DNA from: Candidatus Calditenuaceae archaeon HR02
GTDB lineage: Archaea > Thermoproteota > Nitrososphaeria_A > Caldarchaeales > Calditenuaceae
Length of the DNA: 64,000 nucleotides
NCBI GenBank assembly: GCA_002898395.1
Contig: BEHE01000001.1
Span: forward strand, 64,001 to 128,000
Reading direction: 5' to 3'
Below the pieces are notes generated by a model. It worked only from the letters and a program-made list of their open reading frames with translations. It ran no database searches and was not told the origin of the DNA. This document shows positions 1-64,000 of this stretch, in pieces. Within the stretch, counting starts at the first letter, position 1; the number at the start of each line of letters is the position of its first letter. The position numbers were made by a program, and so were the translations under genes.

Positions 1-342
1 AGGGCTATCTGCGGACCCACCGAGTCAGAATTGAAAGTTAGGAAGGCGATACTCAATGTCCTCTCGCTGGAGCATGAGCCACGGTTCGAGGTACACCGGC
101 TGACAGGGATATTCGGTGAGCCGCTCACCATCTTAGAGACAGGTGTCTCAGAGGATGAGGCGGAACGCGCGGCGCGACGCCTCATAGAAAGCCTCTCGAG
201 GGACTATATCTCTGAGAGGGTTGAAAGCAGTGGATCGACGGAGACAATACACCTAAGGCTGAACAAGCAGCTCGCATATCTCGGAATAATCCAGCCCTCG
301 GAAGCTGACGCCATAAAGGTAGAGATAATCGCGCAAGGATGA
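1..342 (+). CDS. DUF54/COG1325-type RNA-binding protein (exosome superoperon), 5'-truncated by window edge
   Basis: Frame is open from base 1 (..GPTESELKVRKAI..); contains G-x-F-G-x-P and HLRLNKQ-x-A motifs; adjacent to RNase P subunit genes. Confidence 0.7.
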   Translation, partial: RAICGPTESELKVRKAILNVLSLEHEPRFEVHRLTGIFGEPLTILETGVSEDEAERAARRLIESLSRDYISERVESSGSTETIHLRLNKQLAYLGIIQPSEADAIKVEIIAQG

Positions 343-362
343 AAACTCAGCGGTGCTGACTC

Positions 363-1064
363 TTGGCTAGGAGGTTCGTGGATGCTTGGCTTAGGCCGGG
401 GAGCCGGAACACCCTAGAGGTTATGTTAAGGTCTTGCCACGAGCTGGGCTACTGGGGTGTAGCCGTCGAGCTAGATGATAATTCTTGGGGAGAGGTTAAG
501 AGGATAGCAAGTGTATATGGCCTGGAGGTCTTTCGCAGAGTCACGTTCGAAGTGGGGTCGAAGGAAGAATTGTATAGGAGGTTGAGGGCTGATCGCTGGA
601 GATACGACTTAGTCTCCGTCGCGACCCGTGATAGGGATGTTTTGATGGCTGCGGTTAGGGATATGAGGGTGGACACTGTTGTTGTCAGCGACCCCAGCTC
701 GCCCCCAATCGATAGGCACATTGTCCAGGTAGTCGGCAATTCTCTGGAGCTGGCCCTATTCGACCTGCTGAAAGGCGGTTACGAAGCTTTGCGAACGGCT
801 ACCAGGATTGTGAGGACGGTCTATAGGAAGGGACTCAAGCTCGTAGTCTCTTCAGGCGCTAGGGACGAGTATGGGCTTAGGTCTCCGAGACAGATTGCCT
901 CGGTGGCATGGTCTCTTGGCTCCGCCCCCGATTATGCCCTCAACACCGTCTCAATTTTCCCTTCAGAGATGTTGTTAGAGAATCGTGGGCGGCTAGAGGG
1001 TCGTATCAGTGTGGAGGGTGTGTGGAGGGTTGCCAAGGGTGAAGAAGAGGTATCTAATGGTTAG
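363..1064 (+). CDS. rnp3: RNase P protein component 3 (Rpp30)
   Basis: PHP-like fold features, VVSSGA...LRSPRQI motif, adjacent to Pop5. Confidence 0.85.
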   Translation: MARRFVDAWLRPGSRNTLEVMLRSCHELGYWGVAVELDDNSWGEVKRIASVYGLEVFRRVTFEVGSKEELYRRLRADRWRYDLVSVATRDRDVLMAAVRDMRVDTVVVSDPSSPPIDRHIVQVVGNSLELALFDLLKGGYEALRTATRIVRTVYRKGLKLVVSSGARDEYGLRSPRQIASVAWSLGSAPDYALNTVSIFPSEMLLENRGRLEGRISVEGVWRVAKGEEEVSNG

Positions 1065-1365
1065 GGTTGTTCCGCCTAGCGTCCAGGTGACGCCCGAGGA
1101 GCTTAGACAGACAGTTGCGAGAGAGCTCGAGAGGCTTGGCGGATGGCTTGCTCTAGCGGAGGCGGGAATCTCTGTCAGAAGAGCTGGAAAGGCAGCAGAC
1201 GAGTTTATGCTTAGATGCAGTTTAAAGTCTGTCCCCCTAGTCCTCCTCGCACTAACTATGGTTCAGGGTCTCAAGGAGGAGCGTGTTAGGTTAGATGTGA
1301 CAGGGATGAGCGGAACGATAAAGGGTCTAAGGAGATTTTCCAAGAGCTTGGAGGACTATTCCTGA
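1030..1365 (+). CDS. rnp2: RNase P protein component 2 (Pop5/Rpp14)
   Basis: KKRYL N-terminal motif and SGTIK C-terminal motif; TTG at 1030 preceded by GGAGG is the likely start. Confidence 0.85.
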   Translation: MPRVKKRYLMVRVVPPSVQVTPEELRQTVARELERLGGWLALAEAGISVRRAGKAADEFMLRCSLKSVPLVLLALTMVQGLKEERVRLDVTGMSGTIKGLRRFSKSLEDYS

Positions 1366-2255
1366 CTTTTACCACACTTTGGACAGAATATGGCGCCTTC
1401 AGACATTGCTGCGCCGCAGAACTTGCATCGGGGAGCGGAGTAGACCCCTGCCTCACGCCTCTTCTCGATCCTCTTAGCTATCAGTAGAGAGACCTCCATC
1501 ATCACGACCAATGGAAGGAAAAGGACGGTATTCCCGACCAGCCAGCCGTCAGGCGTTATAAACGCTATGATTATGTAGAGTATGCCGTAAAAATAGACCC
1601 TGTTTCTTGAGAGTATGCTTGAGCTGAGTATGCCTAGTCGCACGAGTAATACGAAGATTGCAGGGGCAGTGAATAGTAGGCCCATAGAGCCGACCGTGGA
1701 GAAGACGAACATGTAGTAGTCACCAGCCTCTATCAGCCGCAGCTCGGGGGAGATGCCGATGATATCGGCAAATATGGCCATGAACCTGATGATGAGTGGG
1801 ACGACTATAAAATAGCTGAAGAGCGAGCCCATCGCGAATAGGCCGATAAAAGCTGTGAGAAACGGCCATACGAGCCTTCTTTCCTGGGGATATAGCGCGG
1901 GGTTGACATAGGCGTAAATCTCGTAGCCTATTACGGGGATAACCGTGATGAATGCCACTAGGGCTGCGGCTATGAAGTATATCTCGAGAGGTGAGACGAG
2001 ACGTCCAGGAATTATCCTAAAATATCCACCAGCCAGCGATACCGTGTACTCCAAGACAAAGCTGATTGCAGGCTTGTACTCGCCCGTCAGAAGTGTGCTA
2101 ATTCCTGAGAGCGAGATGTTTGAGGGAAATGCAAGCCAGAAGATAAGGGCAACAACATAGCTTATAGCGACCATCTTAAGCCGATCCCTAAGCTCTAGTA
2201 GATGCTCCGTGAATGTCATCTCGTTTGGGTTCTTCCTTTCCTTCTTCCTACCCAT
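1356..2255 (-). CDS. tatC: Twin-arginine translocase subunit TatC with C-terminal zinc ribbon
   Basis: EHLLELRDRL motif, PALYPQERR, about 6 TM segments, AFITPD; C-terminal CKFC...CPKC. Confidence 0.93.
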   Translation of the reverse strand: MGRKKERKNPNEMTFTEHLLELRDRLKMVAISYVVALIFWLAFPSNISLSGISTLLTGEYKPAISFVLEYTVSLAGGYFRIIPGRLVSPLEIYFIAAALVAFITVIPVIGYEIYAYVNPALYPQERRLVWPFLTAFIGLFAMGSLFSYFIVVPLIIRFMAIFADIIGISPELRLIEAGDYYMFVFSTVGSMGLLFTAPAIFVLLVRLGILSSSILSRNRVYFYGILYIIIAFITPDGWLVGNTVLFLPLVVMMEVSLLIAKRIEKRREAGVYSAPRCKFCGAAMSEGAIFCPKCGKSQE

Positions 2256-2319
2256 TCCAATAGCCTAATGCTATCTGGGGCACGATGGATATAAATTAGT
2301 CGCGGTCTACGAGTATATA

Positions 2320-2793
2320 TTGATGGATGCTGCACGACGCCTCTTCCAATCCAACATAATGGCAGCTGCCGCGGTCATCATAATGAATGTAATCGGGAGC
2401 TACGTCTCTGCCATAGGAGCTGGGATGGTTTGCCCAGACTGGCCTTTATGCCCATTCCCAGCTGACTACCATGTATTGATAGAGTTTCTCCACCGTGTCT
2501 GGGCGCTTGTCGTAGTCGCCACGATCACCCTGTCGGTTTTGAGGGCTAGGCGTGTTAACGCTGTGAAGGAGCTGAGAGTCGCCAAGATTCTGGTATACAC
2601 GAGCCTCGCGGTGGTGATGGTTCAAGTAGGCCTAGGTGCGATTGTTATCTTCACCGCCTTACTGCCTGAGCTAGTAGCTCTACACCAGCTACTAGCCCAG
2701 ATAATACTCTCATTACAGATGGCTGCGGCGGGGATTAGTTGGGCTGCAACTACCAAGCATATTGAGAAAGAGCAGATAACAGCGAAGAGCTGA
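2320..2793 (+). CDS. ctaA: Short (single-domain) heme A synthase, COX15/CtaA family
   Basis: GAGMVCPDWPLC, EFLHR and second His (ALHQ) in a 4-TM protein. Confidence 0.85.
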   Translation: MMDAARRLFQSNIMAAAAVIIMNVIGSYVSAIGAGMVCPDWPLCPFPADYHVLIEFLHRVWALVVVATITLSVLRARRVNAVKELRVAKILVYTSLAVVMVQVGLGAIVIFTALLPELVALHQLLAQIILSLQMAAAGISWAATTKHIEKEQITAKS

Positions 2794-2800
2794 GCCGGAA

Positions 2801-2956
2801 CTATTCTTTCTCCCCAGCCTCTTTCTCGCCCTTCTTCATCTCCCTGCGGAGCTCGCCGAGGCTTCTCGCAAATTTGAGAATAGTATCGGGCTTAAAGAAG
2901 ATTATCAATAGGAAAATGACGACAACTATTAGGAATGCTTCGAGCGGCGATATCAT
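2801..2956 (-). CDS. tatA: Small TatA/TatB-like protein (51 aa, not in ORF track)
   Basis: Manual translation MISPLEAFLIVVVIFLLIIFFKPDTILKFARSLGELRREMKKGEKEAGEKE: TM helix, hinge, amphipathic helix; starts 2 nt after the upstream tatA stop. Confidence 0.8.
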   Translation of the reverse strand: MISPLEAFLIVVVIFLLIIFFKPDTILKFARSLGELRREMKKGEKEAGEKE

Positions 2957-2958
2957 GC

Positions 2959-3261
2959 CTAGCCGGCCGCCAGCTTAGCTTTTATCTCTTGGACCAAGTC
3001 TTCCCGGCTCTTACCCTCTGTCGAGATACCTAGAGTCTTGGCCACCTCAAGCAACTTCTCGTCGGAGAGGGATCCTACCTCACCAGCATGCACTGTTTTT
3101 CCATGTTCCTCCGAGGATGTCGCCTCTTTACTGGCCTTTTCGAATTCCCTCTTCGCCTGCCCGAATGCTCTCGCTATCTTCGGAAGCCTCTCGGGGCCCC
3201 AAAGGAATAAGACTAGAAGAACCGCGACGACGATTAACCATTCAAAACCCTGAAATGCCAA
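2959..3261 (-). CDS. tatA: TatA/TatE family subunit
   Basis: EWLIVVAVLLVLFLWGPERLPKIARAFGQAKREF; likely start TTG at 3261. Confidence 0.9.
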   Translation of the reverse strand: MAFQGFEWLIVVAVLLVLFLWGPERLPKIARAFGQAKREFEKASKEATSSEEHGKTVHAGEVGSLSDEKLLEVAKTLGISTEGKSREDLVQEIKAKLAAG

Positions 3262-3310
3262 GCCTACTTCACACCTAGTCTTCAAACCCCATATTTAAGT
3301 GTTCGTGAAT

Positions 3311-3772
3311 TCACTCAGTTATCCACGCATAAGAACCATCTGCGTAGACCTCTTTTTTGAAGAGCGCGGGCTCCTTCTTGTATCTCTCTACGGCTTCGCG
3401 GAGGGCGTTGAAGGCTGCGGCTCTCTGTCTGGCCGCGACGGCTACCAGCACCACAGGATCGCCTGGATTGAATCTACCTTGCAGATGCCAGATGCCGACG
3501 TATGATGCGCCATGTTTCTCAGCGACCTCGCGGCATATCTTGTTAATCTCTAGATTTGCATTCTCCTCATAAGCCTCTATCTCGAGATACTTGACCTCTC
3601 TTCCGGTCCTGCCTTCACGCCTTGCTACGCCTAGGAAAATAGCGACTGCGCCAGCGCTGCCCGACTTGTAAATGTGTGACAAATTTGATAGAAGTTCACC
3701 TATCCTAAGCTTGCATTCATCATAGACTCCAGGGCGAGGCAATTCCTTCACCCCAGCCTCCTCCAGACTCAA
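3311..3772 (-). CDS. moaE: Molybdopterin synthase catalytic subunit MoaE
   Basis: GAVAIFLGVAR, LEIEAY, FKKE...W motifs. Confidence 0.9.
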   Translation of the reverse strand: MSLEEAGVKELPRPGVYDECKLRIGELLSNLSHIYKSGSAGAVAIFLGVARREGRTGREVKYLEIEAYEENANLEINKICREVAEKHGASYVGIWHLQGRFNPGDPVVLVAVAARQRAAAFNALREAVERYKKEPALFKKEVYADGSYAWITE

Positions 3773-4836
3773 TGCGCCCCCCTCTTGACCGCCAAGACAC
3801 TTAATGCCGCGGCTACACGTCTCGCTAAGCTTCTGAAGCTCTCAGCAGCCTCAGATGCTGGTTGTGAGACTATAATTGGGACACCCTCGTCGCTATTTTC
3901 GCGGAGTATGGGCATTAGCGGTATCTCGGCCAAAAGGGGGACACCTATCTTTTCCGCCGACCGAGCCCCTCCGCCCCTGCCGAAGATGAACTCTCTCCGC
4001 CCACAGCCCGGGCATACATAATAAGACATGTTCTCGACAATTCCGAGAATCTCGACCCCCAGTTTCTGGAACATTCTGAGGGCTTTGATAGCTATGTCAA
4101 GGGAGGCTTGCTGGGGGGTTGTAACTATTATGGCCCCTGTTATGGGTATCGTTTGGGCGAGCGTTAGGGGTGCGTCACCGGTGCCAGGTGGCAGGTCTAC
4201 GACAAGGTAATCTAGTTCACCCCAGTCGACTTCTAACAGCATCTGCCTCACAGCACCACCCACAAGCGGGCCCCTCCAGATGATAGGCGTGTCGTCAGTG
4301 ACAACTAAGCCCATAGACATTATCTTTAAGCCGAGAGGCCCTTCAGCAGGTGAGAGCTTCCCTTTCCCCTTGGCCTCAAACCGGTATGATCTTATAAATC
4401 GCGTGAGACTCGAGCCATATACGTCGGCGTCTAGGATTCCAACGGAGGCTCCTGTCTCTGAGAGGGCCACGGCTAGGTTGGCGGCTATGGTTGTTTTTCC
4501 CACACCACCCTTCCCGCTACCAACTGCGACGACGTTCTTTATCCCGGGAATTTCTATCGGTATAGGCTGCCCACCCCAACCCCTTCTAACCCTAGCAGTA
4601 ACCTTCATGCTTACAGATTTGACGCCTGGTAGCCTCTCTACAACGCTCCTTGCCATCTGCTCTATTTGGGAGTTGTAGGGGCAGGCGGGCGTCGTTAGCT
4701 CAAGCGTAAAAGACACGTCACCATCCATTACCTTCAACTCCTTTATCATCCCCATACTCACTATATCCATGCCGAGTTCAGGGTCCCGCACGCCCCTTAA
4801 AGCCTCTAAGACTTCCCTTTCAGTCGGGCGCGTCAA
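3769..4836 (-). CDS. apbC: Mrp/NBP35 Fe-S cluster carrier ATPase with N-terminal DUF59 domain
   Basis: DPELGMDIV...TTPACP, GSGKGGVGKT, DLPPGTGD, ENMS-YVCPGC; start re-placed at TTG 4836. Confidence 0.92.
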   Translation of the reverse strand: MTRPTEREVLEALRGVRDPELGMDIVSMGMIKELKVMDGDVSFTLELTTPACPYNSQIEQMARSVVERLPGVKSVSMKVTARVRRGWGGQPIPIEIPGIKNVVAVGSGKGGVGKTTIAANLAVALSETGASVGILDADVYGSSLTRFIRSYRFEAKGKGKLSPAEGPLGLKIMSMGLVVTDDTPIIWRGPLVGGAVRQMLLEVDWGELDYLVVDLPPGTGDAPLTLAQTIPITGAIIVTTPQQASLDIAIKALRMFQKLGVEILGIVENMSYYVCPGCGRREFIFGRGGGARSAEKIGVPLLAEIPLMPILRENSDEGVPIIVSQPASEAAESFRSLARRVAAALSVLAVKRGAH

Positions 4837-4944
4837 CAAGATAGAATCTAGCAGTCTAACTAAAAAAGAAATTTCACGAATCCGCTTATGAGAGTTTGTA
4901 CAAACGGTATATAAGGGGGGATACATGGGATATGCGTTTGAATA

Positions 4945-6513
4945 GTGGGCATGGCGATGCTAAAGTCTAGCCAGCTCGGCAAGCCCGGTCTGAGGCTTAG
5001 CAGCTTCTTCGATGACATATACCACCTCAATGAAGAGGGTGTGCCCGTTTTTAAGCTGTTTATAAACGGGGAGTGGGTGGAGAGTAAGACTGGAGAGACA
5101 TTCCCAGTAGATACCCCCATTGACGATAGTGTTGTGGCGTATGCTCAGAAGGGCGGTGACCTCGACGTAGATGCTGCTGTTAACGCTTCTCGCGATGCTA
5201 GGCCGAAGATACGGTCCATTGCGGCGATTGATAGAATAGAGATTTTCCACGACGCGGCTAAGATAATCGAGGAGCGGTTAGAAGACTTTGTTAACGTCCT
5301 CATGCTTGAGGCGGGCAAGCCCCGTGCAGATGCGGTCGGCGAGATAACAGCAGTTATTGAGCGGATGAAGATGACAATGGAGGATGTCTCTAAGGTTGGC
5401 GGCGAGTATAGGCCCGGCGACTGGTCAGCCGACACGATGGGCAAGGTCGCAATAGTCCTCCGCGAACCTGTAGGGACAGTAGGAGCCATAGGCCCCTTCA
5501 ACTACCCTCTATACATACCGGCAGCTAAGATCATACCAGCCCTCCTCTCAGGTAATACAGTAGTGGTCAAACCGGCCAGTGACACGCCTTTAAGCCAGCT
5601 CCTACTTGCCAAGGCTCTCGAGGAGGCTGGCGTTCCAAAAGGAGCACTCAACGTCGTTACGGGTCCAGGGCGAGTAGGCGCCAGGATAGCGGCGCACGAG
5701 GATGTCGGCATGGTATCCTTCACTGGGAGCACAGAAGTGGGAAGAGAGATCGCTAGGATTGCGGCAAACAAGCGGCTCCACCTTGAGCTAGGCGGAAAAG
5801 CGTATGCAATTGTTCTGGATGACGCGGATATTAGCTTGGCGGCTAACAGGTGTGTGGCCGGCTCTCTAAGGAATGCTGGGCAGAGGTGCGACGCCGTAAG
5901 TGCAATACTAGTGGTCCAATCGGTGGCTGATGAGTTCGTGGAGAAGGTGTTAGCCGAAGTCGATAAGATAAAGTATGGAGACCCGCGGGTTGAGGGTGTG
6001 AATATGGGTCCGCTCATAAACAGAGCAGCAGCCGAGAGGGTCAACGCACTCGTGAAAGACGCGGTGGCTAAGGGTGCAAAACTGCTCAGAGGAGGGAGTT
6101 ACAGGGGTTGCTATCATGAGCCGACTGTGCTTGACAGGGTCCCGCTGGATGCTAGGATATTGTGGGAGGAGACATTTGGTCCAGTAGTGACAATAGTCAG
6201 GGTCGTTGACGAGAACGAGGCAATAGCGATAGCCTCTAGGAGTAGATACGGCCTAGACAGCTGTGTATTCACGAATAACTTCTACAGGATGTGGAGGGTT
6301 GCGAAGTCACTCCAGGTGGGTGCTGTGACGATAAACGATTTTCCACGGCACGGAGTCGGCTACTTCCCATTCGGAGGCGTTAAGGACTCAGGGTTGGGAA
6401 GAGAGGGTATAGGATACTCGATCGAGGAGATGATGGTTCTCAAAACTATCGTATTCAATCTAGAGCCAGCCCAGCTCGGTAAAGTAAGGAGACCAAAGGA
6501 AAAGCATCACTAA
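4945..6513 (+). CDS. gapN: Aldehyde dehydrogenase, most like non-phosphorylating glyceraldehyde-3-phosphate dehydrogenase (GAPN)
   Basis: PFNYPL, FTGSTEVG, ELGG, AGQRCDA; GGEYRPGDW and PRHGVGYFPFGG resemble the archaeal GAPN subfamily. Confidence 0.8.
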   Translation: MGMAMLKSSQLGKPGLRLSSFFDDIYHLNEEGVPVFKLFINGEWVESKTGETFPVDTPIDDSVVAYAQKGGDLDVDAAVNASRDARPKIRSIAAIDRIEIFHDAAKIIEERLEDFVNVLMLEAGKPRADAVGEITAVIERMKMTMEDVSKVGGEYRPGDWSADTMGKVAIVLREPVGTVGAIGPFNYPLYIPAAKIIPALLSGNTVVVKPASDTPLSQLLLAKALEEAGVPKGALNVVTGPGRVGARIAAHEDVGMVSFTGSTEVGREIARIAANKRLHLELGGKAYAIVLDDADISLAANRCVAGSLRNAGQRCDAVSAILVVQSVADEFVEKVLAEVDKIKYGDPRVEGVNMGPLINRAAAERVNALVKDAVAKGAKLLRGGSYRGCYHEPTVLDRVPLDARILWEETFGPVVTIVRVVDENEAIAIASRSRYGLDSCVFTNNFYRMWRVAKSLQVGAVTINDFPRHGVGYFPFGGVKDSGLGREGIGYSIEEMMVLKTIVFNLEPAQLGKVRRPKEKHH

Positions 6514-7043
6514 ACACTGTCCATGAAGATACTCATAAGTAGTGCGGCTATACTTTTCAAGTCTCTAATACTCCCATTTCGGATAGCGTCCAAGACCTGT
6601 TCACGGGTTAGTCTGACGACTTTGATGTTTTCATCCACATCATGTCTCTGTAAGCCGACTGTAGGTGCCCGCCCTACAAATATGTATAGCTTCTCGTTTG
6701 AGTAGCCCGGCGATGTGTAGGTCTCTGCGATAAGCCTTAGACCGTCTGCCTTGAGTCCTGTCTCCTCTTCAAGCTCTCTCTCAGCGCACCTCGCAGGTTC
6801 CTCACCCTCCTCCAATGTACCCGCGGGTATCTCAAGAGTCTCCTCGCCCACGCCTATCCTGTATTGAGAAACTAAGAGGAATCTACCCTCAGAATCAGTC
6901 GCCACTATCGCGACAGACCCTGGATGCTCGACGACCTCTCTCACAACCTCCCTCCCAACATACTTCGCCCTGACAAGCCTAACCGAAACTAGCCTACCAC
7001 TATAGACTAGCCTGCTAGAGATTATCTCGGGCAGACGATTCAA
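6510..7043 (-). CDS. NUDIX hydrolase, ADP-ribose pyrophosphatase-like
   Basis: HPGSV, EIPAG...GE...AERELEEETG Nudix box, SPGYS. Confidence 0.9.
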   Translation of the reverse strand: MNRLPEIISSRLVYSGRLVSVRLVRAKYVGREVVREVVEHPGSVAIVATDSEGRFLLVSQYRIGVGEETLEIPAGTLEEGEEPARCAERELEEETGLKADGLRLIAETYTSPGYSNEKLYIFVGRAPTVGLQRHDVDENIKVVRLTREQVLDAIRNGSIRDLKSIAALLMSIFMDSV

Positions 7044-7106
7044 CGCTGTGTCACTGATTACTCACACAGAGATGTTTTTATAAATTAGCTGGAACTTGCT
7101 AATCCT

Positions 7107-8336
7107 GTGAAGATCTTAATCGTCCTCTTGGACGGCGTTGGTGACAGGCCTTCACCCAACTTGAACGGCCTGACACCTCTTCAGGCTGCACGTATACCAT
7201 TCCTGAACAGCTTAGCACGCAACGGGATAAACGGGATAATGGACCCAGTCTCGCCAGGAATTCCTGTTGGAAGCGATACGGGACACTTATCCATCCTCGG
7301 CTATGACCCGTACAAGTATTATCCTGGAAGGGGGCCCTTCGAGGCGCTTGGAGCTGGAATCAAGCTTAAGCCTGGCGACGTCGCCTTTAGATGCAATTTC
7401 GCCACAGTCAGTGATGATGGAAGGGTTGTGGATAGGAGGGCGGGCCGTATAAGTAGCCAGGAGGCGGCCCAACTTGTCGAAAGTCTCAAAGAGGTTTCGG
7501 AAGTTGACGGGATAGAGGTTTTACTGAAACACACCGTTGAACACAGGTCGGTCCTTGTGCTCCGGGGGGAAGTCTCCGATAAAATCTCAGACGTAGACCC
7601 GCATAAGGATGGCGCGGAACTGATCTGGCCGAAGCCCCTAAACAGTTCCCGAGAGGCAGAGAGGACTGCAGAGGCCCTGACAAAGCTCCTCAAAAAATAC
7701 AAGCAGATACTCGAGAAAAACCCGGTAAACATTAGGAGGCGTGAGGCCGGCTTACCCATCGCCAACATGCTGCTACCGCGTGGGGCAGGCCGAATGCCAA
7801 ACCTCCCATCTCTCTCCCAGCGATTCGGTGTAAGGGCCGCAGTATTAGCTGGTGGAGCTCTCTATAAAGGAGTGTGCAGCTCTGTGGGCATGGACGTAGT
7901 CGAGGTGCCGGGAGCAACTGGCACGCTAAACACCGACCTTGACGCTAAGTTCAAAACGGCATTCAAAGCCATAAACGAATATGACCTCGTCTTCCTACAC
8001 ATCAAAGGGACGGACACAGCAGCCCACGATAAGGATCCAGTCACAAAGGCTTCATTCATAGAGAAGATCGACACAGCATTTGCGAAAAACTACAGCCCAC
8101 CCCGCGACGAGTTAGTCATCTGCGTCACAGGGGACCATACGACTAGCTCCCTCACAGGCGAGCATAGGGGAGACCCAGTACCGGTGCTGATTTGGGGCCA
8201 TGGGGTGAGAGTGGACGCCGTAAACAGGTTTAACGAGGTTGACTCAGCCAGCGGCGCACTAGGGCGGATAAGGGGCACAGACCTGATGAGTATTTTGATG
8301 GACCTTGCAAACAGGACCGAGAAGTTCGGCGAATAG
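7107..8336 (+). CDS. apgM: 2,3-bisphosphoglycerate-independent phosphoglycerate mutase (archaeal)
   Basis: DGVGDRP, GSDTGHLSILGYDP, HIKGTD, TGDHTT metal-binding motifs. Confidence 0.93.
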   Translation: MKILIVLLDGVGDRPSPNLNGLTPLQAARIPFLNSLARNGINGIMDPVSPGIPVGSDTGHLSILGYDPYKYYPGRGPFEALGAGIKLKPGDVAFRCNFATVSDDGRVVDRRAGRISSQEAAQLVESLKEVSEVDGIEVLLKHTVEHRSVLVLRGEVSDKISDVDPHKDGAELIWPKPLNSSREAERTAEALTKLLKKYKQILEKNPVNIRRREAGLPIANMLLPRGAGRMPNLPSLSQRFGVRAAVLAGGALYKGVCSSVGMDVVEVPGATGTLNTDLDAKFKTAFKAINEYDLVFLHIKGTDTAAHDKDPVTKASFIEKIDTAFAKNYSPPRDELVICVTGDHTTSSLTGEHRGDPVPVLIWGHGVRVDAVNRFNEVDSASGALGRIRGTDLMSILMDLANRTEKFGE

Positions 8337-8341
8337 TAGGC

Positions 8342-8533
8342 CTACCTTTTTCTCAAGACTCTTCTGCGAAGAAGACCATCAGCCTCCTCCCTATACAAGC
8401 CTTCAAGCCCACATCTTTGTTGGAAATATTCCTCTAAGTCCAGTTTCCCCTCTTGAAACCTCTTTTTGGTGCTGTAAATCCTTTCCGAGAGCTCTTTCAG
8501 ATGGTTCTCGATCCTTAGCGGTGGAAGCCTCAA
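8342..8533 (-). CDS. Small hypothetical protein, co-oriented with and overlapping rps19e
   Basis: 63-aa ORF with 4-nt overlap to the rps19e stop; charged helical composition. Confidence 0.45.
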   Translation of the reverse strand: MRLPPLRIENHLKELSERIYSTKKRFQEGKLDLEEYFQQRCGLEGLYREEADGLLRRRVLRKR

Positions 8534-8967
8534 GTCTTGCCTGCCTGTCTCTTCAATATGCTCTCGCTGATCTCTTCGAGTAGCTGTCTGCCCTTCTTTG
8601 TTAGGACTCTACCCTTCTTTGACTTCTCCACTAGCCCCGCACCCTCTAGCTGCTGGAGGGCTTTTCTGATGACACTACCACTGCCTGGAGCGAAATGTGG
8701 GTTTCTGTGACCCATCCTATGCCTGCCACCATACATCCTCCTTAGCCTCGAGACCCCAAGCCCCTTATCATGGATGTACAGCTTTCGCAATATCGCCGCG
8801 CACCTCACATACCACCAGTCAGGATCAGATGGAGGCCTGTCCTTAGAGACTCCAGTCTTCACAAATGGGACCCACTTCGGCATGGAAACTATTTTATTCT
8901 CCTTAAGGTAGCGGGCTGTAGTCCTGATGAGCTGTAGCGGCTCAACGAGTCTCACACTCATTTCCAC
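8530..8967 (-). CDS. rps19e: 30S ribosomal protein S19e
   Basis: PKWVPFVKTG...DWWYVRCAAILRKLY, GSGSVIRKALQQLE. Confidence 0.97.
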   Translation of the reverse strand: MEMSVRLVEPLQLIRTTARYLKENKIVSMPKWVPFVKTGVSKDRPPSDPDWWYVRCAAILRKLYIHDKGLGVSRLRRMYGGRHRMGHRNPHFAPGSGSVIRKALQQLEGAGLVEKSKKGRVLTKKGRQLLEEISESILKRQAGKT

Positions 8968-9084
8968 CTATTTCTGACATGTTTTTTATTTAAGCCGTAT
9001 TTAACGCTGCCTCATAGTGGCCTAGGAAGGACCATAGCCCCGAAAATTAGTCCTTATTAAATGCTCTGAAATTTTGACAAACCA

Positions 9085-9729
9085 ATGGATTGGCCTGAGC
9101 TCATTGCTAGTGTTGTCCTCGTTTCAGCCTCAGGGGCACTTGCCCCAGGTCCACTACTTATCGCGACCCTGAGTGAGGGTGTCAAAAGAGGGGCCCGCGT
9201 AGGATTCCTCTCCGCCACCGGACACATGGTTGTGGAACTCCCACTAGTCCTCCTTATAGCCCAGGGCATAGCCTTTCTTCTCACAGGCGAGGTAATAGCT
9301 AGGCTTGCCATAACCGCCGCTGGCGTAGCAGCCCTCACATTCTTCGGCCTCAACCAGCTCCGCGAATCAATCATAGCACAACCCAATCCAACCAACGGTC
9401 TGGATACTAAAACCCCTAAGAATGGCGTCGCGATAGGCATAATATTCACAGGTCTAAACCCATACTTCATCACCTGGTGGCTTACCATCGGTGCTAAACT
9501 GGTATACGACTCCCTAGAGCTCGCCGCATGGATGGGCATCGCCGTGATGTATGCCTCGCACATCTGGATCGACTACGCATGGCTCGTTTTCACAAGTAGT
9601 CTGGCATGGAGGGGGGGCAAAATAATTGGGTCGCGGCTGCTGAGGCTCATAAACATCGTTCTCGGAGCCTTCCTCATAGTTCTTGCACTCCTTATGGCTC
9701 TAGAGTTTGTACTTACCATATTCTCTTAG
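9085..9729 (+). CDS. LysE family translocator
   Basis: SGALAPGPL, GH, LNPYFITWW motifs; hydrophobic. Confidence 0.88.
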   Translation: MDWPELIASVVLVSASGALAPGPLLIATLSEGVKRGARVGFLSATGHMVVELPLVLLIAQGIAFLLTGEVIARLAITAAGVAALTFFGLNQLRESIIAQPNPTNGLDTKTPKNGVAIGIIFTGLNPYFITWWLTIGAKLVYDSLELAAWMGIAVMYASHIWIDYAWLVFTSSLAWRGGKIIGSRLLRLINIVLGAFLIVLALLMALEFVLTIFS

Positions 9730-9801
9730 ATATACAGGGAGAATGTCCTTTCACCGAGGGAACGACCCCAGTATAAATGTGAATTTGCCAAGTCTATCTG
9801 C

Positions 9802-10344
9802 ATGCGCTTCTCGTGGTCAAGGGAGTCAAAGCTATGGTCGAAGATCGAGGAGGTGTCACTCAGCCTCTCGGTCTTAAACAAAAAACTCTCAGCGAGAGTA
9901 GACCAGATGAGTAGAAGAAACAGAGACCTATTCGAAGCGTGTGTCAAGGCCTATCAGGAAGGTGACACGGAGAGGGCCGCAGTCTACGCATCTGAGCTAT
10001 CCCAGCTCCGAAAAACATTCAATAACACCCTGCGGTGCCAGCTCTCCCTAGAGGCGGTGATATATAGGCTTGCCACGGTAAAAGACCTCGGCGACGTGAA
10101 AATGGCCTTACAGCCGATTAAAGGGATCGTGTCTAAGATTGGTGAGGACCTTCAAGGCGCCCTGCCAGAGGTTAGCGGGCGAGTATTACGGGTTCAGGAA
10201 CTAATCGACGACGTTGCACTCGAGATCGGCTCCGCTGACGATATTGGTTATTCAAAGTTTGAGGCCACGGATGACGAGGCAAGGCGTATTTTGGCTGAGG
10301 CCGCTGCCGTAGCTAGTCGAAGAGGGGAGCGGAACATAGCCTGA
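9802..10344 (+). CDS. ESCRT-III/Snf7 family protein (CdvB paralog without winged helix)
   Basis: DLFEACVKA...RAAVYASELSQLRK...LEAVIYRL..LGDV and EARRILAEAA match the CdvB pattern. Confidence 0.8.
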   Translation: MRFSWSRESKLWSKIEEVSLSLSVLNKKLSARVDQMSRRNRDLFEACVKAYQEGDTERAAVYASELSQLRKTFNNTLRCQLSLEAVIYRLATVKDLGDVKMALQPIKGIVSKIGEDLQGALPEVSGRVLRVQELIDDVALEIGSADDIGYSKFEATDDEARRILAEAAAVASRRGERNIA

Positions 10345-10383
10345 GCATGCAAAGATTTATTCGGAGGAGGCGCTAATAGGCAT

Positions 10384-10851
10384 GTGGAGATGAAAATAAA
10401 GCGATCGTCAGGGGCAGTAGTGTTCAACGACTCCATCGGCGAGAACTATTATCTCGTGCTGTTATATGGTGGTGGTCACTGGGATTTTCCGAAAGGCGGT
10501 ATAGAGGAAGGAGAGTCGGAGATAGAGACTGCACTAAGGGAGATTAGAGAGGAGACAAGTCTGCAGAATGTTCAGATCATCGAGGGGTTTAAACGGATTA
10601 TAAGCTATACTTACAAAAGTGACGACGACACAGTATATAAGACGGTCACATTTTTTCTGGGGAGGACCAATGAGTTTCGAGTCACTCTCAGTAAGGAGCA
10701 TAAAGCTTATGCCTGGCTAAAATATCCGGATGCACTAACGCAGCTCACTTTTAGGACGGCGAAGCAAGTCTTAATGGATGCCGAGGAATTCCTTAGGAAG
10801 AACCACTTCACCCATGGTGGCGGGAGATCACCCATCCGGAATATGAGTTGA
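10384..10851 (+). CDS. NUDIX hydrolase, Ap4A hydrolase-like
   Basis: HWDFPKGGIEEGESEIETALREIREET, LSKEH..YAW. Confidence 0.9.
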   Translation: MEMKIKRSSGAVVFNDSIGENYYLVLLYGGGHWDFPKGGIEEGESEIETALREIREETSLQNVQIIEGFKRIISYTYKSDDDTVYKTVTFFLGRTNEFRVTLSKEHKAYAWLKYPDALTQLTFRTAKQVLMDAEEFLRKNHFTHGGGRSPIRNMS

Positions 10852-10857
10852 AGAGAT

Positions 10858-12564
10858 ATGAGATTAGCCGCATCACTACTACTTCTAGTGCTCGTTTTAT
10901 CACAGCTAGGTTTAGGACAGGGGCAGGGAGAAAGCCTCACTGTCAGAGTGTTTGACATTTCTGGGAGCCCGCGAGGGGGTGTGGAGCTCAGACTATCAAA
11001 CTCCACGTTTACGAGGATGTTTGAGACAACAGCACAGGGCGTTGCGGAGTTCAGGCTAATTGCGCCAGGAGTATACAATCTATCAGCCCTCGTGGACGGT
11101 ATTGTGGTTGCTCAAACGACTATCTCTTTCCCAGCGCAGACCCGCGTCAATCTCACACTTCATATACAGAATATAGACCTGTTGATCTATGACTTAGATG
11201 GGAGGCCGGCGAGTGGCGTTTCTATTGAGTTAAAATCGGAGAATGGCCCGGTCATACGCCGAGGCTCAACCGATTCTAACGGCAAAGTCTCGATACGTGA
11301 CCTACCCTTCTCAAACCTATCCCAAGTCGGCCCCTACAGGGTTTTAGGTAGGCTGGGGGAAGTTACCGTCCTCAACTCGACCATAAGCGTGACTCCACAG
11401 GTCTCCGAATATAGTCTAACCGCCGAGATCATCAAGGTGGGGATAACTATTCTCGACTACAGAGGCGGAGCCGTGAATGCAACCCTGAAACTAAGCTCCG
11501 AGAGCCTAAACTTCTCCACATCCCTTGCGGCTGGGAAGACGTATAATATACCCTCTTCTAAGGTTGCCGGCCCATACATTATCGAGGCCTCCAAGCGATA
11601 TTCACCACAAGCACCGGAGATACTCCTATTCAAGGAGACGGCTTTGCTTGACAGGAGCCAGAACCTGACATATGTGCTTGACCTCTCAGACATGGTCGTC
11701 GTTGTAAGAGATGATGCAGGGTCGGCGGTTCGGGGCCTCCGGGTCCTCATAGAATCTGAGAAACTCGGCGTGTTGGGTTCGTCAACAACTAGTACTAGCG
11801 GAGAGGCCACATTCTCCGCTATACCCTTTAGCGAGGGGCGACCTGGTGCGGGGGTCTACCGCATAACAGTTTACAAAGACAGTTTCCGGCTCGGTGTAAT
11901 GGATGTAAACCTGGTTCCTGGGTTTGAGATGGTTACCGTAACTGTGAATCGTGTTGAGACCATGCTTTATATACATACTCCGAGAGGCCAACCTCTTCCA
12001 AATGCAACCATAACACTCTTAGACCCCTCAACGAGAAGAATATACACGGCGACCAGTGATTCTGAGGGGAGAGCGGCCTTATACCTGATCCCAGGGGCGC
12101 ATCATTACTCTGTGACCTATATGGGCGTAGAAGTTGCTAGTGGGGATGTGAATGCCACGGTGCCACGGATATTGATACAAGCCACTAAAGTTGATATCGA
12201 GTTTAGGGTACGGGTCAGTGACTGGGCTGGGAATGTATTGAGAGACGCGAAGGTCTCTATAGTTTGGAGGGGCCAAGAGCTCGAAAGCGTGAGGCAGGAT
12301 GATGGTTCTATACAGGCCAGAGTACCCGTAGCGGGCGAGGTACAAGTCAACATTTATCTCGATGACTCTCTTGTAGAGCGGAGGCTTGTCTGGGTAAGCT
12401 CTCCCACGCTGTTTGAGACCAGACTGAGGGGGGTGCTTGTAGGTGGTAGATTGGTCGACATTGAGGCTGTTTCCTCCACCGTAGCTGGCGTTTTCCTGGC
12501 CATCTCCGCAGCATCTATATTCATCCTGTGGAGGCACAGGGCATCTAGGGTTACGGTGCGATAG
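10858..12564 (+). CDS. Cell-surface protein with tandem beta-sandwich (carboxypeptidase-regulatory/transthyretin-like) repeats
   Basis: Signal peptide, 5-6 repeats of V-x-D-x-x-G-x-P...T-D-x-x-G, C-terminal TM helix with basic tail. Confidence 0.7.
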   Translation: MRLAASLLLLVLVLSQLGLGQGQGESLTVRVFDISGSPRGGVELRLSNSTFTRMFETTAQGVAEFRLIAPGVYNLSALVDGIVVAQTTISFPAQTRVNLTLHIQNIDLLIYDLDGRPASGVSIELKSENGPVIRRGSTDSNGKVSIRDLPFSNLSQVGPYRVLGRLGEVTVLNSTISVTPQVSEYSLTAEIIKVGITILDYRGGAVNATLKLSSESLNFSTSLAAGKTYNIPSSKVAGPYIIEASKRYSPQAPEILLFKETALLDRSQNLTYVLDLSDMVVVVRDDAGSAVRGLRVLIESEKLGVLGSSTTSTSGEATFSAIPFSEGRPGAGVYRITVYKDSFRLGVMDVNLVPGFEMVTVTVNRVETMLYIHTPRGQPLPNATITLLDPSTRRIYTATSDSEGRAALYLIPGAHHYSVTYMGVEVASGDVNATVPRILIQATKVDIEFRVRVSDWAGNVLRDAKVSIVWRGQELESVRQDDGSIQARVPVAGEVQVNIYLDDSLVERRLVWVSSPTLFETRLRGVLVGGRLVDIEAVSSTVAGVFLAISAASIFILWRHRASRVTVR

Positions 12565-12565
12565 G

Positions 12566-13594
12566 CTACCTGTGCCGGACTCGAGGGTCAATGAGCGGTG
12601 CTATGAGGTCTAGTATGAAGACTGACAATGTTATCACGATGCATGAGAGGAGAGCCACAGCCGCAAGCAGGTTATAGTCGAAAGCTGTGATGGCTCTGTA
12701 GATAAGATAGCCCATGCCAGGGTAGGCGAAGAGAATCTCCGTTATAAGTGCTCCACCAAGTATCTGACCCATTTGGAGGGTCAGGAGTGTGATCTGTGTA
12801 AGGCTGATTTCACCCCAGAGATGCCTCCTCCTAATCTCACTCTCCCTCACACCCATCAGCCGGGTGAATTGGACGTGATCTTCAGTTATTTTCACTCGGG
12901 TGGCCGAGTAGGCGCTGAGGAAAAACCAGCCGAGGCTGACAGGTATTATGAGTGATAGTGCCGGCAGGGTGGCGTGGTAAAGTATGTTGAGGACCAATGC
13001 TAAGTTGTGTAGGGGGTCTTCGGTGAGGCGCGGGGGGACTACGCTAACTCCTCCGCCGAGGGGGAAGACCGGAACCAAGTACGCGAAAAGGAAGATCAGT
13101 ACGAGGCCGAATAGGTAGTACGGAATTGGGTACAGCACAGAGGATAGCCCTATCAGGAGCTTGGAGAGGGTTTTCGAGGGAGCAGAGCCTGAGAAAATGC
13201 CCATCAGGGTCCCTGCAAGCCAAGAGATGACTATGCTTAGAGAAAGTAGACCTATTGTCCATGGAAGAGCCCTCAGAATCAGCACAGAGACTGGGGTTGG
13301 GAAGCTAACTAGGGATGGCCCAAAGTCAAAGGTGAAAAGCCTCCTCCACACTTCAAGATAATGTGACCATAAATCTCCCTCAAGACCGTAAAAGCTTAGC
13401 CAAGCACTCCGAAGCCTCTCAGCCTCCTCTGGGTAGCGCACGATGCCTAATTGAAAGGCCTGCTGAAGACGAGCCTCAACCGCGCCTAACGGGGCTAGCC
13501 GCAAGATAATGAAGATGACATTGATGCCTAAGAAGATGTTAAGCCAAGCCGCGAACACCCGGTGACCGACATATTTCCAACTTAACGCGGCCAT
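12566..13594 (-). CDS. Family-5 (Dpp/Opp-type) ABC permease, DppB-like, stand-alone copy
   Basis: FGPSLVSFPTPV, LPWTIGL, TEILFAYPGMG, IDPRVR. Confidence 0.88.
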   Translation of the reverse strand: MAALSWKYVGHRVFAAWLNIFLGINVIFIILRLAPLGAVEARLQQAFQLGIVRYPEEAERLRSAWLSFYGLEGDLWSHYLEVWRRLFTFDFGPSLVSFPTPVSVLILRALPWTIGLLSLSIVISWLAGTLMGIFSGSAPSKTLSKLLIGLSSVLYPIPYYLFGLVLIFLFAYLVPVFPLGGGVSVVPPRLTEDPLHNLALVLNILYHATLPALSLIIPVSLGWFFLSAYSATRVKITEDHVQFTRLMGVRESEIRRRHLWGEISLTQITLLTLQMGQILGGALITEILFAYPGMGYLIYRAITAFDYNLLAAVALLSCIVITLSVFILDLIAPLIDPRVRHR

Positions 13595-13694
13595 GCCCCC
13601 ATGTACTCCGCTATGTTTACATCAAGTGGCGTGGATATATCTCCATTCTCAACTTTTATATTTTACATGAGATTCTTAGTCACTGCGGTGTTTA

Positions 13695-14774
13695 GTGTTG
13701 GAAGAAGTTAGGGTTGGAGTAATAGGTGTTGGTGGGCATGGCAGGGGACGACACCTCATACCTTTAGCCCGGACTCCTGGGGCGAGGGTTGTTGCGGCCT
13801 GTGACACCAACTCCGCGACGCTCGAGAATGTCTGTAGGGAGTTTCGCCTAGTAGGATATACGGATTTTAAGGAGATGATTGATAGAGAGGGGTTAGAGGC
13901 CGTAAGCATAGCCACTCCCTCCGGACTCCATCACAGGATTGCACTAGAGTGTCTCCGGAGAGGAGTCCATGTGTTAGTCGATAAGCCTCTAGGAGCAAAT
14001 CTCCAAGAAGTTGTTGAAGTGGTGAAGGCGGCGAAGCATCATAATAGAGTGCTTATGGTTGGGTTCTGGTCTAGGTTCTCTCCCGCTCTCAGGTATGGGG
14101 TTGAGCTCTACGAGTCGGGCAGTCTAGGCGAGCCCTACTACGCTTACGGATACCTCGTGAGGCGGAGAGGAATACCAGGCAAGCCTACCTTCATCGATAA
14201 GGAGCTCTCAGGGGGGAGAGGAGTGCTCCTAGACATAGGCTGCTACATGCTCGACAACATACTGGCGTTAACAGGTTTCAGAAAACCAGTGGCAGCTAGC
14301 GGCGCGGTCTACACAAAGTTTGGTAAAAATCCCGAAGAAGTAAAGTTTAACTGGGGGTCATGGAACCCCGACGAATTCGAGCTCGAGGACTTCGCCGCGG
14401 GATTCGTGAGGTTTGAGGGGGGTTTAACCCTATGTATAGAGACCGCCTGGGCTGCTAACGTCTCACACAGGGGCGAGGTAGGGAGGCTCAGGGTTCTAGG
14501 CGACAAGGGCGGGATAGAGGCTGAGGGGCATGAAGCCATCCAAGACATAGGGTTCTACTCTAGGACGGCAAACTTCTTGACCGACGTTAAGCCCGCCCTC
14601 CCCAGCATCGACCTCCCCCTCGAGATGACGAAGGCCTTCGTCAGGGCTGTTCAGGAGAAGGCAGAGCCGCCGGTAACAGGGTGGCAGAGCGTTATACTCC
14701 ACGCCATAATAGACGCAATCTACGAGTCATCTAACACGGGAAGGGAAGTAAGAATATCCCTTCCCACAATCTAG
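13695..14774 (+). CDS. Gfo/Idh/MocA family oxidoreductase
   Basis: GVIGVGGHG, ATPSGLH, VDKP, G-V-LLDIGCY. Confidence 0.9.
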   Translation: MLEEVRVGVIGVGGHGRGRHLIPLARTPGARVVAACDTNSATLENVCREFRLVGYTDFKEMIDREGLEAVSIATPSGLHHRIALECLRRGVHVLVDKPLGANLQEVVEVVKAAKHHNRVLMVGFWSRFSPALRYGVELYESGSLGEPYYAYGYLVRRRGIPGKPTFIDKELSGGRGVLLDIGCYMLDNILALTGFRKPVAASGAVYTKFGKNPEEVKFNWGSWNPDEFELEDFAAGFVRFEGGLTLCIETAWAANVSHRGEVGRLRVLGDKGGIEAEGHEAIQDIGFYSRTANFLTDVKPALPSIDLPLEMTKAFVRAVQEKAEPPVTGWQSVILHAIIDAIYESSNTGREVRISLPTI

Positions 14775-15751
14775 TGTTTCTCATCAGAGTAGAGCCAACA
14801 GGCAACTTCCACTCCACCACTAGTTCTGGTCAATGGCGGAGCCTTCTTCTTACAAATCTCCATAACGTAGGGACACCTATCTGCAAATTTGCAGCCGGGG
14901 AGGAGATACTCCTCAACCTCAGTTACCGCCACCCTAACCTTTCCAGCCCACTTTCTGTCTACCCTAGGTATCGAGTCGATCAGGAGCTGGGTGTAGGGGT
15001 GGAGCGGCTCTCTGAAGATGGCCTCAGCCTCCCCTATCTCGGCGAATGATCCCTTATACATCACCGCTATCCTGTCGCTAATGTAGTAGGCCGTGGCTAG
15101 GTCGTGCGTGATGTAGATGAAGTTTATCCCCAGGTCTTCCTTGAGCTGCTTGAATATGTTAAGAATCCCCATCCTTAGGGAGGCGTCAATCATTGAGACG
15201 GGTTCATCCGCCACAATTAGCTTCGGCCGTGGAATAATTGCTCTCGCTATTGATAGCCTCTGGACCTGGCCGCCGGAAAGCTCGTAGGGCGACCTATCCG
15301 CGATATCTGGTGAGAGGCGCACGGCCTCGAGGGCTTGGTTCACCCGCTCCACGGCCTCATACTTGTCCCTGACCCCCGCAACATTGACCGCGGTATGGAT
15401 TAGATATGGGTACACCTTCCTAAGGGGGTTGAAGCTCTCAAAGGGGTTCTGGAAAACAGGCTGAATAATCCTCGGCAGCCATCTACTCCTCTCCTTTGAA
15501 GAGAGCTCTAACACTCGCTTACCCAGAATTTCAATACTTCCAGAGGTCGGCTCTATGAGGTTCAGAATCATTCTAGCTAGCGTCGTCTTACCGCACCCGC
15601 TCTCGCCAACTATTGTAAATATACTTGCCGAGTCTCCTCCAAGCGTGAAGGATACGTCGTCAACTGCCCTGAACTTTTTCCCGAAAAATAGACCACCCGT
15701 CTTGAATATCTTTGTGAGATTCTCGACTTTAAGGATGCTGTTCTCACCCAT
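14771..15751 (-). CDS. ABC transporter ATPase (DppF-like)
   Basis: GESGCGKT, LSGGQ, ADEP, C-terminal CKFADRC...VAC. Confidence 0.93.
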   Translation of the reverse strand: MGENSILKVENLTKIFKTGGLFFGKKFRAVDDVSFTLGGDSASIFTIVGESGCGKTTLARMILNLIEPTSGSIEILGKRVLELSSKERSRWLPRIIQPVFQNPFESFNPLRKVYPYLIHTAVNVAGVRDKYEAVERVNQALEAVRLSPDIADRSPYELSGGQVQRLSIARAIIPRPKLIVADEPVSMIDASLRMGILNIFKQLKEDLGINFIYITHDLATAYYISDRIAVMYKGSFAEIGEAEAIFREPLHPYTQLLIDSIPRVDRKWAGKVRVAVTEVEEYLLPGCKFADRCPYVMEICKKKAPPLTRTSGGVEVACWLYSDEKH

Positions 15752-16741
15752 CTACTTTTTTCCCTCCTCCAAGAGCCAGCAGGCCACCTCTCGGTCGCCA
15801 AACTTGAGGAGGGGCGGCTCCTCCCTTGAGCACTTCTCCATCCTGTAGGGGCATCGAGGATGGAACCTGCAACCGGGGGGTGGGTTGGCGAGGCTGGGTG
15901 GTAGACCTGAAAGCCCTTCAAGCCTTTTAGATCCACCTATGCGCGGCAGAGAATTGATAAGGCCCTCGGTGTATGGGTGGAGGGGTTCTTTAAACACGTC
16001 ATCAGTCTTACCAACCTCTATTATCTTCCCTGCATACATAAGAGCTATCCTATCTGTCACCTGGTAGTGAAGCCCCATGTCATGTGAGACAAGAATGAAT
16101 GAGGTCCCGTACATTTCTCTGATCTTCTGTATCATCTCTACAACTCCTCTCTGATAGACGACGTCAAGGGCAGAGGTTGGCTCATCGGCTAGCACTATGC
16201 TTGGGTTCATTATAGTTGCCAGTGCGATAACCGTCCTCTGACGCATGCCCCCGCTGAGCTGGTGGGGATAGGAGTTTAGGATGCTCTCGCGAAGACCAAG
16301 TTCTCGCAACCTATCCTTCACTTGCTGAAGAGCCTCCTCTTTCTTAACTCCCCCATACTTCTGGAAAATCTCGAGGAACTGGCCTCTTATCCTTGAAGTC
16401 GGATTAAGGACGGACATCGAGCCTTGAGGGATATAAGATATTACCTTAGCCCGCATCTCTCTCAGCTTGGCCTCGCTTAGGCTGTAGAGGTCGACCATCT
16501 CTCCGCTTGTCGCTTGAAGCCGCACAACCCCCGATAAAACTCTAAGGGGCGGAGTCACGTCCCTGTATATCGTCCTCATCAGGGTGGTTTTACCGCATCC
16601 AGACTCTCCGGCCAGTCCAACAATCTCACCCCTCCCAACAGTTAGATTAACATTATCCACCGCCCTCACCCTAATATCGTTTCCGAGCACATAGTGAGCT
16701 GTAACGCCCCTGCAATCCAGCACAAGATTGTTCACTGACAT
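15752..16741 (-). CDS. ABC transporter ATPase (DppD-like)
   Basis: GESGCGKT, LSGGMRQR, ADEPT, HPYT, CRFHPRC. Confidence 0.93.
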   Translation of the reverse strand: MSVNNLVLDCRGVTAHYVLGNDIRVRAVDNVNLTVGRGEIVGLAGESGCGKTTLMRTIYRDVTPPLRVLSGVVRLQATSGEMVDLYSLSEAKLREMRAKVISYIPQGSMSVLNPTSRIRGQFLEIFQKYGGVKKEEALQQVKDRLRELGLRESILNSYPHQLSGGMRQRTVIALATIMNPSIVLADEPTSALDVVYQRGVVEMIQKIREMYGTSFILVSHDMGLHYQVTDRIALMYAGKIIEVGKTDDVFKEPLHPYTEGLINSLPRIGGSKRLEGLSGLPPSLANPPPGCRFHPRCPYRMEKCSREEPPLLKFGDREVACWLLEEGKK

Positions 16742-16751
16742 TCTGGGACTT

Positions 16752-17672
16752 TCACCCCCTCGCCTGCCACCTTAGACGTGGGTTAGAATAGTCTGAGATG
16801 CCTTTCGATATTAGGAAGAGGGAGACGAATACGAGTATTATCGTTATAACTGGTGAGATAAGCCACCACCAAAGACCCCTGAATAGGGCTGAGTAGTTAA
16901 GGGCCCAGTATATCATGACACCGAGCGTCGCCTCGCTAAGTATTGAGACACCTATGACCGCTAGCGCAGCCTCGCTTGATATGGCGAAGAGTACCGTGTT
17001 CGTCAGGTTTACTAGGTGCCAGGGGATGATGAAGGGTAGATAGTCTCTGAAGACGCGGCCCATCACTCCGTAGCCCGAGAAGATTGATGTCGCAATAAAG
17101 TCACGCTCCCGTAGTGAGAGGACCATCGCTCTCACCTGTCTAGACGGCCATGGCCATGAGAAGATGCTTATTATCAAGCCCATGAGGGGAATAGTCATTA
17201 CATCTCTCAATAAGACAGCAAGAAGAATTAGGGTGGGAAGCGAAGGTATAACCACGAAGGAGTCTGTCAAGATCATGAGCATTCTGTCGGCCAGCCCACC
17301 CCTCGCCCCTGCAAGCATACCGAGTATAAGTCCTATGTGAGAGGCGACCATCGCTGTTATTAGGCCGATAATGAGAGAGTTCTTAATGCTCCACGTCAGG
17401 AGCCAGAATACATCCTGCCCATTCGTGGTTGTGCCTAAGAGGAACTCGAGGCCCGGTGGCCTGTTAGGCGGCACCAGATACCAGCGCCGTGGGTCAAAGG
17501 GTGAGAAAGAGCTGACACCAACACCTAGCATAATCATTACGGCAAATATCACAAGCCCAACTCTGAAGGAGCGGCTGGCCCTGAAAACTTCAAGGAATAT
17601 GTTTGAGAACCTTGCGAGGCCTATCCCTAAAAATTTTAATGCGTCAACCCCAGTGCGAGGTATTAGGGTCAA
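16752..17672 (-). CDS. ABC transporter permease (DppC-like)
   Basis: LLGTTTNGQDVF, VRAMVLSLRERDF, NPRLR. Confidence 0.9.
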   Translation of the reverse strand: MTLIPRTGVDALKFLGIGLARFSNIFLEVFRASRSFRVGLVIFAVMIMLGVGVSSFSPFDPRRWYLVPPNRPPGLEFLLGTTTNGQDVFWLLTWSIKNSLIIGLITAMVASHIGLILGMLAGARGGLADRMLMILTDSFVVIPSLPTLILLAVLLRDVMTIPLMGLIISIFSWPWPSRQVRAMVLSLRERDFIATSIFSGYGVMGRVFRDYLPFIIPWHLVNLTNTVLFAISSEAALAVIGVSILSEATLGVMIYWALNYSALFRGLWWWLISPVITIILVFVSLFLISKGISDYSNPRLRWQARG

Positions 17673-17681
17673 CTCGCCGCC

Positions 17682-18689
17682 TCACCTATACCTTACAGTG
17701 GGGTCTATTAAGGGATATAGCAGGTCAAGGAGAAGCGTGGCAAGCGAAACGCCGAGGATAGAGAGTAGAGATATGCCCATTATCATGTTGTAGTCGTTGT
17801 TAATGATTGCTTGATATAATAGACGACCTAGGCCCGGATATGCGTAGACAACTTCGGTTAAGAGTGCGCCACTGAAGATTCCTCCGAGGGCTAGTCCCAA
17901 GGCGGTGGTTTGGGGCATGAGAATATTCCTGATCAGGTAGCGCTTCAGCACAACACCGTTAGGCAGCCCCTTTAGCTCGGCGTATCTTACAAAGTCTTCA
18001 GTCTTTTTCTGGCTTGTGAGTGTGAAGGAGGAGAGGAACCACCAGCCCAGCGTCCCCGGTATGATTATAGATATTGCCGGAAGCGCCGCGTGCTTTGCCA
18101 AGTTTAATACGAGGTCTAAGCTAAATCCCACACCCACAATAGTTATTCCACCACCCAGTGGGAAGATAGGTATCAGAAATGCGAATACGAACATTAGGAC
18201 TAGGGCGAGGATGAAGTAGGGTACTGGATAAAGGATGACTGCCATACCTGTTAGTACTTTCGAGAACCTCTTGTGGCTGAAGAAACTGGAGATCGTGCCG
18301 ATAATGTTTCCAAGCGTCCAAGAGATGAGCACAGAGAGTGTTAGCAGGCCGAGAGTCCAGGGGAGCGCGATGCTTATTAAAGTGGCAACGGGTGTTGGGA
18401 AGCTCATGATCGATGGTCCCAAGTCGAGTGTAAGTAGTCGACGCCAGACACCGATGTATTGCTCAACGGGGTTTCCCTTCAGGCCATATAGCTCGTATAA
18501 CGTCTGTCTAAGACTCTCTATCGCGGTTGGGTCGTAAAATTGTCCAATCGAGTAGATGAAGCCTATCTGTGCCTCAACAGGATTATAGGGTAGGAGCCTC
18601 GGTATCACGAAGACTACAGTTACACCTATTACAACGGTAAGGACAAAGGCCACAATCCTCGAAGCAATGAATATAAGCAGCTTGCTCAA
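17682..18689 (-). CDS. ABC transporter permease (DppB-like)
   Basis: DLGPSIMSFP, FVRYAELKGL, TEVVYAYPGLG, IDPTVR. Confidence 0.9.
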   Translation of the reverse strand: MSKLLIFIASRIVAFVLTVVIGVTVVFVIPRLLPYNPVEAQIGFIYSIGQFYDPTAIESLRQTLYELYGLKGNPVEQYIGVWRRLLTLDLGPSIMSFPTPVATLISIALPWTLGLLTLSVLISWTLGNIIGTISSFFSHKRFSKVLTGMAVILYPVPYFILALVLMFVFAFLIPIFPLGGGITIVGVGFSLDLVLNLAKHAALPAISIIIPGTLGWWFLSSFTLTSQKKTEDFVRYAELKGLPNGVVLKRYLIRNILMPQTTALGLALGGIFSGALLTEVVYAYPGLGRLLYQAIINNDYNMIMGISLLSILGVSLATLLLDLLYPLIDPTVRYR

Positions 18690-18765
18690 GCGTCCCCGTT
18701 AATTTAAGGCTGATAACTTGAATATATATCTTACATAATAAATCAGAAAATAAAAAATCAGATGT

Positions 18766-20976
18766 TTATTGTGCTGGTCTTCTGCGACCTAGTGCTCTGC
18801 CTACAGCTATCCCGACGACGAGTAATACGATCCCTACAGCTGCAGCTACTCCAGACAGCGTCCCCCAGTCAATGGCCGTTACAGTCTGTGTCTGCACTTG
18901 TGTGACTACCTGTGTTCTTAGCTCGGTTACACGCTGTGTCACTGTCTCTCTTAGCGTGACGGTAGTCACGCCAGCAGCTGGCGGAGCACGACCCACCAGA
19001 CTCTCCCACTCGGCAGCGGTGGCAATTTTGACTAGGGGTGTGTTGGCAATTCTTAGTGGTTTCGGATCCATTATAGCATCCTTTGTCGGTGCTCTGCCTG
19101 TCGGCTTAACCTTAAGTATAACGAAGAGGTGCTGGCTCCACCAAGAGACTGGGTCCATGTAGTAGTTTTCTGGGAATGTTGGCCAGTTATCCCAAGCGTA
19201 GCCGTCTTGGAATGTGTAGAAGGGTGTTGGGAAGAAGCCGAGCCAGGGCAGGTCCCTAACCCAGATCTTCAACGCCTCCCTGTAGAGCTCGAAGGCTCTT
19301 GGAGAGCCTGGATCAGTCCTCTCAAGCTCATCCACTATCCTGTCAAGCTCCTGGATCGGGGCCTCGGCAGTGTTCCACCCAGTTCCATGACCGCCCTCAC
19401 CCTTCTTCTGGACCCAATACTTACTACTCCACCGGTTAAACCAGTTGGCGTATAGGTCAAGTATCTGGCTACAGCCAGGCCAGAAAGTGCCTACTTGGAA
19501 GTCGCCTATGCTGTATGAGGTTGAGAACGGCCCTGACTCCAATGGCGTCACCTTAACATCGATACCGAAAGCCCTCCACTGGTCAGCGACTAGGAATGCT
19601 ATTCTCTGGCTCTCCATCTCGAAGCCCGAGGTAGTCTTGATCTCTATCGTCCATGGCGTACCATCAGGCATTAGCCACTTACCGTCAGCGCCTCTCTTGA
19701 ATCCTTGGGCTGTTAGAAGCTGCTCGGCCTTGGCTAAATCTTGCTTCCAGAAGCCTAGTACAGGATACTTCTCGACCCACCATGCATTGTTCTCCCTAGC
19801 AATGTCGAGGACCAGTTCTGGGTCGTAGCCGTACTGTTTCAGGTAATCAAGTAGCGGAATATAGTATGTCTCAATGTCCGCTGCATGTGGTATGACTGGG
19901 AGGGCGGCTGGTGTTGGTGTGGACTTATCAATACCTACGAACGCCCGGTATATCGTTCTGTAATCTATTGCGTAGGCTAGAGCCCATCTTACCTCCCTCT
20001 TATCGAAAGGTGGAGTCTTTGTCTGGAAAGCGATACCCTTCACGCAGGGGTCAAGTGGCCATGCGAAGGGGGCGCTGGCCCTCCAACCCTTCAGATACGG
20101 GTTGTTCTTTATGACGAGCTCTGCCTGCTCAGGGAGCAAAGTCCTCAGAGCATCCAACTCGTGCTTAGTCATTGCCAGGGCCTTAGCCTCATCTGGACCA
20201 TGGTTGATGTAGAGGACATACTTTGCAGCCGGGACAACGCCGAAAACTTTTGAACCCCACCAGTTGTCAAACCTCTCCCAGAGGAACCAGTTTCCTGCCG
20301 GGTCTACAGCCCTTAGGTTATACGGCCCGGCACAAGTGGGAGGATTATTCTCAAACTTCTGCGGGTCCTTTCCCTCCCATATATGCTTTGGTAGAATTCC
20401 ACCAGCACCGTAAATTATCACCGCGTAGAAGTAGTGCCATCTCGGGTTCGGTGAGAGAAGCTCTATGAGAACGGTTAGCCTGTCTAAAGCCCTAGCGTCC
20501 TTTACTGATGCCTTCTCGTTTACGCCTATTGGAGCTGGCGCCTCTTTAAGATACTTTAGCGTGAACACGACGTCCTCTGCTGTCAAAGGTTTTCCGTCAT
20601 TCCAGTACACACCATCCCGTAGCTTCACGATTAGACTGGTGAAGTCTGGCGAGTAGATCGGCGGTTCAGCCGCGATCCACGGTATCAACATACTGTTTGA
20701 TGTATTGATGTACCATAGGAAGGCCTTGCACAGCTGCTGGTAGCCGCTCCCACCTGGAGCAATAGATGCAGGACCAACACCAGGCGAGGCTATTGGATTC
20801 CAGTTATTGGGGTTGGCATATGTTCCCCAGTGGTTTTCAATAACAAGGACGTCTCCTCGTGGGACGCCAGCTGGCAGTGGAAGCTGGCCATAGCTCACCG
20901 GCACAGCCGAGAGAGCTAGAGCAGCAACAAGCACCAGAGCGGCAGATATAGCTATGTAGGACTTTTTCCCGTTCAT
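18766..20976 (-). CDS. Family-5 substrate-binding protein (probably oligosaccharide), C-terminally anchored
   Basis: LRDGVYWNDGKPLTAEDVVFT signature; signal peptide from MNGKK (ATG 20976); Thr/Val-rich linker and TM; divergent from the GH1 gene. Confidence 0.88.
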   Translation of the reverse strand: MNGKKSYIAISAALVLVAALALSAVPVSYGQLPLPAGVPRGDVLVIENHWGTYANPNNWNPIASPGVGPASIAPGGSGYQQLCKAFLWYINTSNSMLIPWIAAEPPIYSPDFTSLIVKLRDGVYWNDGKPLTAEDVVFTLKYLKEAPAPIGVNEKASVKDARALDRLTVLIELLSPNPRWHYFYAVIIYGAGGILPKHIWEGKDPQKFENNPPTCAGPYNLRAVDPAGNWFLWERFDNWWGSKVFGVVPAAKYVLYINHGPDEAKALAMTKHELDALRTLLPEQAELVIKNNPYLKGWRASAPFAWPLDPCVKGIAFQTKTPPFDKREVRWALAYAIDYRTIYRAFVGIDKSTPTPAALPVIPHAADIETYYIPLLDYLKQYGYDPELVLDIARENNAWWVEKYPVLGFWKQDLAKAEQLLTAQGFKRGADGKWLMPDGTPWTIEIKTTSGFEMESQRIAFLVADQWRAFGIDVKVTPLESGPFSTSYSIGDFQVGTFWPGCSQILDLYANWFNRWSSKYWVQKKGEGGHGTGWNTAEAPIQELDRIVDELERTDPGSPRAFELYREALKIWVRDLPWLGFFPTPFYTFQDGYAWDNWPTFPENYYMDPVSWWSQHLFVILKVKPTGRAPTKDAIMDPKPLRIANTPLVKIATAAEWESLVGRAPPAAGVTTVTLRETVTQRVTELRTQVVTQVQTQTVTAIDWGTLSGVAAAVGIVLLVVGIAVGRALGRRRPAQ

Positions 20977-21155
20977 GCGTTTAGAATTAATGATTAGCGG
21001 CATATAAATCTTTCCGGATACGCCATAAATTTTACCACAATACAATCAGCCTAAGCTAACACTATATTATTTCATGCATATCTATAGCCATAATTCTCAA
21101 GAATTATTAATAAGCACCACACTCTAGAACTTTTGCGTGAGAAGGGTGCTCGTGT

Positions 21156-22664
21156 ATGCTAAGACGTGATTTCATGTGGGGTTTTTCCGAAGCAGGCTTC
21201 CAATTTGAGATGGGTTATAGTGATGCGGCGATAGATAGGGAGACGGACTGGTATGTCTGGGTTACAGACCCGTTTAACATCATGAATAGGGTCGTCAGCG
21301 GAGATAGGCCGGAGGATGGGCCAGGCTACTGGGACCTCTTCAAACAGGACCACCGGCTAATATCCGAGCTGGGAGCAAACACAATGAGAGTAGGGATAGA
21401 GTGGAGCAGAATCTTCCCGAAACCTACCCGCGAAGTCAAGGTTAAAACAACCATCGAGAATGGGATAGTGAAGGATGTCGAGATACCCGCAGAGGGTGAG
21501 AGAGAGCTTGAGAGTCTAGCCAGTATGAATGCCCTCAACCACTACCGCGAAATGATAAGAGACATGAAGGACAGAGGGTTCAAGGTCATAGTCAATCTAA
21601 ACCACTTCACCCTACCGATATGGGTTCACGACCCTCTGCGGGCAAGGTCTTCAGCCCTCCGTGAGGGGCCTCTTGGATGGGTTGATACTGCTAATGTCGT
21701 GGAGTTTGTGAAGTATGCACACTTTGTCGGCTCTAGGCTCTCTGACCTTGTCGACATGTGGAGCACCTTCAACGAGCCATACGTTGTTTCGGATATTGGC
21801 TATGGTCGCTACCCATCCGAGTATGCCTTTCCACCCGGATTCTTCAGTGTCGAGGGTCTAACCAAGGCGCGGCTTAATCTACTCATGGCACATGCCCGCG
21901 GATATGACGAGTTGAAAAAGGTCCTCGGGAAAAACTCGCAAGTAGGAATAATCTATGCGACCTCCGCCATCGAGCCATGCGATAAGGAGAGTGATGCCGA
22001 TAAGGGTGCTGCTGAAAAGATGAACCATTTCTCCAACCTCTGGTTCTTCGAGACACTAAGTAAGGGAGAACTAGACCGGTCGATGCTCGGCCTACAACCT
22101 CCAGAGAAGGTTCCAGAGCTTAAGGACAGGTTTGACTGGATAGGAGTGAATTATTACTCGCGATTAGTAGTAAGAGCCACGACATTACCAGGCCTACCTT
22201 TGCCCTGGACCATTGTTCCCGGGTATGGATTTGCCTGTGAGCCGTCCTCGTTCTCGCTGGCTGGGAGACCTACTTCAGAGTTCGGTTGGGAAATCTATCC
22301 TGAGGGGTTGAGGAACGTCTTACTAATGCTTCAGAGATATGGGAAGCCCATGATAGTAACTGAAAATGGCACGGCAGACAAGTATGACAGGATTAGGCCA
22401 CAGTTCCTGTTCGCTCATATCGCGGCGGTCGAAGACGCAGTTAAGAGTGGAGCGGATGTCAGAGGGTATCTTCACTGGAGCTACATAGACAACTTTGAGT
22501 GGGCACGCGGATTCGCTATGAAGTTCGGAGTTATTACTTACGACCCCTCAACCAAGAAGAGAAGGCCGCGGCCATCATATTACATTCTACGGGACATAAT
22601 ACAGCAAAATGGCTTGGACGAGAAGATGCGAAGTACTGCTGAGCTGCTCTATACCCCCCGCTGA
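21156..22664 (+). CDS. GH1 beta-glycosidase (archaeal CelB/LacS type)
   Basis: FMWGFSEAGFQFEMG, TFNEP (acid/base), VTENG (nucleophile), DNFEWA. Confidence 0.93.
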   Translation: MLRRDFMWGFSEAGFQFEMGYSDAAIDRETDWYVWVTDPFNIMNRVVSGDRPEDGPGYWDLFKQDHRLISELGANTMRVGIEWSRIFPKPTREVKVKTTIENGIVKDVEIPAEGERELESLASMNALNHYREMIRDMKDRGFKVIVNLNHFTLPIWVHDPLRARSSALREGPLGWVDTANVVEFVKYAHFVGSRLSDLVDMWSTFNEPYVVSDIGYGRYPSEYAFPPGFFSVEGLTKARLNLLMAHARGYDELKKVLGKNSQVGIIYATSAIEPCDKESDADKGAAEKMNHFSNLWFFETLSKGELDRSMLGLQPPEKVPELKDRFDWIGVNYYSRLVVRATTLPGLPLPWTIVPGYGFACEPSSFSLAGRPTSEFGWEIYPEGLRNVLLMLQRYGKPMIVTENGTADKYDRIRPQFLFAHIAAVEDAVKSGADVRGYLHWSYIDNFEWARGFAMKFGVITYDPSTKKRRPRPSYYILRDIIQQNGLDEKMRSTAELLYTPR

Positions 22665-22740
22665 CCAAGAATCACAACCCTATGTATTTTTGTGAGATCA
22701 TTATTTCCTAGGGGTTCCCTCTACGCTTCTCTTTGGCAAG

Positions 22741-23139
22741 CTATCTGTAGCTCTTTTGCTTGAAGCGTCGAGCGGACCGCCTATTGGGTTTTTTCGGCTC
22801 CGTCCTTCTCGGGTCGCCGACTAGCAAGTGTCTATCAAGTGATAAGATTTTCTCCCTTAGGGATGCGCTTGCTGCGGCCATTGCGCGCGCGATAGCCATA
22901 GCACAGGCCTCTGCCTGACCCATCACTCCGCCTCCCCTGACTTTTATCGAGAAGTCGTGTTTCTTGGCGAATTTCTCGTCAAGCCTCAGGGGGGCCAGTA
23001 TCTTTTCCCTAGCTAGGGAGTTGGGCAGGTGGTCTAGGACGATGCCGTTTATGAATATCCTCCCAGTTCCTGGCCTAAGAAGTAGCCTCGCCCTAGCCTC
23101 TTTCCTGAAGCCTGTGAATATTGTTTCGGTTTTGACCAT
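22741..23139 (-). CDS. rps9: 30S ribosomal protein S9
   Basis: GFRKEARA, V-GGG-MGQA, DPRRTEPKKP...QKSYR. Confidence 0.97.
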   Translation of the reverse strand: MVKTETIFTGFRKEARARLLLRPGTGRIFINGIVLDHLPNSLAREKILAPLRLDEKFAKKHDFSIKVRGGGVMGQAEACAMAIARAMAAASASLREKILSLDRHLLVGDPRRTEPKKPNRRSARRFKQKSYR

Positions 23140-23194
23140 TCCCTGCTAAGACGATTCTCTGAGCCCTAATTTATATAGCTTCGTCGTTTATGGT

Positions 23195-23620
23195 TTGTTG
23201 GCTGTGACTGAGTCGGGTTGGGATGAGCGTGTAGAGGCATGGTTCTCCAAACAGATCCGAAGCTTCCAAGACATTTTCCCCGCGCGGAGGGCTTCGATAA
23301 GGGAGCTCCTCAACCAGTCGAGGCCTTATGTGGAGACTAGAGGTGGGGGGCGCCACTACTTTTCCAGGCGAGATCTGGAGGCGGCCGCGTCGAAGCTGCC
23401 TGCTGAGCTCCTTGACGCACCTATTTTCCCAATAGTCTTCACTAGGGGCGAGGTTGAGGATTTATACATCGTGAGGGGTGCGGAGGCGGCTGATGCTTTT
23501 GCGAGGCTCTCGGACCTTAATGGTCTGGACAGCCTACCCACAGGCGAGTTCTACACGTATAAGTCGCTGGTTCTTCACTTCTTATCGAGATACCCCTCTC
23601 TGGGCATAATTGCTGGGTAG
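23195..23620 (+). CDS. DUF61/UPF0216-like protein
   Basis: P..R.SIRELL...PYVETRGG..HYF pattern. Confidence 0.6.
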   Translation: MLAVTESGWDERVEAWFSKQIRSFQDIFPARRASIRELLNQSRPYVETRGGGRHYFSRRDLEAAASKLPAELLDAPIFPIVFTRGEVEDLYIVRGAEAADAFARLSDLNGLDSLPTGEFYTYKSLVLHFLSRYPSLGIIAG

Positions 23621-23638
23621 TGGGCTAAAGGCCATCCT

Positions 23639-24580
23639 TCAGCGGTAGTCCTCGTGCCTGACGATGTTGAGTGGCCTCTCGCCTCTAAGATATCTCACAA
23701 CATTCTCGACCGCTAGCCGTAGCATCTCTTCATAAGTCTCCCTCGAGCTGGCCGCCCCCGCTACCCATGGCGTGGAGAGGGTGTTGGGTAGCGAGTATAC
23801 GTCGGAGTCCTCGGATGGGCTTCGAATATTCCACCACACATCGTTCGCATAGATGAATGAGGGATTCTCCTTTAGGAATCTCACCAGGTCCTCCTTAACT
23901 ATTATAGGCGCTCTCCCCACGTTCACGAGTATGCCTTCGCGCTTCATGAGGCACAGCTTCTCATACGTGATGAGGCCGCGGGTATGCTTCGTAAGGGGCA
24001 GGGCTATTACGGCATAGTCGCAGCCCCTCAATGCGTCACTGATTCTGTCGGGCGGATAGAACTCGTCAACCGTCACACCACTCCTAAGAGACCTTCCGTA
24101 GCCCACAACATACATCTTGAACGCCTTAGCTATCTCTGCGACCCTGGAGCCTATCGCACCAAGCCCGAGAACGCAGATTCTCCGCCCGTGAAGCATCCTC
24201 GACTCGCCAACAACCTCAAAGTTGCCACTTCTAACCCGCTGGTCAAAGAAAGTGATACGTTTCGCGGCAGCTAACAGTAGTGCGAAAGCGTGTTCTGCGA
24301 CTGCGTCGGCATTTGACCCGACATTGCTTGCCACAGTCACGTCCGCAGGTATGTGGCTCCAGGGAAGGGAATCAACACCCGCGTAGACGCACTGTATGAA
24401 GCGAAGGTTGTTCATTGCATCGAGCTCCGCCCCTGTGATAGGGCCGCAGAGCAGAACGGTAATACGGCTGAGGTCTGCTGCGCCACCCAACTCTCCTGCT
24501 TCATACACCTCGGCTAACTCTTCAATCTCCCGTCTAAGCTCCGGCTTCAGCTTAACCGTACTATACACCACCTCTCCCAA
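23639..24580 (-). CDS. D-isomer-specific 2-hydroxyacid dehydrogenase
   Basis: AVAEHA, GLGAIG, LPLTKHTRGLI, VNVGR; catalytic His position reads TPWVA. Confidence 0.9.
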   Translation of the reverse strand: MGEVVYSTVKLKPELRREIEELAEVYEAGELGGAADLSRITVLLCGPITGAELDAMNNLRFIQCVYAGVDSLPWSHIPADVTVASNVGSNADAVAEHAFALLLAAAKRITFFDQRVRSGNFEVVGESRMLHGRRICVLGLGAIGSRVAEIAKAFKMYVVGYGRSLRSGVTVDEFYPPDRISDALRGCDYAVIALPLTKHTRGLITYEKLCLMKREGILVNVGRAPIIVKEDLVRFLKENPSFIYANDVWWNIRSPSEDSDVYSLPNTLSTPWVAGAASSRETYEEMLRLAVENVVRYLRGERPLNIVRHEDYR

Positions 24581-25166
24581 TCCGCGCGATTAGTAACGAT
24601 TGGTAATGATATAGTTAATCCCGAAAAAGGTAGCTGGTCTCAACCGGCTCCACCCATACAGGAGGCGGCGGCCTCAATTATATCTATCTCTCATAGCATA
24701 GTCCAGCCTAGGTGTTGTAGAGGAGTTTCAACGTGTAATTCCTTAATCAAATATTGTCCAGCAAACCAAAGAGACGACAAGGCTCGCCTTCTTCTGGAAT
24801 TTTTGCCCCATTTTCACTTATAATAGCAGTACTTAGAAGGCCCACGCCTACGCTTCCGAACTGAATGGATTATCCTCAGCCTCCTATCTTCTTGGTGTTT
24901 TTTTGTTTTGTGTTTATGTGTTGTTGGTGTTTTGGGGAGTATTTAAGGCACCTACTATATGCACCACTACTAGCGTCGGGGGGTTTCGAACTCTCAACAA
25001 AGATGATACGGCATTACAGGGATGGGATTAGAGAAAGGAAGGAGTGGTGGAAGATTTGTGAGATTCTGAAGAAAAGCATCGGCAGAAATATGATGAGGCG
25101 CAGACGAAAACCCGCCCCTTTATCCCCTCATACCTACCACATTGAAAAATCCATAATTATTAAAAT

Positions 25167-25238
25167 CGGGCCCGGTGGGATTCGAACCCACGACCTTCCG
25201 GTTAACAGCCGGGCGCTCTACCTCTGAGCTACGGGCCC
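25167..25238 (-). tRNA. tRNA-Asn(GTT), intronless, CCA not encoded
   Basis: Reverse complement GGGCCCGTAGCTCAGAGGTAGAGCGCCCGGCTGTTAACCGGAAGGTCGTGGGTTCGAATCCCACCGGGCCCG folds as a cloverleaf with anticodon GTT. Confidence 0.96.
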
Positions 25239-25277
25239 AAGAAACGTGCATGGATGGTGTTATATTTACCTAGCATG

Positions 25278-26522
25278 CTATGATGAGCCTTTTTCTGTCA
25301 TGTAGAGTCTCGCTATGTTACGGGCGACTGTGGATTTTCTGGCTTTTGGGACTTGGTATATTTTTCCCGACCTTCCGATTACTGTCACCTCGTTGAAGGC
25401 TGAAGCGAATCCGATGTCTGTGCGAGAGACGTCGTTAACAACAATCATTAACGGGTTCAAATGGGAAAGACTCGATACAACCTTCTCCACGCCTTCGCTG
25501 AGTCCATAGGCTGCCTTGAAGGGTATTATCTCGATCTCTGGGAAATTCTTTCTGACGGATTCGAGTATCTTGGGTGTCGCCTCAAGTTCTAAAACGATTT
25601 TTGGGTGTGTGACTGTTTCGATCTTCTCATCGATTGTGTGGACTGGCTTGTAGTCTGCGACTGCTGCTGCTGAGAAGAATGCCTCTGCCCCCTCTGCCTC
25701 CTCTAAAACCACCTTCTCCATCTCTTTGCTCGATTCGATTCTTCTGACACTGATACCCGTGGGTGGCTCGATGTGTGTGGGGCCAAGCACTAGTGAGACC
25801 GCGCCCCCCAGCATCCGCAGACTTCTGGCCATCTCGATGCCCATCAATCCACTACTTGGGTTTGAGATGTAGCGGACCCTGTCTATGTATTCTCTAGTGG
25901 GTCCTGCGCTCACTATGAATCGCCTACCCTTTAATGGCTTGGGGGAGAGATGGTAGATGACCTCATCAACTATGTGCTTCTCTGGGGCTAGCTTGGCTTT
26001 AGCCTCCTCCATTAACGGCTCCACTATTCCAACCCCCATCTCTTTGAGGCGTTTAAGCGATTCTCTCACCGCTGGGTTGTTCGTCATGGAAACGTGCATT
26101 GCGGGAGCCACCACGACTGGGATACCAGAGCCAAGAGCTGCAGAGCATACAAGTGTGACTGGATTGTCTGAAACGCCTAGGCTAATTTTGGCTAGAGTAT
26201 TTGCGGTGGCCGGTGCGACGAGCACTAGGTCCACCCGCCCCCCACCCTCAGTCAGCTCAACATGCTCCACTCTACCCCCTATCTCGACCAGCGGGGTATT
26301 TCCCGTGGCCCATTCCATTAGCTGAGGGTTAAGAAGTTTAGAGGCATCGGGCGTCATTATCGGTATGACATCGGCACCGTGCCTGATCAAGGCCCTAGCG
26401 ATATCTGGCCCCCTGTATACTGAGACGCTCCCAGTTAGACAGTGGGCTATACGGAGGCCCGACAGCTCATCTCCCCAGGACCCGCGAATTGAATCGCCAG
26501 ACCCACTCATCCTTAAACCCAC
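25278..26522 (-). CDS. coaBC: Bifunctional phosphopantothenoylcysteine decarboxylase/synthase
   Basis: TGSV, APATANTLAK, PAMH, AGPTREYIDRVRYISNPSSG, AAVADY. Confidence 0.95.
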   Translation of the reverse strand: MGLRMSGSGDSIRGSWGDELSGLRIAHCLTGSVSVYRGPDIARALIRHGADVIPIMTPDASKLLNPQLMEWATGNTPLVEIGGRVEHVELTEGGGRVDLVLVAPATANTLAKISLGVSDNPVTLVCSAALGSGIPVVVAPAMHVSMTNNPAVRESLKRLKEMGVGIVEPLMEEAKAKLAPEKHIVDEVIYHLSPKPLKGRRFIVSAGPTREYIDRVRYISNPSSGLMGIEMARSLRMLGGAVSLVLGPTHIEPPTGISVRRIESSKEMEKVVLEEAEGAEAFFSAAAVADYKPVHTIDEKIETVTHPKIVLELEATPKILESVRKNFPEIEIIPFKAAYGLSEGVEKVVSSLSHLNPLMIVVNDVSRTDIGFASAFNEVTVIGRSGKIYQVPKARKSTVARNIARLYMTEKGSS

Positions 26523-26553
26523 AAGTATGGAATGCTAAATATTCTCTTCTCAG

Positions 26554-27147
26554 CTATTTCTTGGCGGTTCTGAGGAAATTTTCCAGTATCTTGTGACCCT
26601 CCTCCGTCATTATTGACTCTGGATGGAATTGTACGCCGTAGATCGGATAGTTCCGGTGCTCCAAAGCCATTATCTCGCCATCGTCTAGGGAAACTGCCGT
26701 GATTTCTAGGGGTTCTGGAAGTGGGGGCTTTACAGCTAGCGAATGATACCGGGCGACACGGAGCGGGTTTTTAACACCCTCAAAGATTCCGGAGCCGCTA
26801 TGCCTCACCATACTCACTTTTCCATGCATTAGCCTAGACGCTCTCTCCACACGTCCCCCAAAGACACAGACAATCCCCTGGTGCCCTAAGCACACCCCCA
26901 GAACCGGGCGCTCCCTACCCATCTCCAGGATGATATCGCCCGAGACGCCGAAAAACCTCCTGTCGGCAGGGTGGCCTGGCCCAGGCGAGATGACTATTGC
27001 ATCAGGGCTGAGTTTTATGGCGTCTTCGAGAGTAAGTTTATTGTTTCTGAAGACTACTGGATAGGCGCCTAGCTCGCCGAGATATTGGACTATGTTGTAG
27101 ACGAAGGAGTCGAAGTTGTCTACCACCAACACTTTTATCATGATCAC
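26554..27147 (-). CDS. trpG: Anthranilate synthase component II (glutamine amidotransferase)
   Basis: VDNFDSFVYN, SPGPG, GVCLGHQ, RYHSL, QFHPES. Confidence 0.92.
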   Translation of the reverse strand: MIMIKVLVVDNFDSFVYNIVQYLGELGAYPVVFRNNKLTLEDAIKLSPDAIVISPGPGHPADRRFFGVSGDIILEMGRERPVLGVCLGHQGIVCVFGGRVERASRLMHGKVSMVRHSGSGIFEGVKNPLRVARYHSLAVKPPLPEPLEITAVSLDDGEIMALEHRNYPIYGVQFHPESIMTEEGHKILENFLRTAKK

Positions 27148-27149
27148 CC

Positions 27150-28517
27150 TTACCTCGCCATGGCCGAGAGGAGGGCTGCTGCCTTGTGCTCCGTCTCATA
27201 CCATTCAGCCTCCGGTTTACTGTCGGCAACCACCCCCATACCCACCTGAATACTCGCACTCGAATCTGAGTGGCCCAGAAGCGTCCTGATGGTTATAGCG
27301 AAATCAGCGCTACCATTGAAGGAGAGGTATCCCACGCAGCCAGCATAGGGTCCGCGCCTCACAGGCTCGAGCTCGTCAATTATCTCAATAGCCCTGAGCT
27401 TTGGAGCGCCTGTCACAGTTCCTGCCGGGAAGGTGGCCTCGAGGGCGTCTATTGCGCTCAAGCCAAGCTTTAGCTCTCCAACTACATGGGAGACGAGGTG
27501 CTGGACATGGCTGTACCTGTGCACCTCCATCAGCGAAGCGACCCTAACCGTCCCATACCGACAGACCCTGCCCAGATCATTACGCGCTAAGTCAACCAGC
27601 ATTACATGCTCGGCCAGCTCCTTCTCGTCTCTCCGCAGCTCCTCCATCAGCCTGTCATCCTCTTCTGCACGCCCGGTCATCGGCCTCGTACCCGCAATTG
27701 GAAAAGTCTCAACCCGAGAACCCTCAACCCTCACAAGCATCTCCGGACTTGTCCCGACAATCCACCTATCATCCAGCCTTAACACATACATGTATGGGGA
27801 GGGGTTCAGCCGCCTCAACTCCCTATAGTATCCCCTATAGCTCCCAGCCACCTCTACGTCTATCCTCCTAGAGGGGACGACCTGGAGAACATCACCAGCC
27901 GCAATATACTCCTTCGCCCTGACCACCATCTCCTCAAACTTCTCCTTTGAGATGCTCGACTTGGCTCTGAGGGCACGTAGGGGCTCTTCGTCGCCCACAT
28001 CCTTCATCAGCCTTTTTACCTCCTCCCAATCTGAGCCTGGGTCATGGCCATAGATGTACACCTCATTCATGCGATGGTCAAATATAATGCCCCGATTGTA
28101 GACCCCGAACTCCATCTCGGGAAAGTCGTGCTCCTCCTTCACTCTAAACCGAATATCTTCCCAGTACTTCACAGACTCAAAGGAGATATACCCAACGCCC
28201 CCGCCCAGGAACCTGAACCTATTCTCCCTATTCCTCGAGCTTAGAATAATCTCTCCCAGCAGCCTCAGCGGGTTTCCCACGTCAACCTTGAACCTCGCGC
28301 CCTCCACCCTATCGACAACCTCGAGAACACCCTGCTCAACGGCAAGGGTCGCGACCGGGTCCCATCCTATGAAAGAGAACTCGGCCAACTTTCTCGGGCC
28401 ACTGACAGACTCTAGCAAGTATGACCGCTCATATGCCTCTGATAAGGCGCTGAAGATCTCGAAGGGCTGATAGCCGCAGTCATCTATCTTTTTTACCTCA
28501 ATATTCCGCTGACTTAT
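27150..28517 (-). CDS. trpE: Anthranilate synthase component I; true start uncertain (frame open to 28535, first standard start only at 28418)
   Basis: LLES...FSFIG, NPSPYMY, SPEMLV, PIAGT, EHVMLVDLARND, FPAGTVTGAPK. Confidence 0.88.
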   Translation of the reverse strand: MSQRNIEVKKIDDCGYQPFEIFSALSEAYERSYLLESVSGPRKLAEFSFIGWDPVATLAVEQGVLEVVDRVEGARFKVDVGNPLRLLGEIILSSRNRENRFRFLGGGVGYISFESVKYWEDIRFRVKEEHDFPEMEFGVYNRGIIFDHRMNEVYIYGHDPGSDWEEVKRLMKDVGDEEPLRALRAKSSISKEKFEEMVVRAKEYIAAGDVLQVVPSRRIDVEVAGSYRGYYRELRRLNPSPYMYVLRLDDRWIVGTSPEMLVRVEGSRVETFPIAGTRPMTGRAEEDDRLMEELRRDEKELAEHVMLVDLARNDLGRVCRYGTVRVASLMEVHRYSHVQHLVSHVVGELKLGLSAIDALEATFPAGTVTGAPKLRAIEIIDELEPVRRGPYAGCVGYLSFNGSADFAITIRTLLGHSDSSASIQVGMGVVADSKPEAEWYETEHKAAALLSAMAR

Positions 28518-28677
28518 CGCCTCTGCAAGGCCAAACTAGACCCCCTCTCAAACCTCGCAGACATCAGTCCCCCATCGCCTATATAATCCTTCACTGCCAC
28601 CCGGCGAGGAAGGGCCACACCGCCTGACCAGACAGCGCTAATATAGTGGCTTACAACATATCGAGGCTGGAGAGGGG

Positions 28678-29073
28678 TTGAGCAGGCCGGCAGAGCTGGG
28701 GTCGATAAAGGAGGGAAGCAACATCGTTATAGATGGCGAGCCGTGCCGCGTGGTCGAGGTTGAGAAGTCTAAGACTGGGAAGCACGGATCAGCGAAGGTC
28801 AGGGTTGTGGCCATAGGCATATTCGACGGGGTTAAGCGGAACATAGTTGGCCCTTCAGACCAGAGGGTTGAGATACCGATAATCGAGAAGAGGTCGGGGC
28901 AGGTCGTGACGGTGGGTGATGTTGTCTCAGTAATGGATCGGGATACCTTAGAAATTGTCGAGATACCGCTCCCAACCGAGGAGGGGCTGAGAAGCAAGCT
29001 TGAGCCAGGAGTCAATGTGGAGTATTGGGTTGTTCTGAATAGAAAGATGATAAGTCAAGTACGTAAAGAGTAG
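28678..29073 (+). CDS. eif5a: Translation factor IF-5A (aIF5A)
   Basis: Hypusine motif [10 protein letters not shown]. Confidence 0.97.
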
Positions 29074-29170
29074 TTATGTATTTTGCGTGAAGGAGATCAG
29101 TTATAATATTTAAACTTTACTCGAATAAAAAGCATAATTATTTACACTAAAACACAATATATCACGTAAC

Positions 29171-29787
29171 ATGACAAATATAATACACACATCCCAAATA
29201 CAAAAAGCAAAGGTGCGTTAACGGGCCTCGAGACAGACATAATTCAGCTTTAATATCGTAGCAGCTGCCTTTTCGTTCGCCGTCCCAAACATAGGGCTCT
29301 TCACTAAGCCAAAGGGCGGCGATGTGGTCCAAGCGAGGATCGATGGGGCGACCTCGGCGATCGAGACAGTAGGCTCGGTGATAGTTAGGAACGACCTCAA
29401 TGTAGGTAGCTGGCAGGGTAGCTAACGTTACAATCTTCTTAAAAGTAGCTGTAGGGAAGGGGCTACCGACTTGCGGGTCGGCTCACTTGCGGTAACCTAT
29501 CACGACCCAAGGACAAGTATTGAGAACGTTTACACAAGCAATGTAATCCGCTGTGATTTCCTTCAGCTTTCCTAGAGTCATCGTAAAACAGATTGTCGGT
29601 GACGGAGACCATTTGATAGGGTTTGGAGATTGGAGAGCTCTGGTCGATAACCGTCGTAATCGACGAGATGCAGCATCTACAGCCGACAGAAGTCTCTACT
29701 ATCCGGTTGAAGCCGGTGATTGGCTCGGTGCTGAAGGTGGAGAGGGGGCTACCACCATCCTTGGACCCAGTCATGGACCCAGCATAA
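29171..29787 (+). pseudogene. flaB: Archaellin (FlaB/ArlB) pseudogene with multiple frameshifts
   Basis: Stitched frames give KSKGALTGLET.II / IVAAAFSFAV.NIGLFT..K.G.VVQA.I..ATSAIE.VGSVI / VTIFLKVAVG / GDGDHLI / LKPVIGSVLKVERGLPPSLDPVMD, matching the class III signal peptide, N-terminal helix and C-terminus of archaellins. Confidence 0.8.
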
Positions 29788-29822
29788 GAAGAGACAATAT
29801 ATTAGATACACCCCACTCCCCT

Positions 29823-30731
29823 CTATTTTTTGCCCCTATACCACTTAACGTATTTTTTCACTATTGACTCAAGGCTGGTTGTAGGCATCCACCCCAGTAT
29901 TTGTCTCGCATTGGTTATGTCGGCCCAGCTTCTCAATGGCTCATGATGTGAAAGCTCCTCAAGCAATATCTTCACATCGCAGCCTGTCTCCTTAAGCACC
30001 AGTTCCGCCAGGTCCCTTACGCTGACAGGTCTCCCACTTCCGATATTCAACTTGTAGACGCCGCGTTCGAGAGATAGAGCCTTGACCGTCGCATCAGCCA
30101 CGTCTCCAACGTAGATAAAGTCTCTGGATGCGGGTATAAACTCGCCCCCAATCCAGCGACCCCTAACTACCAACGGCTTTCCCGCCATCGCGTTTTCTAC
30201 GAATATTTTCAGGACATTTTTCCCCCCTTCTCCAAGAACATTGAAGTATCGTAGGATTGTCGCGTCGGTTCCGAAGCTACTGTGATAGGCTTGGGAGAGG
30301 ATCTCGCAACATAGTTTGCTGAGGCCATATGGGTTTGTAGGTCTGGCCTCTGCATCCTCCCTCAGCGGTGGGGAAGCGTCTCCATAGACAGCGGCGCTCG
30401 AGGCGAGCACAATCTTCTCCACTCCGGAGCGCCTCGCGGCCTCAAGGATGTTCAAGTGCACTGTGAAGTTGTTTTGGATATACTTCTGTGGATGAAGAAG
30501 CGATTCGTGCACGTCAATGTGTGCTGCAAGGTTCACCACACCTCTAACTCCCCGCATAGCCTCCAGGGCTCTAGAGAATTCCGCAGCGTCTCCCCTAACA
30601 ATCTCTACATCCTTCGGAAACGATCCGCCAACCTCCGCCCTGTCAAGGACCCTAACCACCTCGCCCCTAGAAGCCAGGTACTCGACAACCCGCCTGCCGA
30701 TATAGCCGAGACCACCCACGACAAGTATCAA
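29823..30731 (-). CDS. NAD-dependent epimerase/dehydratase (GalE-like)
   Basis: GGLGYIG, SSAAVYG, YGLSK, LRYFNV, RDFIYV. Confidence 0.9.
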   Translation of the reverse strand: MILVVGGLGYIGRRVVEYLASRGEVVRVLDRAEVGGSFPKDVEIVRGDAAEFSRALEAMRGVRGVVNLAAHIDVHESLLHPQKYIQNNFTVHLNILEAARRSGVEKIVLASSAAVYGDASPPLREDAEARPTNPYGLSKLCCEILSQAYHSSFGTDATILRYFNVLGEGGKNVLKIFVENAMAGKPLVVRGRWIGGEFIPASRDFIYVGDVADATVKALSLERGVYKLNIGSGRPVSVRDLAELVLKETGCDVKILLEELSHHEPLRSWADITNARQILGWMPTTSLESIVKKYVKWYRGKK

Positions 30732-30785
30732 CCTACAGAGGTGGGCACGGCTGCATGAATATAATTATCAGAGCAAGACGGTCTG

Positions 30786-30800
30786 CAAAGACTTATAAGT
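30786..30800 (+). promoter_or_regulatory. Putative BRE/TATA promoter of the 16S pre-rRNA
   Basis: CAAAGACTTATAAG about 200 nt upstream of the 16S 5' end, followed by a structured leader. Confidence 0.45.
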
Positions 30801-31335
30801 AGCCCAACTGTACATATACCTTGGGCCAGGGCTCATAGGCGGCGCCACCGCCAAGGCAGGTGTATGACACCTACGCGATGAGGCGGTGACATCCGGCTCT
30901 GGCTACAGTTAGGGGTGAAGACCTGAGGGACGGTAGAAGATCCTCAGGTCCAATGTGGGCCGCTTCCGTGCAGACCCCGCCAATAAAAATGGCCGGACTC
31001 CGGTTGATCCTGCCGGACCCTACTGCTATCGGGGTAAGGCTAAGCCATGCAAGTCGTAGGCCTCGGGGCATCCCGGGGCCTGGCGCACGGCTGAGTAACG
31101 CGTGGCTAACCTACCCTGCGGAGGGGGATAACCCCGGGAAACTGGGGATAAACCCCCATAGGTGAGCAGCTCTGGAACGACTGCTCGCCGAAAACCCTCT
31201 GCGGGGACCCTCCGCTGAGGGGCCGCAGGATGGGGCTGCGTCCTATCAGGTAGTTGGTGGGGTAATGGCCCACCAAGCCTGAGACGGGTAGGGGCCCTGA
31301 GAGGGGGAGCCCCCAGATGGACTCTGAGACAAGAG

Positions 31336-31367
<32 letters not shown>

Positions 31368-31729
31368 ACTCCGCAATGGGCGAAAGCCCGACGGGGTTAC
31401 CCCGAGTGCCACCCTCGTGGTGGCTTTTGCCCGCTGTAAACAGGCGGGCGAATAAGGGGAGGGCAAGTCGGGTGTCAGCCGCCGCGGTAATACCCGCTCC
31501 CCGAGTGGTAGGGACTATTACTGGGCCTAAAGCGCCCGTAGCCGGCCTGGTGTGTCCCTCGTTAAATCCACAGGCCTAACCTGTGGGCTGCGGGGGATAC
31601 TACCAGGCTTGGGGGTGGGAGAGGCGCTCGGTATTCCCGGGGTAGGGGTAAAATCCTCTGATCCCGGGAGGACCACCAGTGGCGAAGGCGGAGCGCCAGA
31701 ACACGCCCGACGGTGAGGGGCGAAAGCTG

Positions 31730-31763
<34 letters not shown>

Positions 31764-31903
31764 CAGCTGTAAACGATGCGGGCCAGGTGCCGGGACGGCT
31801 ACGAGCCGCCCCGGTGCCGAAGGGAAGCCATTAAGCCCGCCGCCTGGGGAGTACGGCCGCAAGGCTGAAATCCCAGGACCGCCCAACGACCCCTCGGAGC
31901 CGT

Positions 31904-32566
<663 letters not shown>

Positions 32567-32597
32567 CGTTGCGGCTTAATCGGATTCAACGCCGGAA

Positions 32598-32842
32598 AGA
32601 GGGTTAACAAATCGGCAAGCATGTTATTACTTACTCACGTAATGATTAATTACCTAGGGTGTGTGGTGATAAGGCATTGTGACAAGCGGTGGATCATCGA
32701 CGAGTTATGTCTGGAGTTAAAGATTACTCCCAAGTGCTGTGAGAACTGTTCTCCGCCCTTTAGTAAAATTGGGCGCTGATAGAAGGGTTAGAGTTGGAAA
32801 ATCAATCCTTTATCTGCTTGCCGATGGTTAACCCTCCCGGAG
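32598..32842 (+). mobile_element. BHB archaeal rRNA intron 2 (245 nt) at E. coli-equivalent position 977/978, no endonuclease
   Basis: CCGG-AA^A-GAGGGTTAAC..ATCGGCAAGCA ... TGCTTGCCGAT..GTTAACCCTC-CCGG-AG^A; removal restores CAACGCCGGAAACCTTACC. Confidence 0.92.
32621..32779 (+). CDS. Possible small Cys-rich protein in the loop of intron 2 (52 aa)
   Basis: Manual translation MLLLTHVMINYLGCVVIRHCDKRWIIDELCLELKITPKCCENCSPPFSKIGR; fills most of the intron loop. Confidence 0.35.
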   Translation: MLLLTHVMINYLGCVVIRHCDKRWIIDELCLELKITPKCCENCSPPFSKIGR

Positions 32843-33597
32843 ACCTTACCGGGGGCGACGGCAGGATGATGGTCAGGCTGACGACCTTACCGGACGAGCC
32901 GAGAGGAGGTGCATGGCCGTCGCCGGTGCGTGCCGTGAGGTGTCCTGTTAATTCAGGCAACGGACGAGACCCGCGCCCCCTGTTGCCATCGGCCGAAAGG
33001 CGCTGGGCACTCAGGGGGGACCGCCCCCGAAAGGGGGAGGAAGGAGCGGGCTACGGCAGGTCGGTATGCCCCGAATCCCCCGGGCCGCACGCGACGTTCA
33101 ATGGCGGAGACAGTGGGACGCCACCCCGAAAGGGGGAGCTAATCCCTAAACTCCGCCTCAGTTGGAATCGAGGGTTGCAACTCGCCCTCGTGAACGCGGA
33201 ATCCCTAGTAACCGCCCGTTACCACCGGGCGGTGAATACGTCCCCGCTCCTTGCACACACTGCCCATCGCTCCACCCGAGCTGGGGATGGGCGAGAGCCA
33301 CTCAAGTTGGGTGGCCCGAGCCTAGACCCGGTGAGGGGGGAGAAGTTGTAACAAGGTGGCCGCACGGGAACGTGCGGCCGGATCACCTCCCAAATCTCAC
33401 GGAAGCGGCCCACACATCACCCCTACATTTCTTCAACATATTCCACTTACACGTTTTTGTCTTTTAAGCCCGCACACTATATAGTAGAAAATAATCACGA
33501 TTTGAAATCGAGCCCATAGCCCATTCTTCAACAAGATCAACACCTACATTTTAAGGTCTCGAAACAATATTAATACGGCTCCACTACTTTATACAGA

Positions 33598-35589
33598 ATG
33601 AGGATTAGAAGAAGAGCAATCCTACCAGCGTTATTAGCGATGGCCGCAACGACTGCGTTATATGGCATCGTATCATTTTTCAGCCATGGAAAACCATATT
33701 ACACTACTAATACCACAGATACACGGTACATGGGTAAAACTAGATTAGAAGAGGGCCAGGCTTGTCTATACGTTGAGGGGAAAGGGGAAGTTGTAGGAAA
33801 CCTCATAGCCGCGAAACTGGCAGAAAAGGGTGTGGGATTTTTTACATATGGTGAATACTTCGAGGCAGAGCCGTTCCTGATAATTTCCGATCAAGAAATA
33901 AAAGTGCAGAAAAATGTATGGATAGATGGGGTTGCAAACAGAACAATATTGGTAGAGGGAGCTGTCCTTGAGGAGAAACTACTCACTTATGGTGATACAC
34001 TCATATACAAAATGCGTAATACGTCAAGTTCTGAAACAAAATTTAAAGTTGATGGAATGGTGCAAATCTTCAGCTGGTTCCTATCAGAGTCACGCAGCAA
34101 AATTGCAGAGATGGCTGGCTCAAAGTTTGAATATCATGACGGGACATTAGTTGGCTTTTATTCTAGTAATGGCCCGTTCATCACCATAAAATCAAATAAT
34201 AGAATCAAGATCAAGAGTGTCGAGCGAGCCTATTCAACCTTCAGAGTAGATATATCACTTGCGCCTGATGAAGAATTCATTTTGACTGTCGCAGGGCATC
34301 AATCATCTGTCGAGGCAAGCAATACAAGCGCCGACAAGGCATTAGTGACTTCGGAAACAATAGAAGGAATGAAGAGAAGGGAGTTGTGCGAGATGCTGAT
34401 CAATGCTACAAACAAAAACCCAGTTAAAAAAGAGTTTGAAAAAATATCGAGATATATGTGGTATGTCATATTATCCAACCGAGCGCGTGTAGAAAATCAT
34501 CCAATCCTTAAAAACTCCTTCGTCATGCCCAGCAAATTCGGTTTAAGGCACCAATGGCTGTGGGACTCAGCATTCCATGCCATCATATTATCAAAATATA
34601 GCTTAGAGATGGCTAAGGAAGAGATCCTAAACCTTTTTTATGCCCAGAAAAAAGATGGGCGGATCCCGCACGAAATTTTTTTATCCAAAGAGTTCTGTAA
34701 GCTCTTTTGGAAAGTCGATGATTACACACCATGGACAACACAGCCACCAGTACTAGCATTAGCAGTTGCCAAACTATTACAAATGGAAGAAGATAGAAAG
34801 TTTGCGGAAATAGCTTATGAATCATTAGACAGATATGACAGATGGTTCAGGAGTCAAAGAGATAAAGATGAAGACCAGTTAATTTGTTATGTAGACTACC
34901 TAGAATCTGGATGGGACGACTCTGTGAGATGGGACGAGCCGAGGCGACGATTTAGCAACAACCCCGAAAAGTACAAGATGGCTTACAGTCAAGTAAGGAT
35001 GGCGCCAGTAGAGGCAATAGACCTAAACTGTCTTATCTACCTGCAAAGAAAAATCCTATCCAATTTGGCCGAAGAATTGGGGTATAAGGATGAGGCGGAA
35101 AAGTATCAGAACCTCGCTGAAAAAACGGTAAATGGGATAAATGAGCTTATGTGGGATGAAGACACAGGCTTTTACTACGATATATATGAAAAAGAGCATA
35201 AATCTGTTGGTGTCAAGACCCCCGCAGCATTTCTTACACTCTATGCTGGAGTAGCAACACAACAACAAGCTAAAAAACTTGTTAAACACTTGCTTAACCC
35301 TCGCGAGTTCTGGACCACATTCCCTCTACCTACAGTAAGTGCAGACGACCCAAAATACGATCCCAAAGGGTATTGGAGAGGAAGGTCTTGGCTAAATATA
35401 ATCTGGTTCACTTACCACGGTCTAAAAAGATACGGTTTTGATAATGAGGCTAGAATGCTTGCACAAAGCGTAATTAACATTATGAGTAAAGGCCCATCCT
35501 GCAATGAAAACTATGATAGCCAGACTGGTGAACCATTAGGAGTTCCGGATTTCAGCTGGTCAACACTTGCCCTCGATATTTTAACGTAG
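33598..35589 (+). CDS. GH63/MGH1-like (alpha/alpha)6 glycoside hydrolase with possible Tat signal or membrane anchor
   Basis: QWLWDSAF, TQPP, ESGWDDS, YWRG.SW, ENYD; N-terminus MRIRRRAIL plus hydrophobic stretch. Confidence 0.82.
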   Translation: MRIRRRAILPALLAMAATTALYGIVSFFSHGKPYYTTNTTDTRYMGKTRLEEGQACLYVEGKGEVVGNLIAAKLAEKGVGFFTYGEYFEAEPFLIISDQEIKVQKNVWIDGVANRTILVEGAVLEEKLLTYGDTLIYKMRNTSSSETKFKVDGMVQIFSWFLSESRSKIAEMAGSKFEYHDGTLVGFYSSNGPFITIKSNNRIKIKSVERAYSTFRVDISLAPDEEFILTVAGHQSSVEASNTSADKALVTSETIEGMKRRELCEMLINATNKNPVKKEFEKISRYMWYVILSNRARVENHPILKNSFVMPSKFGLRHQWLWDSAFHAIILSKYSLEMAKEEILNLFYAQKKDGRIPHEIFLSKEFCKLFWKVDDYTPWTTQPPVLALAVAKLLQMEEDRKFAEIAYESLDRYDRWFRSQRDKDEDQLICYVDYLESGWDDSVRWDEPRRRFSNNPEKYKMAYSQVRMAPVEAIDLNCLIYLQRKILSNLAEELGYKDEAEKYQNLAEKTVNGINELMWDEDTGFYYDIYEKEHKSVGVKTPAAFLTLYAGVATQQQAKKLVKHLLNPREFWTTFPLPTVSADDPKYDPKGYWRGRSWLNIIWFTYHGLKRYGFDNEARMLAQSVINIMSKGPSCNENYDSQTGEPLGVPDFSWSTLALDILT

Positions 35590-35622
35590 AAGAGAGTAAG
35601 CTAAGGGCTCATATCATATACC

Positions 35623-36543
35623 TTACTCTCCAGTGACTTTTTTAAGCCTTGGATTAAATAATTCGTCGAGCCCTATATTTATGAGGTTCAATGATATAAA
35701 GATCAATATTAGCGATATCACAGGCCCAATGATAAAGTGATAGTATCCTTGAATTATTAATCCGCTAGTCATGAATATGTGTATAAGTAAACCTAGCGTC
35801 ATAACCTCAGCAGCACCTAGTCCGATTAGACGCAATCCAGTCTCTGCCAAGATACCTCCGATAACAGCATAAGAAAAACCAACAATGATGTATGGAAGGA
35901 TATTAGGAAGAATCTCAAAAAATATAATTTCTGAGTCCCTTTCTCCAACCATCTTTGCTAAGTCTATATAGGGCCTAGATTTAAGACTGAGTACCTGCGA
36001 CCTGATCTGTCTAGCAGGCCCTGCCCATGCGAAACTAGCGATGATCAATGCCACAAGTGTTATGTCTAATCTTTGTATATATGCAACAGCGGCAGCTGCT
36101 ATTGCCCAAGAAGGTAAAATCAATATTACATTGGTGAGGGAATTAAGTAAATTATCTATAGTGCCGCCCTTATAAGCAGCAAAAAGTGAGACAACAAGGG
36201 CAACCGATACAGCGACAAAGCCGACTAAAAAACCAACAATAAGCGAGTTCTTTATACCCGTAATCAACATCGCAAAAACATCTCGGCCAAAATGATCAGT
36301 TCCCAATGGATGATTTTGTGAGGGCATTTGTAGCCGTGGGAAGTAGCCTATAGCTGAGGACTGAAGACCCCCTAGTCTGACTCCATTTATGATGGGCTCA
36401 AAGATTGCGACTAAAATCAATGATGATAGGATTGAAGTTCCTACAAGAAGCTTTTTCGACTTTGCAGTGTAGTATGACGCTGACTTAATGACTATAAGTG
36501 ATCTTCTTAATACATTTTGATAAAAGAAGCTTTTCTCGTTCAT
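35623..36543 (-). CDS. ABC permease (DppC-like)
   Basis: HPLGTDHFGRDV, IRSQVLSLK, NPRL. Confidence 0.9.
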   Translation of the reverse strand: MNEKSFFYQNVLRRSLIVIKSASYYTAKSKKLLVGTSILSSLILVAIFEPIINGVRLGGLQSSAIGYFPRLQMPSQNHPLGTDHFGRDVFAMLITGIKNSLIVGFLVGFVAVSVALVVSLFAAYKGGTIDNLLNSLTNVILILPSWAIAAAAVAYIQRLDITLVALIIASFAWAGPARQIRSQVLSLKSRPYIDLAKMVGERDSEIIFFEILPNILPYIIVGFSYAVIGGILAETGLRLIGLGAAEVMTLGLLIHIFMTSGLIIQGYYHFIIGPVISLILIFISLNLINIGLDELFNPRLKKVTGE

Positions 36544-37574
36544 GTTATGGCGACCCTCGGGTCAATTAATGGATAGATAAGATCCATTATAAGATTAGCT
36601 GTTAGTACGGTGAACATTGTGAGCATTATTATTCCCTGTATTACATTGAAGTCCAGCAGTCCTATCGCGTTGACGAAAAGAGCACCTATTCCCGGATATA
36701 CAAATATCCATTCAACGAGAAATGCACCTGTAACTATAAAACCTAAAGATATAGCTAGCCCTGTTGTCTGAGGCAGCAACGTATTTCTCAATATATATCT
36801 AGTGAGTATCCTTCTATTGCTAAGTCCTTTCGCCTGTGCGTATTGAAGATAATCTTCACCGACTATGGTTATGACTAGCGCTCTAGTAGAAATGAGCCAG
36901 CCGGTCATTGAGACTAATATTATAGAAAGTGCTGGTAGAAATGCATGTTGAATCGCACTAATGACAAAGTTGACGTCAAAGAGGGTTAGTGATGCTGCAT
37001 ATGCTCCTCTTGAAGGGAAAATGGGAAAGATGTAAGCAAATAAGAGAAGTAGAATTACAGCCACGATGTAGTAAGGGATTTGTGAGAAAATTAGGGAGAA
37101 TGTGAAGAAAAAATTGTCGAATCTGGATCCACGTTTCCATCCGATAATCACACCAAGCATGAGGCCTATGATCCATGACAGGAGAGTGGTGACTGAGAGC
37201 AAGATGATAGTCCAAGGTAAGTGTCGTATTATCAAATCTTGTGCTGGAGTTGGAAACGCCATAAATGAAGGACCTAAGTTAAACTCAAAAAGCAGTCTTC
37301 TCAGAAATATCAAATATTGGCTAAAGACATCTTCATTAAGACCAAACATTTCCTCAAACATCTGTATTGTTCTATCGCCAATCGGCTCGAAACCATAACG
37401 TGAGCGGAGCATGTATACGTATGCGCGTATGGGGTTGCCTGGAATAAGTCTAAGAATAAAGAATACTGCGGTGAAAGATAAGAATAGTATGATTATGTAG
37501 CTGACCACTTTTCTTACCATATATCGATGAATGCTCAGACGTTGTGAAGACATCCTTAATAGATGGAGATTCAC
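36540..37574 (-). CDS. ABC permease (DppB-like)
   Basis: LGPSFMAFP, YAQAKGL, EWIFVYPGIG, IDPRV; start may be slightly downstream. Confidence 0.9.
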   Translation of the reverse strand: MNLHLLRMSSQRLSIHRYMVRKVVSYIIILFLSFTAVFFILRLIPGNPIRAYVYMLRSRYGFEPIGDRTIQMFEEMFGLNEDVFSQYLIFLRRLLFEFNLGPSFMAFPTPAQDLIIRHLPWTIILLSVTTLLSWIIGLMLGVIIGWKRGSRFDNFFFTFSLIFSQIPYYIVAVILLLLFAYIFPIFPSRGAYAASLTLFDVNFVISAIQHAFLPALSIILVSMTGWLISTRALVITIVGEDYLQYAQAKGLSNRRILTRYILRNTLLPQTTGLAISLGFIVTGAFLVEWIFVYPGIGALFVNAIGLLDFNVIQGIIMLTMFTVLTANLIMDLIYPLIDPRVAIT

Positions 37575-37733
37575 TCAAAATATAAATCTTATCAAAGATC
37601 ATGAACGTTCACGAACAGTAAAGTGCTGAAAGAGTCCAAGTTAGCTTATATGCTTGGCGATAAGAATTACCCTTATTTAAGGGTTGAACCAACAGTTAAA
37701 TATGCGGATAATAAATACGTGTGGTGGACAACA

Positions 37734-38693
37734 TTGCTTGAAGTAATCGACCTTAGAGTTTATTACAAGTCAATTTTTGGAGACTACAAGTCTGTGGATG
37801 GTGTATCACTCTCGGTCAAGAAAGGAGAGATATTTGGTATCGCGGGGGAGTCTGGATGCGGTAAATCTACTTTGGTAGACGGGATATTGCGCCTGATTAG
37901 ACCCCCCGGGTATATTAAATCAGGTAAGGTCTTCTTTGAGGGCATAAATCTCCTCGAGCTGGATGAAAGTAGAATAAATAAAATCAGATGGAGCAGGATA
38001 TCATATATTCCCCAGGGATCTATGAATTCCCTTAATCCAGTTTTAAGAATTGAAGAGCAGGCGACTGATGCCCTTATTGAGCATTCTAATCTGACTAAAA
38101 ATGAGGCTAAGAGGGTCATAGAGGAAAAACTGGGGGTGGTTGGATTGCCTAAAGAAGTTTTACGCTCTTATCCGCATGAGCTGAGTGGGGGCATGAGGCA
38201 AAGGGTCGTAATTGCCATGGCTATTGCTCTTAACCCAAGTCTCGTCATAGCAGATGAGCCAATAACAGCTCTCGACGTAGTGGTGCAAAAATCTCTCCTA
38301 AAACTGTTAAAGGACCTTCGAGATAATTACGGGGTTACATTGATATTTGTGTCGCATGACATGGCTGCTCATGCTCAACTTGTAGACAGGATGGCGATAA
38401 TGTACGCTGGAAAAATTGTTGAGGTGGGTGATACAGAAGAGATTTTCTATAACCCGCAGCACCCTTACACGAAATTATTAATTTCCTCGATTCCGAGGCT
38501 GGAGAAAAAAGAGATAAAAGGGATACCCGGTATTGCGCCGAGCCCTCTCAACTGGCCTAAGGGTTGCCGCTTTCACACCCGATGCCCCTGGGTCATGGAT
38601 ATATGCACTACTCATGAGCCTGAGATGATCCAGATTAATGGAGGAAGGATCGTGGCTTGTCACTTGTATGGTGAGAGTGGAAGGCAACATTGA
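37734..38693 (+). CDS. ABC ATPase (DppD-like)
   Basis: GESGCGKST, LSGGMRQR, CRFHTRC; start re-placed at TTG 37734 after GGTGG. Confidence 0.92.
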   Translation: MLEVIDLRVYYKSIFGDYKSVDGVSLSVKKGEIFGIAGESGCGKSTLVDGILRLIRPPGYIKSGKVFFEGINLLELDESRINKIRWSRISYIPQGSMNSLNPVLRIEEQATDALIEHSNLTKNEAKRVIEEKLGVVGLPKEVLRSYPHELSGGMRQRVVIAMAIALNPSLVIADEPITALDVVVQKSLLKLLKDLRDNYGVTLIFVSHDMAAHAQLVDRMAIMYAGKIVEVGDTEEIFYNPQHPYTKLLISSIPRLEKKEIKGIPGIAPSPLNWPKGCRFHTRCPWVMDICTTHEPEMIQINGGRIVACHLYGESGRQH

Positions 38694-39691
38694 CAGACCA
38701 TCTTTTAAAATTCGACAACGTGTCTATGATATTCAAAATTGGAGGCGGTTTAGGCCTTTTTGGAGGTAAACGCGTTGTAGCTTTAAATGATGTGTCCTTC
38801 ACAATTCCTGATAAGCCAGGGATAGTGGCTTTAGTCGGTGAGAGCGGCAGTGGAAAAAGTACAATCGCGCGTCTTGCCCTAGGATTGTTGAGACCAACAG
38901 TAGGTCAAGTATTATATAGAGGACGAGAGATATCTGAGTGGCTTAAAAGCGATAAATATAGGTTCAGAAGAGAGGTACAGGCTGTTTTTCAAGACCCCTA
39001 TGGCATTTATAATCCATATTACAAGGTAGATCGCGTCCTTTATCTTGCACTACGAAAACTGATGCGCATCAATGATAGAGAGTATGCCCAGTCATTAATT
39101 GTTAATGCCATGAAAACCCTAGGAATGAGACCGGAAGAAGTTCTAGGACGGTACCCTCATCAGCTAAGTGGGGGTGAGAGACAGAGGCTTATGCTTGTTC
39201 TCTCATTGTTAATAAAACCGCGCCTACTAATTGCTGACGAGCCGGTTTCTATGATTGACGCTTCTCTTAGAGCCATCTTTCTTGAGAACCTTCTGGAATT
39301 GAAAAAAACACTCGGCATATCATGCCTTTACATCACACATGACTTAATCACTGCAAACTACGTGGCAGATGAGATTATTGTACTGTGCCACGGAAAAATA
39401 GTTGAGATAGGTGATGCGACTAATGTAATAAGAGACCCTCTTCATCCTTATACGAAGCTTCTCGTTGACTCAATGTTGTTGCCTGATCCTCGAGCCGGTA
39501 AAGCGATTGAGGCAGCAAGCATAGACGTTCGTAGCTTAAGCGAGCTAAAGCCTGAAAAAGGGTGTGTCTTTAGATATCGATGCCCTTATGCAATGAAGGT
39601 ATGTGTGGAAGGTGTACCTGATCTAATTGAAGTTGGTGATGGGAGAAAAGTTGCTTGCTATCTTTATGGGGAACAAGCATCATCCGTTTAG
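38690..39691 (+). CDS. ABC ATPase (DppF-like)
   Basis: GESGSGKST, LSGGERQR, CVFRYRC. Confidence 0.92.
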   Translation: MTDHLLKFDNVSMIFKIGGGLGLFGGKRVVALNDVSFTIPDKPGIVALVGESGSGKSTIARLALGLLRPTVGQVLYRGREISEWLKSDKYRFRREVQAVFQDPYGIYNPYYKVDRVLYLALRKLMRINDREYAQSLIVNAMKTLGMRPEEVLGRYPHQLSGGERQRLMLVLSLLIKPRLLIADEPVSMIDASLRAIFLENLLELKKTLGISCLYITHDLITANYVADEIIVLCHGKIVEIGDATNVIRDPLHPYTKLLVDSMLLPDPRAGKAIEAASIDVRSLSELKPEKGCVFRYRCPYAMKVCVEGVPDLIEVGDGRKVACYLYGEQASSV

Positions 39692-39739
39692 ATACATTTA
39701 TAAATTTTGATAGTGCGGTATAAGTGGTGACCTAATTAG

Positions 39740-40693
39740 GTGAGGGGATTCTTTCAACGTTATGAAGGGAACCCCATAATTAAGCCTGACAATAAATATT
39801 GGAGATCCTTATGCACCTTTAATCCAGGTGCCATAGAACTCAAAGGTGCAGTCTATATTCTCTTCAGAGCGATGTCAGATGATATGACATCAACAATAGG
39901 CTTGGCAATTAGCAAGAATGGACTAGATGTCATTGATATTTTAGATGAGCCAATATATTCTCCCAGAGAAAATTTTGAGATGAAGCTGCAACCAGGCCAT
40001 TCAGGGTGTGAGGACCCGCGTCTCGTCATCGTGGGGGAACGTATCCTAATGTTTTATACGGCATATGATGGTATTCATCACCCAAAAGTAGCATATACCT
40101 GGATATACGTAGATGATTTTTTAGAGTTGGAGTGGAATTGGGCAAAGCCTAAACTCGTTTCACCACTTGATATCGATGATAAGGATGCATGTATCATTCC
40201 GCAGAGATTTAATGAAGGATTTTTCTTCATTCATAGAGCTGGAGGAGTAAATATGGTCTACGATTATATATACGATTTGGATAACGTAGACACAAGGAAG
40301 TTGAATTCGTTTAAGCTAATGAGACCTAGGCCCGGTCTATGGGATTGTAAGAAAGTAGGATTGGCGTCACCACCTCTAAAACTGAGAGACGGGTGGCTCA
40401 CATTCTATCACGGCGTGTCCCATGATAATGTATACAGAGTCGGAGCCATATTACTTGACCTATACAGACCTTCGCAAGTGCTGTCAAGAACTTTTGAGCC
40501 TCTCTTATCACCTGAAGCATGGTACGAGAAAAAGGGTTATGTTAATAATGTGGTCTTTCCATGTGGCGCCATAATTAGAGACGAGACGGTATACTTATAC
40601 TACGGCGGAGCAGATAAATACGTGTGTGTTGCTACTGCATCTCTTCGAGAACTTATGATGACGTTAAAGGGAGAACAGAATCAGGGTCAATAG
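39740..40693 (+). CDS. GH130 family beta-mannoside phosphorylase/hydrolase
   Basis: NPII.P, FNPGA, GCEDPR, YTAYDG, DKDA, YHGV, NVVFPCG, YYGGAD. Confidence 0.88.
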   Translation: MRGFFQRYEGNPIIKPDNKYWRSLCTFNPGAIELKGAVYILFRAMSDDMTSTIGLAISKNGLDVIDILDEPIYSPRENFEMKLQPGHSGCEDPRLVIVGERILMFYTAYDGIHHPKVAYTWIYVDDFLELEWNWAKPKLVSPLDIDDKDACIIPQRFNEGFFFIHRAGGVNMVYDYIYDLDNVDTRKLNSFKLMRPRPGLWDCKKVGLASPPLKLRDGWLTFYHGVSHDNVYRVGAILLDLYRPSQVLSRTFEPLLSPEAWYEKKGYVNNVVFPCGAIIRDETVYLYYGGADKYVCVATASLRELMMTLKGEQNQGQ

Positions 40694-41724
40694 ATTGTCA
40701 CTGTTTTTCCAGTCTTTGCAGAGACATATGCAGCTTCTAATATCTGCATTACATGGTGTCCTTCTTCTGGAGTGCCAATTGGCTTTTTGTTATTCAGTAT
40801 GCAGCGTATGAAATGTCTATGAGTATGCTGTGGCTCCTTCTCTTTAGGTAAATTTGGATAAGACCACCCTATATTTTCGCTATAGATGGCGATGCAGTGT
40901 CCTAAGTAGTTTATATGGATGGTCCCCTTGTCACCGTATAACGATGTCGTATTCTGACCTGGGACCTGCGTCCAGCTGGACTCAGCTAGCGCAAGAGTAC
41001 CATCCTCCATCTCAATCAATATAATACTATTGTCATCCACCTCTGATGCCTTACTTAGAGTAGCTGTAAATGCTGATACTTTCCTAGCCCTTCCTAACAT
41101 ATAAACTATCCTAGTAACGGAATATACGCCAAGATCTAGTAATACACCACCATGAGCTTTCTCAGAACTGAAAAACCATACATCCACAGGCTCTCCGAAC
41201 ATATTAGCAATTTCTGCTTGATACTTCTCAGGGCCACCGTGAGATGTTCGCGCTTCAGCCATGCATATTTTGCCTATTTCACCGGTTAGTAAGACCTCTT
41301 TAACGTAATCATATACTGGTGTGTCATAGTATATGAATGGTAGAACCATAATTTTTAAGTCGGGGTTTTTTCTTGATGCTTCCACTATTAGGAATGAGTC
41401 CCTAGCATTTGTCGTCATGGGCTTCTGGATTAGGACATGTTTATGGGCCTCTATTGCATCTATAGCAATCTTCGCATGCGTGGGATGGGGTGTCGCCACT
41501 ATCACCGCATCTAGATCTTCTTTCTCAAGCATCTCTTTATAATCTATATACCAATGCGCTATGCCGAATTTTTTTGCCGTAATCTCTGCGCGTTCAGGCT
41601 TTATATCGGATATAGCAACAATCTCAGCCTCTTCAATCTGAGACAGTTCGGGGAGATGAAAATGATTTGATATTCCACCAGCACCAACTATGCCGAACCT
41701 TACCTGCTTCATGGAGATACACAT
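40687..41724 (-). CDS. Gfo/Idh/MocA oxidoreductase
   Basis: GIVGAGGI, ATPHPTH, QKP, GGVLLDLGVY. Confidence 0.9.
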   Translation of the reverse strand: MCISMKQVRFGIVGAGGISNHFHLPELSQIEEAEIVAISDIKPERAEITAKKFGIAHWYIDYKEMLEKEDLDAVIVATPHPTHAKIAIDAIEAHKHVLIQKPMTTNARDSFLIVEASRKNPDLKIMVLPFIYYDTPVYDYVKEVLLTGEIGKICMAEARTSHGGPEKYQAEIANMFGEPVDVWFFSSEKAHGGVLLDLGVYSVTRIVYMLGRARKVSAFTATLSKASEVDDNSIILIEMEDGTLALAESSWTQVPGQNTTSLYGDKGTIHINYLGHCIAIYSENIGWSYPNLPKEKEPQHTHRHFIRCILNNKKPIGTPEEGHHVMQILEAAYVSAKTGKTVTIY

Positions 41725-41725
41725 G

Positions 41726-42769
41726 CTAGAGTGGGAGATTTATAATAGTGCCTCGCTCAACAGATTGGAGACCGGCCTCGAGAACCTCTTGGACAGCCAT
41801 GTTAAACTTGGCATTCAACGGCTTTTCTATCTCTTCATCTTGTAAAACCTTCTGGACAAAGTATTCGGGGCCATTCCTGTATCCTTTTGGTGGTGTTGGC
41901 GGCTTTATGGACTCGCTTCGAATATCCCTAAAATCACTTGAATTCTTAACTTGCCATACATGGACTTTTCCATCATCCGTGACGATTATAGTTCCATCGG
42001 AGCCATTGATGATGGGCCCATGTATTGGATATGACCCTATTTGAGACCAGCTTGCCTCTGCAACTCCTATTGCGTCGTCGAATTCCATCAATAGTATGGC
42101 GTTATCCTCAACAGGAATATATTTACGGACGAGATTTTTGGCGGTTGCCCAGACTCTACTGGGTAGCTTATCTAGAAACCATAAAGTAATATTAACGCCG
42201 TAGCAACAGTAATCCATTAATGCTCCTGCCCCGTTTAGCTCTTTGTCATATAGCCATCTATAGAAATATGGCGAACAACCGACTTCGCGGGGGCCAGCAT
42301 GAGCACCTCTATATCTGATATGGAATATATCCCCTATTTTCCCCTCCATAGTAAGCTGGAGTGAATATTGTATGCCAGGATTCCAGGTAGTAGGGTAGTT
42401 GACCAGCACCTTTACACCATGGCGCTCTGAAGCACTTACAATTCTACGAGCTTGAGATAAATTAGCCGCCATAGGTTTTTCCATTATCACATGTATACCA
42501 TTCTCTGCAGCTAGCTCAACTACATCAGCGTGCCTTGCATTTTCATTGCAGACCAACGCAATATCTACTTCTTCTTTCTCAAACATTTCCGAAAAATCAC
42601 GGTAGATTCTCCTAATACCATATAGATTTGAGGCTCTCTCAAGTAGCGGAGGGTTATAATCGGCAGCCGCTACAATTTCAACAGATCCGATCTGTCCGAA
42701 TTGGTCTAATAACCCCCAAACATGATCATGTACAAGCCCCGCAACACATAGTTTAAGTTTCTTAGTCAT
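41726..42769 (-). CDS. Gfo/Idh/MocA oxidoreductase
   Basis: GLVHDHV, EKPMA, GAGALMDYCCYG; start at MTKK (ATG 42769). Confidence 0.88.
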   Translation of the reverse strand: MTKKLKLCVAGLVHDHVWGLLDQFGQIGSVEIVAAADYNPPLLERASNLYGIRRIYRDFSEMFEKEEVDIALVCNENARHADVVELAAENGIHVIMEKPMAANLSQARRIVSASERHGVKVLVNYPTTWNPGIQYSLQLTMEGKIGDIFHIRYRGAHAGPREVGCSPYFYRWLYDKELNGAGALMDYCCYGVNITLWFLDKLPSRVWATAKNLVRKYIPVEDNAILLMEFDDAIGVAEASWSQIGSYPIHGPIINGSDGTIIVTDDGKVHVWQVKNSSDFRDIRSESIKPPTPPKGYRNGPEYFVQKVLQDEEIEKPLNAKFNMAVQEVLEAGLQSVERGTIINLPL

Positions 42770-42959
42770 CGAGGGAACGGCAACTACGCTAAATAAAAAG
42801 TTTATACTCCATAAATAAAAACATGACACTAAAAGTCTCCTCATATACCGCATAAAATAAGCTCATCCAAAAAGGCATGATACACTCAGCGAGATCTCTC
42901 ACAAATAGATCGTCAATACTATGGACATAGCTCCATTCAATTAACAAGCAGATAGGAAA

Positions 42960-45092
42960 TTATAAGCCAATGATTGATTTTTCTCCCAACAAAAATAATC
43001 GTGTCTCGTTTTGACCAATTTTTACAGTGAATTCGTTTATATCGCGTGCAACATATGTCTCAGATACAATGTCGTAGACATTTGTAGTCTTAGGGAGTCT
43101 TATTATCTTAGTTCCGGGCTTTCTGGAGTGTATCGATAAGAAGTACTGATTTGAGTAGATTATATCGTTGTCATCGCTGTATATGTGGACGCCGGCATAC
43201 CTCGCTATATTTCTAAGAATTGTTACAGGTATTTTAGGAATAGCTATGAATACAGACCTCCAGTCTGAAGTCTCCTTTACGCAGAAGCCGGGCCATTCTT
43301 CGCCTGTAACCCAATGCTGATGTACTAGCAGCTTTCCAAGCACCCTTACACTAGGGTCAAGTGTGTAAAAAATTGGCCCAATATTCGTAGATGTTCCGAA
43401 GGTCGTTACGGGCAAGTTTGATGTTATGGGGTGCTCAAAATCTGTAATTGTAATGAATAATGGTGTAGCCTTTTCGAAGAAAGTTCTAACTTCGTGGAAG
43501 CCAATCTTCATACCGGTGAGCTCCATCATAGCCTCGGTCGAAAACCCATCTTCGCTTAGAAAACCTGGGCAGAAGACCCAAACTGCTGTTTTCCCATCTT
43601 TCTGTACTCGTTCCCTAATGGCCTTTCTTTCACTCTTAGTCAGATAAAAGGTATTAAGAAAGATGTACAATTTATATTCAGGCATATTTGGATTTGCCAA
43701 GGCTTCATGTAGATATATGTCGATTCTTGTGCCGATTCTATAGAGTTCGTGTATGAGCTGGTCGAAGACAAGCGGCTTTAGGAGTTCAGTCCCTAGTTTT
43801 AAGTGAAAAGGTGTCTCGGCGTCTATTATTACAGCAACCCCGTCACCTTTTGTAGATCTATCAAGTTTTAGACTCGCTTGACCTAACTTTTTCAATTTCG
43901 ATATTAGACGCAGAATCTCGGGATTATCATACCACCCGCCCTCTGGCCATAGGTCCATCCACCAGAGGCCCACCCCTCTAACCAAGTTGTGTGCAAAGTC
44001 TCTCTTGTGGATGTTAAGGGTCTCGTTAAGCGTCTTAGCCAATCCATGCCTCCATGAATATGGGAAGTGGTCGCATTCTGTGAACCAAAGCTTACCATAG
44101 AGCTTGACCATATCTACTGGTGCTTGAAGACCATCAACTCCTCCCGGCCCCCTGTCGTGATATTGATATGGTGCGCAGAGAAAATCTATGTCAGGTGATT
44201 CCAACACTTTCATAAGTGCGTTATGACCCCAGTGCTGTGAGTAGTATGGGAAACCAGTAGCGTTTAGAAGGTAACCATAGAAGGCACCTACTATATGATC
44301 ACGAGTGACCTGTTTTACCACTTTACAGAAGTATAGAAGGGCGTCGGCCGTGGTTTCTGATAGAAACTGGTAGTAGTCTGCGACAGCTGCATTGCGGCCA
44401 GGATCTCTGAAGAGCCCTAGGTCGCTTGACATTCTCTGCTCTTTTGTCGGTATAGTAACAGTATCGAAATCGACATCCCTACTGCCCCACCTTTTGCGTA
44501 GAGTATCAATATCGTTTTCATATTTATTTCTCAACCATTTCCTGAAGGCTACGAGAGCTGGGCCGCTAAAATCCGGCAGTTTTCTAGTCCAGTAGAACCA
44601 TTCGTTGACTCCACCTGTTATTTGAAATCCTATGAAGTGCTCGCCGTGCGGGCCTTCTATGGCATGTCTCACCAGCCTTCTGAGCGCTTCTCCAGCCTCC
44701 TTTCTCCACACGATCGAGGCTAATGAGACACCTTCCTTCTCTCCATCATCATATACGTTCATTTCATCTGAGTGGAGGTCATACCACCATCCAGGTGGAG
44801 AGACCGCTAATCTAGGGAATAAATAACAATCCTTGTCAGCATTGACGAACGTCTCAACCTCTTTATCGAAGGCGGTGTAGTCATAGGTCTCCGGACCTAT
44901 CCAGCATAGATCACGCGAGTGACTAATTATGTCGCTCCAACCCCAAGTGAAAAGATGAATACCTGCATCCCTAAACTGCTCAATATAGGCCTTAATGGGT
45001 ACTGGTAGATAATATGCATATGGTGGATAGGGCTGATCGTTGATGAAGAGGGTTGGAGCACCATTATAAGGCCTAACTTCCGCATGCGTCAT
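42960..45092 (-). CDS. Clan GH-A glycoside hydrolase, GH42/beta-galactosidase-like, with trimerisation-type domain
   Basis: GPETYDY, NEW (acid/base), FRKWLRNKY...L..RWG, WFTECD (nucleophile), C-terminal DUF4350/GATase-like segment. Confidence 0.65.
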   Translation of the reverse strand: MTHAEVRPYNGAPTLFINDQPYPPYAYYLPVPIKAYIEQFRDAGIHLFTWGWSDIISHSRDLCWIGPETYDYTAFDKEVETFVNADKDCYLFPRLAVSPPGWWYDLHSDEMNVYDDGEKEGVSLASIVWRKEAGEALRRLVRHAIEGPHGEHFIGFQITGGVNEWFYWTRKLPDFSGPALVAFRKWLRNKYENDIDTLRKRWGSRDVDFDTVTIPTKEQRMSSDLGLFRDPGRNAAVADYYQFLSETTADALLYFCKVVKQVTRDHIVGAFYGYLLNATGFPYYSQHWGHNALMKVLESPDIDFLCAPYQYHDRGPGGVDGLQAPVDMVKLYGKLWFTECDHFPYSWRHGLAKTLNETLNIHKRDFAHNLVRGVGLWWMDLWPEGGWYDNPEILRLISKLKKLGQASLKLDRSTKGDGVAVIIDAETPFHLKLGTELLKPLVFDQLIHELYRIGTRIDIYLHEALANPNMPEYKLYIFLNTFYLTKSERKAIRERVQKDGKTAVWVFCPGFLSEDGFSTEAMMELTGMKIGFHEVRTFFEKATPLFITITDFEHPITSNLPVTTFGTSTNIGPIFYTLDPSVRVLGKLLVHQHWVTGEEWPGFCVKETSDWRSVFIAIPKIPVTILRNIARYAGVHIYSDDNDIIYSNQYFLSIHSRKPGTKIIRLPKTTNVYDIVSETYVARDINEFTVKIGQNETRLFLLGEKSIIGL

Positions 45093-45280
45093 ACCCCAAC
45101 TTCAAAACATTGATGAGGGCCCACCCTCTATATATTTTTCCGCGGATAAGTTAGGTACAAGCAGTGAAGACTATTACCTACTCATGTAGCTGTAGTGTGA
45201 AAGCGTGGACAACAGTAAGCGCATTGAGTATCTGTAATAAATGCAGCATATGGATTGACATAAAAAATGACTTTAGAGAA

Positions 45281-47263
45281 TTATTTGGCTCTTCTCCTAA
45301 CTAGAAGCCCAGCCGCTATCCCCGCGATTCCTATTACTATCCCTGCAGCAACTGCTGGTAAGACCCAGCCCGGAACAATCTCGACTTGGACCTCCTTTGT
45401 CACCGTCTGCTCAACTGTCCTAGCTATTGTCTGGACAATTGTTTCCCCCCTGACAACGGTTGTCCTAACCTCTGTAGTAAGTATCTGCGTCACCGTCTGC
45501 TGGCCGGGTGGCGGAGGCGCAGGTGGGGCTGGCTTAAGCTCAAAGAGTATGAAGATCAGCTGAGGCCACCAGTTATAAGGAATAATATACATATTGTCGG
45601 TTGTAGGCCACCCAACCCAGTATTTGGTTCCGAAGACTGGGTGGAAGATTTTTTCAACAACGGGTAGGTATGGTAACTCCCTCAAGAACATCTCCACTAT
45701 TTCTCGGTACAAAGGCTCATTTGCAGGGTCATTAGGATCCCTCGTCCTTAACGTGTCGACTATCTCGTCAAGTCTAGGGTTGCAGAATTGCTTACCGCAT
45801 TCAGCGCCTCTAATTTTGCTGTGATGCCTTAGCGCACCTTCATAGATATCCCCAGATATCCACATACCGTGTGGGAGGTGGGATACTTCCACATCTATCC
45901 AGAAGTTTCCAGTACGCCGCATCTCCTCCCTTGTGGCAAATGATGGAGTTAAAACGGCAGCCTCGATACCGAATCTGTTAAGCTCGTCAGCCAATACATT
46001 TGCTATTAGGTTTTCAACACTCGGCGGACCCCACGTAGTTATGGTGAATGACAGCCTTGTTCCGTTTGGTGTGACCCAGATACCATCAGGACCCTTGGTG
46101 AATCCTAGGCTCTTTAGTAGCTCTTCGGCCTTGGCAGGATTATATTCAATCTTGTATTTCTCGTATAGATCTTTGTACTCATATTTCTTCAACGCCCCCC
46201 AATCTGCGTGTATGTAATAGGCAGGCTTACCCTCGAGTGCAAGTGGATAAAGACTTGCCACCTTATCCTTATTTGTTAAGTATGCAATAGCCCACCTAAC
46301 CTCTCTGAGACTTAGCGGATATCGTGCCATATTGAACTGTATTCCGAAGGGTACAGGATCTGGGAATGGGGCCTCAACCATTGATACACCAGAGCCCTTG
46401 GCAGTTCTAATCATATCGACCGTGAATAGGAACGGGATTGGTGAGTCTACATCACCTCTGAGAAAGTCTGCAAGGTCTACATCAGCCGGCGGTGCACGCC
46501 TCCACACCACATATTTGGGGGCTGGAAACTTCCCGTGCACCGTCTTACCCCAGTAATCCTCGACGCGTTCCCACACATACATCTTCAGATCGGGGAAGAC
46601 CTTCCACAGTTTGTATGGCCCCGTCTCAACTGGTGGCCAGTTTGCAAAGGTTAACGGGTCCTTACCCTCCCAGACATGCTTAGGCCTCACCCACTCTCCG
46701 TTTGGTCCCCACATCCTAAAGACGTGGTGAAAGCGGGGGTTCGGCTCCTTCAACCTAATCTCTACTGTCAATTTGTCTATTGCCCTCGCGGATTCGACGT
46801 TCAATGATATGAAGCTGCTTGTAAAGTATTGTTTTTGCAGGTTCACACTAAATACTACATCTTCCGCGGTGTACTGTACACCATCATTCCACTTTACACC
46901 GTCCCTGATCTTTAAAATGAAAGTTCTGAAGTTATCTTTATACTCCCACCCACTAATCCGCCACAAAATGTATTCCCCTGTTATGTAGTTAATGTACCAA
47001 TCCCACTCGACTACGTTCTGATGCCAGCCCGAACCCCACTGGGTACCGCCAGGTATGAATGGGTTCGCCTTATCAAAGACGGCGGGGTCAACGTCAGTCT
47101 CGATTATGACTGCTTGGTCCCTTGGAACTGGAAGCCAAGCCGGTTGCTGGGCTCTACCAATAGGTAGTGACGATAGTAGTGAGATCAACAGAAACGTTGA
47201 GAGAAGGGCAGCCAGTACTATTTTTCTTCCATATTTCATTTCAAGATTTTTTATAGTTGCCAC
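45281..47263 (-). CDS. Family-5 substrate-binding protein (probably oligosaccharide)
   Basis: IRDGVKWNDG..YTAEDVVFS, signal peptide, Pro/Thr/Val linker and C-terminal TM. Confidence 0.9.
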   Translation of the reverse strand: MATIKNLEMKYGRKIVLAALLSTFLLISLLSSLPIGRAQQPAWLPVPRDQAVIIETDVDPAVFDKANPFIPGGTQWGSGWHQNVVEWDWYINYITGEYILWRISGWEYKDNFRTFILKIRDGVKWNDGVQYTAEDVVFSVNLQKQYFTSSFISLNVESARAIDKLTVEIRLKEPNPRFHHVFRMWGPNGEWVRPKHVWEGKDPLTFANWPPVETGPYKLWKVFPDLKMYVWERVEDYWGKTVHGKFPAPKYVVWRRAPPADVDLADFLRGDVDSPIPFLFTVDMIRTAKGSGVSMVEAPFPDPVPFGIQFNMARYPLSLREVRWAIAYLTNKDKVASLYPLALEGKPAYYIHADWGALKKYEYKDLYEKYKIEYNPAKAEELLKSLGFTKGPDGIWVTPNGTRLSFTITTWGPPSVENLIANVLADELNRFGIEAAVLTPSFATREEMRRTGNFWIDVEVSHLPHGMWISGDIYEGALRHHSKIRGAECGKQFCNPRLDEIVDTLRTRDPNDPANEPLYREIVEMFLRELPYLPVVEKIFHPVFGTKYWVGWPTTDNMYIIPYNWWPQLIFILFELKPAPPAPPPPGQQTVTQILTTEVRTTVVRGETIVQTIARTVEQTVTKEVQVEIVPGWVLPAVAAGIVIGIAGIAAGLLVRRRAK

Positions 47264-47349
47264 TATTTAAGTCTTTATACACATATTTAAAGCGAGTTCC
47301 CAGATGTCACAGCTCCACACCTCATTTTTTAAACACAGCGCACGTGGCA

Positions 47350-48477
47350 TTACTGGGCTATTTCCTTTGGTCCGAGACTTATCTTGGTTAGGTATAGGTT
47401 TTCGTCGGGGCCGGGTGCAAGGTATATTTTGTCTGGGTATAGGATTGAGAGTTTGTTTATTGTATCTCGGACCATTGTGGGTGTTGCTATTTGGTTGTTT
47501 TCTAGTAGTCTCATGCAGACTGCCATCTCCAATAGGCTTACCTTTACGGGTCCTCCCAGCCATGCAGACATCGTGTGGAATGTTTGGACTAGTTCTCTGT
47601 TTAACGCCTCTCTGGATGGTCTGCCTGTGTAGGGGATGAAGAGTGGGGCTAACATTGAGAAGATGTTTTCTCGGAGCCGAGATGGCGGGTAGGTGAGTGC
47701 CTTAGCCATTACTTCTTTATGGCTTAGTATCTGTTCAGAGACTGTGTACCGCCCCCTCCTAAACCTGTTGAGTATTCCCAAGTCGACGAGCCACTCGAGC
47801 CTGGGTGGGACAACATGCCGATACTTGGCATATAGGCTACTTCTAATCCAGAGGGCCTTTGTGGCGTATTTCAGCCGCTCCTCCCTGAACCTCTTAGCCA
47901 TCTCTATCTTAGAGAGAATCTCTCCTCGAGCCTTCTTCCCCGCTGCCGTCAGGAGTGATGCTAGGGCTTGAGGGTATAGCTCCTCCATGACGTAGTTCAT
48001 GGCGTCTATTCTTGCGAACGCTTCGTGTTCGATTGCCCACCTAATTATGCCTGGAAGTATTAGGTAGTCTTGTGTGAGTAATAGCCAAGTAAAGAAGACC
48101 TTATCGACTGGTTTGAGAGATATCAAATCTAGGAGCGATAACTTTGTTTCTCCTTTGAGATATGCGTCGATAGGTGATATGCTTCTTGTGAATGCGTAGA
48201 CGATCCCATTCTCTCCAAGCCTCTGTGTTTGCCGATCAATGAGGCCCAGCTCTGCAGCAAATGAGACATAGTTTCTAGCCGCCACTGAGCTACGTATTAG
48301 GCCTATGATGTCTTGACCCAACTGATGCCCCTCTTCGAGCTTTTTCAAACTCTCCTCCAACACTGCAGCGATAAAGCCAGGAGAAACCTGTCTAGTGTGA
48401 GACTCTGTCTTTGCTGCGCCTACTATCAAGCGGAGGTAGCCGAGTCTGCACACCTCGCCGTGAGTCTCGAGTATCAA
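47350..48477 (-). CDS. Hypothetical protein with two winged-helix-like segments, translationally coupled to the methyltransferase
   Basis: NYVSFAAELGLID..RLGENG and PRLEWLVDLGIL...GRYTVS; ATGA overlap with upstream gene. Confidence 0.6.
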   Translation of the reverse strand: MILETHGEVCRLGYLRLIVGAAKTESHTRQVSPGFIAAVLEESLKKLEEGHQLGQDIIGLIRSSVAARNYVSFAAELGLIDRQTQRLGENGIVYAFTRSISPIDAYLKGETKLSLLDLISLKPVDKVFFTWLLLTQDYLILPGIIRWAIEHEAFARIDAMNYVMEELYPQALASLLTAAGKKARGEILSKIEMAKRFREERLKYATKALWIRSSLYAKYRHVVPPRLEWLVDLGILNRFRRGRYTVSEQILSHKEVMAKALTYPPSRLRENIFSMLAPLFIPYTGRPSREALNRELVQTFHTMSAWLGGPVKVSLLEMAVCMRLLENNQIATPTMVRDTINKLSILYPDKIYLAPGPDENLYLTKISLGPKEIAQ

Positions 48478-49664
48478 GGCATGACGACACCTCTAATCGG
48501 GCCGCCGCTACTCCAATTAATATTTACTTTATTCTCCACAGAATGTCCTTTTTCAAGCTCCAGTATGACTTCGCCACTAACTCCCTGCTTCGCATCGAGA
48601 TACATTAAATACTTGTTTTCTTTCGGTATGTTGTCATAGACTATTCGCCTCACCTCAAAGCCCGCCCTCACTGCTATAGGTTCAACAAACTCGGCCAGAT
48701 CAATACGCTCGCCGTTCTTCTTGACAACACCTAGCACGACTACACACGCCTTATCCCATTTCAATACTCTAAAGATTTCCCGGAATACCTCATCCATGAA
48801 GACGGCGAATTTTTGGAGGGAGTTTGAGTGGAAGAGTCTCTCCGCTATTTTTCTATAGTCTTCTCCTAAGAACCATAGTCTTAGCCAGTTGTCCCAGGCA
48901 TATGTCTGCATGTTAAGGTATGGTGGTGATGTGATGACGAAGTCAATTGACTCGTCCTCTATTGGGAGGCTTCTTGCGTCACAGCTGTATGCCATGCCAT
49001 CTACGAGATGGACATGAGACTGTAGGACCCTTCTCGCCTTCATTAGGAGACACTTAGGCAGGCTTCTAAGAGGCTTCTTCAGCCCTAAAATCCTCTTAGA
49101 TCTGGCAACATATCCAGGAGACATGGAGAATGAGTGTGAACATTTTACAGATAGACTTAGGCTGCTTGAGCCGTGTAAAATCCCTAGGATTAACGCCTTA
49201 ATGAATATTCCAGTCCTCGTGTAGTCATCCATTAAGAGCTCCCGCGCAGCTAAAATCTGCCTTAAGGTCTTCTTATGATAGAATACCTGGACCTCCTCAG
49301 GGGCGTCAGCATCAACTCCTCTCTCCAGAAATTCTCTGTTTCTCGAAACCCACTCCTCTACCTGTCGATATGTGATTGGCTGGACCTTCGCATGTGTCAG
49401 CACATACGCCTCTGGAGCCAGATCGTTGCCCACACCTACCCGGCCAGTAGCGCAGGCTTCAAGCGGGGCAGTCCCCTTACCTGAGAAGGGATCCAAGACC
49501 ACGTCGCCCGGACGGGAGTATTTTACGATATAGTAGTGGGCCATTGCCGGCGGGAAGGAGCCAGTCCTCGAGCATAGGCGGTGTAGTGGTGACCCCCACG
49601 CGTGTGGCGAATACTTCCAGCTCCCACTCAGCTCCCAGCTTGACACCTGTCTTAACTCCAGCAT
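48474..49664 (-). CDS. Amino-DNA methyltransferase (probably m4C; motif I before SPPY)
   Basis: VLDPFSGKGT (SAM binding) and VITSPPY (catalytic). Confidence 0.88.
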   Translation of the reverse strand: MLELRQVSSWELSGSWKYSPHAWGSPLHRLCSRTGSFPPAMAHYYIVKYSRPGDVVLDPFSGKGTAPLEACATGRVGVGNDLAPEAYVLTHAKVQPITYRQVEEWVSRNREFLERGVDADAPEEVQVFYHKKTLRQILAARELLMDDYTRTGIFIKALILGILHGSSSLSLSVKCSHSFSMSPGYVARSKRILGLKKPLRSLPKCLLMKARRVLQSHVHLVDGMAYSCDARSLPIEDESIDFVITSPPYLNMQTYAWDNWLRLWFLGEDYRKIAERLFHSNSLQKFAVFMDEVFREIFRVLKWDKACVVVLGVVKKNGERIDLAEFVEPIAVRAGFEVRRIVYDNIPKENKYLMYLDAKQGVSGEVILELEKGHSVENKVNINWSSGGPIRGVVMP

Positions 49665-49802
49665 CTCGTGAGCGAAGCATACCGCACACCAGTATCTTTA
49701 ACCATTGAGACGATTTTGATGGAACAGACTACTATATTATATCCGAGTGTAATATACTGGGAGTGTCGCTAGCTTCTGAATAGGAATTCTCTGCCTATTA
49801 CT

Positions 49803-50387
49803 TCAGACTGCCTGCTTGAATATTGGGAGAATCCCTAGGTATTCCACATCTTCGAATATTCCACCCTCCAAGAGGATTGCAGCCTTCTTGTAGACCCGCC
49901 CTCCGGCCATAGCGACGAGTTTTTCTAATGCGGAGAGGGTCTCCCTCGTGCTCACTATGTCGTCTACTATTCCCACATTTTTGTCCTTGAGGTATGGAAC
50001 GTAGCGTCCGTCTATACAGAGTTTTATCGGGGCCTTGCTAGTCACTGGTTTACACTCTGTGACTAGTGGGTTTACCATGAATGGCTTTAACTCCTTTCTT
50101 GCCACTATGTATCTCTTGTGGTCTAGGATTTTGGCTATCTCGTGCACTAGGGGGATGCCCTTGCTCTCCGACGTGACCAATATTTCACATCCCCTGAGCC
50201 TCTCTGAGAGCTTCTCAGCGCATTTGGATATGAACTCCCTGTCACCCAGACTGTCGAAATAGGCTATCCAAGTGTCCGTGGCGACTTTGAGCAATGGAAG
50301 CCTACGTCTTATACCCTCAACCTCTATCTCGTAGTATTCCCTATTCTCGTAGGGGAGGATTACCTCTTTCACGCCTGATAGCGTCAA
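49803..50387 (-). CDS. Adenine/purine phosphoribosyltransferase family protein
   Basis: ESKGIPL, ARKE, GIVDDIVST PRPP-binding motif. Confidence 0.85.
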   Translation of the reverse strand: MTLSGVKEVILPYENREYYEIEVEGIRRRLPLLKVATDTWIAYFDSLGDREFISKCAEKLSERLRGCEILVTSESKGIPLVHEIAKILDHKRYIVARKELKPFMVNPLVTECKPVTSKAPIKLCIDGRYVPYLKDKNVGIVDDIVSTRETLSALEKLVAMAGGRVYKKAAILLEGGIFEDVEYLGILPIFKQAV

Positions 50388-50396
50388 TGCTCTGGA

Positions 50397-52496
50397 TTAA
50401 AAGTTTAGCACCCCCTCGTCGCGGTGCTGGATTCCGAGACTATGGGCTATATATCGGATTGTATGTCTTACCTTTAGCCCGGTGAATTGTCCGAGCTGCT
50501 GTGCACAGACGCTGCTCTCAGTCGCAATCTCCATGCATCCTGTTCCCAGTATGATCTCTGCGACTCGGCGGCCTATCTCCGCGCTTATGAGGAATCCTTC
50601 AACACCCCGCCTCATGCCCCAGGTTCCGGCAATACCGCAGCAGCCGTAATCGACGGTAGCCACGTTCAGCCCTATTCTCTTCAGGAGGTCTTCAGACGGC
50701 CTGCCGGGTGATAGGAGTCTCGAGTGGCATGGGTGGTGGTAGAAGACGTAGGTGTTGGGGGACTGTTCGGTGTTAGGTGACAGGGACTTGGCTTCAGTAG
50801 CTATGAGGTTGGTGAGCTCCCACGTAGACTCTGAAACCCGCTGTGAGGAGGGCGTGTTTAGTATCTTTGGATAAGCTTCACGGAGACAGTAAGCGGCTGT
50901 GGGCTCTGAGCAAACGATCCTCACTCCAGCCTCGGCATAGCTCTTCAGCTTCTCGACGTTCTTTTCGGCGACTCTTTTAGCCTTTAAGAGGAAGCCATAT
51001 TGTATGGACGGCATTCCCGAGCCATATGTTCTTGGCACAGCTACTGTGTATCCCAAAGCTTCTAGGACCCTAACCACCAGCAGTCCTATTCCCCAGTCTA
51101 TGTAGGCGGCGAATGTATCTGGGAAGTACACGATATCGGCGTCTCTCCTCCTGAGATACTCCTCCCCTAGAACCTCGTATAGATTGCCGCCCCTGAACCT
51201 GTGCATCAGCCTCCGCCTATCTATGCCTAGTAGGCCCTCCATGAGCCTCCTTGACACCCTACTTCCTTGTAGCCAATTGAAGAGGCGTGGGAGGCGCGAG
51301 CCCAAAACAGCGTAAAACTCATACATTGTCAGCATCCTCTCTCGTAGAGTTTTTCCCGCCGATGCATGCTTAATCCAAGATATGGTTATGGGGATGTCTA
51401 TCTGAACCGGACAGACGTGTAGGCATAGGCTACATGAGACACAGTACTTCGCTATCCCGGATGCGTCTTTGAGACTTTTTGTTATGGCCGTCCATGGAAC
51501 TCCCATCGGTCCCGAGTATATGTCTCCGAAGACGTGGCCACCCAGTATGCGGTAAGTGGGGCAGATGTCTAGGCAGGCGGCACACCTGATGCATCTGAGT
51601 GCATCCTTGAGCCATGGGTCCTGGCTCGCCTCCATGCGCCCATTATCCAGAAGCACCATGTGGTATTCCGGAGTCTTGACGTGTCTTGACATTCCGCGGG
51701 GACCTATAACTGTAATGTAGCTTGTCGTGTCTCTGCCCACTGCGCTGACGGGCAACACCCTCAACACATTAAAGGCGTCATCCCAGGTCTCAACTATCTT
51801 CTCTATACCGGCGATGGAGACGAGTATTCTAGGCATCGCTGTGACAAGCCTCCCGTTCCCCTCGTTAGTTACTAGCACAACCTGCCCCGTCTCGGCAACC
51901 ACAACATTCGCACCCGTAATCCCCATCTCAGCTCTTTTGAAGTCGGACCAGAGGTCTTGTCGGAAAAACCGTGTGATGGCCTCCGGCTGGTGCGGAAGGT
52001 CGGCCCCCTTCTTCTCATTAACCAATCTCGCAATCTCCTCTCGGCTTAGGTGGACTGCTGGAGCGATGATGTGCGAAGGTCTCTGGCCGGCAAGTTGGAC
52101 TATCCTCTCACCTAGGTCCGTTTCGATGACGTCGATTCCTCGGCTAAGCAGCGCGTTGTTAAGGTCTATCTCCTCGGTGGTCATGGACTTTGACTTGATT
52201 ACACACTTGACCCCCCTGCTCTCGGCGAGACTAACTACGTATCTCCGGGCATCCTCTGCTGTTTTAGCAACATAGACGTTTCCACCCTCCCTCTTGACCG
52301 ATTCGACGGTAAGCGCGACTAGCCTCTCAAGGTTCTCGACGGCCCTCCGCCTAGATTCAAAAATGCCTTCTAGGTATCTGTTCTGCAGCCGCGCTATTCC
52401 TTCTCTGCTTTTGAGATGCATGGTTAGCATGCTGCGCCAGCGAGTATCAATCTCCCATTTCTTCTCCAATGCGTCGACGATTCTAGACCTGCTCAT
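50397..52496 (-). CDS. Lactate-utilisation LutB/LldF protein fused to CCG (GlpC/LutA-like) domains
   Basis: KSKSMTTEEI, ETDLGE, PSHIIAPAVH, NEGNGRL, two CxxCxxCxxxCP, C-terminal GCCGIAG. Confidence 0.88.
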   Translation of the reverse strand: MSRSRIVDALEKKWEIDTRWRSMLTMHLKSREGIARLQNRYLEGIFESRRRAVENLERLVALTVESVKREGGNVYVAKTAEDARRYVVSLAESRGVKCVIKSKSMTTEEIDLNNALLSRGIDVIETDLGERIVQLAGQRPSHIIAPAVHLSREEIARLVNEKKGADLPHQPEAITRFFRQDLWSDFKRAEMGITGANVVVAETGQVVLVTNEGNGRLVTAMPRILVSIAGIEKIVETWDDAFNVLRVLPVSAVGRDTTSYITVIGPRGMSRHVKTPEYHMVLLDNGRMEASQDPWLKDALRCIRCAACLDICPTYRILGGHVFGDIYSGPMGVPWTAITKSLKDASGIAKYCVSCSLCLHVCPVQIDIPITISWIKHASAGKTLRERMLTMYEFYAVLGSRLPRLFNWLQGSRVSRRLMEGLLGIDRRRLMHRFRGGNLYEVLGEEYLRRRDADIVYFPDTFAAYIDWGIGLLVVRVLEALGYTVAVPRTYGSGMPSIQYGFLLKAKRVAEKNVEKLKSYAEAGVRIVCSEPTAAYCLREAYPKILNTPSSQRVSESTWELTNLIATEAKSLSPNTEQSPNTYVFYHHPCHSRLLSPGRPSEDLLKRIGLNVATVDYGCCGIAGTWGMRRGVEGFLISAEIGRRVAEIILGTGCMEIATESSVCAQQLGQFTGLKVRHTIRYIAHSLGIQHRDEGVLNF

Positions 52497-53082
52497 CGAG
52501 CTCGATCCCCGCCACTATACAGCCGCATCCAACCGGGCCATGAACACCTATGATGGGTGTCAGCTCGATGTCTGAAGTGCTGCTGGGGCCTGATATTATG
52601 ACTATCCCGCCGGGCCTGGTCTGCCGTATTACGGGAGTGAGCATCCAGTAGTCTTGGAGGATTTCTCCCTCCTCTAAGAGCGCGACAGAGTATTCGGGTA
52701 TCAGTGATGCGAGGTTTGACGCCCAGTTGTCAAATATTACGAGACCCCCTGTCTCCTTTATTCCGGCGTTGGCGCGGAAGACGCCCAGAGAACTGGTTCT
52801 AAGCTCTCCAATCTCAGTCTCCGCATCCCCTATCTCCAGAACCTTGCATCCACTCCTTCCCGTAAACTCGCCTCGAATCTTCTCTGACAGCCCTTTAGAA
52901 AGCCCACCTAAGATGATCCACCTCACACCCCAGCCCGAGGCCCAATCGGTCAACACCGATAATAGAGCTTCTATGCTCCGGACATATGCGACTTGTAACC
53001 CATTCAACTTACACCTCTCCAAGAACTCCTTCACATCGGGTCTCACACCAGCCACTACTAACTCTCCCTCACGACCAACCAT
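52483..53082 (-). CDS. LUD-domain protein (LutC/LldG)
   Basis: ETGG, ISGPSSTSDIE...GVHGP. Confidence 0.88.
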   Translation of the reverse strand: MVGREGELVVAGVRPDVKEFLERCKLNGLQVAYVRSIEALLSVLTDWASGWGVRWIILGGLSKGLSEKIRGEFTGRSGCKVLEIGDAETEIGELRTSSLGVFRANAGIKETGGLVIFDNWASNLASLIPEYSVALLEEGEILQDYWMLTPVIRQTRPGGIVIISGPSSTSDIELTPIIGVHGPVGCGCIVAGIELDEQV

Positions 53083-53282
53083 GCTAGATTAATATCGTTA
53101 ATCTCTCTTTATTTATTTCCGGACGCTCTCAATCCGAGCGTTGTGTATGTCTGTGCTTTTATGCTCTCATACTTTGTTGCTTAATTCATTGGGTTATTGC
53201 CGTTTTCTGAGCCTTGTAGAGGCGATTTTCGAGGGCGGTTTTGCGGTTGGAGGTGCCTTTTATATAAATTTGATAGTGTTCG

Positions 53283-53497
53283 GATAGCGTCCGGATAAGC
53301 ATCTTTGCATGTAATCTTGCTCGACCTGCTCTATATATTTAAAAAGGGTCGACTGATGTCCTTGAGGTCCTCTACGGCGCCCTAGGACGCCCCGCTACCT
53401 TTACTTTCGGGCTTTCCACCACATCTGAAAATACCTGAGACTAAACACTACAACCAAAGCCCGGCCTTTAAAAATACCAGCTTATCCGGGCACTATC
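53283..53497. mobile_element. MITE copy 1 (215 bp, non-coding, 17-18 bp TIRs)
   Basis: GATAGCGTCCGGATAAGC ... GCTTATCCGGGCACTATC; interior homologous to the reverse complement of 56151-56353. Confidence 0.8.
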
Positions 53498-53509
53498 GAT
53501 ATCAGGAAG

Positions 53510-53756
53510 AGCTATGACTATATCTAGTAGACTTGGCCTGGAGTGGTGAAGCAATGTTCCAGTCTTATCATTGAGGCTCCTGACATAGCCCCTACACAGA
53601 TACCTATTCCACACCCGATCATTACTATCCGTGTAATGCCTTTTACTCTAGACCCTACCACAATAACGCCTAGGATTGCATAAGCCATTACGCACTCTAA
53701 ACCATTTTAAAAACCCTAATCAGCTCATCCCTAAGCGAGTCGAGCATCCTGGACAT
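53510..53756 (-). pseudogene. Degraded N-terminal zinc-ribbon fragment of an IS1595/IS1-like transposase
   Basis: Translation gives ..RNGLC.PR.YCG..*..RYLCRGYVRSLNDKTGTLLHHSR, resembling the CPxCG..RYxCxxCxxxFNDKTGTIFH pattern; contains a stop and a frameshift. Confidence 0.5.
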
Positions 53757-53891
53757 GCGAACAGACTATATTATTATATCTATTATATTCGATTATATTC
53801 GCTCATCTCGGCACTGTGAGGGATACTTGTGTACGGAACCACCTTGTGGCATGTGGCTTCCCTCAGTTAACTGAGGCACCCCCCTATCTAT

Positions 53892-53928
53892 TACTATAAA
53901 GGTCCATGACGAATGGACCTTTATAGTA
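53892..53928. repeat. Perfect 16-bp inverted repeat with 5-nt loop
   Basis: TACTATAAAGGTCCAT-GACGA-ATGGACCTTTATAGTA. Confidence 0.9.
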
Positions 53929-53981
53929 TGGATGAAGTAAGTTAACATGATACCCCCGCAACATTACCAGAAAAACCATCT

Positions 53982-54285
53982 TTTTCAACTCACATTTTTG
54001 GGATCAGACGCAGGTAGTGGATTTCAGCGACGCCATAGCCGCAATAATCTTTCAATTCCCTTTTTGGGATCAGACCAGAACAAGAAGTAGAAACAAGCAA
54101 CAACCCCGGCGAACTAGACATCTTTCAATTCCCTTTTTGGGATCAGAATAGCATAAACACCAAATGGCCGGAAATAAGCGCGAGGCTCTCCTTTCAATTC
54201 CCTTTTTGGGATCAGAAGGCGGAAAGGGTCAGGCGCCGTTAGGGGGAAGCCATATATGGTCTTTCAATTCCCTTTTTGGGATCAG
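53982..54285 (-). CRISPR. CRISPR array: 4 identical 25-bp repeats plus 1 degenerate terminal repeat, 4 spacers (41, 48, 44, 45 nt)
   Basis: CTTTCAATTCCCTTTTTGGGATCAG at 54049, 54122, 54191, 54261; degenerate copy 53982-54007; minus-strand repeat ends ATTGAAAG. Confidence 0.95.
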
Positions 54286-54400
54286 TGCTGGGAGTTTTGG
54301 GTTTCTGGTTCGCTTTTGTGCGATTTTTTAGCCGTGGTTTGCGGCGAGTATAGTTAATTGTTGGGACTATTTAATGTTCAACTACAACGCCGTTATACTG
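54286..54400 (-). promoter_or_regulatory. Putative CRISPR leader
   Basis: Low-complexity non-coding tract next to the non-degenerate end of the array, with a TATA-like TTAAATA on the minus strand near 54370. Confidence 0.6.
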
Positions 54401-54479
54401 AATACTGTTCATAGTCCTGGGTAAATCTCTGACCCGCCTTGCTTATAACAAACCCTAGCCAGTTCCTATCCTAAGTAGG

Positions 54480-56015
54480 ATGGACAGCCAGAGCAAGAGG
54501 GGGCTTCTGGTTATCGCCCCGGTTGGAGACCCAACGGCATGGAGACTGGCCGAATACAGAATCGGGGGGAGGAAAGTCAAGAGCTGCTGCTCAGCAACAG
54601 CAATAGTAACAGCTAACACCGAGAAACACCAAAGAGAGAGCAAAACTATCAATATACGCGATAGACTCCCTACCCTGCACACCACTAATACAGAACTGGA
54701 ATCTAAGGCAGAACAGGATCCCGAGAAACGAACTAAAAGAAACGCTGGAGAGACTAATCACAGAAGAGCTTATGAACACGGCTAAACGCTCCAACATAAC
54801 ACTGGTGGAAAAACAGTCCGAAAATACGGTAAGGATAAACAACTGCGAAGTCGCGGTAGAAGCTCATATATCCCAGGAGGCGGGAGAATTCCCAATAAAT
54901 CAAGAAAACCCACCAAAGCTAACGGCTGAGTTCACAGGTGACCCAACCGCAGTATTCTGGAAAATCATCCAAACGCAGTTAAACCAAGAACATCAAAACC
55001 AGAGAATAATCCTAGACCTAACACACGGAATAAACTACGTGCAATCCATGAGCATATACGCGCTGGAGATCCTAAAAACAATAAAGAATCTAAGAGAAAT
55101 AGAGATTAATAACTCCTCACCATACCCAGCCGGCATATACGAAACTGAAATATGCTTCATCAAAACCCAGAAGACAAGACCGCAAAAACTAATGATAGAA
55201 CCAACCCTAAAAGTACTAGACATCACAGCAATAAGCAACATATGGGATCTAGCAAAAACCCTCTCAACCTACATGGTAACAAAAGAAGAGAACACAAACA
55301 TAAGGAAGGCACTACATGAAATACGAAAAGACATGCCCCAGGGCATGCTGGATAACATGCGGCGAATAATCCTAGCCCTGTTTTACCTAAGCCAAGGAAT
55401 AATAACGATAGGATACTATAATCTATGTAGGGTAGACGCCAGAGGGCTGGAAGAAAGTCGCGAAGAATACCTTAGGAGTATAGAGGAGAATGAAATCCTA
55501 TATGAGCGATCGAAGCAGAGCATAAGCTGGTGATAAACTACCAGAAGACTGTGGCATACGCCCACACACTACCAACAATAACAACGGCAATATATAAGGA
55601 GCTGATAAAGATAACAAACATCCCAGCAAAAGTGAAGAGTGAGAAGATAACAGTAGATATGGGCGAGCTTATCAGAACCGTAGAGAAACTAAGCGAGAGA
55701 AACCCAATATACAGTGCGCACCTAACATCCCTAACCTACGAGAAGAAAGAAATACTCGATAAAGTGAAAGAGTTGGGCAAAACCGAATTCAGCATGAGCA
55801 GAAGAGAAGACACGATAATAGTCCACTCACCTGACGGAACAAGGTTAAGCGAGCTAAGCCCAACCGAACGTAAACGTCACTTAATAGCCCACGCAGGAAT
55901 AACATACGAACCCATAACGCACATCAAGATAAACCCACAGACAAAAACAATCAAATTAACAATAGAGCCTCAACAACTAACAGAAGACCCACTAAAAACA
56001 TGGCTCACTAGCTAA
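54480..56015 (+). pseudogene. csx1: Csx1-family CARF-HEPN ribonuclease split into three ORFs (54480-54785, 54772-55533, 55530-56015)
   Basis: APVGDPTAW..AEY (CARF N-terminus), IYAIDSL and ILDLTHGINY in the second frame, HEPN RHLIAHAG in the third; total about 510 codons. Confidence 0.82.
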
Positions 56016-56150
56016 ATCTCCTCCACGATCAGCGACGTCATACGCTCAATCCATATGCTATGCATCGGATCATTATAAAAGAATCACTTTTACTGCATGT
56101 AGATTTGTCCGGATAATGGGATATATTTAAAGGCTTAACGTCTCTTCCGT

Positions 56151-56353
56151 GGTAGTGTCCGGATAAGCTGCTATAATTTAAAGTCGGGGCCTGGTTGTAA
56201 TAATATCGTTTCAGGTGTATCGGAGAGTCTTGAGGTCAAGGTACTGGGCATCCTGGGGCACCGTAGAGGGTCTCAAGGAAATCATTACGGCCCTTTTTAA
56301 TTATACAGAGCAAGCCAAGAAAGATTACTAACAAAGACGTCTTATCCGGACAC
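56151..56353. mobile_element. MITE copy 2, inverted relative to copy 1; right TIR split by the IS110 insertion (remainder TATC at 57530-57533)
   Basis: GGTAGTGTCCGGATAAGC ... CTTATCCGGACAC; joining to 57530 restores CTTATCCGGACACTATC. Confidence 0.82.
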
Positions 56354-56485
56354 CTATGTGGGGCCTACTCCTCTATTTAAGGCAAACACCTATACGCCCT
56401 AACGAAGGGCACTATCCCAACCACGCCACCAGGCCCCACAACCACTATCACGCGCTAAGAAGCGCAGTCCGATACTCGTATCTAG
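56354..56485 (-). ncRNA. Predicted bridge/seek RNA of the IS110 element
   Basis: Two parallel modules T-GCGC-TTCTTA-GCGC-GT-GATAGTG and T-GCCC-TTCGTTA-GGGC-GT-ATAGGTG; the 7-mers equal the target flank and the element's own end; second module enclosed by TGTGGGGCCT/AGGCCCCACA stem. Confidence 0.75.
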
Positions 56486-57478
56486 TTATTGGGCCTGAGC
56501 ATGATTCACGAACGGTCTCCTATCCCTAAGCATCGCGTAGCAGCACCTCAACAACCTCCTAGCCAGCGCTACTATAGCCACCTTCTTACCACGCCTAGCA
56601 GCAATCCTATGATAAGCCCTAGTGAAGTGCGTATCATACTTTACATGGACGTGGGCAGCCTCAACCATAATTCACCTAAGCCACCTAGACCCCTCCCTAG
56701 TTATCCCACCCCTCCTCATCCTTCCACCACTACTCCTCTCTGAAGGAACTAGGCCGGCATAGCTGCATAGATGATCAGCGTCAGGGAACCTAGCGATGTC
56801 ACCGATCTCTGCCTTTATCATCAATGCCGAGTACAATCCAACGCCTGGTATAGTCATGAGAAGCCTAACATCCTCATCACTAGAGTATTCGCCTAGCTCC
56901 CTAGATACAAGACCTATCTCCTAGTTCAAACCCTCCAGCAACCTTAGGTACTGGCCTATAGAAGGTATGCCTAGAGACTCCAGCCAATCCAATCCACTCC
57001 TGGTGAATAGCTTGAAATCCCTAGGAACTTCTATGCCCTCTAGAGCTAGTGTAGCTATTATCCTGTTCTTCAGCCTAGTCCTGATCCTCACCAGGAAGGC
57101 CCTCCTCCTAACAAGCTCCCTAACCCTAGCAACATCACCCTCGGGTATGTAAGACATAGGCAAGGCTCCCAGCCTAGCTAGCTCAGCTAAACATTTAGAA
57201 TCGCTCCTATCACTCTTAAGCCTGTTCTCAGCGATGAGCCTAGTCTTCCTGGGATGGGCAACCATTACGTTCAAACCCATACCCCTAAGCCTACTGTACA
57301 TAGGATAGACGTAGCTAGAAGACTCCATAGCTACTAGAGAGACATTTCTGCTAGAAAGGAACGGGTAGACCTCATCCCTAGGCATCCTCCTAGACTCCAC
57401 TACGTTCCCGAACCAGTCAACCAACGTAGCGTCGCAGCATCTCTTATGAACGTCTAAACCGCAGACTAAGCCGCTCAT
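56486..57478 (-). pseudogene. IS110 recombinase/transposase with two in-frame stops (TAG 56921-23, TGA 56672-74)
   Basis: DEDD residues GLDVH, AMESS, KSDRSD; IPGVG, YAGLVP.ERSSGG, VALARRL; all three ORF pieces are in the same frame. Confidence 0.92.
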
Positions 57479-57533
57479 GGCATGCTCTGAGCGGCCCTTA
57501 GAGTTAAGCCTAACCCCACATCGCATCACTATC

Positions 57534-58020
57534 TAGGCCTAGACCCCTACAAGCGGCCAAGTAATGACTCCCACCATCAGCATATACTGGATGCCTCCCA
57601 AACCTCTTGACAAGCTCCCTCAGGAACCTCTCAACTACCAGCTGGTTCCTAGTCCAAGATAGCCACATACCCAGTATCCTCCTCTCTAATGGCTCATATG
57701 CTATAAAGAACCAAGCACTAGAACCACCTATCCTAACCTCAGTATCATCTATCAGGAATAGTGATACCCTACATCTAGATGCGTAGACATTCCTAAACCC
57801 CTTAAGCCTCTTCTCCCAAAGCCAGACAGAAACATGACTCACCACGACGAAGGCTCTAAAGCCCTAGCCACCCCTCCTAAGACTATTACCCAAATACCTG
57901 AGGTATAATGCATAGAGGACGACAGGCACCGGAGTCCCAGAGACCATCAAGAAAACCCATAAACAAAGAACAAGAAAACCAGGCCATAAACAAAACAATA
58001 AAACCAACTTAACGGACCCC
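57534..58020 (-). mobile_element. Truncated IS6-family element (transposase 5' half, frameshifted)
   Basis: SLRR..VSHVSVWLW...FLIDDTEVRIG...YADGG.HY pattern of archaeal IS6 transposases; truncated exactly at the MITE TIR; possible left end near GGTCCGTTAAGTT (about 58006-58020). Confidence 0.75.
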
Positions 58021-58094
58021 ACTACCTCACCCTAAAGGTTGAAATATCATCACATGTAAATATATATACCCTCCTCGCAGTCAACATATATGCA

Positions 58095-59057
58095 ATGAAG
58101 TTAGGCATTTTTACCGTTCTCTTTAACGAAGAGCCGCTTGAGAAGGTCTTGAGGTATGTGTCAGGGTTGGGGTATGAGGCTGTTGAGCTTGCCGCTTGGC
58201 GTGGAAGTAATCACCTGAACATTGAGAAGGTATTGAATGGTGGTGCACAGGAGGTTAAGAGGCTTGTGGAGAAGTATAACATGACCATTTCAGGTATCTC
58301 CAACCATTTAGAGGGGCAGCTGATACTCGGCCCCCACGACGCCTCGACTGACGCTTTTTTCAAGGGCTCTCCTGAAGAGAAGATCAAGTATGGTATTGAG
58401 AGGATGAAGAAGACGGCTGAGGCTGCGAAGCTGCTGGATGTCAATGTTGTGAACGGGTTTATTGGTTGTCCGAACTGGGGCGCCTGGTATATATTCCCAG
58501 CAGAGTATGAGAGAATTTACGAGGGTTATTTCACCCTCTTCGCGGAGCGTTGGGGGGAGATCTTAGACCATTTCGCAGCCAACGGTGTCAGGTTTGCCCA
58601 CGAGGTACATCCACAAGAGGTTGTATATAACATCGAGACTGCAGAACAGGCAATAAAAGCGGTGAATGGTAAGAGGGAGTTTGGATTCAACTTCGACCCA
58701 AGCCACCTCGTCTGGCAGCTCATAGACCCCGTGGTCTTCATTAAGCGGCTAGGCGACAGAATATACCATAGCCACGCGAAGGACGGCGAGCTTGTGAAGG
58801 AGAACCTGCCTGTCTCCGGCTCCATCCCGACAGGGTCTTGGACAAGGCCGACGAGGGGCTTCCGCTTCAGGATTCCCGGCTGGGGCGACGTCCCGTGGAA
58901 GAGAGTGATCACGGCACTGGCTGAAGTGGGCTACGACCACGTCCTAAGCTATGAGCATGAGGACCCTGTGATGAGTAGGGAGGATGGTGTTGAGAAGACT
59001 GCCGCCTTCCTAAAACCATTACTCATCAAGAAGCGGCTGGAAAAGGTCTGGTGGTAG
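58095..59057 (+). CDS. Sugar phosphate isomerase/epimerase (xylose-isomerase-like TIM barrel)
   Basis: GYEAVEL, AHEVHP, NFDPSHL, HSHAKD, FRIPGWG, SYEHED metal ligands. Confidence 0.9.
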   Translation: MKLGIFTVLFNEEPLEKVLRYVSGLGYEAVELAAWRGSNHLNIEKVLNGGAQEVKRLVEKYNMTISGISNHLEGQLILGPHDASTDAFFKGSPEEKIKYGIERMKKTAEAAKLLDVNVVNGFIGCPNWGAWYIFPAEYERIYEGYFTLFAERWGEILDHFAANGVRFAHEVHPQEVVYNIETAEQAIKAVNGKREFGFNFDPSHLVWQLIDPVVFIKRLGDRIYHSHAKDGELVKENLPVSGSIPTGSWTRPTRGFRFRIPGWGDVPWKRVITALAEVGYDHVLSYEHEDPVMSREDGVEKTAAFLKPLLIKKRLEKVWW

Positions 59058-59075
59058 TCGGGGGAGGAGTTAGGA

Positions 59076-60215
59076 GTGGTTAGAGATATAGGCGTGGGTA
59101 TGCTGGGCTACGCCTTCATGGGCAAGGCGCACAGTAATGCGTTTATCAAGATGCCGAGGATGATGCAGCAGGTCCCCGCCATCCCGAAGCTCGTAGCCAT
59201 CTATGGGCGGACAGAGTCGCAGGTGAAGGCAGCGGCTGAGCGTTTCGGATACGCGCGATACTACACCGACTGGCGCAAGGTTATACAGGACGCTGAAGTC
59301 GAACTCGTAGACAACGGTCTGCCAAACAATTTGCATAAAGACCCATGCATTGAGGCGGCTGAGCGGGGTAAGCACATCCTTTGCGAAAAGCCACTGGCTA
59401 TGAATGCGAAAGAGGCGGAGGAGATGTATAGGGCGGTGGAGAAGGCGGGCGTCAAACATATGGTGGCGTTCAACTATAGGTTCGTCCCCGCAATAGTGCT
59501 GGCTAAACAACTAATCGAAAGGGGGGTGATAGGAAGAGTACTCCAGTTTAGGGGAGCGTATCTTCAGGACTGGATCATGGACCCGTCCTTCCCCCTTGTC
59601 TGGAGGCTTAGGCGGGAGGTGGCTGGCAGCGGCGCACTAGGCGACCTAGGCTCCCACGTGTTTGACCTGGCCCGCTACTTGGTGGGTGAGATTGAGGCGG
59701 TGATGGGTATGGCTAAGACCTTCATAGAGGAGAGACCGCTTCCCGAGAACCCCTCGCAAAGAGGCAGGGTTACTGTTGATGACGCATTCATATCTCTCGT
59801 CAAGTTCAAGAATGGCGCTATAGGCTCTGTAGAGGCGACTCGGTTCGGGGCGGGCTGCAAGAACCTCCTAAGGGTGGAGATCCACGGCTCTGAGGGAACG
59901 CTCGTATTCAACTTGGAGAGGCTTAACGAGCTTGAGTTATTTGAGAGGCGGGGTGATGCTGAGACGCAGGGGTATAGAAGGATACTTGTTACGGAGCAGG
60001 CCCATCCCTACATCGCTAACTGGTGGCCACCAGGACACATAATCGGCTGGGAGCACACCTTCGTCCACGAGATACACCACTTCATAGACTGCATAGTGAA
60101 TGACAAGCCGGTCGCACCGATGGGAGCCACATTCCTCGATGGTCTCAGGAACAACCAGATACTCGACGCCGTCCTAAGATCTGCGGAGACTGGGCGCTGG
60201 GAGCAGATACCATAA
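59076..60215 (+). CDS. Gfo/Idh/MocA oxidoreductase, levoglucosan-dehydrogenase-like
   Basis: GYAFMGKAHS, CEKPLA, FNYRFVPA, YLQDW, WRL..AGSGALGDLGSH, WWPPGH. Confidence 0.88.
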   Translation: MVRDIGVGMLGYAFMGKAHSNAFIKMPRMMQQVPAIPKLVAIYGRTESQVKAAAERFGYARYYTDWRKVIQDAEVELVDNGLPNNLHKDPCIEAAERGKHILCEKPLAMNAKEAEEMYRAVEKAGVKHMVAFNYRFVPAIVLAKQLIERGVIGRVLQFRGAYLQDWIMDPSFPLVWRLRREVAGSGALGDLGSHVFDLARYLVGEIEAVMGMAKTFIEERPLPENPSQRGRVTVDDAFISLVKFKNGAIGSVEATRFGAGCKNLLRVEIHGSEGTLVFNLERLNELELFERRGDAETQGYRRILVTEQAHPYIANWWPPGHIIGWEHTFVHEIHHFIDCIVNDKPVAPMGATFLDGLRNNQILDAVLRSAETGRWEQIP

Positions 60216-60234
60216 AGCACCTAGACCAGGTCAC

Positions 60235-60942
60235 CTATAGTCTGTCCTGATAGGATAGTCCTAGCACGCTCCTAAGGAGCTGCTGGCTCTCCGCTAGCCT
60301 GTCGCGCATAATAATTCCCGCAATTTCTCCATCCATCATAAGCGCGATCCTGTCTGCCAGCTGAAAGACTAGGGCTGGGTTCTGTTCAGCAATTATTGCC
60401 GATGCACCACGACCGGTGAACCTCTTAACAACCTCCACTATCCGCCGGACCATAGGAGGGGCTAGTCCTGTGGCAGGCTCGTCCATCACGAAGAGCTTGG
60501 GCCTCGAAGCCAAGGCCCTCGCAACCGCAAGTATCTGCTGCTCACCGCCACTGAGCTCGCCCCCCCTCCTATACCTGAGGGGCTCGAGCTCGGGGAATAG
60601 CCTGAACGCCTCCCTCAAGATCTCTCCGTTTAGCCCTTCCGCCAACCTTAGATTCTCCTCGACAGTCAGCCTCGTGAATATGCTTCTGTCTTGGGGGACA
60701 TATCCAACTCCTAGACGCGATATCGCGTGAGGGGGCCAGCCAGTAACATCTAAACCATCTATTACTATCCTTCCACTCACAGGCCTTATATGTCCTACGA
60801 CCGTCTTCAGCAGTGTAGTCTTACCCACCCCATTTCTACCCACTACAAACAGCACCTCACCCTTCTCAACCTTAAGGGAGACGCCCCTCACAATCTCGAT
60901 TCCAGAGTAGCCGGACACCAGCCTGCTTATCTCCAGCATCAA
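60235..60942 (-). CDS. Branched-chain amino acid ABC ATPase (LivF-like)
   Basis: GRNGVGKTT, LSGGEQQ, DEPATGLAP. Confidence 0.9.
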   Translation of the reverse strand: MMLEISRLVSGYSGIEIVRGVSLKVEKGEVLFVVGRNGVGKTTLLKTVVGHIRPVSGRIVIDGLDVTGWPPHAISRLGVGYVPQDRSIFTRLTVEENLRLAEGLNGEILREAFRLFPELEPLRYRRGGELSGGEQQILAVARALASRPKLFVMDEPATGLAPPMVRRIVEVVKRFTGRGASAIIAEQNPALVFQLADRIALMMDGEIAGIIMRDRLAESQQLLRSVLGLSYQDRL

Positions 60943-61655
60943 GCCCCTCCTCTCAGATACACCTCTTCGATCTTCTCCGCGACCCAGCTGTCCCTAGGGC
61001 TGCCCAGCGCCAAAATCCTCCCGCGATGCATGACAGCGATCCTCGGAGATAGTGAGGCCACGAAGTCGACTCTATGGTCGATGACGATTATCGAAATCTT
61101 CTCTCCCAGGCTTTTAAGAGCCTCCGTAAGGGTGTTCACCTCTAGGCCGGTTAGGCCTTGGGTAGGCTCATCCATCACCAGCAGTCGCGGCTGGGAAAGG
61201 AGGGCCATACTTATCTCCACTAGTCTAATCTGGCCATGTGAGAGCTGGGAGGGCTTGAGCTGCAAAACGGGCTGCAGGCCCAGCAACTCCGCCGTCTCTA
61301 AGATCTGCCGCCTCGGGTCCGTGTCTGCTCTGTGGAGCACAGCCAGTTCTAGGTTCTCGTAGACTGTGAGGGAGGGGAAGGCCCGCGGTATCTGGTGGGT
61401 GTTGGCTATTCCTAGGCGGGCCCTCTTCCTCATCGGAAGGCCGGTTATCTCTCTTCCTAGGAAGAATATTCTGCCGCTGTCTGGCCTGAGGGAGCCTACA
61501 ATGACCCCGGCTAATGTGGACTTGCCCGCGCCGTTTGGGCCAATTACACCAAGTATCCCCGTATCACTTAATTCTAGGGAGACCTCTGCAAGGGCTTGGA
61601 CACCATCAAAGGACTTTGAGACGCTTTGGAGTGAGAGGAGAGGTCTAGGCTGCAC
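60939..61655 (-). CDS. Branched-chain amino acid ABC ATPase (LivG-like)
   Basis: GPNGAGKST, LSHGQ, DEPTQGL, EVYL. Confidence 0.9.
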   Translation of the reverse strand: MQPRPLLSLQSVSKSFDGVQALAEVSLELSDTGILGVIGPNGAGKSTLAGVIVGSLRPDSGRIFFLGREITGLPMRKRARLGIANTHQIPRAFPSLTVYENLELAVLHRADTDPRRQILETAELLGLQPVLQLKPSQLSHGQIRLVEISMALLSQPRLLVMDEPTQGLTGLEVNTLTEALKSLGEKISIIVIDHRVDFVASLSPRIAVMHRGRILALGSPRDSWVAEKIEEVYLRGGA

Positions 61656-62604
61656 GACTCCTCCACCTCGCCATTAGCTGGTAGGCCCACCGAAGCCTGC
61701 CAGTCGCGAGGGCGAAGGCTACGAGACCAGCCCCCACAACCAGCACATGCCCCCTCAGGAGAGCCCGCGCAGCATCTGCCAACAAGTTCACCAAGAGACA
61801 TCCGAGAAACGGTCCAAACTCCACGTAGGGGCCGCCCACAAGAACCCAGAGGACGGGCTCCACCGAGTTAAGGACCCCCGCATACCCAGCCCCCACGTAG
61901 CCGTAGAGAAGAGCTATCAGGGAGCCGGAAGCCCCGGACAAGGCGCCAGAGATCGAGAAGGCTAGTAGTTTGAGGAGTGAGGTGTTGTAGCCCAGGCTCT
62001 CAAGCTTCTCCTCATCATCTCTAACAGCTAGCAGCAAGCGTCCTAGACGCGAGGAGGTGAGGAGAGTTATGCCGACCACCGCGACAGTTAATGCGAGTAG
62101 TGAGGCTACATACCGGGCATCCAGCTCAGAGAGTAGGGGTTTGAGGGCTCTTACGATGGTGGCCTCGCCTCTCAGGACCAGCCCCTGCTCACCACCGGTT
62201 ATATCGTTAAAGTGCAGTGCTGCCAGGTATAGTGTCTGCGAAGCGAGCAGGGTTCCTATCATCAGGTAGTGCCCCCCGACACGCATAGCGAGTACCCCCA
62301 AAAGCATAGAGAGCAGCACCGAAGATGCGACACCAACAGACAGTGCTGGGAAGGGGTCTGGCGAGACGTAAAAGGCGTAGAAACCCGCGCCATACATACC
62401 GGCTGCGAAGAGAGCCGCGTGTCCCAGACTCATAACACCGATCATCTGGAAGCACACTGCATAGCCGTAGGAATATATGGACAGTATCAGGACACGGGAC
62501 ATGAGGGCTTTTTGATAATCTGGAAGGGCCGGGTAGGCCGCAGCTAGGATAACCGGTATTATGAGCGCTGCTATATTGGTGGGGCGCGGTCTCAATACCT
62601 CCAC
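61645..62604 (-). CDS. Branched-chain amino acid ABC permease (LivM-like)
   Basis: SLGHAALF, TGGEQG, AVRDDE...LG. Confidence 0.88.
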   Translation of the reverse strand: MEVLRPRPTNIAALIIPVILAAAYPALPDYQKALMSRVLILSIYSYGYAVCFQMIGVMSLGHAALFAAGMYGAGFYAFYVSPDPFPALSVGVASSVLLSMLLGVLAMRVGGHYLMIGTLLASQTLYLAALHFNDITGGEQGLVLRGEATIVRALKPLLSELDARYVASLLALTVAVVGITLLTSSRLGRLLLAVRDDEEKLESLGYNTSLLKLLAFSISGALSGASGSLIALLYGYVGAGYAGVLNSVEPVLWVLVGGPYVEFGPFLGCLLVNLLADAARALLRGHVLVVGAGLVAFALATGRLRWAYQLMARWRSRAA

Positions 62605-63461
62605 ACCCCCTTAACAGAGCCCAGCCTCCTAGCCACGATGTATATCAGGGCCAGAGTTAGGGTCAGGACCCTTGCTACTGTAGGTGCGAGGAATAGGGCG
62701 GCTAGGCTCTCAAGCAGGCCCAGCGCAACACCTGCCGCAATTGTCCCACCGATCCTCCCCACACCCCCTAAAACCACTACCACGAACGACATGGCTAGGG
62801 CGTCAAACCCCATGAGGAAGTGTATCTGCCTGAAGGGGGAGGTTAGAGCACCGGCTAACCCCACTAGCGAGCCGGCCAGGACGAAACCGATCATAAACAC
62901 TCTGCTAGTGTTTATTCCTAGGGACTCCGCCATCAGCCTATTCTCTTGAGCAGCCCTCAGGAGCGGCCCAATCCTGCTCCGCTCAACACCAATCCAGACT
63001 AGAAGAGAGGCTGCTAGCGAGATCATCCCTGCCAAGAGCTTGAAGCCCGAGTAACTGAAGCCTGAGAACTCGATGATGGGGTTGAAAGGGGGTGGAATAG
63101 AGCGCGGCGCAGGCCCCAAGACGGCCAAGCCCACCTGCTGCATAATGAGGAGGAGCCCAAAAGTTGCTAGGACCGTTTGACCAGGCTCATGCTCAAACCT
63201 CTGGAGGATGAGCATGTTTATAACCACAGCTAACCCTCCAACGAGAAGAGGCGCGACGACTAGGGCGGACGCATAGGGGAGAGCAGCCTGTACTAGGAGC
63301 CAACTTATCATTGCGCCGAACATGTATAGCTCGCCGTGTGTCAGGTTCACGACATTCATTATGCCGAATACTATAGCGAGTCCTAGGGCTATGAATGCTA
63401 TAACTGAGCCGTTGACTAGTCCGTCGACTACCGCCAGCCCCAGATTCTCTGAGGGGAACAA
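62592..63461 (-). CDS. Branched-chain amino acid ABC permease (LivH-like)
   Basis: GLAIVFGIMNVVNLTHGE, RAAQEN...LGIN, VVVLGG. Confidence 0.9.
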   Translation of the reverse strand: MFPSENLGLAVVDGLVNGSVIAFIALGLAIVFGIMNVVNLTHGELYMFGAMISWLLVQAALPYASALVVAPLLVGGLAVVINMLILQRFEHEPGQTVLATFGLLLIMQQVGLAVLGPAPRSIPPPFNPIIEFSGFSYSGFKLLAGMISLAASLLVWIGVERSRIGPLLRAAQENRLMAESLGINTSRVFMIGFVLAGSLVGLAGALTSPFRQIHFLMGFDALAMSFVVVVLGGVGRIGGTIAAGVALGLLESLAALFLAPTVARVLTLTLALIYIVARRLGSVKGVWRY

Positions 63462-63463
63462 TT

Positions 63464-64000
63464 CTAGAACAATGGCTGCTTAGTATAATCGTTCGGATGC
63501 TCGTATACTGAGTCCTCTATCTCAGTCCTATGGACAACCACTAATCTGCCATTCTTAACAAGTGATATGAATTGGTGCCCAAAGGATTGGTGTAGCCTAC
63601 CGTTGAAGAGCTTGTCTCCTTGGGGGTGCCAGAGACCCTCGTTGAACCAGTCCATTGACTCGAGAGTCTTGATGAACACCTCATAGTCGCTACGAGTAGG
63701 CTCGCTGTAGCCGCTCTGCTCCACAACCTCCTTAATCGCGAAGAGAGTCTCCCAGACCCCGAACATGTGGCTGAAGGCGGAGACCCGGGAAGGGTCTGAC
63801 TTGTCGGCGCCACTCTCGTCAACCCCAACAGCTTCCCTATAGAACCTTGCAAAGGGGGTATCGTAGCCGTCAGCATACCGCGGGAACGCCTCCCAGAAAT
63901 AGGTCCCCTCAAGATACTCCAACCCCGGAGCTGAGAGCGGAACGGCCTCAATGCTATCTATAAACCCGAACAACTCAGGCCTCTCACGCCCAAGATAGAC
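63464..64000 (-). CDS. ABC substrate-binding protein (LivK-type), C-terminal part; continues beyond the window
   Basis: Frame open to window end; directly upstream of livH-like gene; PQGDKLFN...HQ pattern. Confidence 0.7.
   Translation of the reverse strand, partial: VYLGRERPELFGFIDSIEAVPLSAPGLEYLEGTYFWEAFPRYADGYDTPFARFYREAVGVDESGADKSDPSRVSAFSHMFGVWETLFAIKEVVEQSGYSEPTRSDYEVFIKTLESMDWFNEGLWHPQGDKLFNGRLHQSFGHQFISLVKNGRLVVVHRTEIEDSVYEHPNDYTKQPLF

What the first reader, a model, noticed from the sequence alone, without database searches (positions are those of the whole stretch)
56341..57533. Archaeal IS110/IS1111 element whose predicted bridge RNA targets the terminal inverted repeat of a MITE
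Seen: removing 56354-57529 rebuilds CTTATCCGGACACTATC, an intact TIR almost identical to the one at 53481-53497, so the element sits exactly inside a MITE end with a shared GTG core. On the minus strand the 130-nt region after the recombinase stop holds two modules of the same architecture: (TATCGGAC)T-GCGC-TTCTTA-GCGC-GT-GATAGTG and (GGGATAG)T-GCCC-TTCGTTA-GGGC-GT-ATAGGTG. GATAGTG (56443-56449) equals the left target flank plus core (57527-57533). The CGGA 5' of that hairpin complements the right target flank TCCG. ATAGGTG (56387-56393) equals the element's own end plus core (56351-56357). Established: IS110-family recombinases use a bispecific RNA with target- and donor-binding loops; IS1111-type members encode it downstream of the ORF, and some (IS4321/IS5075) target Tn21 TIRs. 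Inference: this is a compact, thermophile-derived archaeal RNA-guided recombinase that parasitises another mobile element's ends. Caveat: the second donor guide (GGGAT versus donor ATGCG) pairs only partly.
Basis: partly seen in the sequence, partly recalled or inferred. Interest (0 to 1): 0.9.

Follow-up and report, generated by a model that had tools for sequence, protein, structure and literature searches.

The report
Dead archaeal RNA-guided IS in MITE end
A decayed jumping gene of the IS1111/IS110 type sits exactly inside the end repeat of a miniature transposon in a hot-spring archaeon, and it and its relatives carry a small guide RNA whose short guide segments change in step with the sites they land in, so it is a clear new member of a mechanism already known from bacteria.

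Summary
Window 56354-57529 (minus strand, 1176 bp) is an IS1111-type member of the IS110 family. It has a 330-codon DEDD recombinase gene, 8-nt subterminal inverted repeats and a 132-nt 3' non-coding region. It is inserted between GTG and TC of the 17-bp terminal inverted repeat of a ~205-bp MITE.

The 3' region holds two look-alike modules (guide, U, 4-bp hairpin, G, N, 7-nt guide). I tested the RNA-guide reading with diverged copies in the same genome and with a sister clade in six other genomes (53% protein identity).
- The 7-nt left target guide equals the 7 nt left of the element in 9 of 12 junctions, across five different guide sequences.
- The right target guide, both donor guides and three helices also covary.

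A sister subfamily in the same genome has retuned guides and sits in the terminal repeat of a second MITE family.

- The element is dead: two nonsense mutations here, and every copy in this genome is broken.
- The crossover core is probably the dinucleotide TG.
- The RNA starts inside the gene's last codons.
- It is not unusually compact.

The mechanism, the 3' RNA location and the targeting of transposon ends and MITEs are all published for bacterial IS1111 elements. Verdict: new member of a known kind, moderate interest.

The parts
56354..57529 (-).
   Evidence: The ends were defined by comparison with 9 other 5' ends and 4 other 3' ends in the same genome, and with intact MITE copies.
56486..57478 (-). 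Recombinase pseudogene, 330 codons plus stop. Start is ATG at 57478-57476. In-frame TAG at 56923-56921 and TGA at 56674-56672.
   Evidence: In alignment A1 the stops stand where the six intact homologues have Q/E/G and an invariant W. The DEDD residues and the GLVPSxxxSG motif are present.
57514..57521 (-). Left subterminal inverted repeat ATGTGGGG, preceded by the 5-nt terminal extension ATGCG (57526-57522)
   Evidence: I14, 8 nt, 100% complementary.
56356..56363 (-). Right subterminal inverted repeat CCCCACAT, followed by the 2-nt extension AG (56355-56354)
   Evidence: I14.
57527..57529 (-). Left copy of GTG. The comparative data point to a TG dinucleotide core, with the G at -3 coming from the target.
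   Evidence: Clade-B left junctions read TTG while their right junctions read GTG. G615 has GCG on both sides.
56351..56353 (-).
56491..56497 (-). Helix P1, 5' strand CAGGCCC, lying in the last codons of the recombinase gene
   Evidence: I1. It pairs in 50 of 50 cells over 9 sequences, with 2 pairs changed on both sides between clades.
56467..56474 (-). Right target guide UAUCGGAC, complementary to GTCCG(G)ATA of the right flank
56451..56466 (-). Helix P2: target-loop hairpin UGCGC-UUCUUA-GCGCG
   Evidence: RNAalifold, pairs with both-side changes; 49 of 50 cells paired.
56443..56449 (-). Left target guide GAUAGUG, equal to the left flank plus core at 57533-57527
   Evidence: cognate 5 of 5 non-core positions.
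56430..56436 (-). Helix P1, 3' strand GGGCCUG. It overlaps a segment (56431-56440) that can instead pair with the right subterminal repeat.
   Evidence: I1 and I5.
56412..56417 (-). Right donor guide region GGAUAG. Its GGAU pairs with 3 of the element's first 4 bases, ATGC.
   Evidence: C6 and C25 have GCAT, and clade B has CCAT against its own ATGG.
56395..56411 (-). Helix P3: donor-loop hairpin UGCCC-UUCGUUA-GGGCG
   Evidence: 50 of 50 cells paired; two pairs vary C-G / U.G / U-A.
56387..56393 (-). Left donor guide AUAGGUG, equal to the element's last 4 nt plus GTG (56357-56351)
   Evidence: 8 of 9 sequences match exactly.
56373..56380 (-). TTAAATAG, an A/T box facing out of the right end. 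It may be a TATA box that would drive the recombinase gene across a circle junction (inference only).
   Evidence: Conserved as AAATAG or AAATAA near the right end in both clades. Not tested.
56151..56353 (+). MITE-1 body with its left TIR (GGTAGTGTCCGGATAAG, 56151-56167) and the first 13 nt of its right TIR
   Evidence: 87% identical to the C14 and C26 copies.
57530..57533 (+). Last 4 nt (TATC) of the MITE-1 right TIR, separated from the rest by the insertion

Best explanation
This is a dead copy of an IS1111-type insertion sequence of the IS110 family. Its DEDD recombinase was directed by a two-loop bridge/seek RNA encoded at the element's 3' end.

The RNA:
- It starts in the last codons of the recombinase gene (helix P1).
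- It presents an internal loop with a right target guide, a 5-bp hairpin and a 7-nt left target guide.
- A second module of the same design follows, with a right donor guide, a hairpin and a left donor guide.

What the guides match:
- The left guides have the sequence of the top strand: 5 nt of left target, or of the element's right end, plus the TG core.
- The right guides are complementary to the top strand just right of the core.

What this copy did:
- It recombined its circular form (junction ...CACATAG-GTG-ATGCG...) into GATAG-TG-TCCGG.
- That site lies 7 nt inside the terminal inverted repeat of a MITE family. The repeat is a multi-copy, non-essential sequence found across the order.

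Shown:
- the anatomy
- the exact insertion site
- guide-to-site and guide-to-end covariation
- helix covariation
- the decay of this copy

Inferred:
- that the RNA is made
- that it binds the recombinase
- that recombination passes through a circle
For: Family assignment:
- Pfam PF01548 and PF02371.
- NCBIfam NF033542 at 247 bits against a cut-off of 140.
- Homology to the solved ISCro4 and IS621 recombinases, E 3e-14 and 5e-13.
- 8-nt subterminal repeats.
- Long NCR downstream (132 nt against 51 nt upstream).

Site:
- An intact 17-mer is rebuilt on deletion.

Left target guide against left junction:
- 7 of 7 in 9 of 12 junctions, 6 of 7 in 2, and 5 of 7 in 1.
- This holds over 9 elements carrying five different guides: GATAGTG, GAGCGTG, GTTGTTG, CAGACTG, TAGCGCG.
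- Non-cognate classes mostly score 0-3 of the 5 non-core positions. The exception is 3.0-4.0 between the GAGCGTG and TAGCGCG classes, whose guides share 4 of these 5 positions.

Right target guide against right flank, ungapped, of 8:
- C6 8; G649 7; G626 7; G623 7; G605 6; G615 6.
- Window and C12 score 5, or 8 with one bulged base.

Donor guides:
- The left donor guide equals the element end plus core in 8 of 9 sequences. In G615 the core is CG in both guides and both junctions.
- The right donor guide is GCAT against ATGC, or CCAT against ATGG, in 7 of 9.

Helices:
- P1 is paired in 50 of 50 cells, P2 in 49 of 50, P3 in 50 of 50.
- Two pairs are changed on both sides in P1 and two in P2. P3 varies through U.G to U-A.
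- RNAalifold finds P2 on its own.

Targets:
- The C6/C25 subfamily, with guides UUUUCGAC/GAGCGUG, sits in the terminal repeat GAGCGTG|TCGAAAA of a second MITE family.
- C12 sits in the same TIR-1 sequence of a different element type.
- Truncated copies in two other genomes abut GATACTG, a TIR-1 variant that occurs in one of those genomes.

Guide order:
- It matches published IS1111 seekRNAs (PMC11187229, section 9).
Against: - There are no RNA data. No RNA run holds the stretch, and no Rfam family matches.
- The MFE fold of the NCR is only z = -2.0, and it pairs the two target guides with each other, because the site is partly palindromic.
- C12's left target guide matches its site at only 5 of 7.
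- The four right flanks of the G375 element match their right target guide poorly (mean 3.8 of 8).
- The window's right target guide needs a one-base bulge beyond 5 nt.
- The right donor guide does not pair with the core.
- The closing helix of the donor loop is not resolved. P1's 3' strand can instead pair with the right subterminal repeat (I5).
- The helix strands and guide registers were anchored by eye and by regular expressions, not by an unbiased structural alignment. MAFFT misaligned the hairpin arms between clades.
- The clade-B genomes belong to one genus, so its six elements are not independent.
- The recombinase is broken in every copy in this genome, so nothing here can be active.
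Confidence: 0.85

Rival explanations
1. The element is an IS1111-type IS, but the terminal repeat is recognised by the protein or through DNA structure. The site contains the palindrome TTATCCGGATAA. On this reading the 3' motifs are protein-binding or terminator elements, and their matches to the flanks are by-products.
For: The target is partly palindromic. The NCR's MFE fold is only marginally better than shuffles. No RNA evidence is available.
Against: Five unrelated 7-mers track five unrelated left junctions, including non-palindromic, non-TIR sites in clade B. The core switch to CG appears in both guides and both junctions of G615. Bacterial members of the same family have been shown experimentally to use such an RNA (PMC11187229 sections 6, 9 and 13, and passages of PMC11208160).
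Confidence: 0.06
2. The copies in terminal repeats did not arise by repeated targeted insertion. A single IS-in-TIR event was spread passively, by transposition or recombination of the host element, or by recombination between IS copies.
For: Copies are mosaics. C25 is 92-94% window-like over alignment columns 1-500 and 701-800 (83% in 601-700, and no figure for 501-600, where C25 has a gap). It is 97-100% C6-like over columns 801-1000. C12 has a hybrid guide pair, so recombination between copies certainly happened.
Against: The window copy lies in MITE-1, C12 lies in a different element type with the same TIR (interior CATCTTTA...), and C6 lies in MITE-2. The sequences beyond the repeats differ in each case. 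The orientation relative to the repeat is the same in 3 of 3 copies. The guides differ exactly as the two repeat families differ.
Confidence: 0.05
3. The similarity of the two 7-mers to the junctions in the window copy is chance, helped by the low complexity of ATAG-type strings.
For: GATAGTG also occurs a second time in the NCR, across the right donor guide and the start of hairpin 2. So such strings are frequent in this region.
Against: Both 7-mers occur together in 21 of 20000 shuffles, and with the 5-mer in 0 of 20000. There is also positional conservation and covariation across 10 sequences.
Confidence: 0.02

Closest known systems
IS1111-family elements with a 3'-encoded seekRNA/bridge RNA (ISEc11, ISKpn4, ISPa11, ISPst6; Siddiquee et al. 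2024, PMC11187229; Durrant et al. 2024, PMC11208160)
   Same: - DEDD recombinase of 330-350 aa with the GL-P----SG motif.
- Subterminal inverted repeats with short terminal extensions.
- The long non-coding region lies downstream of the gene.
- The RNA has a top-strand-complementary segment 5' of a bottom-strand-complementary segment.
- Target and donor modules are both present.
   Different: - The host is an archaeon from a hot spring.
- The RNA's first helix begins inside the coding sequence.
- No Rfam model matches.
- No experiment has been done.
- The copy is dead.
[quoted passage not shown] Partridge & Hall 2003 was seen only as reference 10 of PMC11208160; the details are recalled.
   Same: Site- and orientation-specific insertion inside another transposon's terminal inverted repeat.
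   Different: The target there is a bacterial Tn3-family transposon. Here the targets are 17-18-bp repeats of archaeal MITEs and related non-autonomous elements, with two subfamilies aimed at two repeat families.
IS1111 of Coxiella burnetii inserting into QMITE2 (passage in the review PMC10969869)
   Same: An IS1111-type element uses a MITE as its landing site.
   Different: There the recognised feature is described as a GTAG repetitive extragenic palindrome within the MITE, not the terminal inverted repeat. It is also bacterial.
IS621 bridge recombinase and bridge RNA (PMC11208160; PDB 8wt6)
   Same: Homologous recombinase (E 5e-13). A two-loop RNA with left and right guides for target and donor, and a dinucleotide core. 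The right donor guide pairs discontiguously.
   Different: In IS621 the RNA lies in the left end and the guide order is reversed. The core is CT rather than TG. IS621 has only 2-3-bp subterminal repeats.

Membership tests
IS110 family (DEDD RNA-guided recombinases) | Recombinase with an N-terminal DEDD/RuvC-like domain (PF01548) and a C-terminal PF02371 domain | tested here: met
   E 8.5e-18 and 1.4e-24. NF033542 at 247 bits against a cut-off of 140. D26, E69, D107 and D110 (numbering of the 347-residue read-through) are invariant in alignment A1.
IS110 family (DEDD RNA-guided recombinases) | Intact, potentially active recombinase gene | tested here: not met
   Two nonsense codons in the window copy. 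The other copies are frameshifted, deleted or truncated. This makes the copy a pseudogene; it does not bear on family membership.
IS1111 group | Subterminal inverted repeats of 7-17 bp with short terminal extensions | tested here: met
   ATGTGGGG / CCCCACAT, 8 nt, 100% complementary (I14). Extensions are ATGCG on the left and AG on the right. The 7-17 bp range is from PMC11208160.
IS1111 group | The longer non-coding region lies downstream of the recombinase gene | tested here: met
   132 nt downstream against 51 nt upstream of the ATG at 57478. The criterion is from PMC11187229, section 6.
IS1111 group | Recombinase of 330-350 aa with the C-terminal GL-P----S(T)G motif | tested here: met
   330 codons from M18. 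GLVPSERSSG is conserved in alignment A1.
IS1111 group | seekRNA/bridge RNA with a top-strand-complementary segment 5' of a bottom-strand-complementary segment, both matching the target | tested here: met
   By sequence and covariation only. Expression and binding of the RNA cannot be tested here.
IS1111 group | RNA co-purifies with the recombinase and is required for transposition | not testable with these tools
   No RNA run holds the locus. This needs an experiment.
MITE (for the host element) | Short, non-coding, with terminal inverted repeats, flanking target-site duplication, and multiple copies | tested here: met
   ~205-218 bp with a 17-bp TIR. 8-bp duplications at 2 copies (C26; C6:18682-18899). 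6 copies in the genome. The window copy itself has no duplication. The autonomous partner was not identified.

The most novel reading that the evidence does not exclude
A lineage of IS1111-type bridge recombinases in thermophilic archaea lives as a specialised hyperparasite of other transposons' termini. It switches between terminal-repeat families by changing, and by recombinationally swapping, its guide modules.

In one 1.7-Mb genome:
- One subfamily (UAUCGGAC/GAUAGUG) is aimed at GATAG-TG-TCCGGATA.
- Another subfamily (UUUUCGAC/GAGCGUG) is aimed at GAGCG-TG-TCGAAAA, the end of a second MITE family.
- There is a mosaic element (C25) and a hybrid-guide element (C12) that look like intermediates.

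Both repeats are hit at the same position, 7 nt from the MITE terminus, which would split and probably disable the repeat.
Probability: 0.45. Interest if true: 0.55.

Novelty: new member of a known kind. Interest (0 to 1): 0.42.

Why it matters
- It extends RNA-guided IS1111 recombination, with sequence-level covariation evidence, to thermophilic archaea.
- It gives a natural example of guide retuning between two related target families inside one genome.
- It points to intact relatives as candidate heat-tolerant bridge recombinases with a defined 7+5-8-nt target code and a TG core. These are P0001 (83% identical, 330 aa) and the elements in G649 and G626.
- For annotation, it explains why these elements sit in MITE ends and gives a simple rule for finding the element boundaries.
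- It changes no principle. The mechanism and the habit of landing in transposon ends and MITEs are already published for bacteria.

Tried and rejected
- Rfam scan of 56000-57800 at E up to 10 gave only two chance hits (snoR30, mir-87).
- Single-sequence folding was uninformative. The MFE structure pairs the two target guides with each other.
- MAFFT alignments of the NCR across the two clades (A2, A3, A4) put hairpin arms out of register. I therefore did not use the count of structure pairs and did not build a covariance model. I counted pairs on regex-anchored segments instead. That is less neutral, and no shuffle control was run for it.
- RNAalifold on A2 recovered P2. Its other helices in the donor half rest on the misalignment, so I did not use them.
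- The viral contigs pattern scan gave 2 loci (L056, L057) with no surrounding architecture. I take them as chance matches.
- The search for related loci with the single protein gave 4 loci in genome contigs and 5 in metagenome contigs. Apart from a 77%-identical truncated copy, they are 37-49% identical, too distant for the guide test. Several still show ATAG plus core repeated before the right end.
- The genome search found the protein at E <= 1e-20 in 4 of 61 relatives and at E <= 1e-60 in 5 of 401 genomes of the phylum sample, both counts including G000.
- Sequencing runs: no RNA holder is listed. One hot-spring metagenome run (X1) holds a small share as contigs. Laying it showed only short related pieces at 85-99% identity and no contig across an empty site or a circle junction. 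Three contigs join the element's right end to GTGTCTAAAAATTC..., which resembles the second repeat family. I treat this as a hint only.
- The sigma-70 promoter/terminator scan does not apply to an archaeon, so I ignored it.
- The autonomous transposon that owns the 17-bp repeat was not found. The sequence beside C1:31424 turns into other repeats after ~330 nt.
- The ~490-bp repeat to the right of 57532 is a weak IS240/IS6-like remnant (E 0.0016, below the Pfam cut-off). It is not part of the finding.
- Literature: searches found no paper describing an archaeal IS110/IS1111 element aimed at MITE terminal repeats. Supplementary tables of PMC11208160 and PMC11187229 list the elements for which bridge or seek RNAs were predicted.
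Full report
WHAT IS THERE.

The window is G000:C1:64001-128000 of a 1.73-Mb, 36-contig archaeal genome. On the minus strand, 57529 to 56354 is a 1176-bp element.
- Its translation matches both IS110-family Pfam domains: PF01548, E 8.5e-18, and PF02371, E 1.4e-24.
- It matches NCBIfam NF033542, 'IS110 family RNA-guided transposase', at 247 bits against a cut-off of 140.
- The closest intact protein is P0001 (330 aa, 83% identical). P0001 is homologous to the solved ISCro4 and IS621 recombinases, E 2.8e-14 and 4.8e-13.

Aligned with six intact homologues (A1):
- The real start is the ATG at 57478, giving 330 codons.
- The DEDD residues and the GLVPSxxxSG motif are present.
- The two in-frame stops lie where the homologues have Q, E or G (TAG, 56923-56921) and an invariant W (TGA, 56674-56672).
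- So this copy was killed by two point mutations.

The other copies in the genome are 72-93% identical by BLAST. They are frameshifted, internally deleted or truncated. None is intact.

THE INSERTION SITE.

- Intact copies of a ~205-bp repeat at C26:12200-12406 and C14:2256-2463 begin GATAGTGTCCGGATAAG and end CTTATCCGGACACTATC.
- The C26 copy is flanked by an 8-bp duplication, CCTGGCTT. The copy at C6:18682-18899 is flanked by ATACAATG.
- BLAST finds 6 copies, two of them in the window: 53283-53497, and 56151-56353 plus 57530-57533.
- Removing 56354-57529 restores the right-hand 17-mer exactly.
- So the element lies inside the MITE's terminal inverted repeat, 7 nt from the MITE terminus, with GTG on both sides.

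The 17-mer, with up to one mismatch, occurs 14 times in G000. It occurs in 17 of 41 genomes of the order sample, G000 included, against 0-1 hits for the reversed control. The recombinase was found in only 4 of 61 relatives, G000 included. The landing site is therefore an abundant, order-wide repeat.

ENDS.

Ten 5' ends and five 3' ends in G000 define the conserved termini: ATGCG-ATGTGGGG ... CCCCACAT-AG. These are 8-nt subterminal inverted repeats (I14) with 5-nt and 2-nt extensions.

Together with the downstream position of the long NCR and the protein length and motif, this meets the published criteria for the IS1111 group (PMC11187229, section 6, read in full; PMC11208160, passages).

THE 3' REGION AND THE TEST OF THE RNA-GUIDE READING.

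The NCR has two modules of one design: guide, U, 4-bp stem, loop, stem, G, N, 7-mer.

A sister clade was found in six genomes of one genus (G375, G649, G626, G605, G623, G615). Its proteins are 53% identical to the window's, and five are intact. It has the same design.

1. Left target guide (the 7-mer after hairpin 1) against the 7 nt to the left of the element.
- Window: GATAGTG against GATAGTG.
- C25: GAGCGTG against GAGCGTG.
- C6: GAGCGTG against GGGCGTG.
- C12: GAGCGTG against GATAGTG.
- G375: GTTGTTG against GTTGTTG at three junctions and TTTGTTG at one.
- G649 and G626: GTTGTTG against GTTGTTG.
- G623: CAGACTG against CAGACTG.
- G615: TAGCGCG against TAGCGCG.
- In total, 9 of 12 junctions are perfect, 2 match 6 of 7 and 1 matches 5 of 7.
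- G605 was dropped because its left end is not in the contig.
- In the all-against-all table, non-cognate classes score 0-3 of the 5 non-core positions. The exception is 3.0-4.0 between the GAGCGTG and TAGCGCG classes, whose guides share 4 of these 5 positions.

2. Right target guide (the 8-mer before the U of hairpin 1), reverse-complemented, against the right flank from the last core base.
- C6 8 of 8; G649, G626 and G623 7 of 8; G605 and G615 6 of 8.
- Window and C12 score 5 of 8 ungapped, or all 8 if one G of the DNA is bulged.
- The four G375 flanks average only 3.8 of 8.

3. Left donor guide.
- It equals the last 4 nt of the element plus the next 3 nt in 8 of 9 sequences.
- C12 has lost one base at the junction.
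- In G615 the core is CG instead of TG in the left target guide, the left donor guide and both junctions.

4. Right donor guide.
- GCAT (C6, C25) faces ATGC. CCAT (five clade-B elements with a known left end) faces ATGG. That is 7 of 9 perfect.
- The window (GGAT) and C12 (GTAT) have one mismatch each.
- It does not pair with the core. A discontiguous right-donor pairing is also reported for IS621 (PMC11208160, passage).

5. Helices (strands taken from the anchored parse).
- P1 joins the gene's last codons (CAGGCC) to GGCCUG after the left target guide. It pairs in 50 of 50 cells. Two pairs change on both sides between clades (G-C to A-U, G-C to C-G), and G615 has one G.U.
- P2 (hairpin 1) pairs in 49 of 50 cells, with two pairs changed on both sides. 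RNAalifold on a MAFFT alignment finds the same helix and the same changes.
- P3 (hairpin 2) pairs in 50 of 50 cells, with two pairs running C-G, U.G, U-A.
- The repeat finder sees P1 independently in the window (I1).

CORE AND GUIDE ORDER.

In clade B the left junction reads TTG and the right junction GTG. The exchanged core is therefore most simply the dinucleotide TG, and the shared G at -3 in the window is a coincidence of this target.

The guide order is right (top-strand-complementary) guide 5' and left (bottom-strand-complementary) guide 3'. This is the order published for IS1111 seekRNAs and the reverse of the IS110 group (PMC11187229, abstract and section 9).

A SECOND TARGET FAMILY.

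The site predicted for the C6/C25 guides, GAGCGTG|TCGAAAA, is itself the terminal inverted repeat of another small element.
- C7:42810-42954 is 145 bp with a 9-bp duplication, CTTCGAGAG.
- C13:6413-6557 is another copy.
- Longer elements carry the same ends.

The C6 element sits in the right repeat of a third copy, C6:44826-44966. The match stops exactly at the IS, and the position and orientation relative to the MITE terminus are the same as in the window.

C12 carries the window-type right guide and the C6-type left guide. It sits in the TIR-1 sequence of a different element type.

C25 is a mosaic.
- It is 92-94% window-like over alignment columns 1-500 and 701-800, and 83% in columns 601-700. 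Columns 501-600 give no figure because C25 has a gap there.
- It is 97-100% C6-like over columns 801-1000.
- So guide modules have been exchanged by recombination.

Truncated copies in other genomes abut GATACTG (G038, G031) and GGCACTG (G024). GATACTGTCCGGATAAG occurs as a repeat variant in G038.

WEAK POINTS.

- No RNA evidence exists.
- The single-sequence fold is unremarkable (z = -2.0) and is confounded by the palindromic target.
- The donor loop's closing helix is unresolved. P1's 3' strand can alternatively pair with the right subterminal repeat (I5). That alternative is strong only in this clade.
- The pair counts rest on my own anchoring, because MAFFT misregistered the arms.
- The clade-B elements come from one genus.

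COMPARISON WITH WHAT IS KNOWN.

Bridge or seek RNAs in the right end of IS1111 elements were predicted for 93% of the ISfinder members (PMC11208160, passage). They were shown experimentally for four of them (PMC11187229).

Published targets include:
- IS4321 and IS5075, which target Tn21-family terminal repeats. This was seen only as a cited title, and the details are recalled.
- IS1111 of Coxiella, which inserts in QMITE2 (PMC10969869, passage).

Archaeal IS110 recombinases are catalogued, n = 662 (bioRxiv 10.1101/2024.06.21.599552, passages).

Four full-text searches found no description of an archaeal member aimed at MITE terminal repeats.

VERDICT.

This is a decayed new member of a known kind, and the pair of retuned subfamilies is its most interesting feature.

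Noticed in passing
window 54047-54295: A small CRISPR array. Four copies of CTTTCAATTCCCTTTTTGGGATCAG are spaced 69-73 bp apart. A further degenerate repeat (...CACATTTTTGGGATCAG) ends at about 54008.
   Followed up: partly
window 54480-55533: A Csx1-type CARF gene is split into two overlapping ORFs in different frames. ORF 54480-54785 matches CARF profile positions 1-76, and ORF 54772-55533 matches positions 62-163. It is probably a frameshifted pseudogene next to the array.
   Followed up: partly
window 53283-53497 and 56151-56353: Two copies of MITE-1 in inverted orientation bracket the CRISPR array and the csx1 remnant. No shared target duplication was seen, so a composite-transposon reading is only a thought. 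A partial extra repeat, GATAGTGTTCG, directly precedes 53283.
   Followed up: no
window 57532-58020: A ~490-bp repeat matched at 17 places on 13 contigs (window copy included), some with an internal deletion. It encodes a 111-aa ORF with a weak IS240/IS6-type DDE match (E 0.0016, below the cut-off). In C14 and in Logan contigs it extends further to the left, so the window copy is truncated at the MITE.
   Followed up: partly
G000 C25:330-1367 and C12:53262-54306: Mosaic IS copies. C25 combines a window-like 5' part with a C6-like 3' part. C12 has the right target guide of one subfamily and the left target guide of the other.
   Followed up: partly
L053 (G623), locus 2528-2619: The homologous intact element in G623 lies about 15 nt downstream of a tRNA-Val(TAC) gene. 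Its left target guide CAGACTG matches that site.
   Followed up: partly
window 56412-56418: In the window copy only, the right donor guide plus the first two hairpin bases reads GATAGTG. This is the same 7-mer as the left target guide and the target. Other copies read CATAGTG or TATGGTG, so it is probably coincidence.
   Followed up: no
G001 (same genus), e.g. C1:6195-6302 and C36:13507-13615: Many ~90-110-bp pairs of the same 17-bp repeat in inverted orientation. These suggest a family of very small MITEs with the same ends in a genome where the IS110 protein was not found.
   Followed up: no
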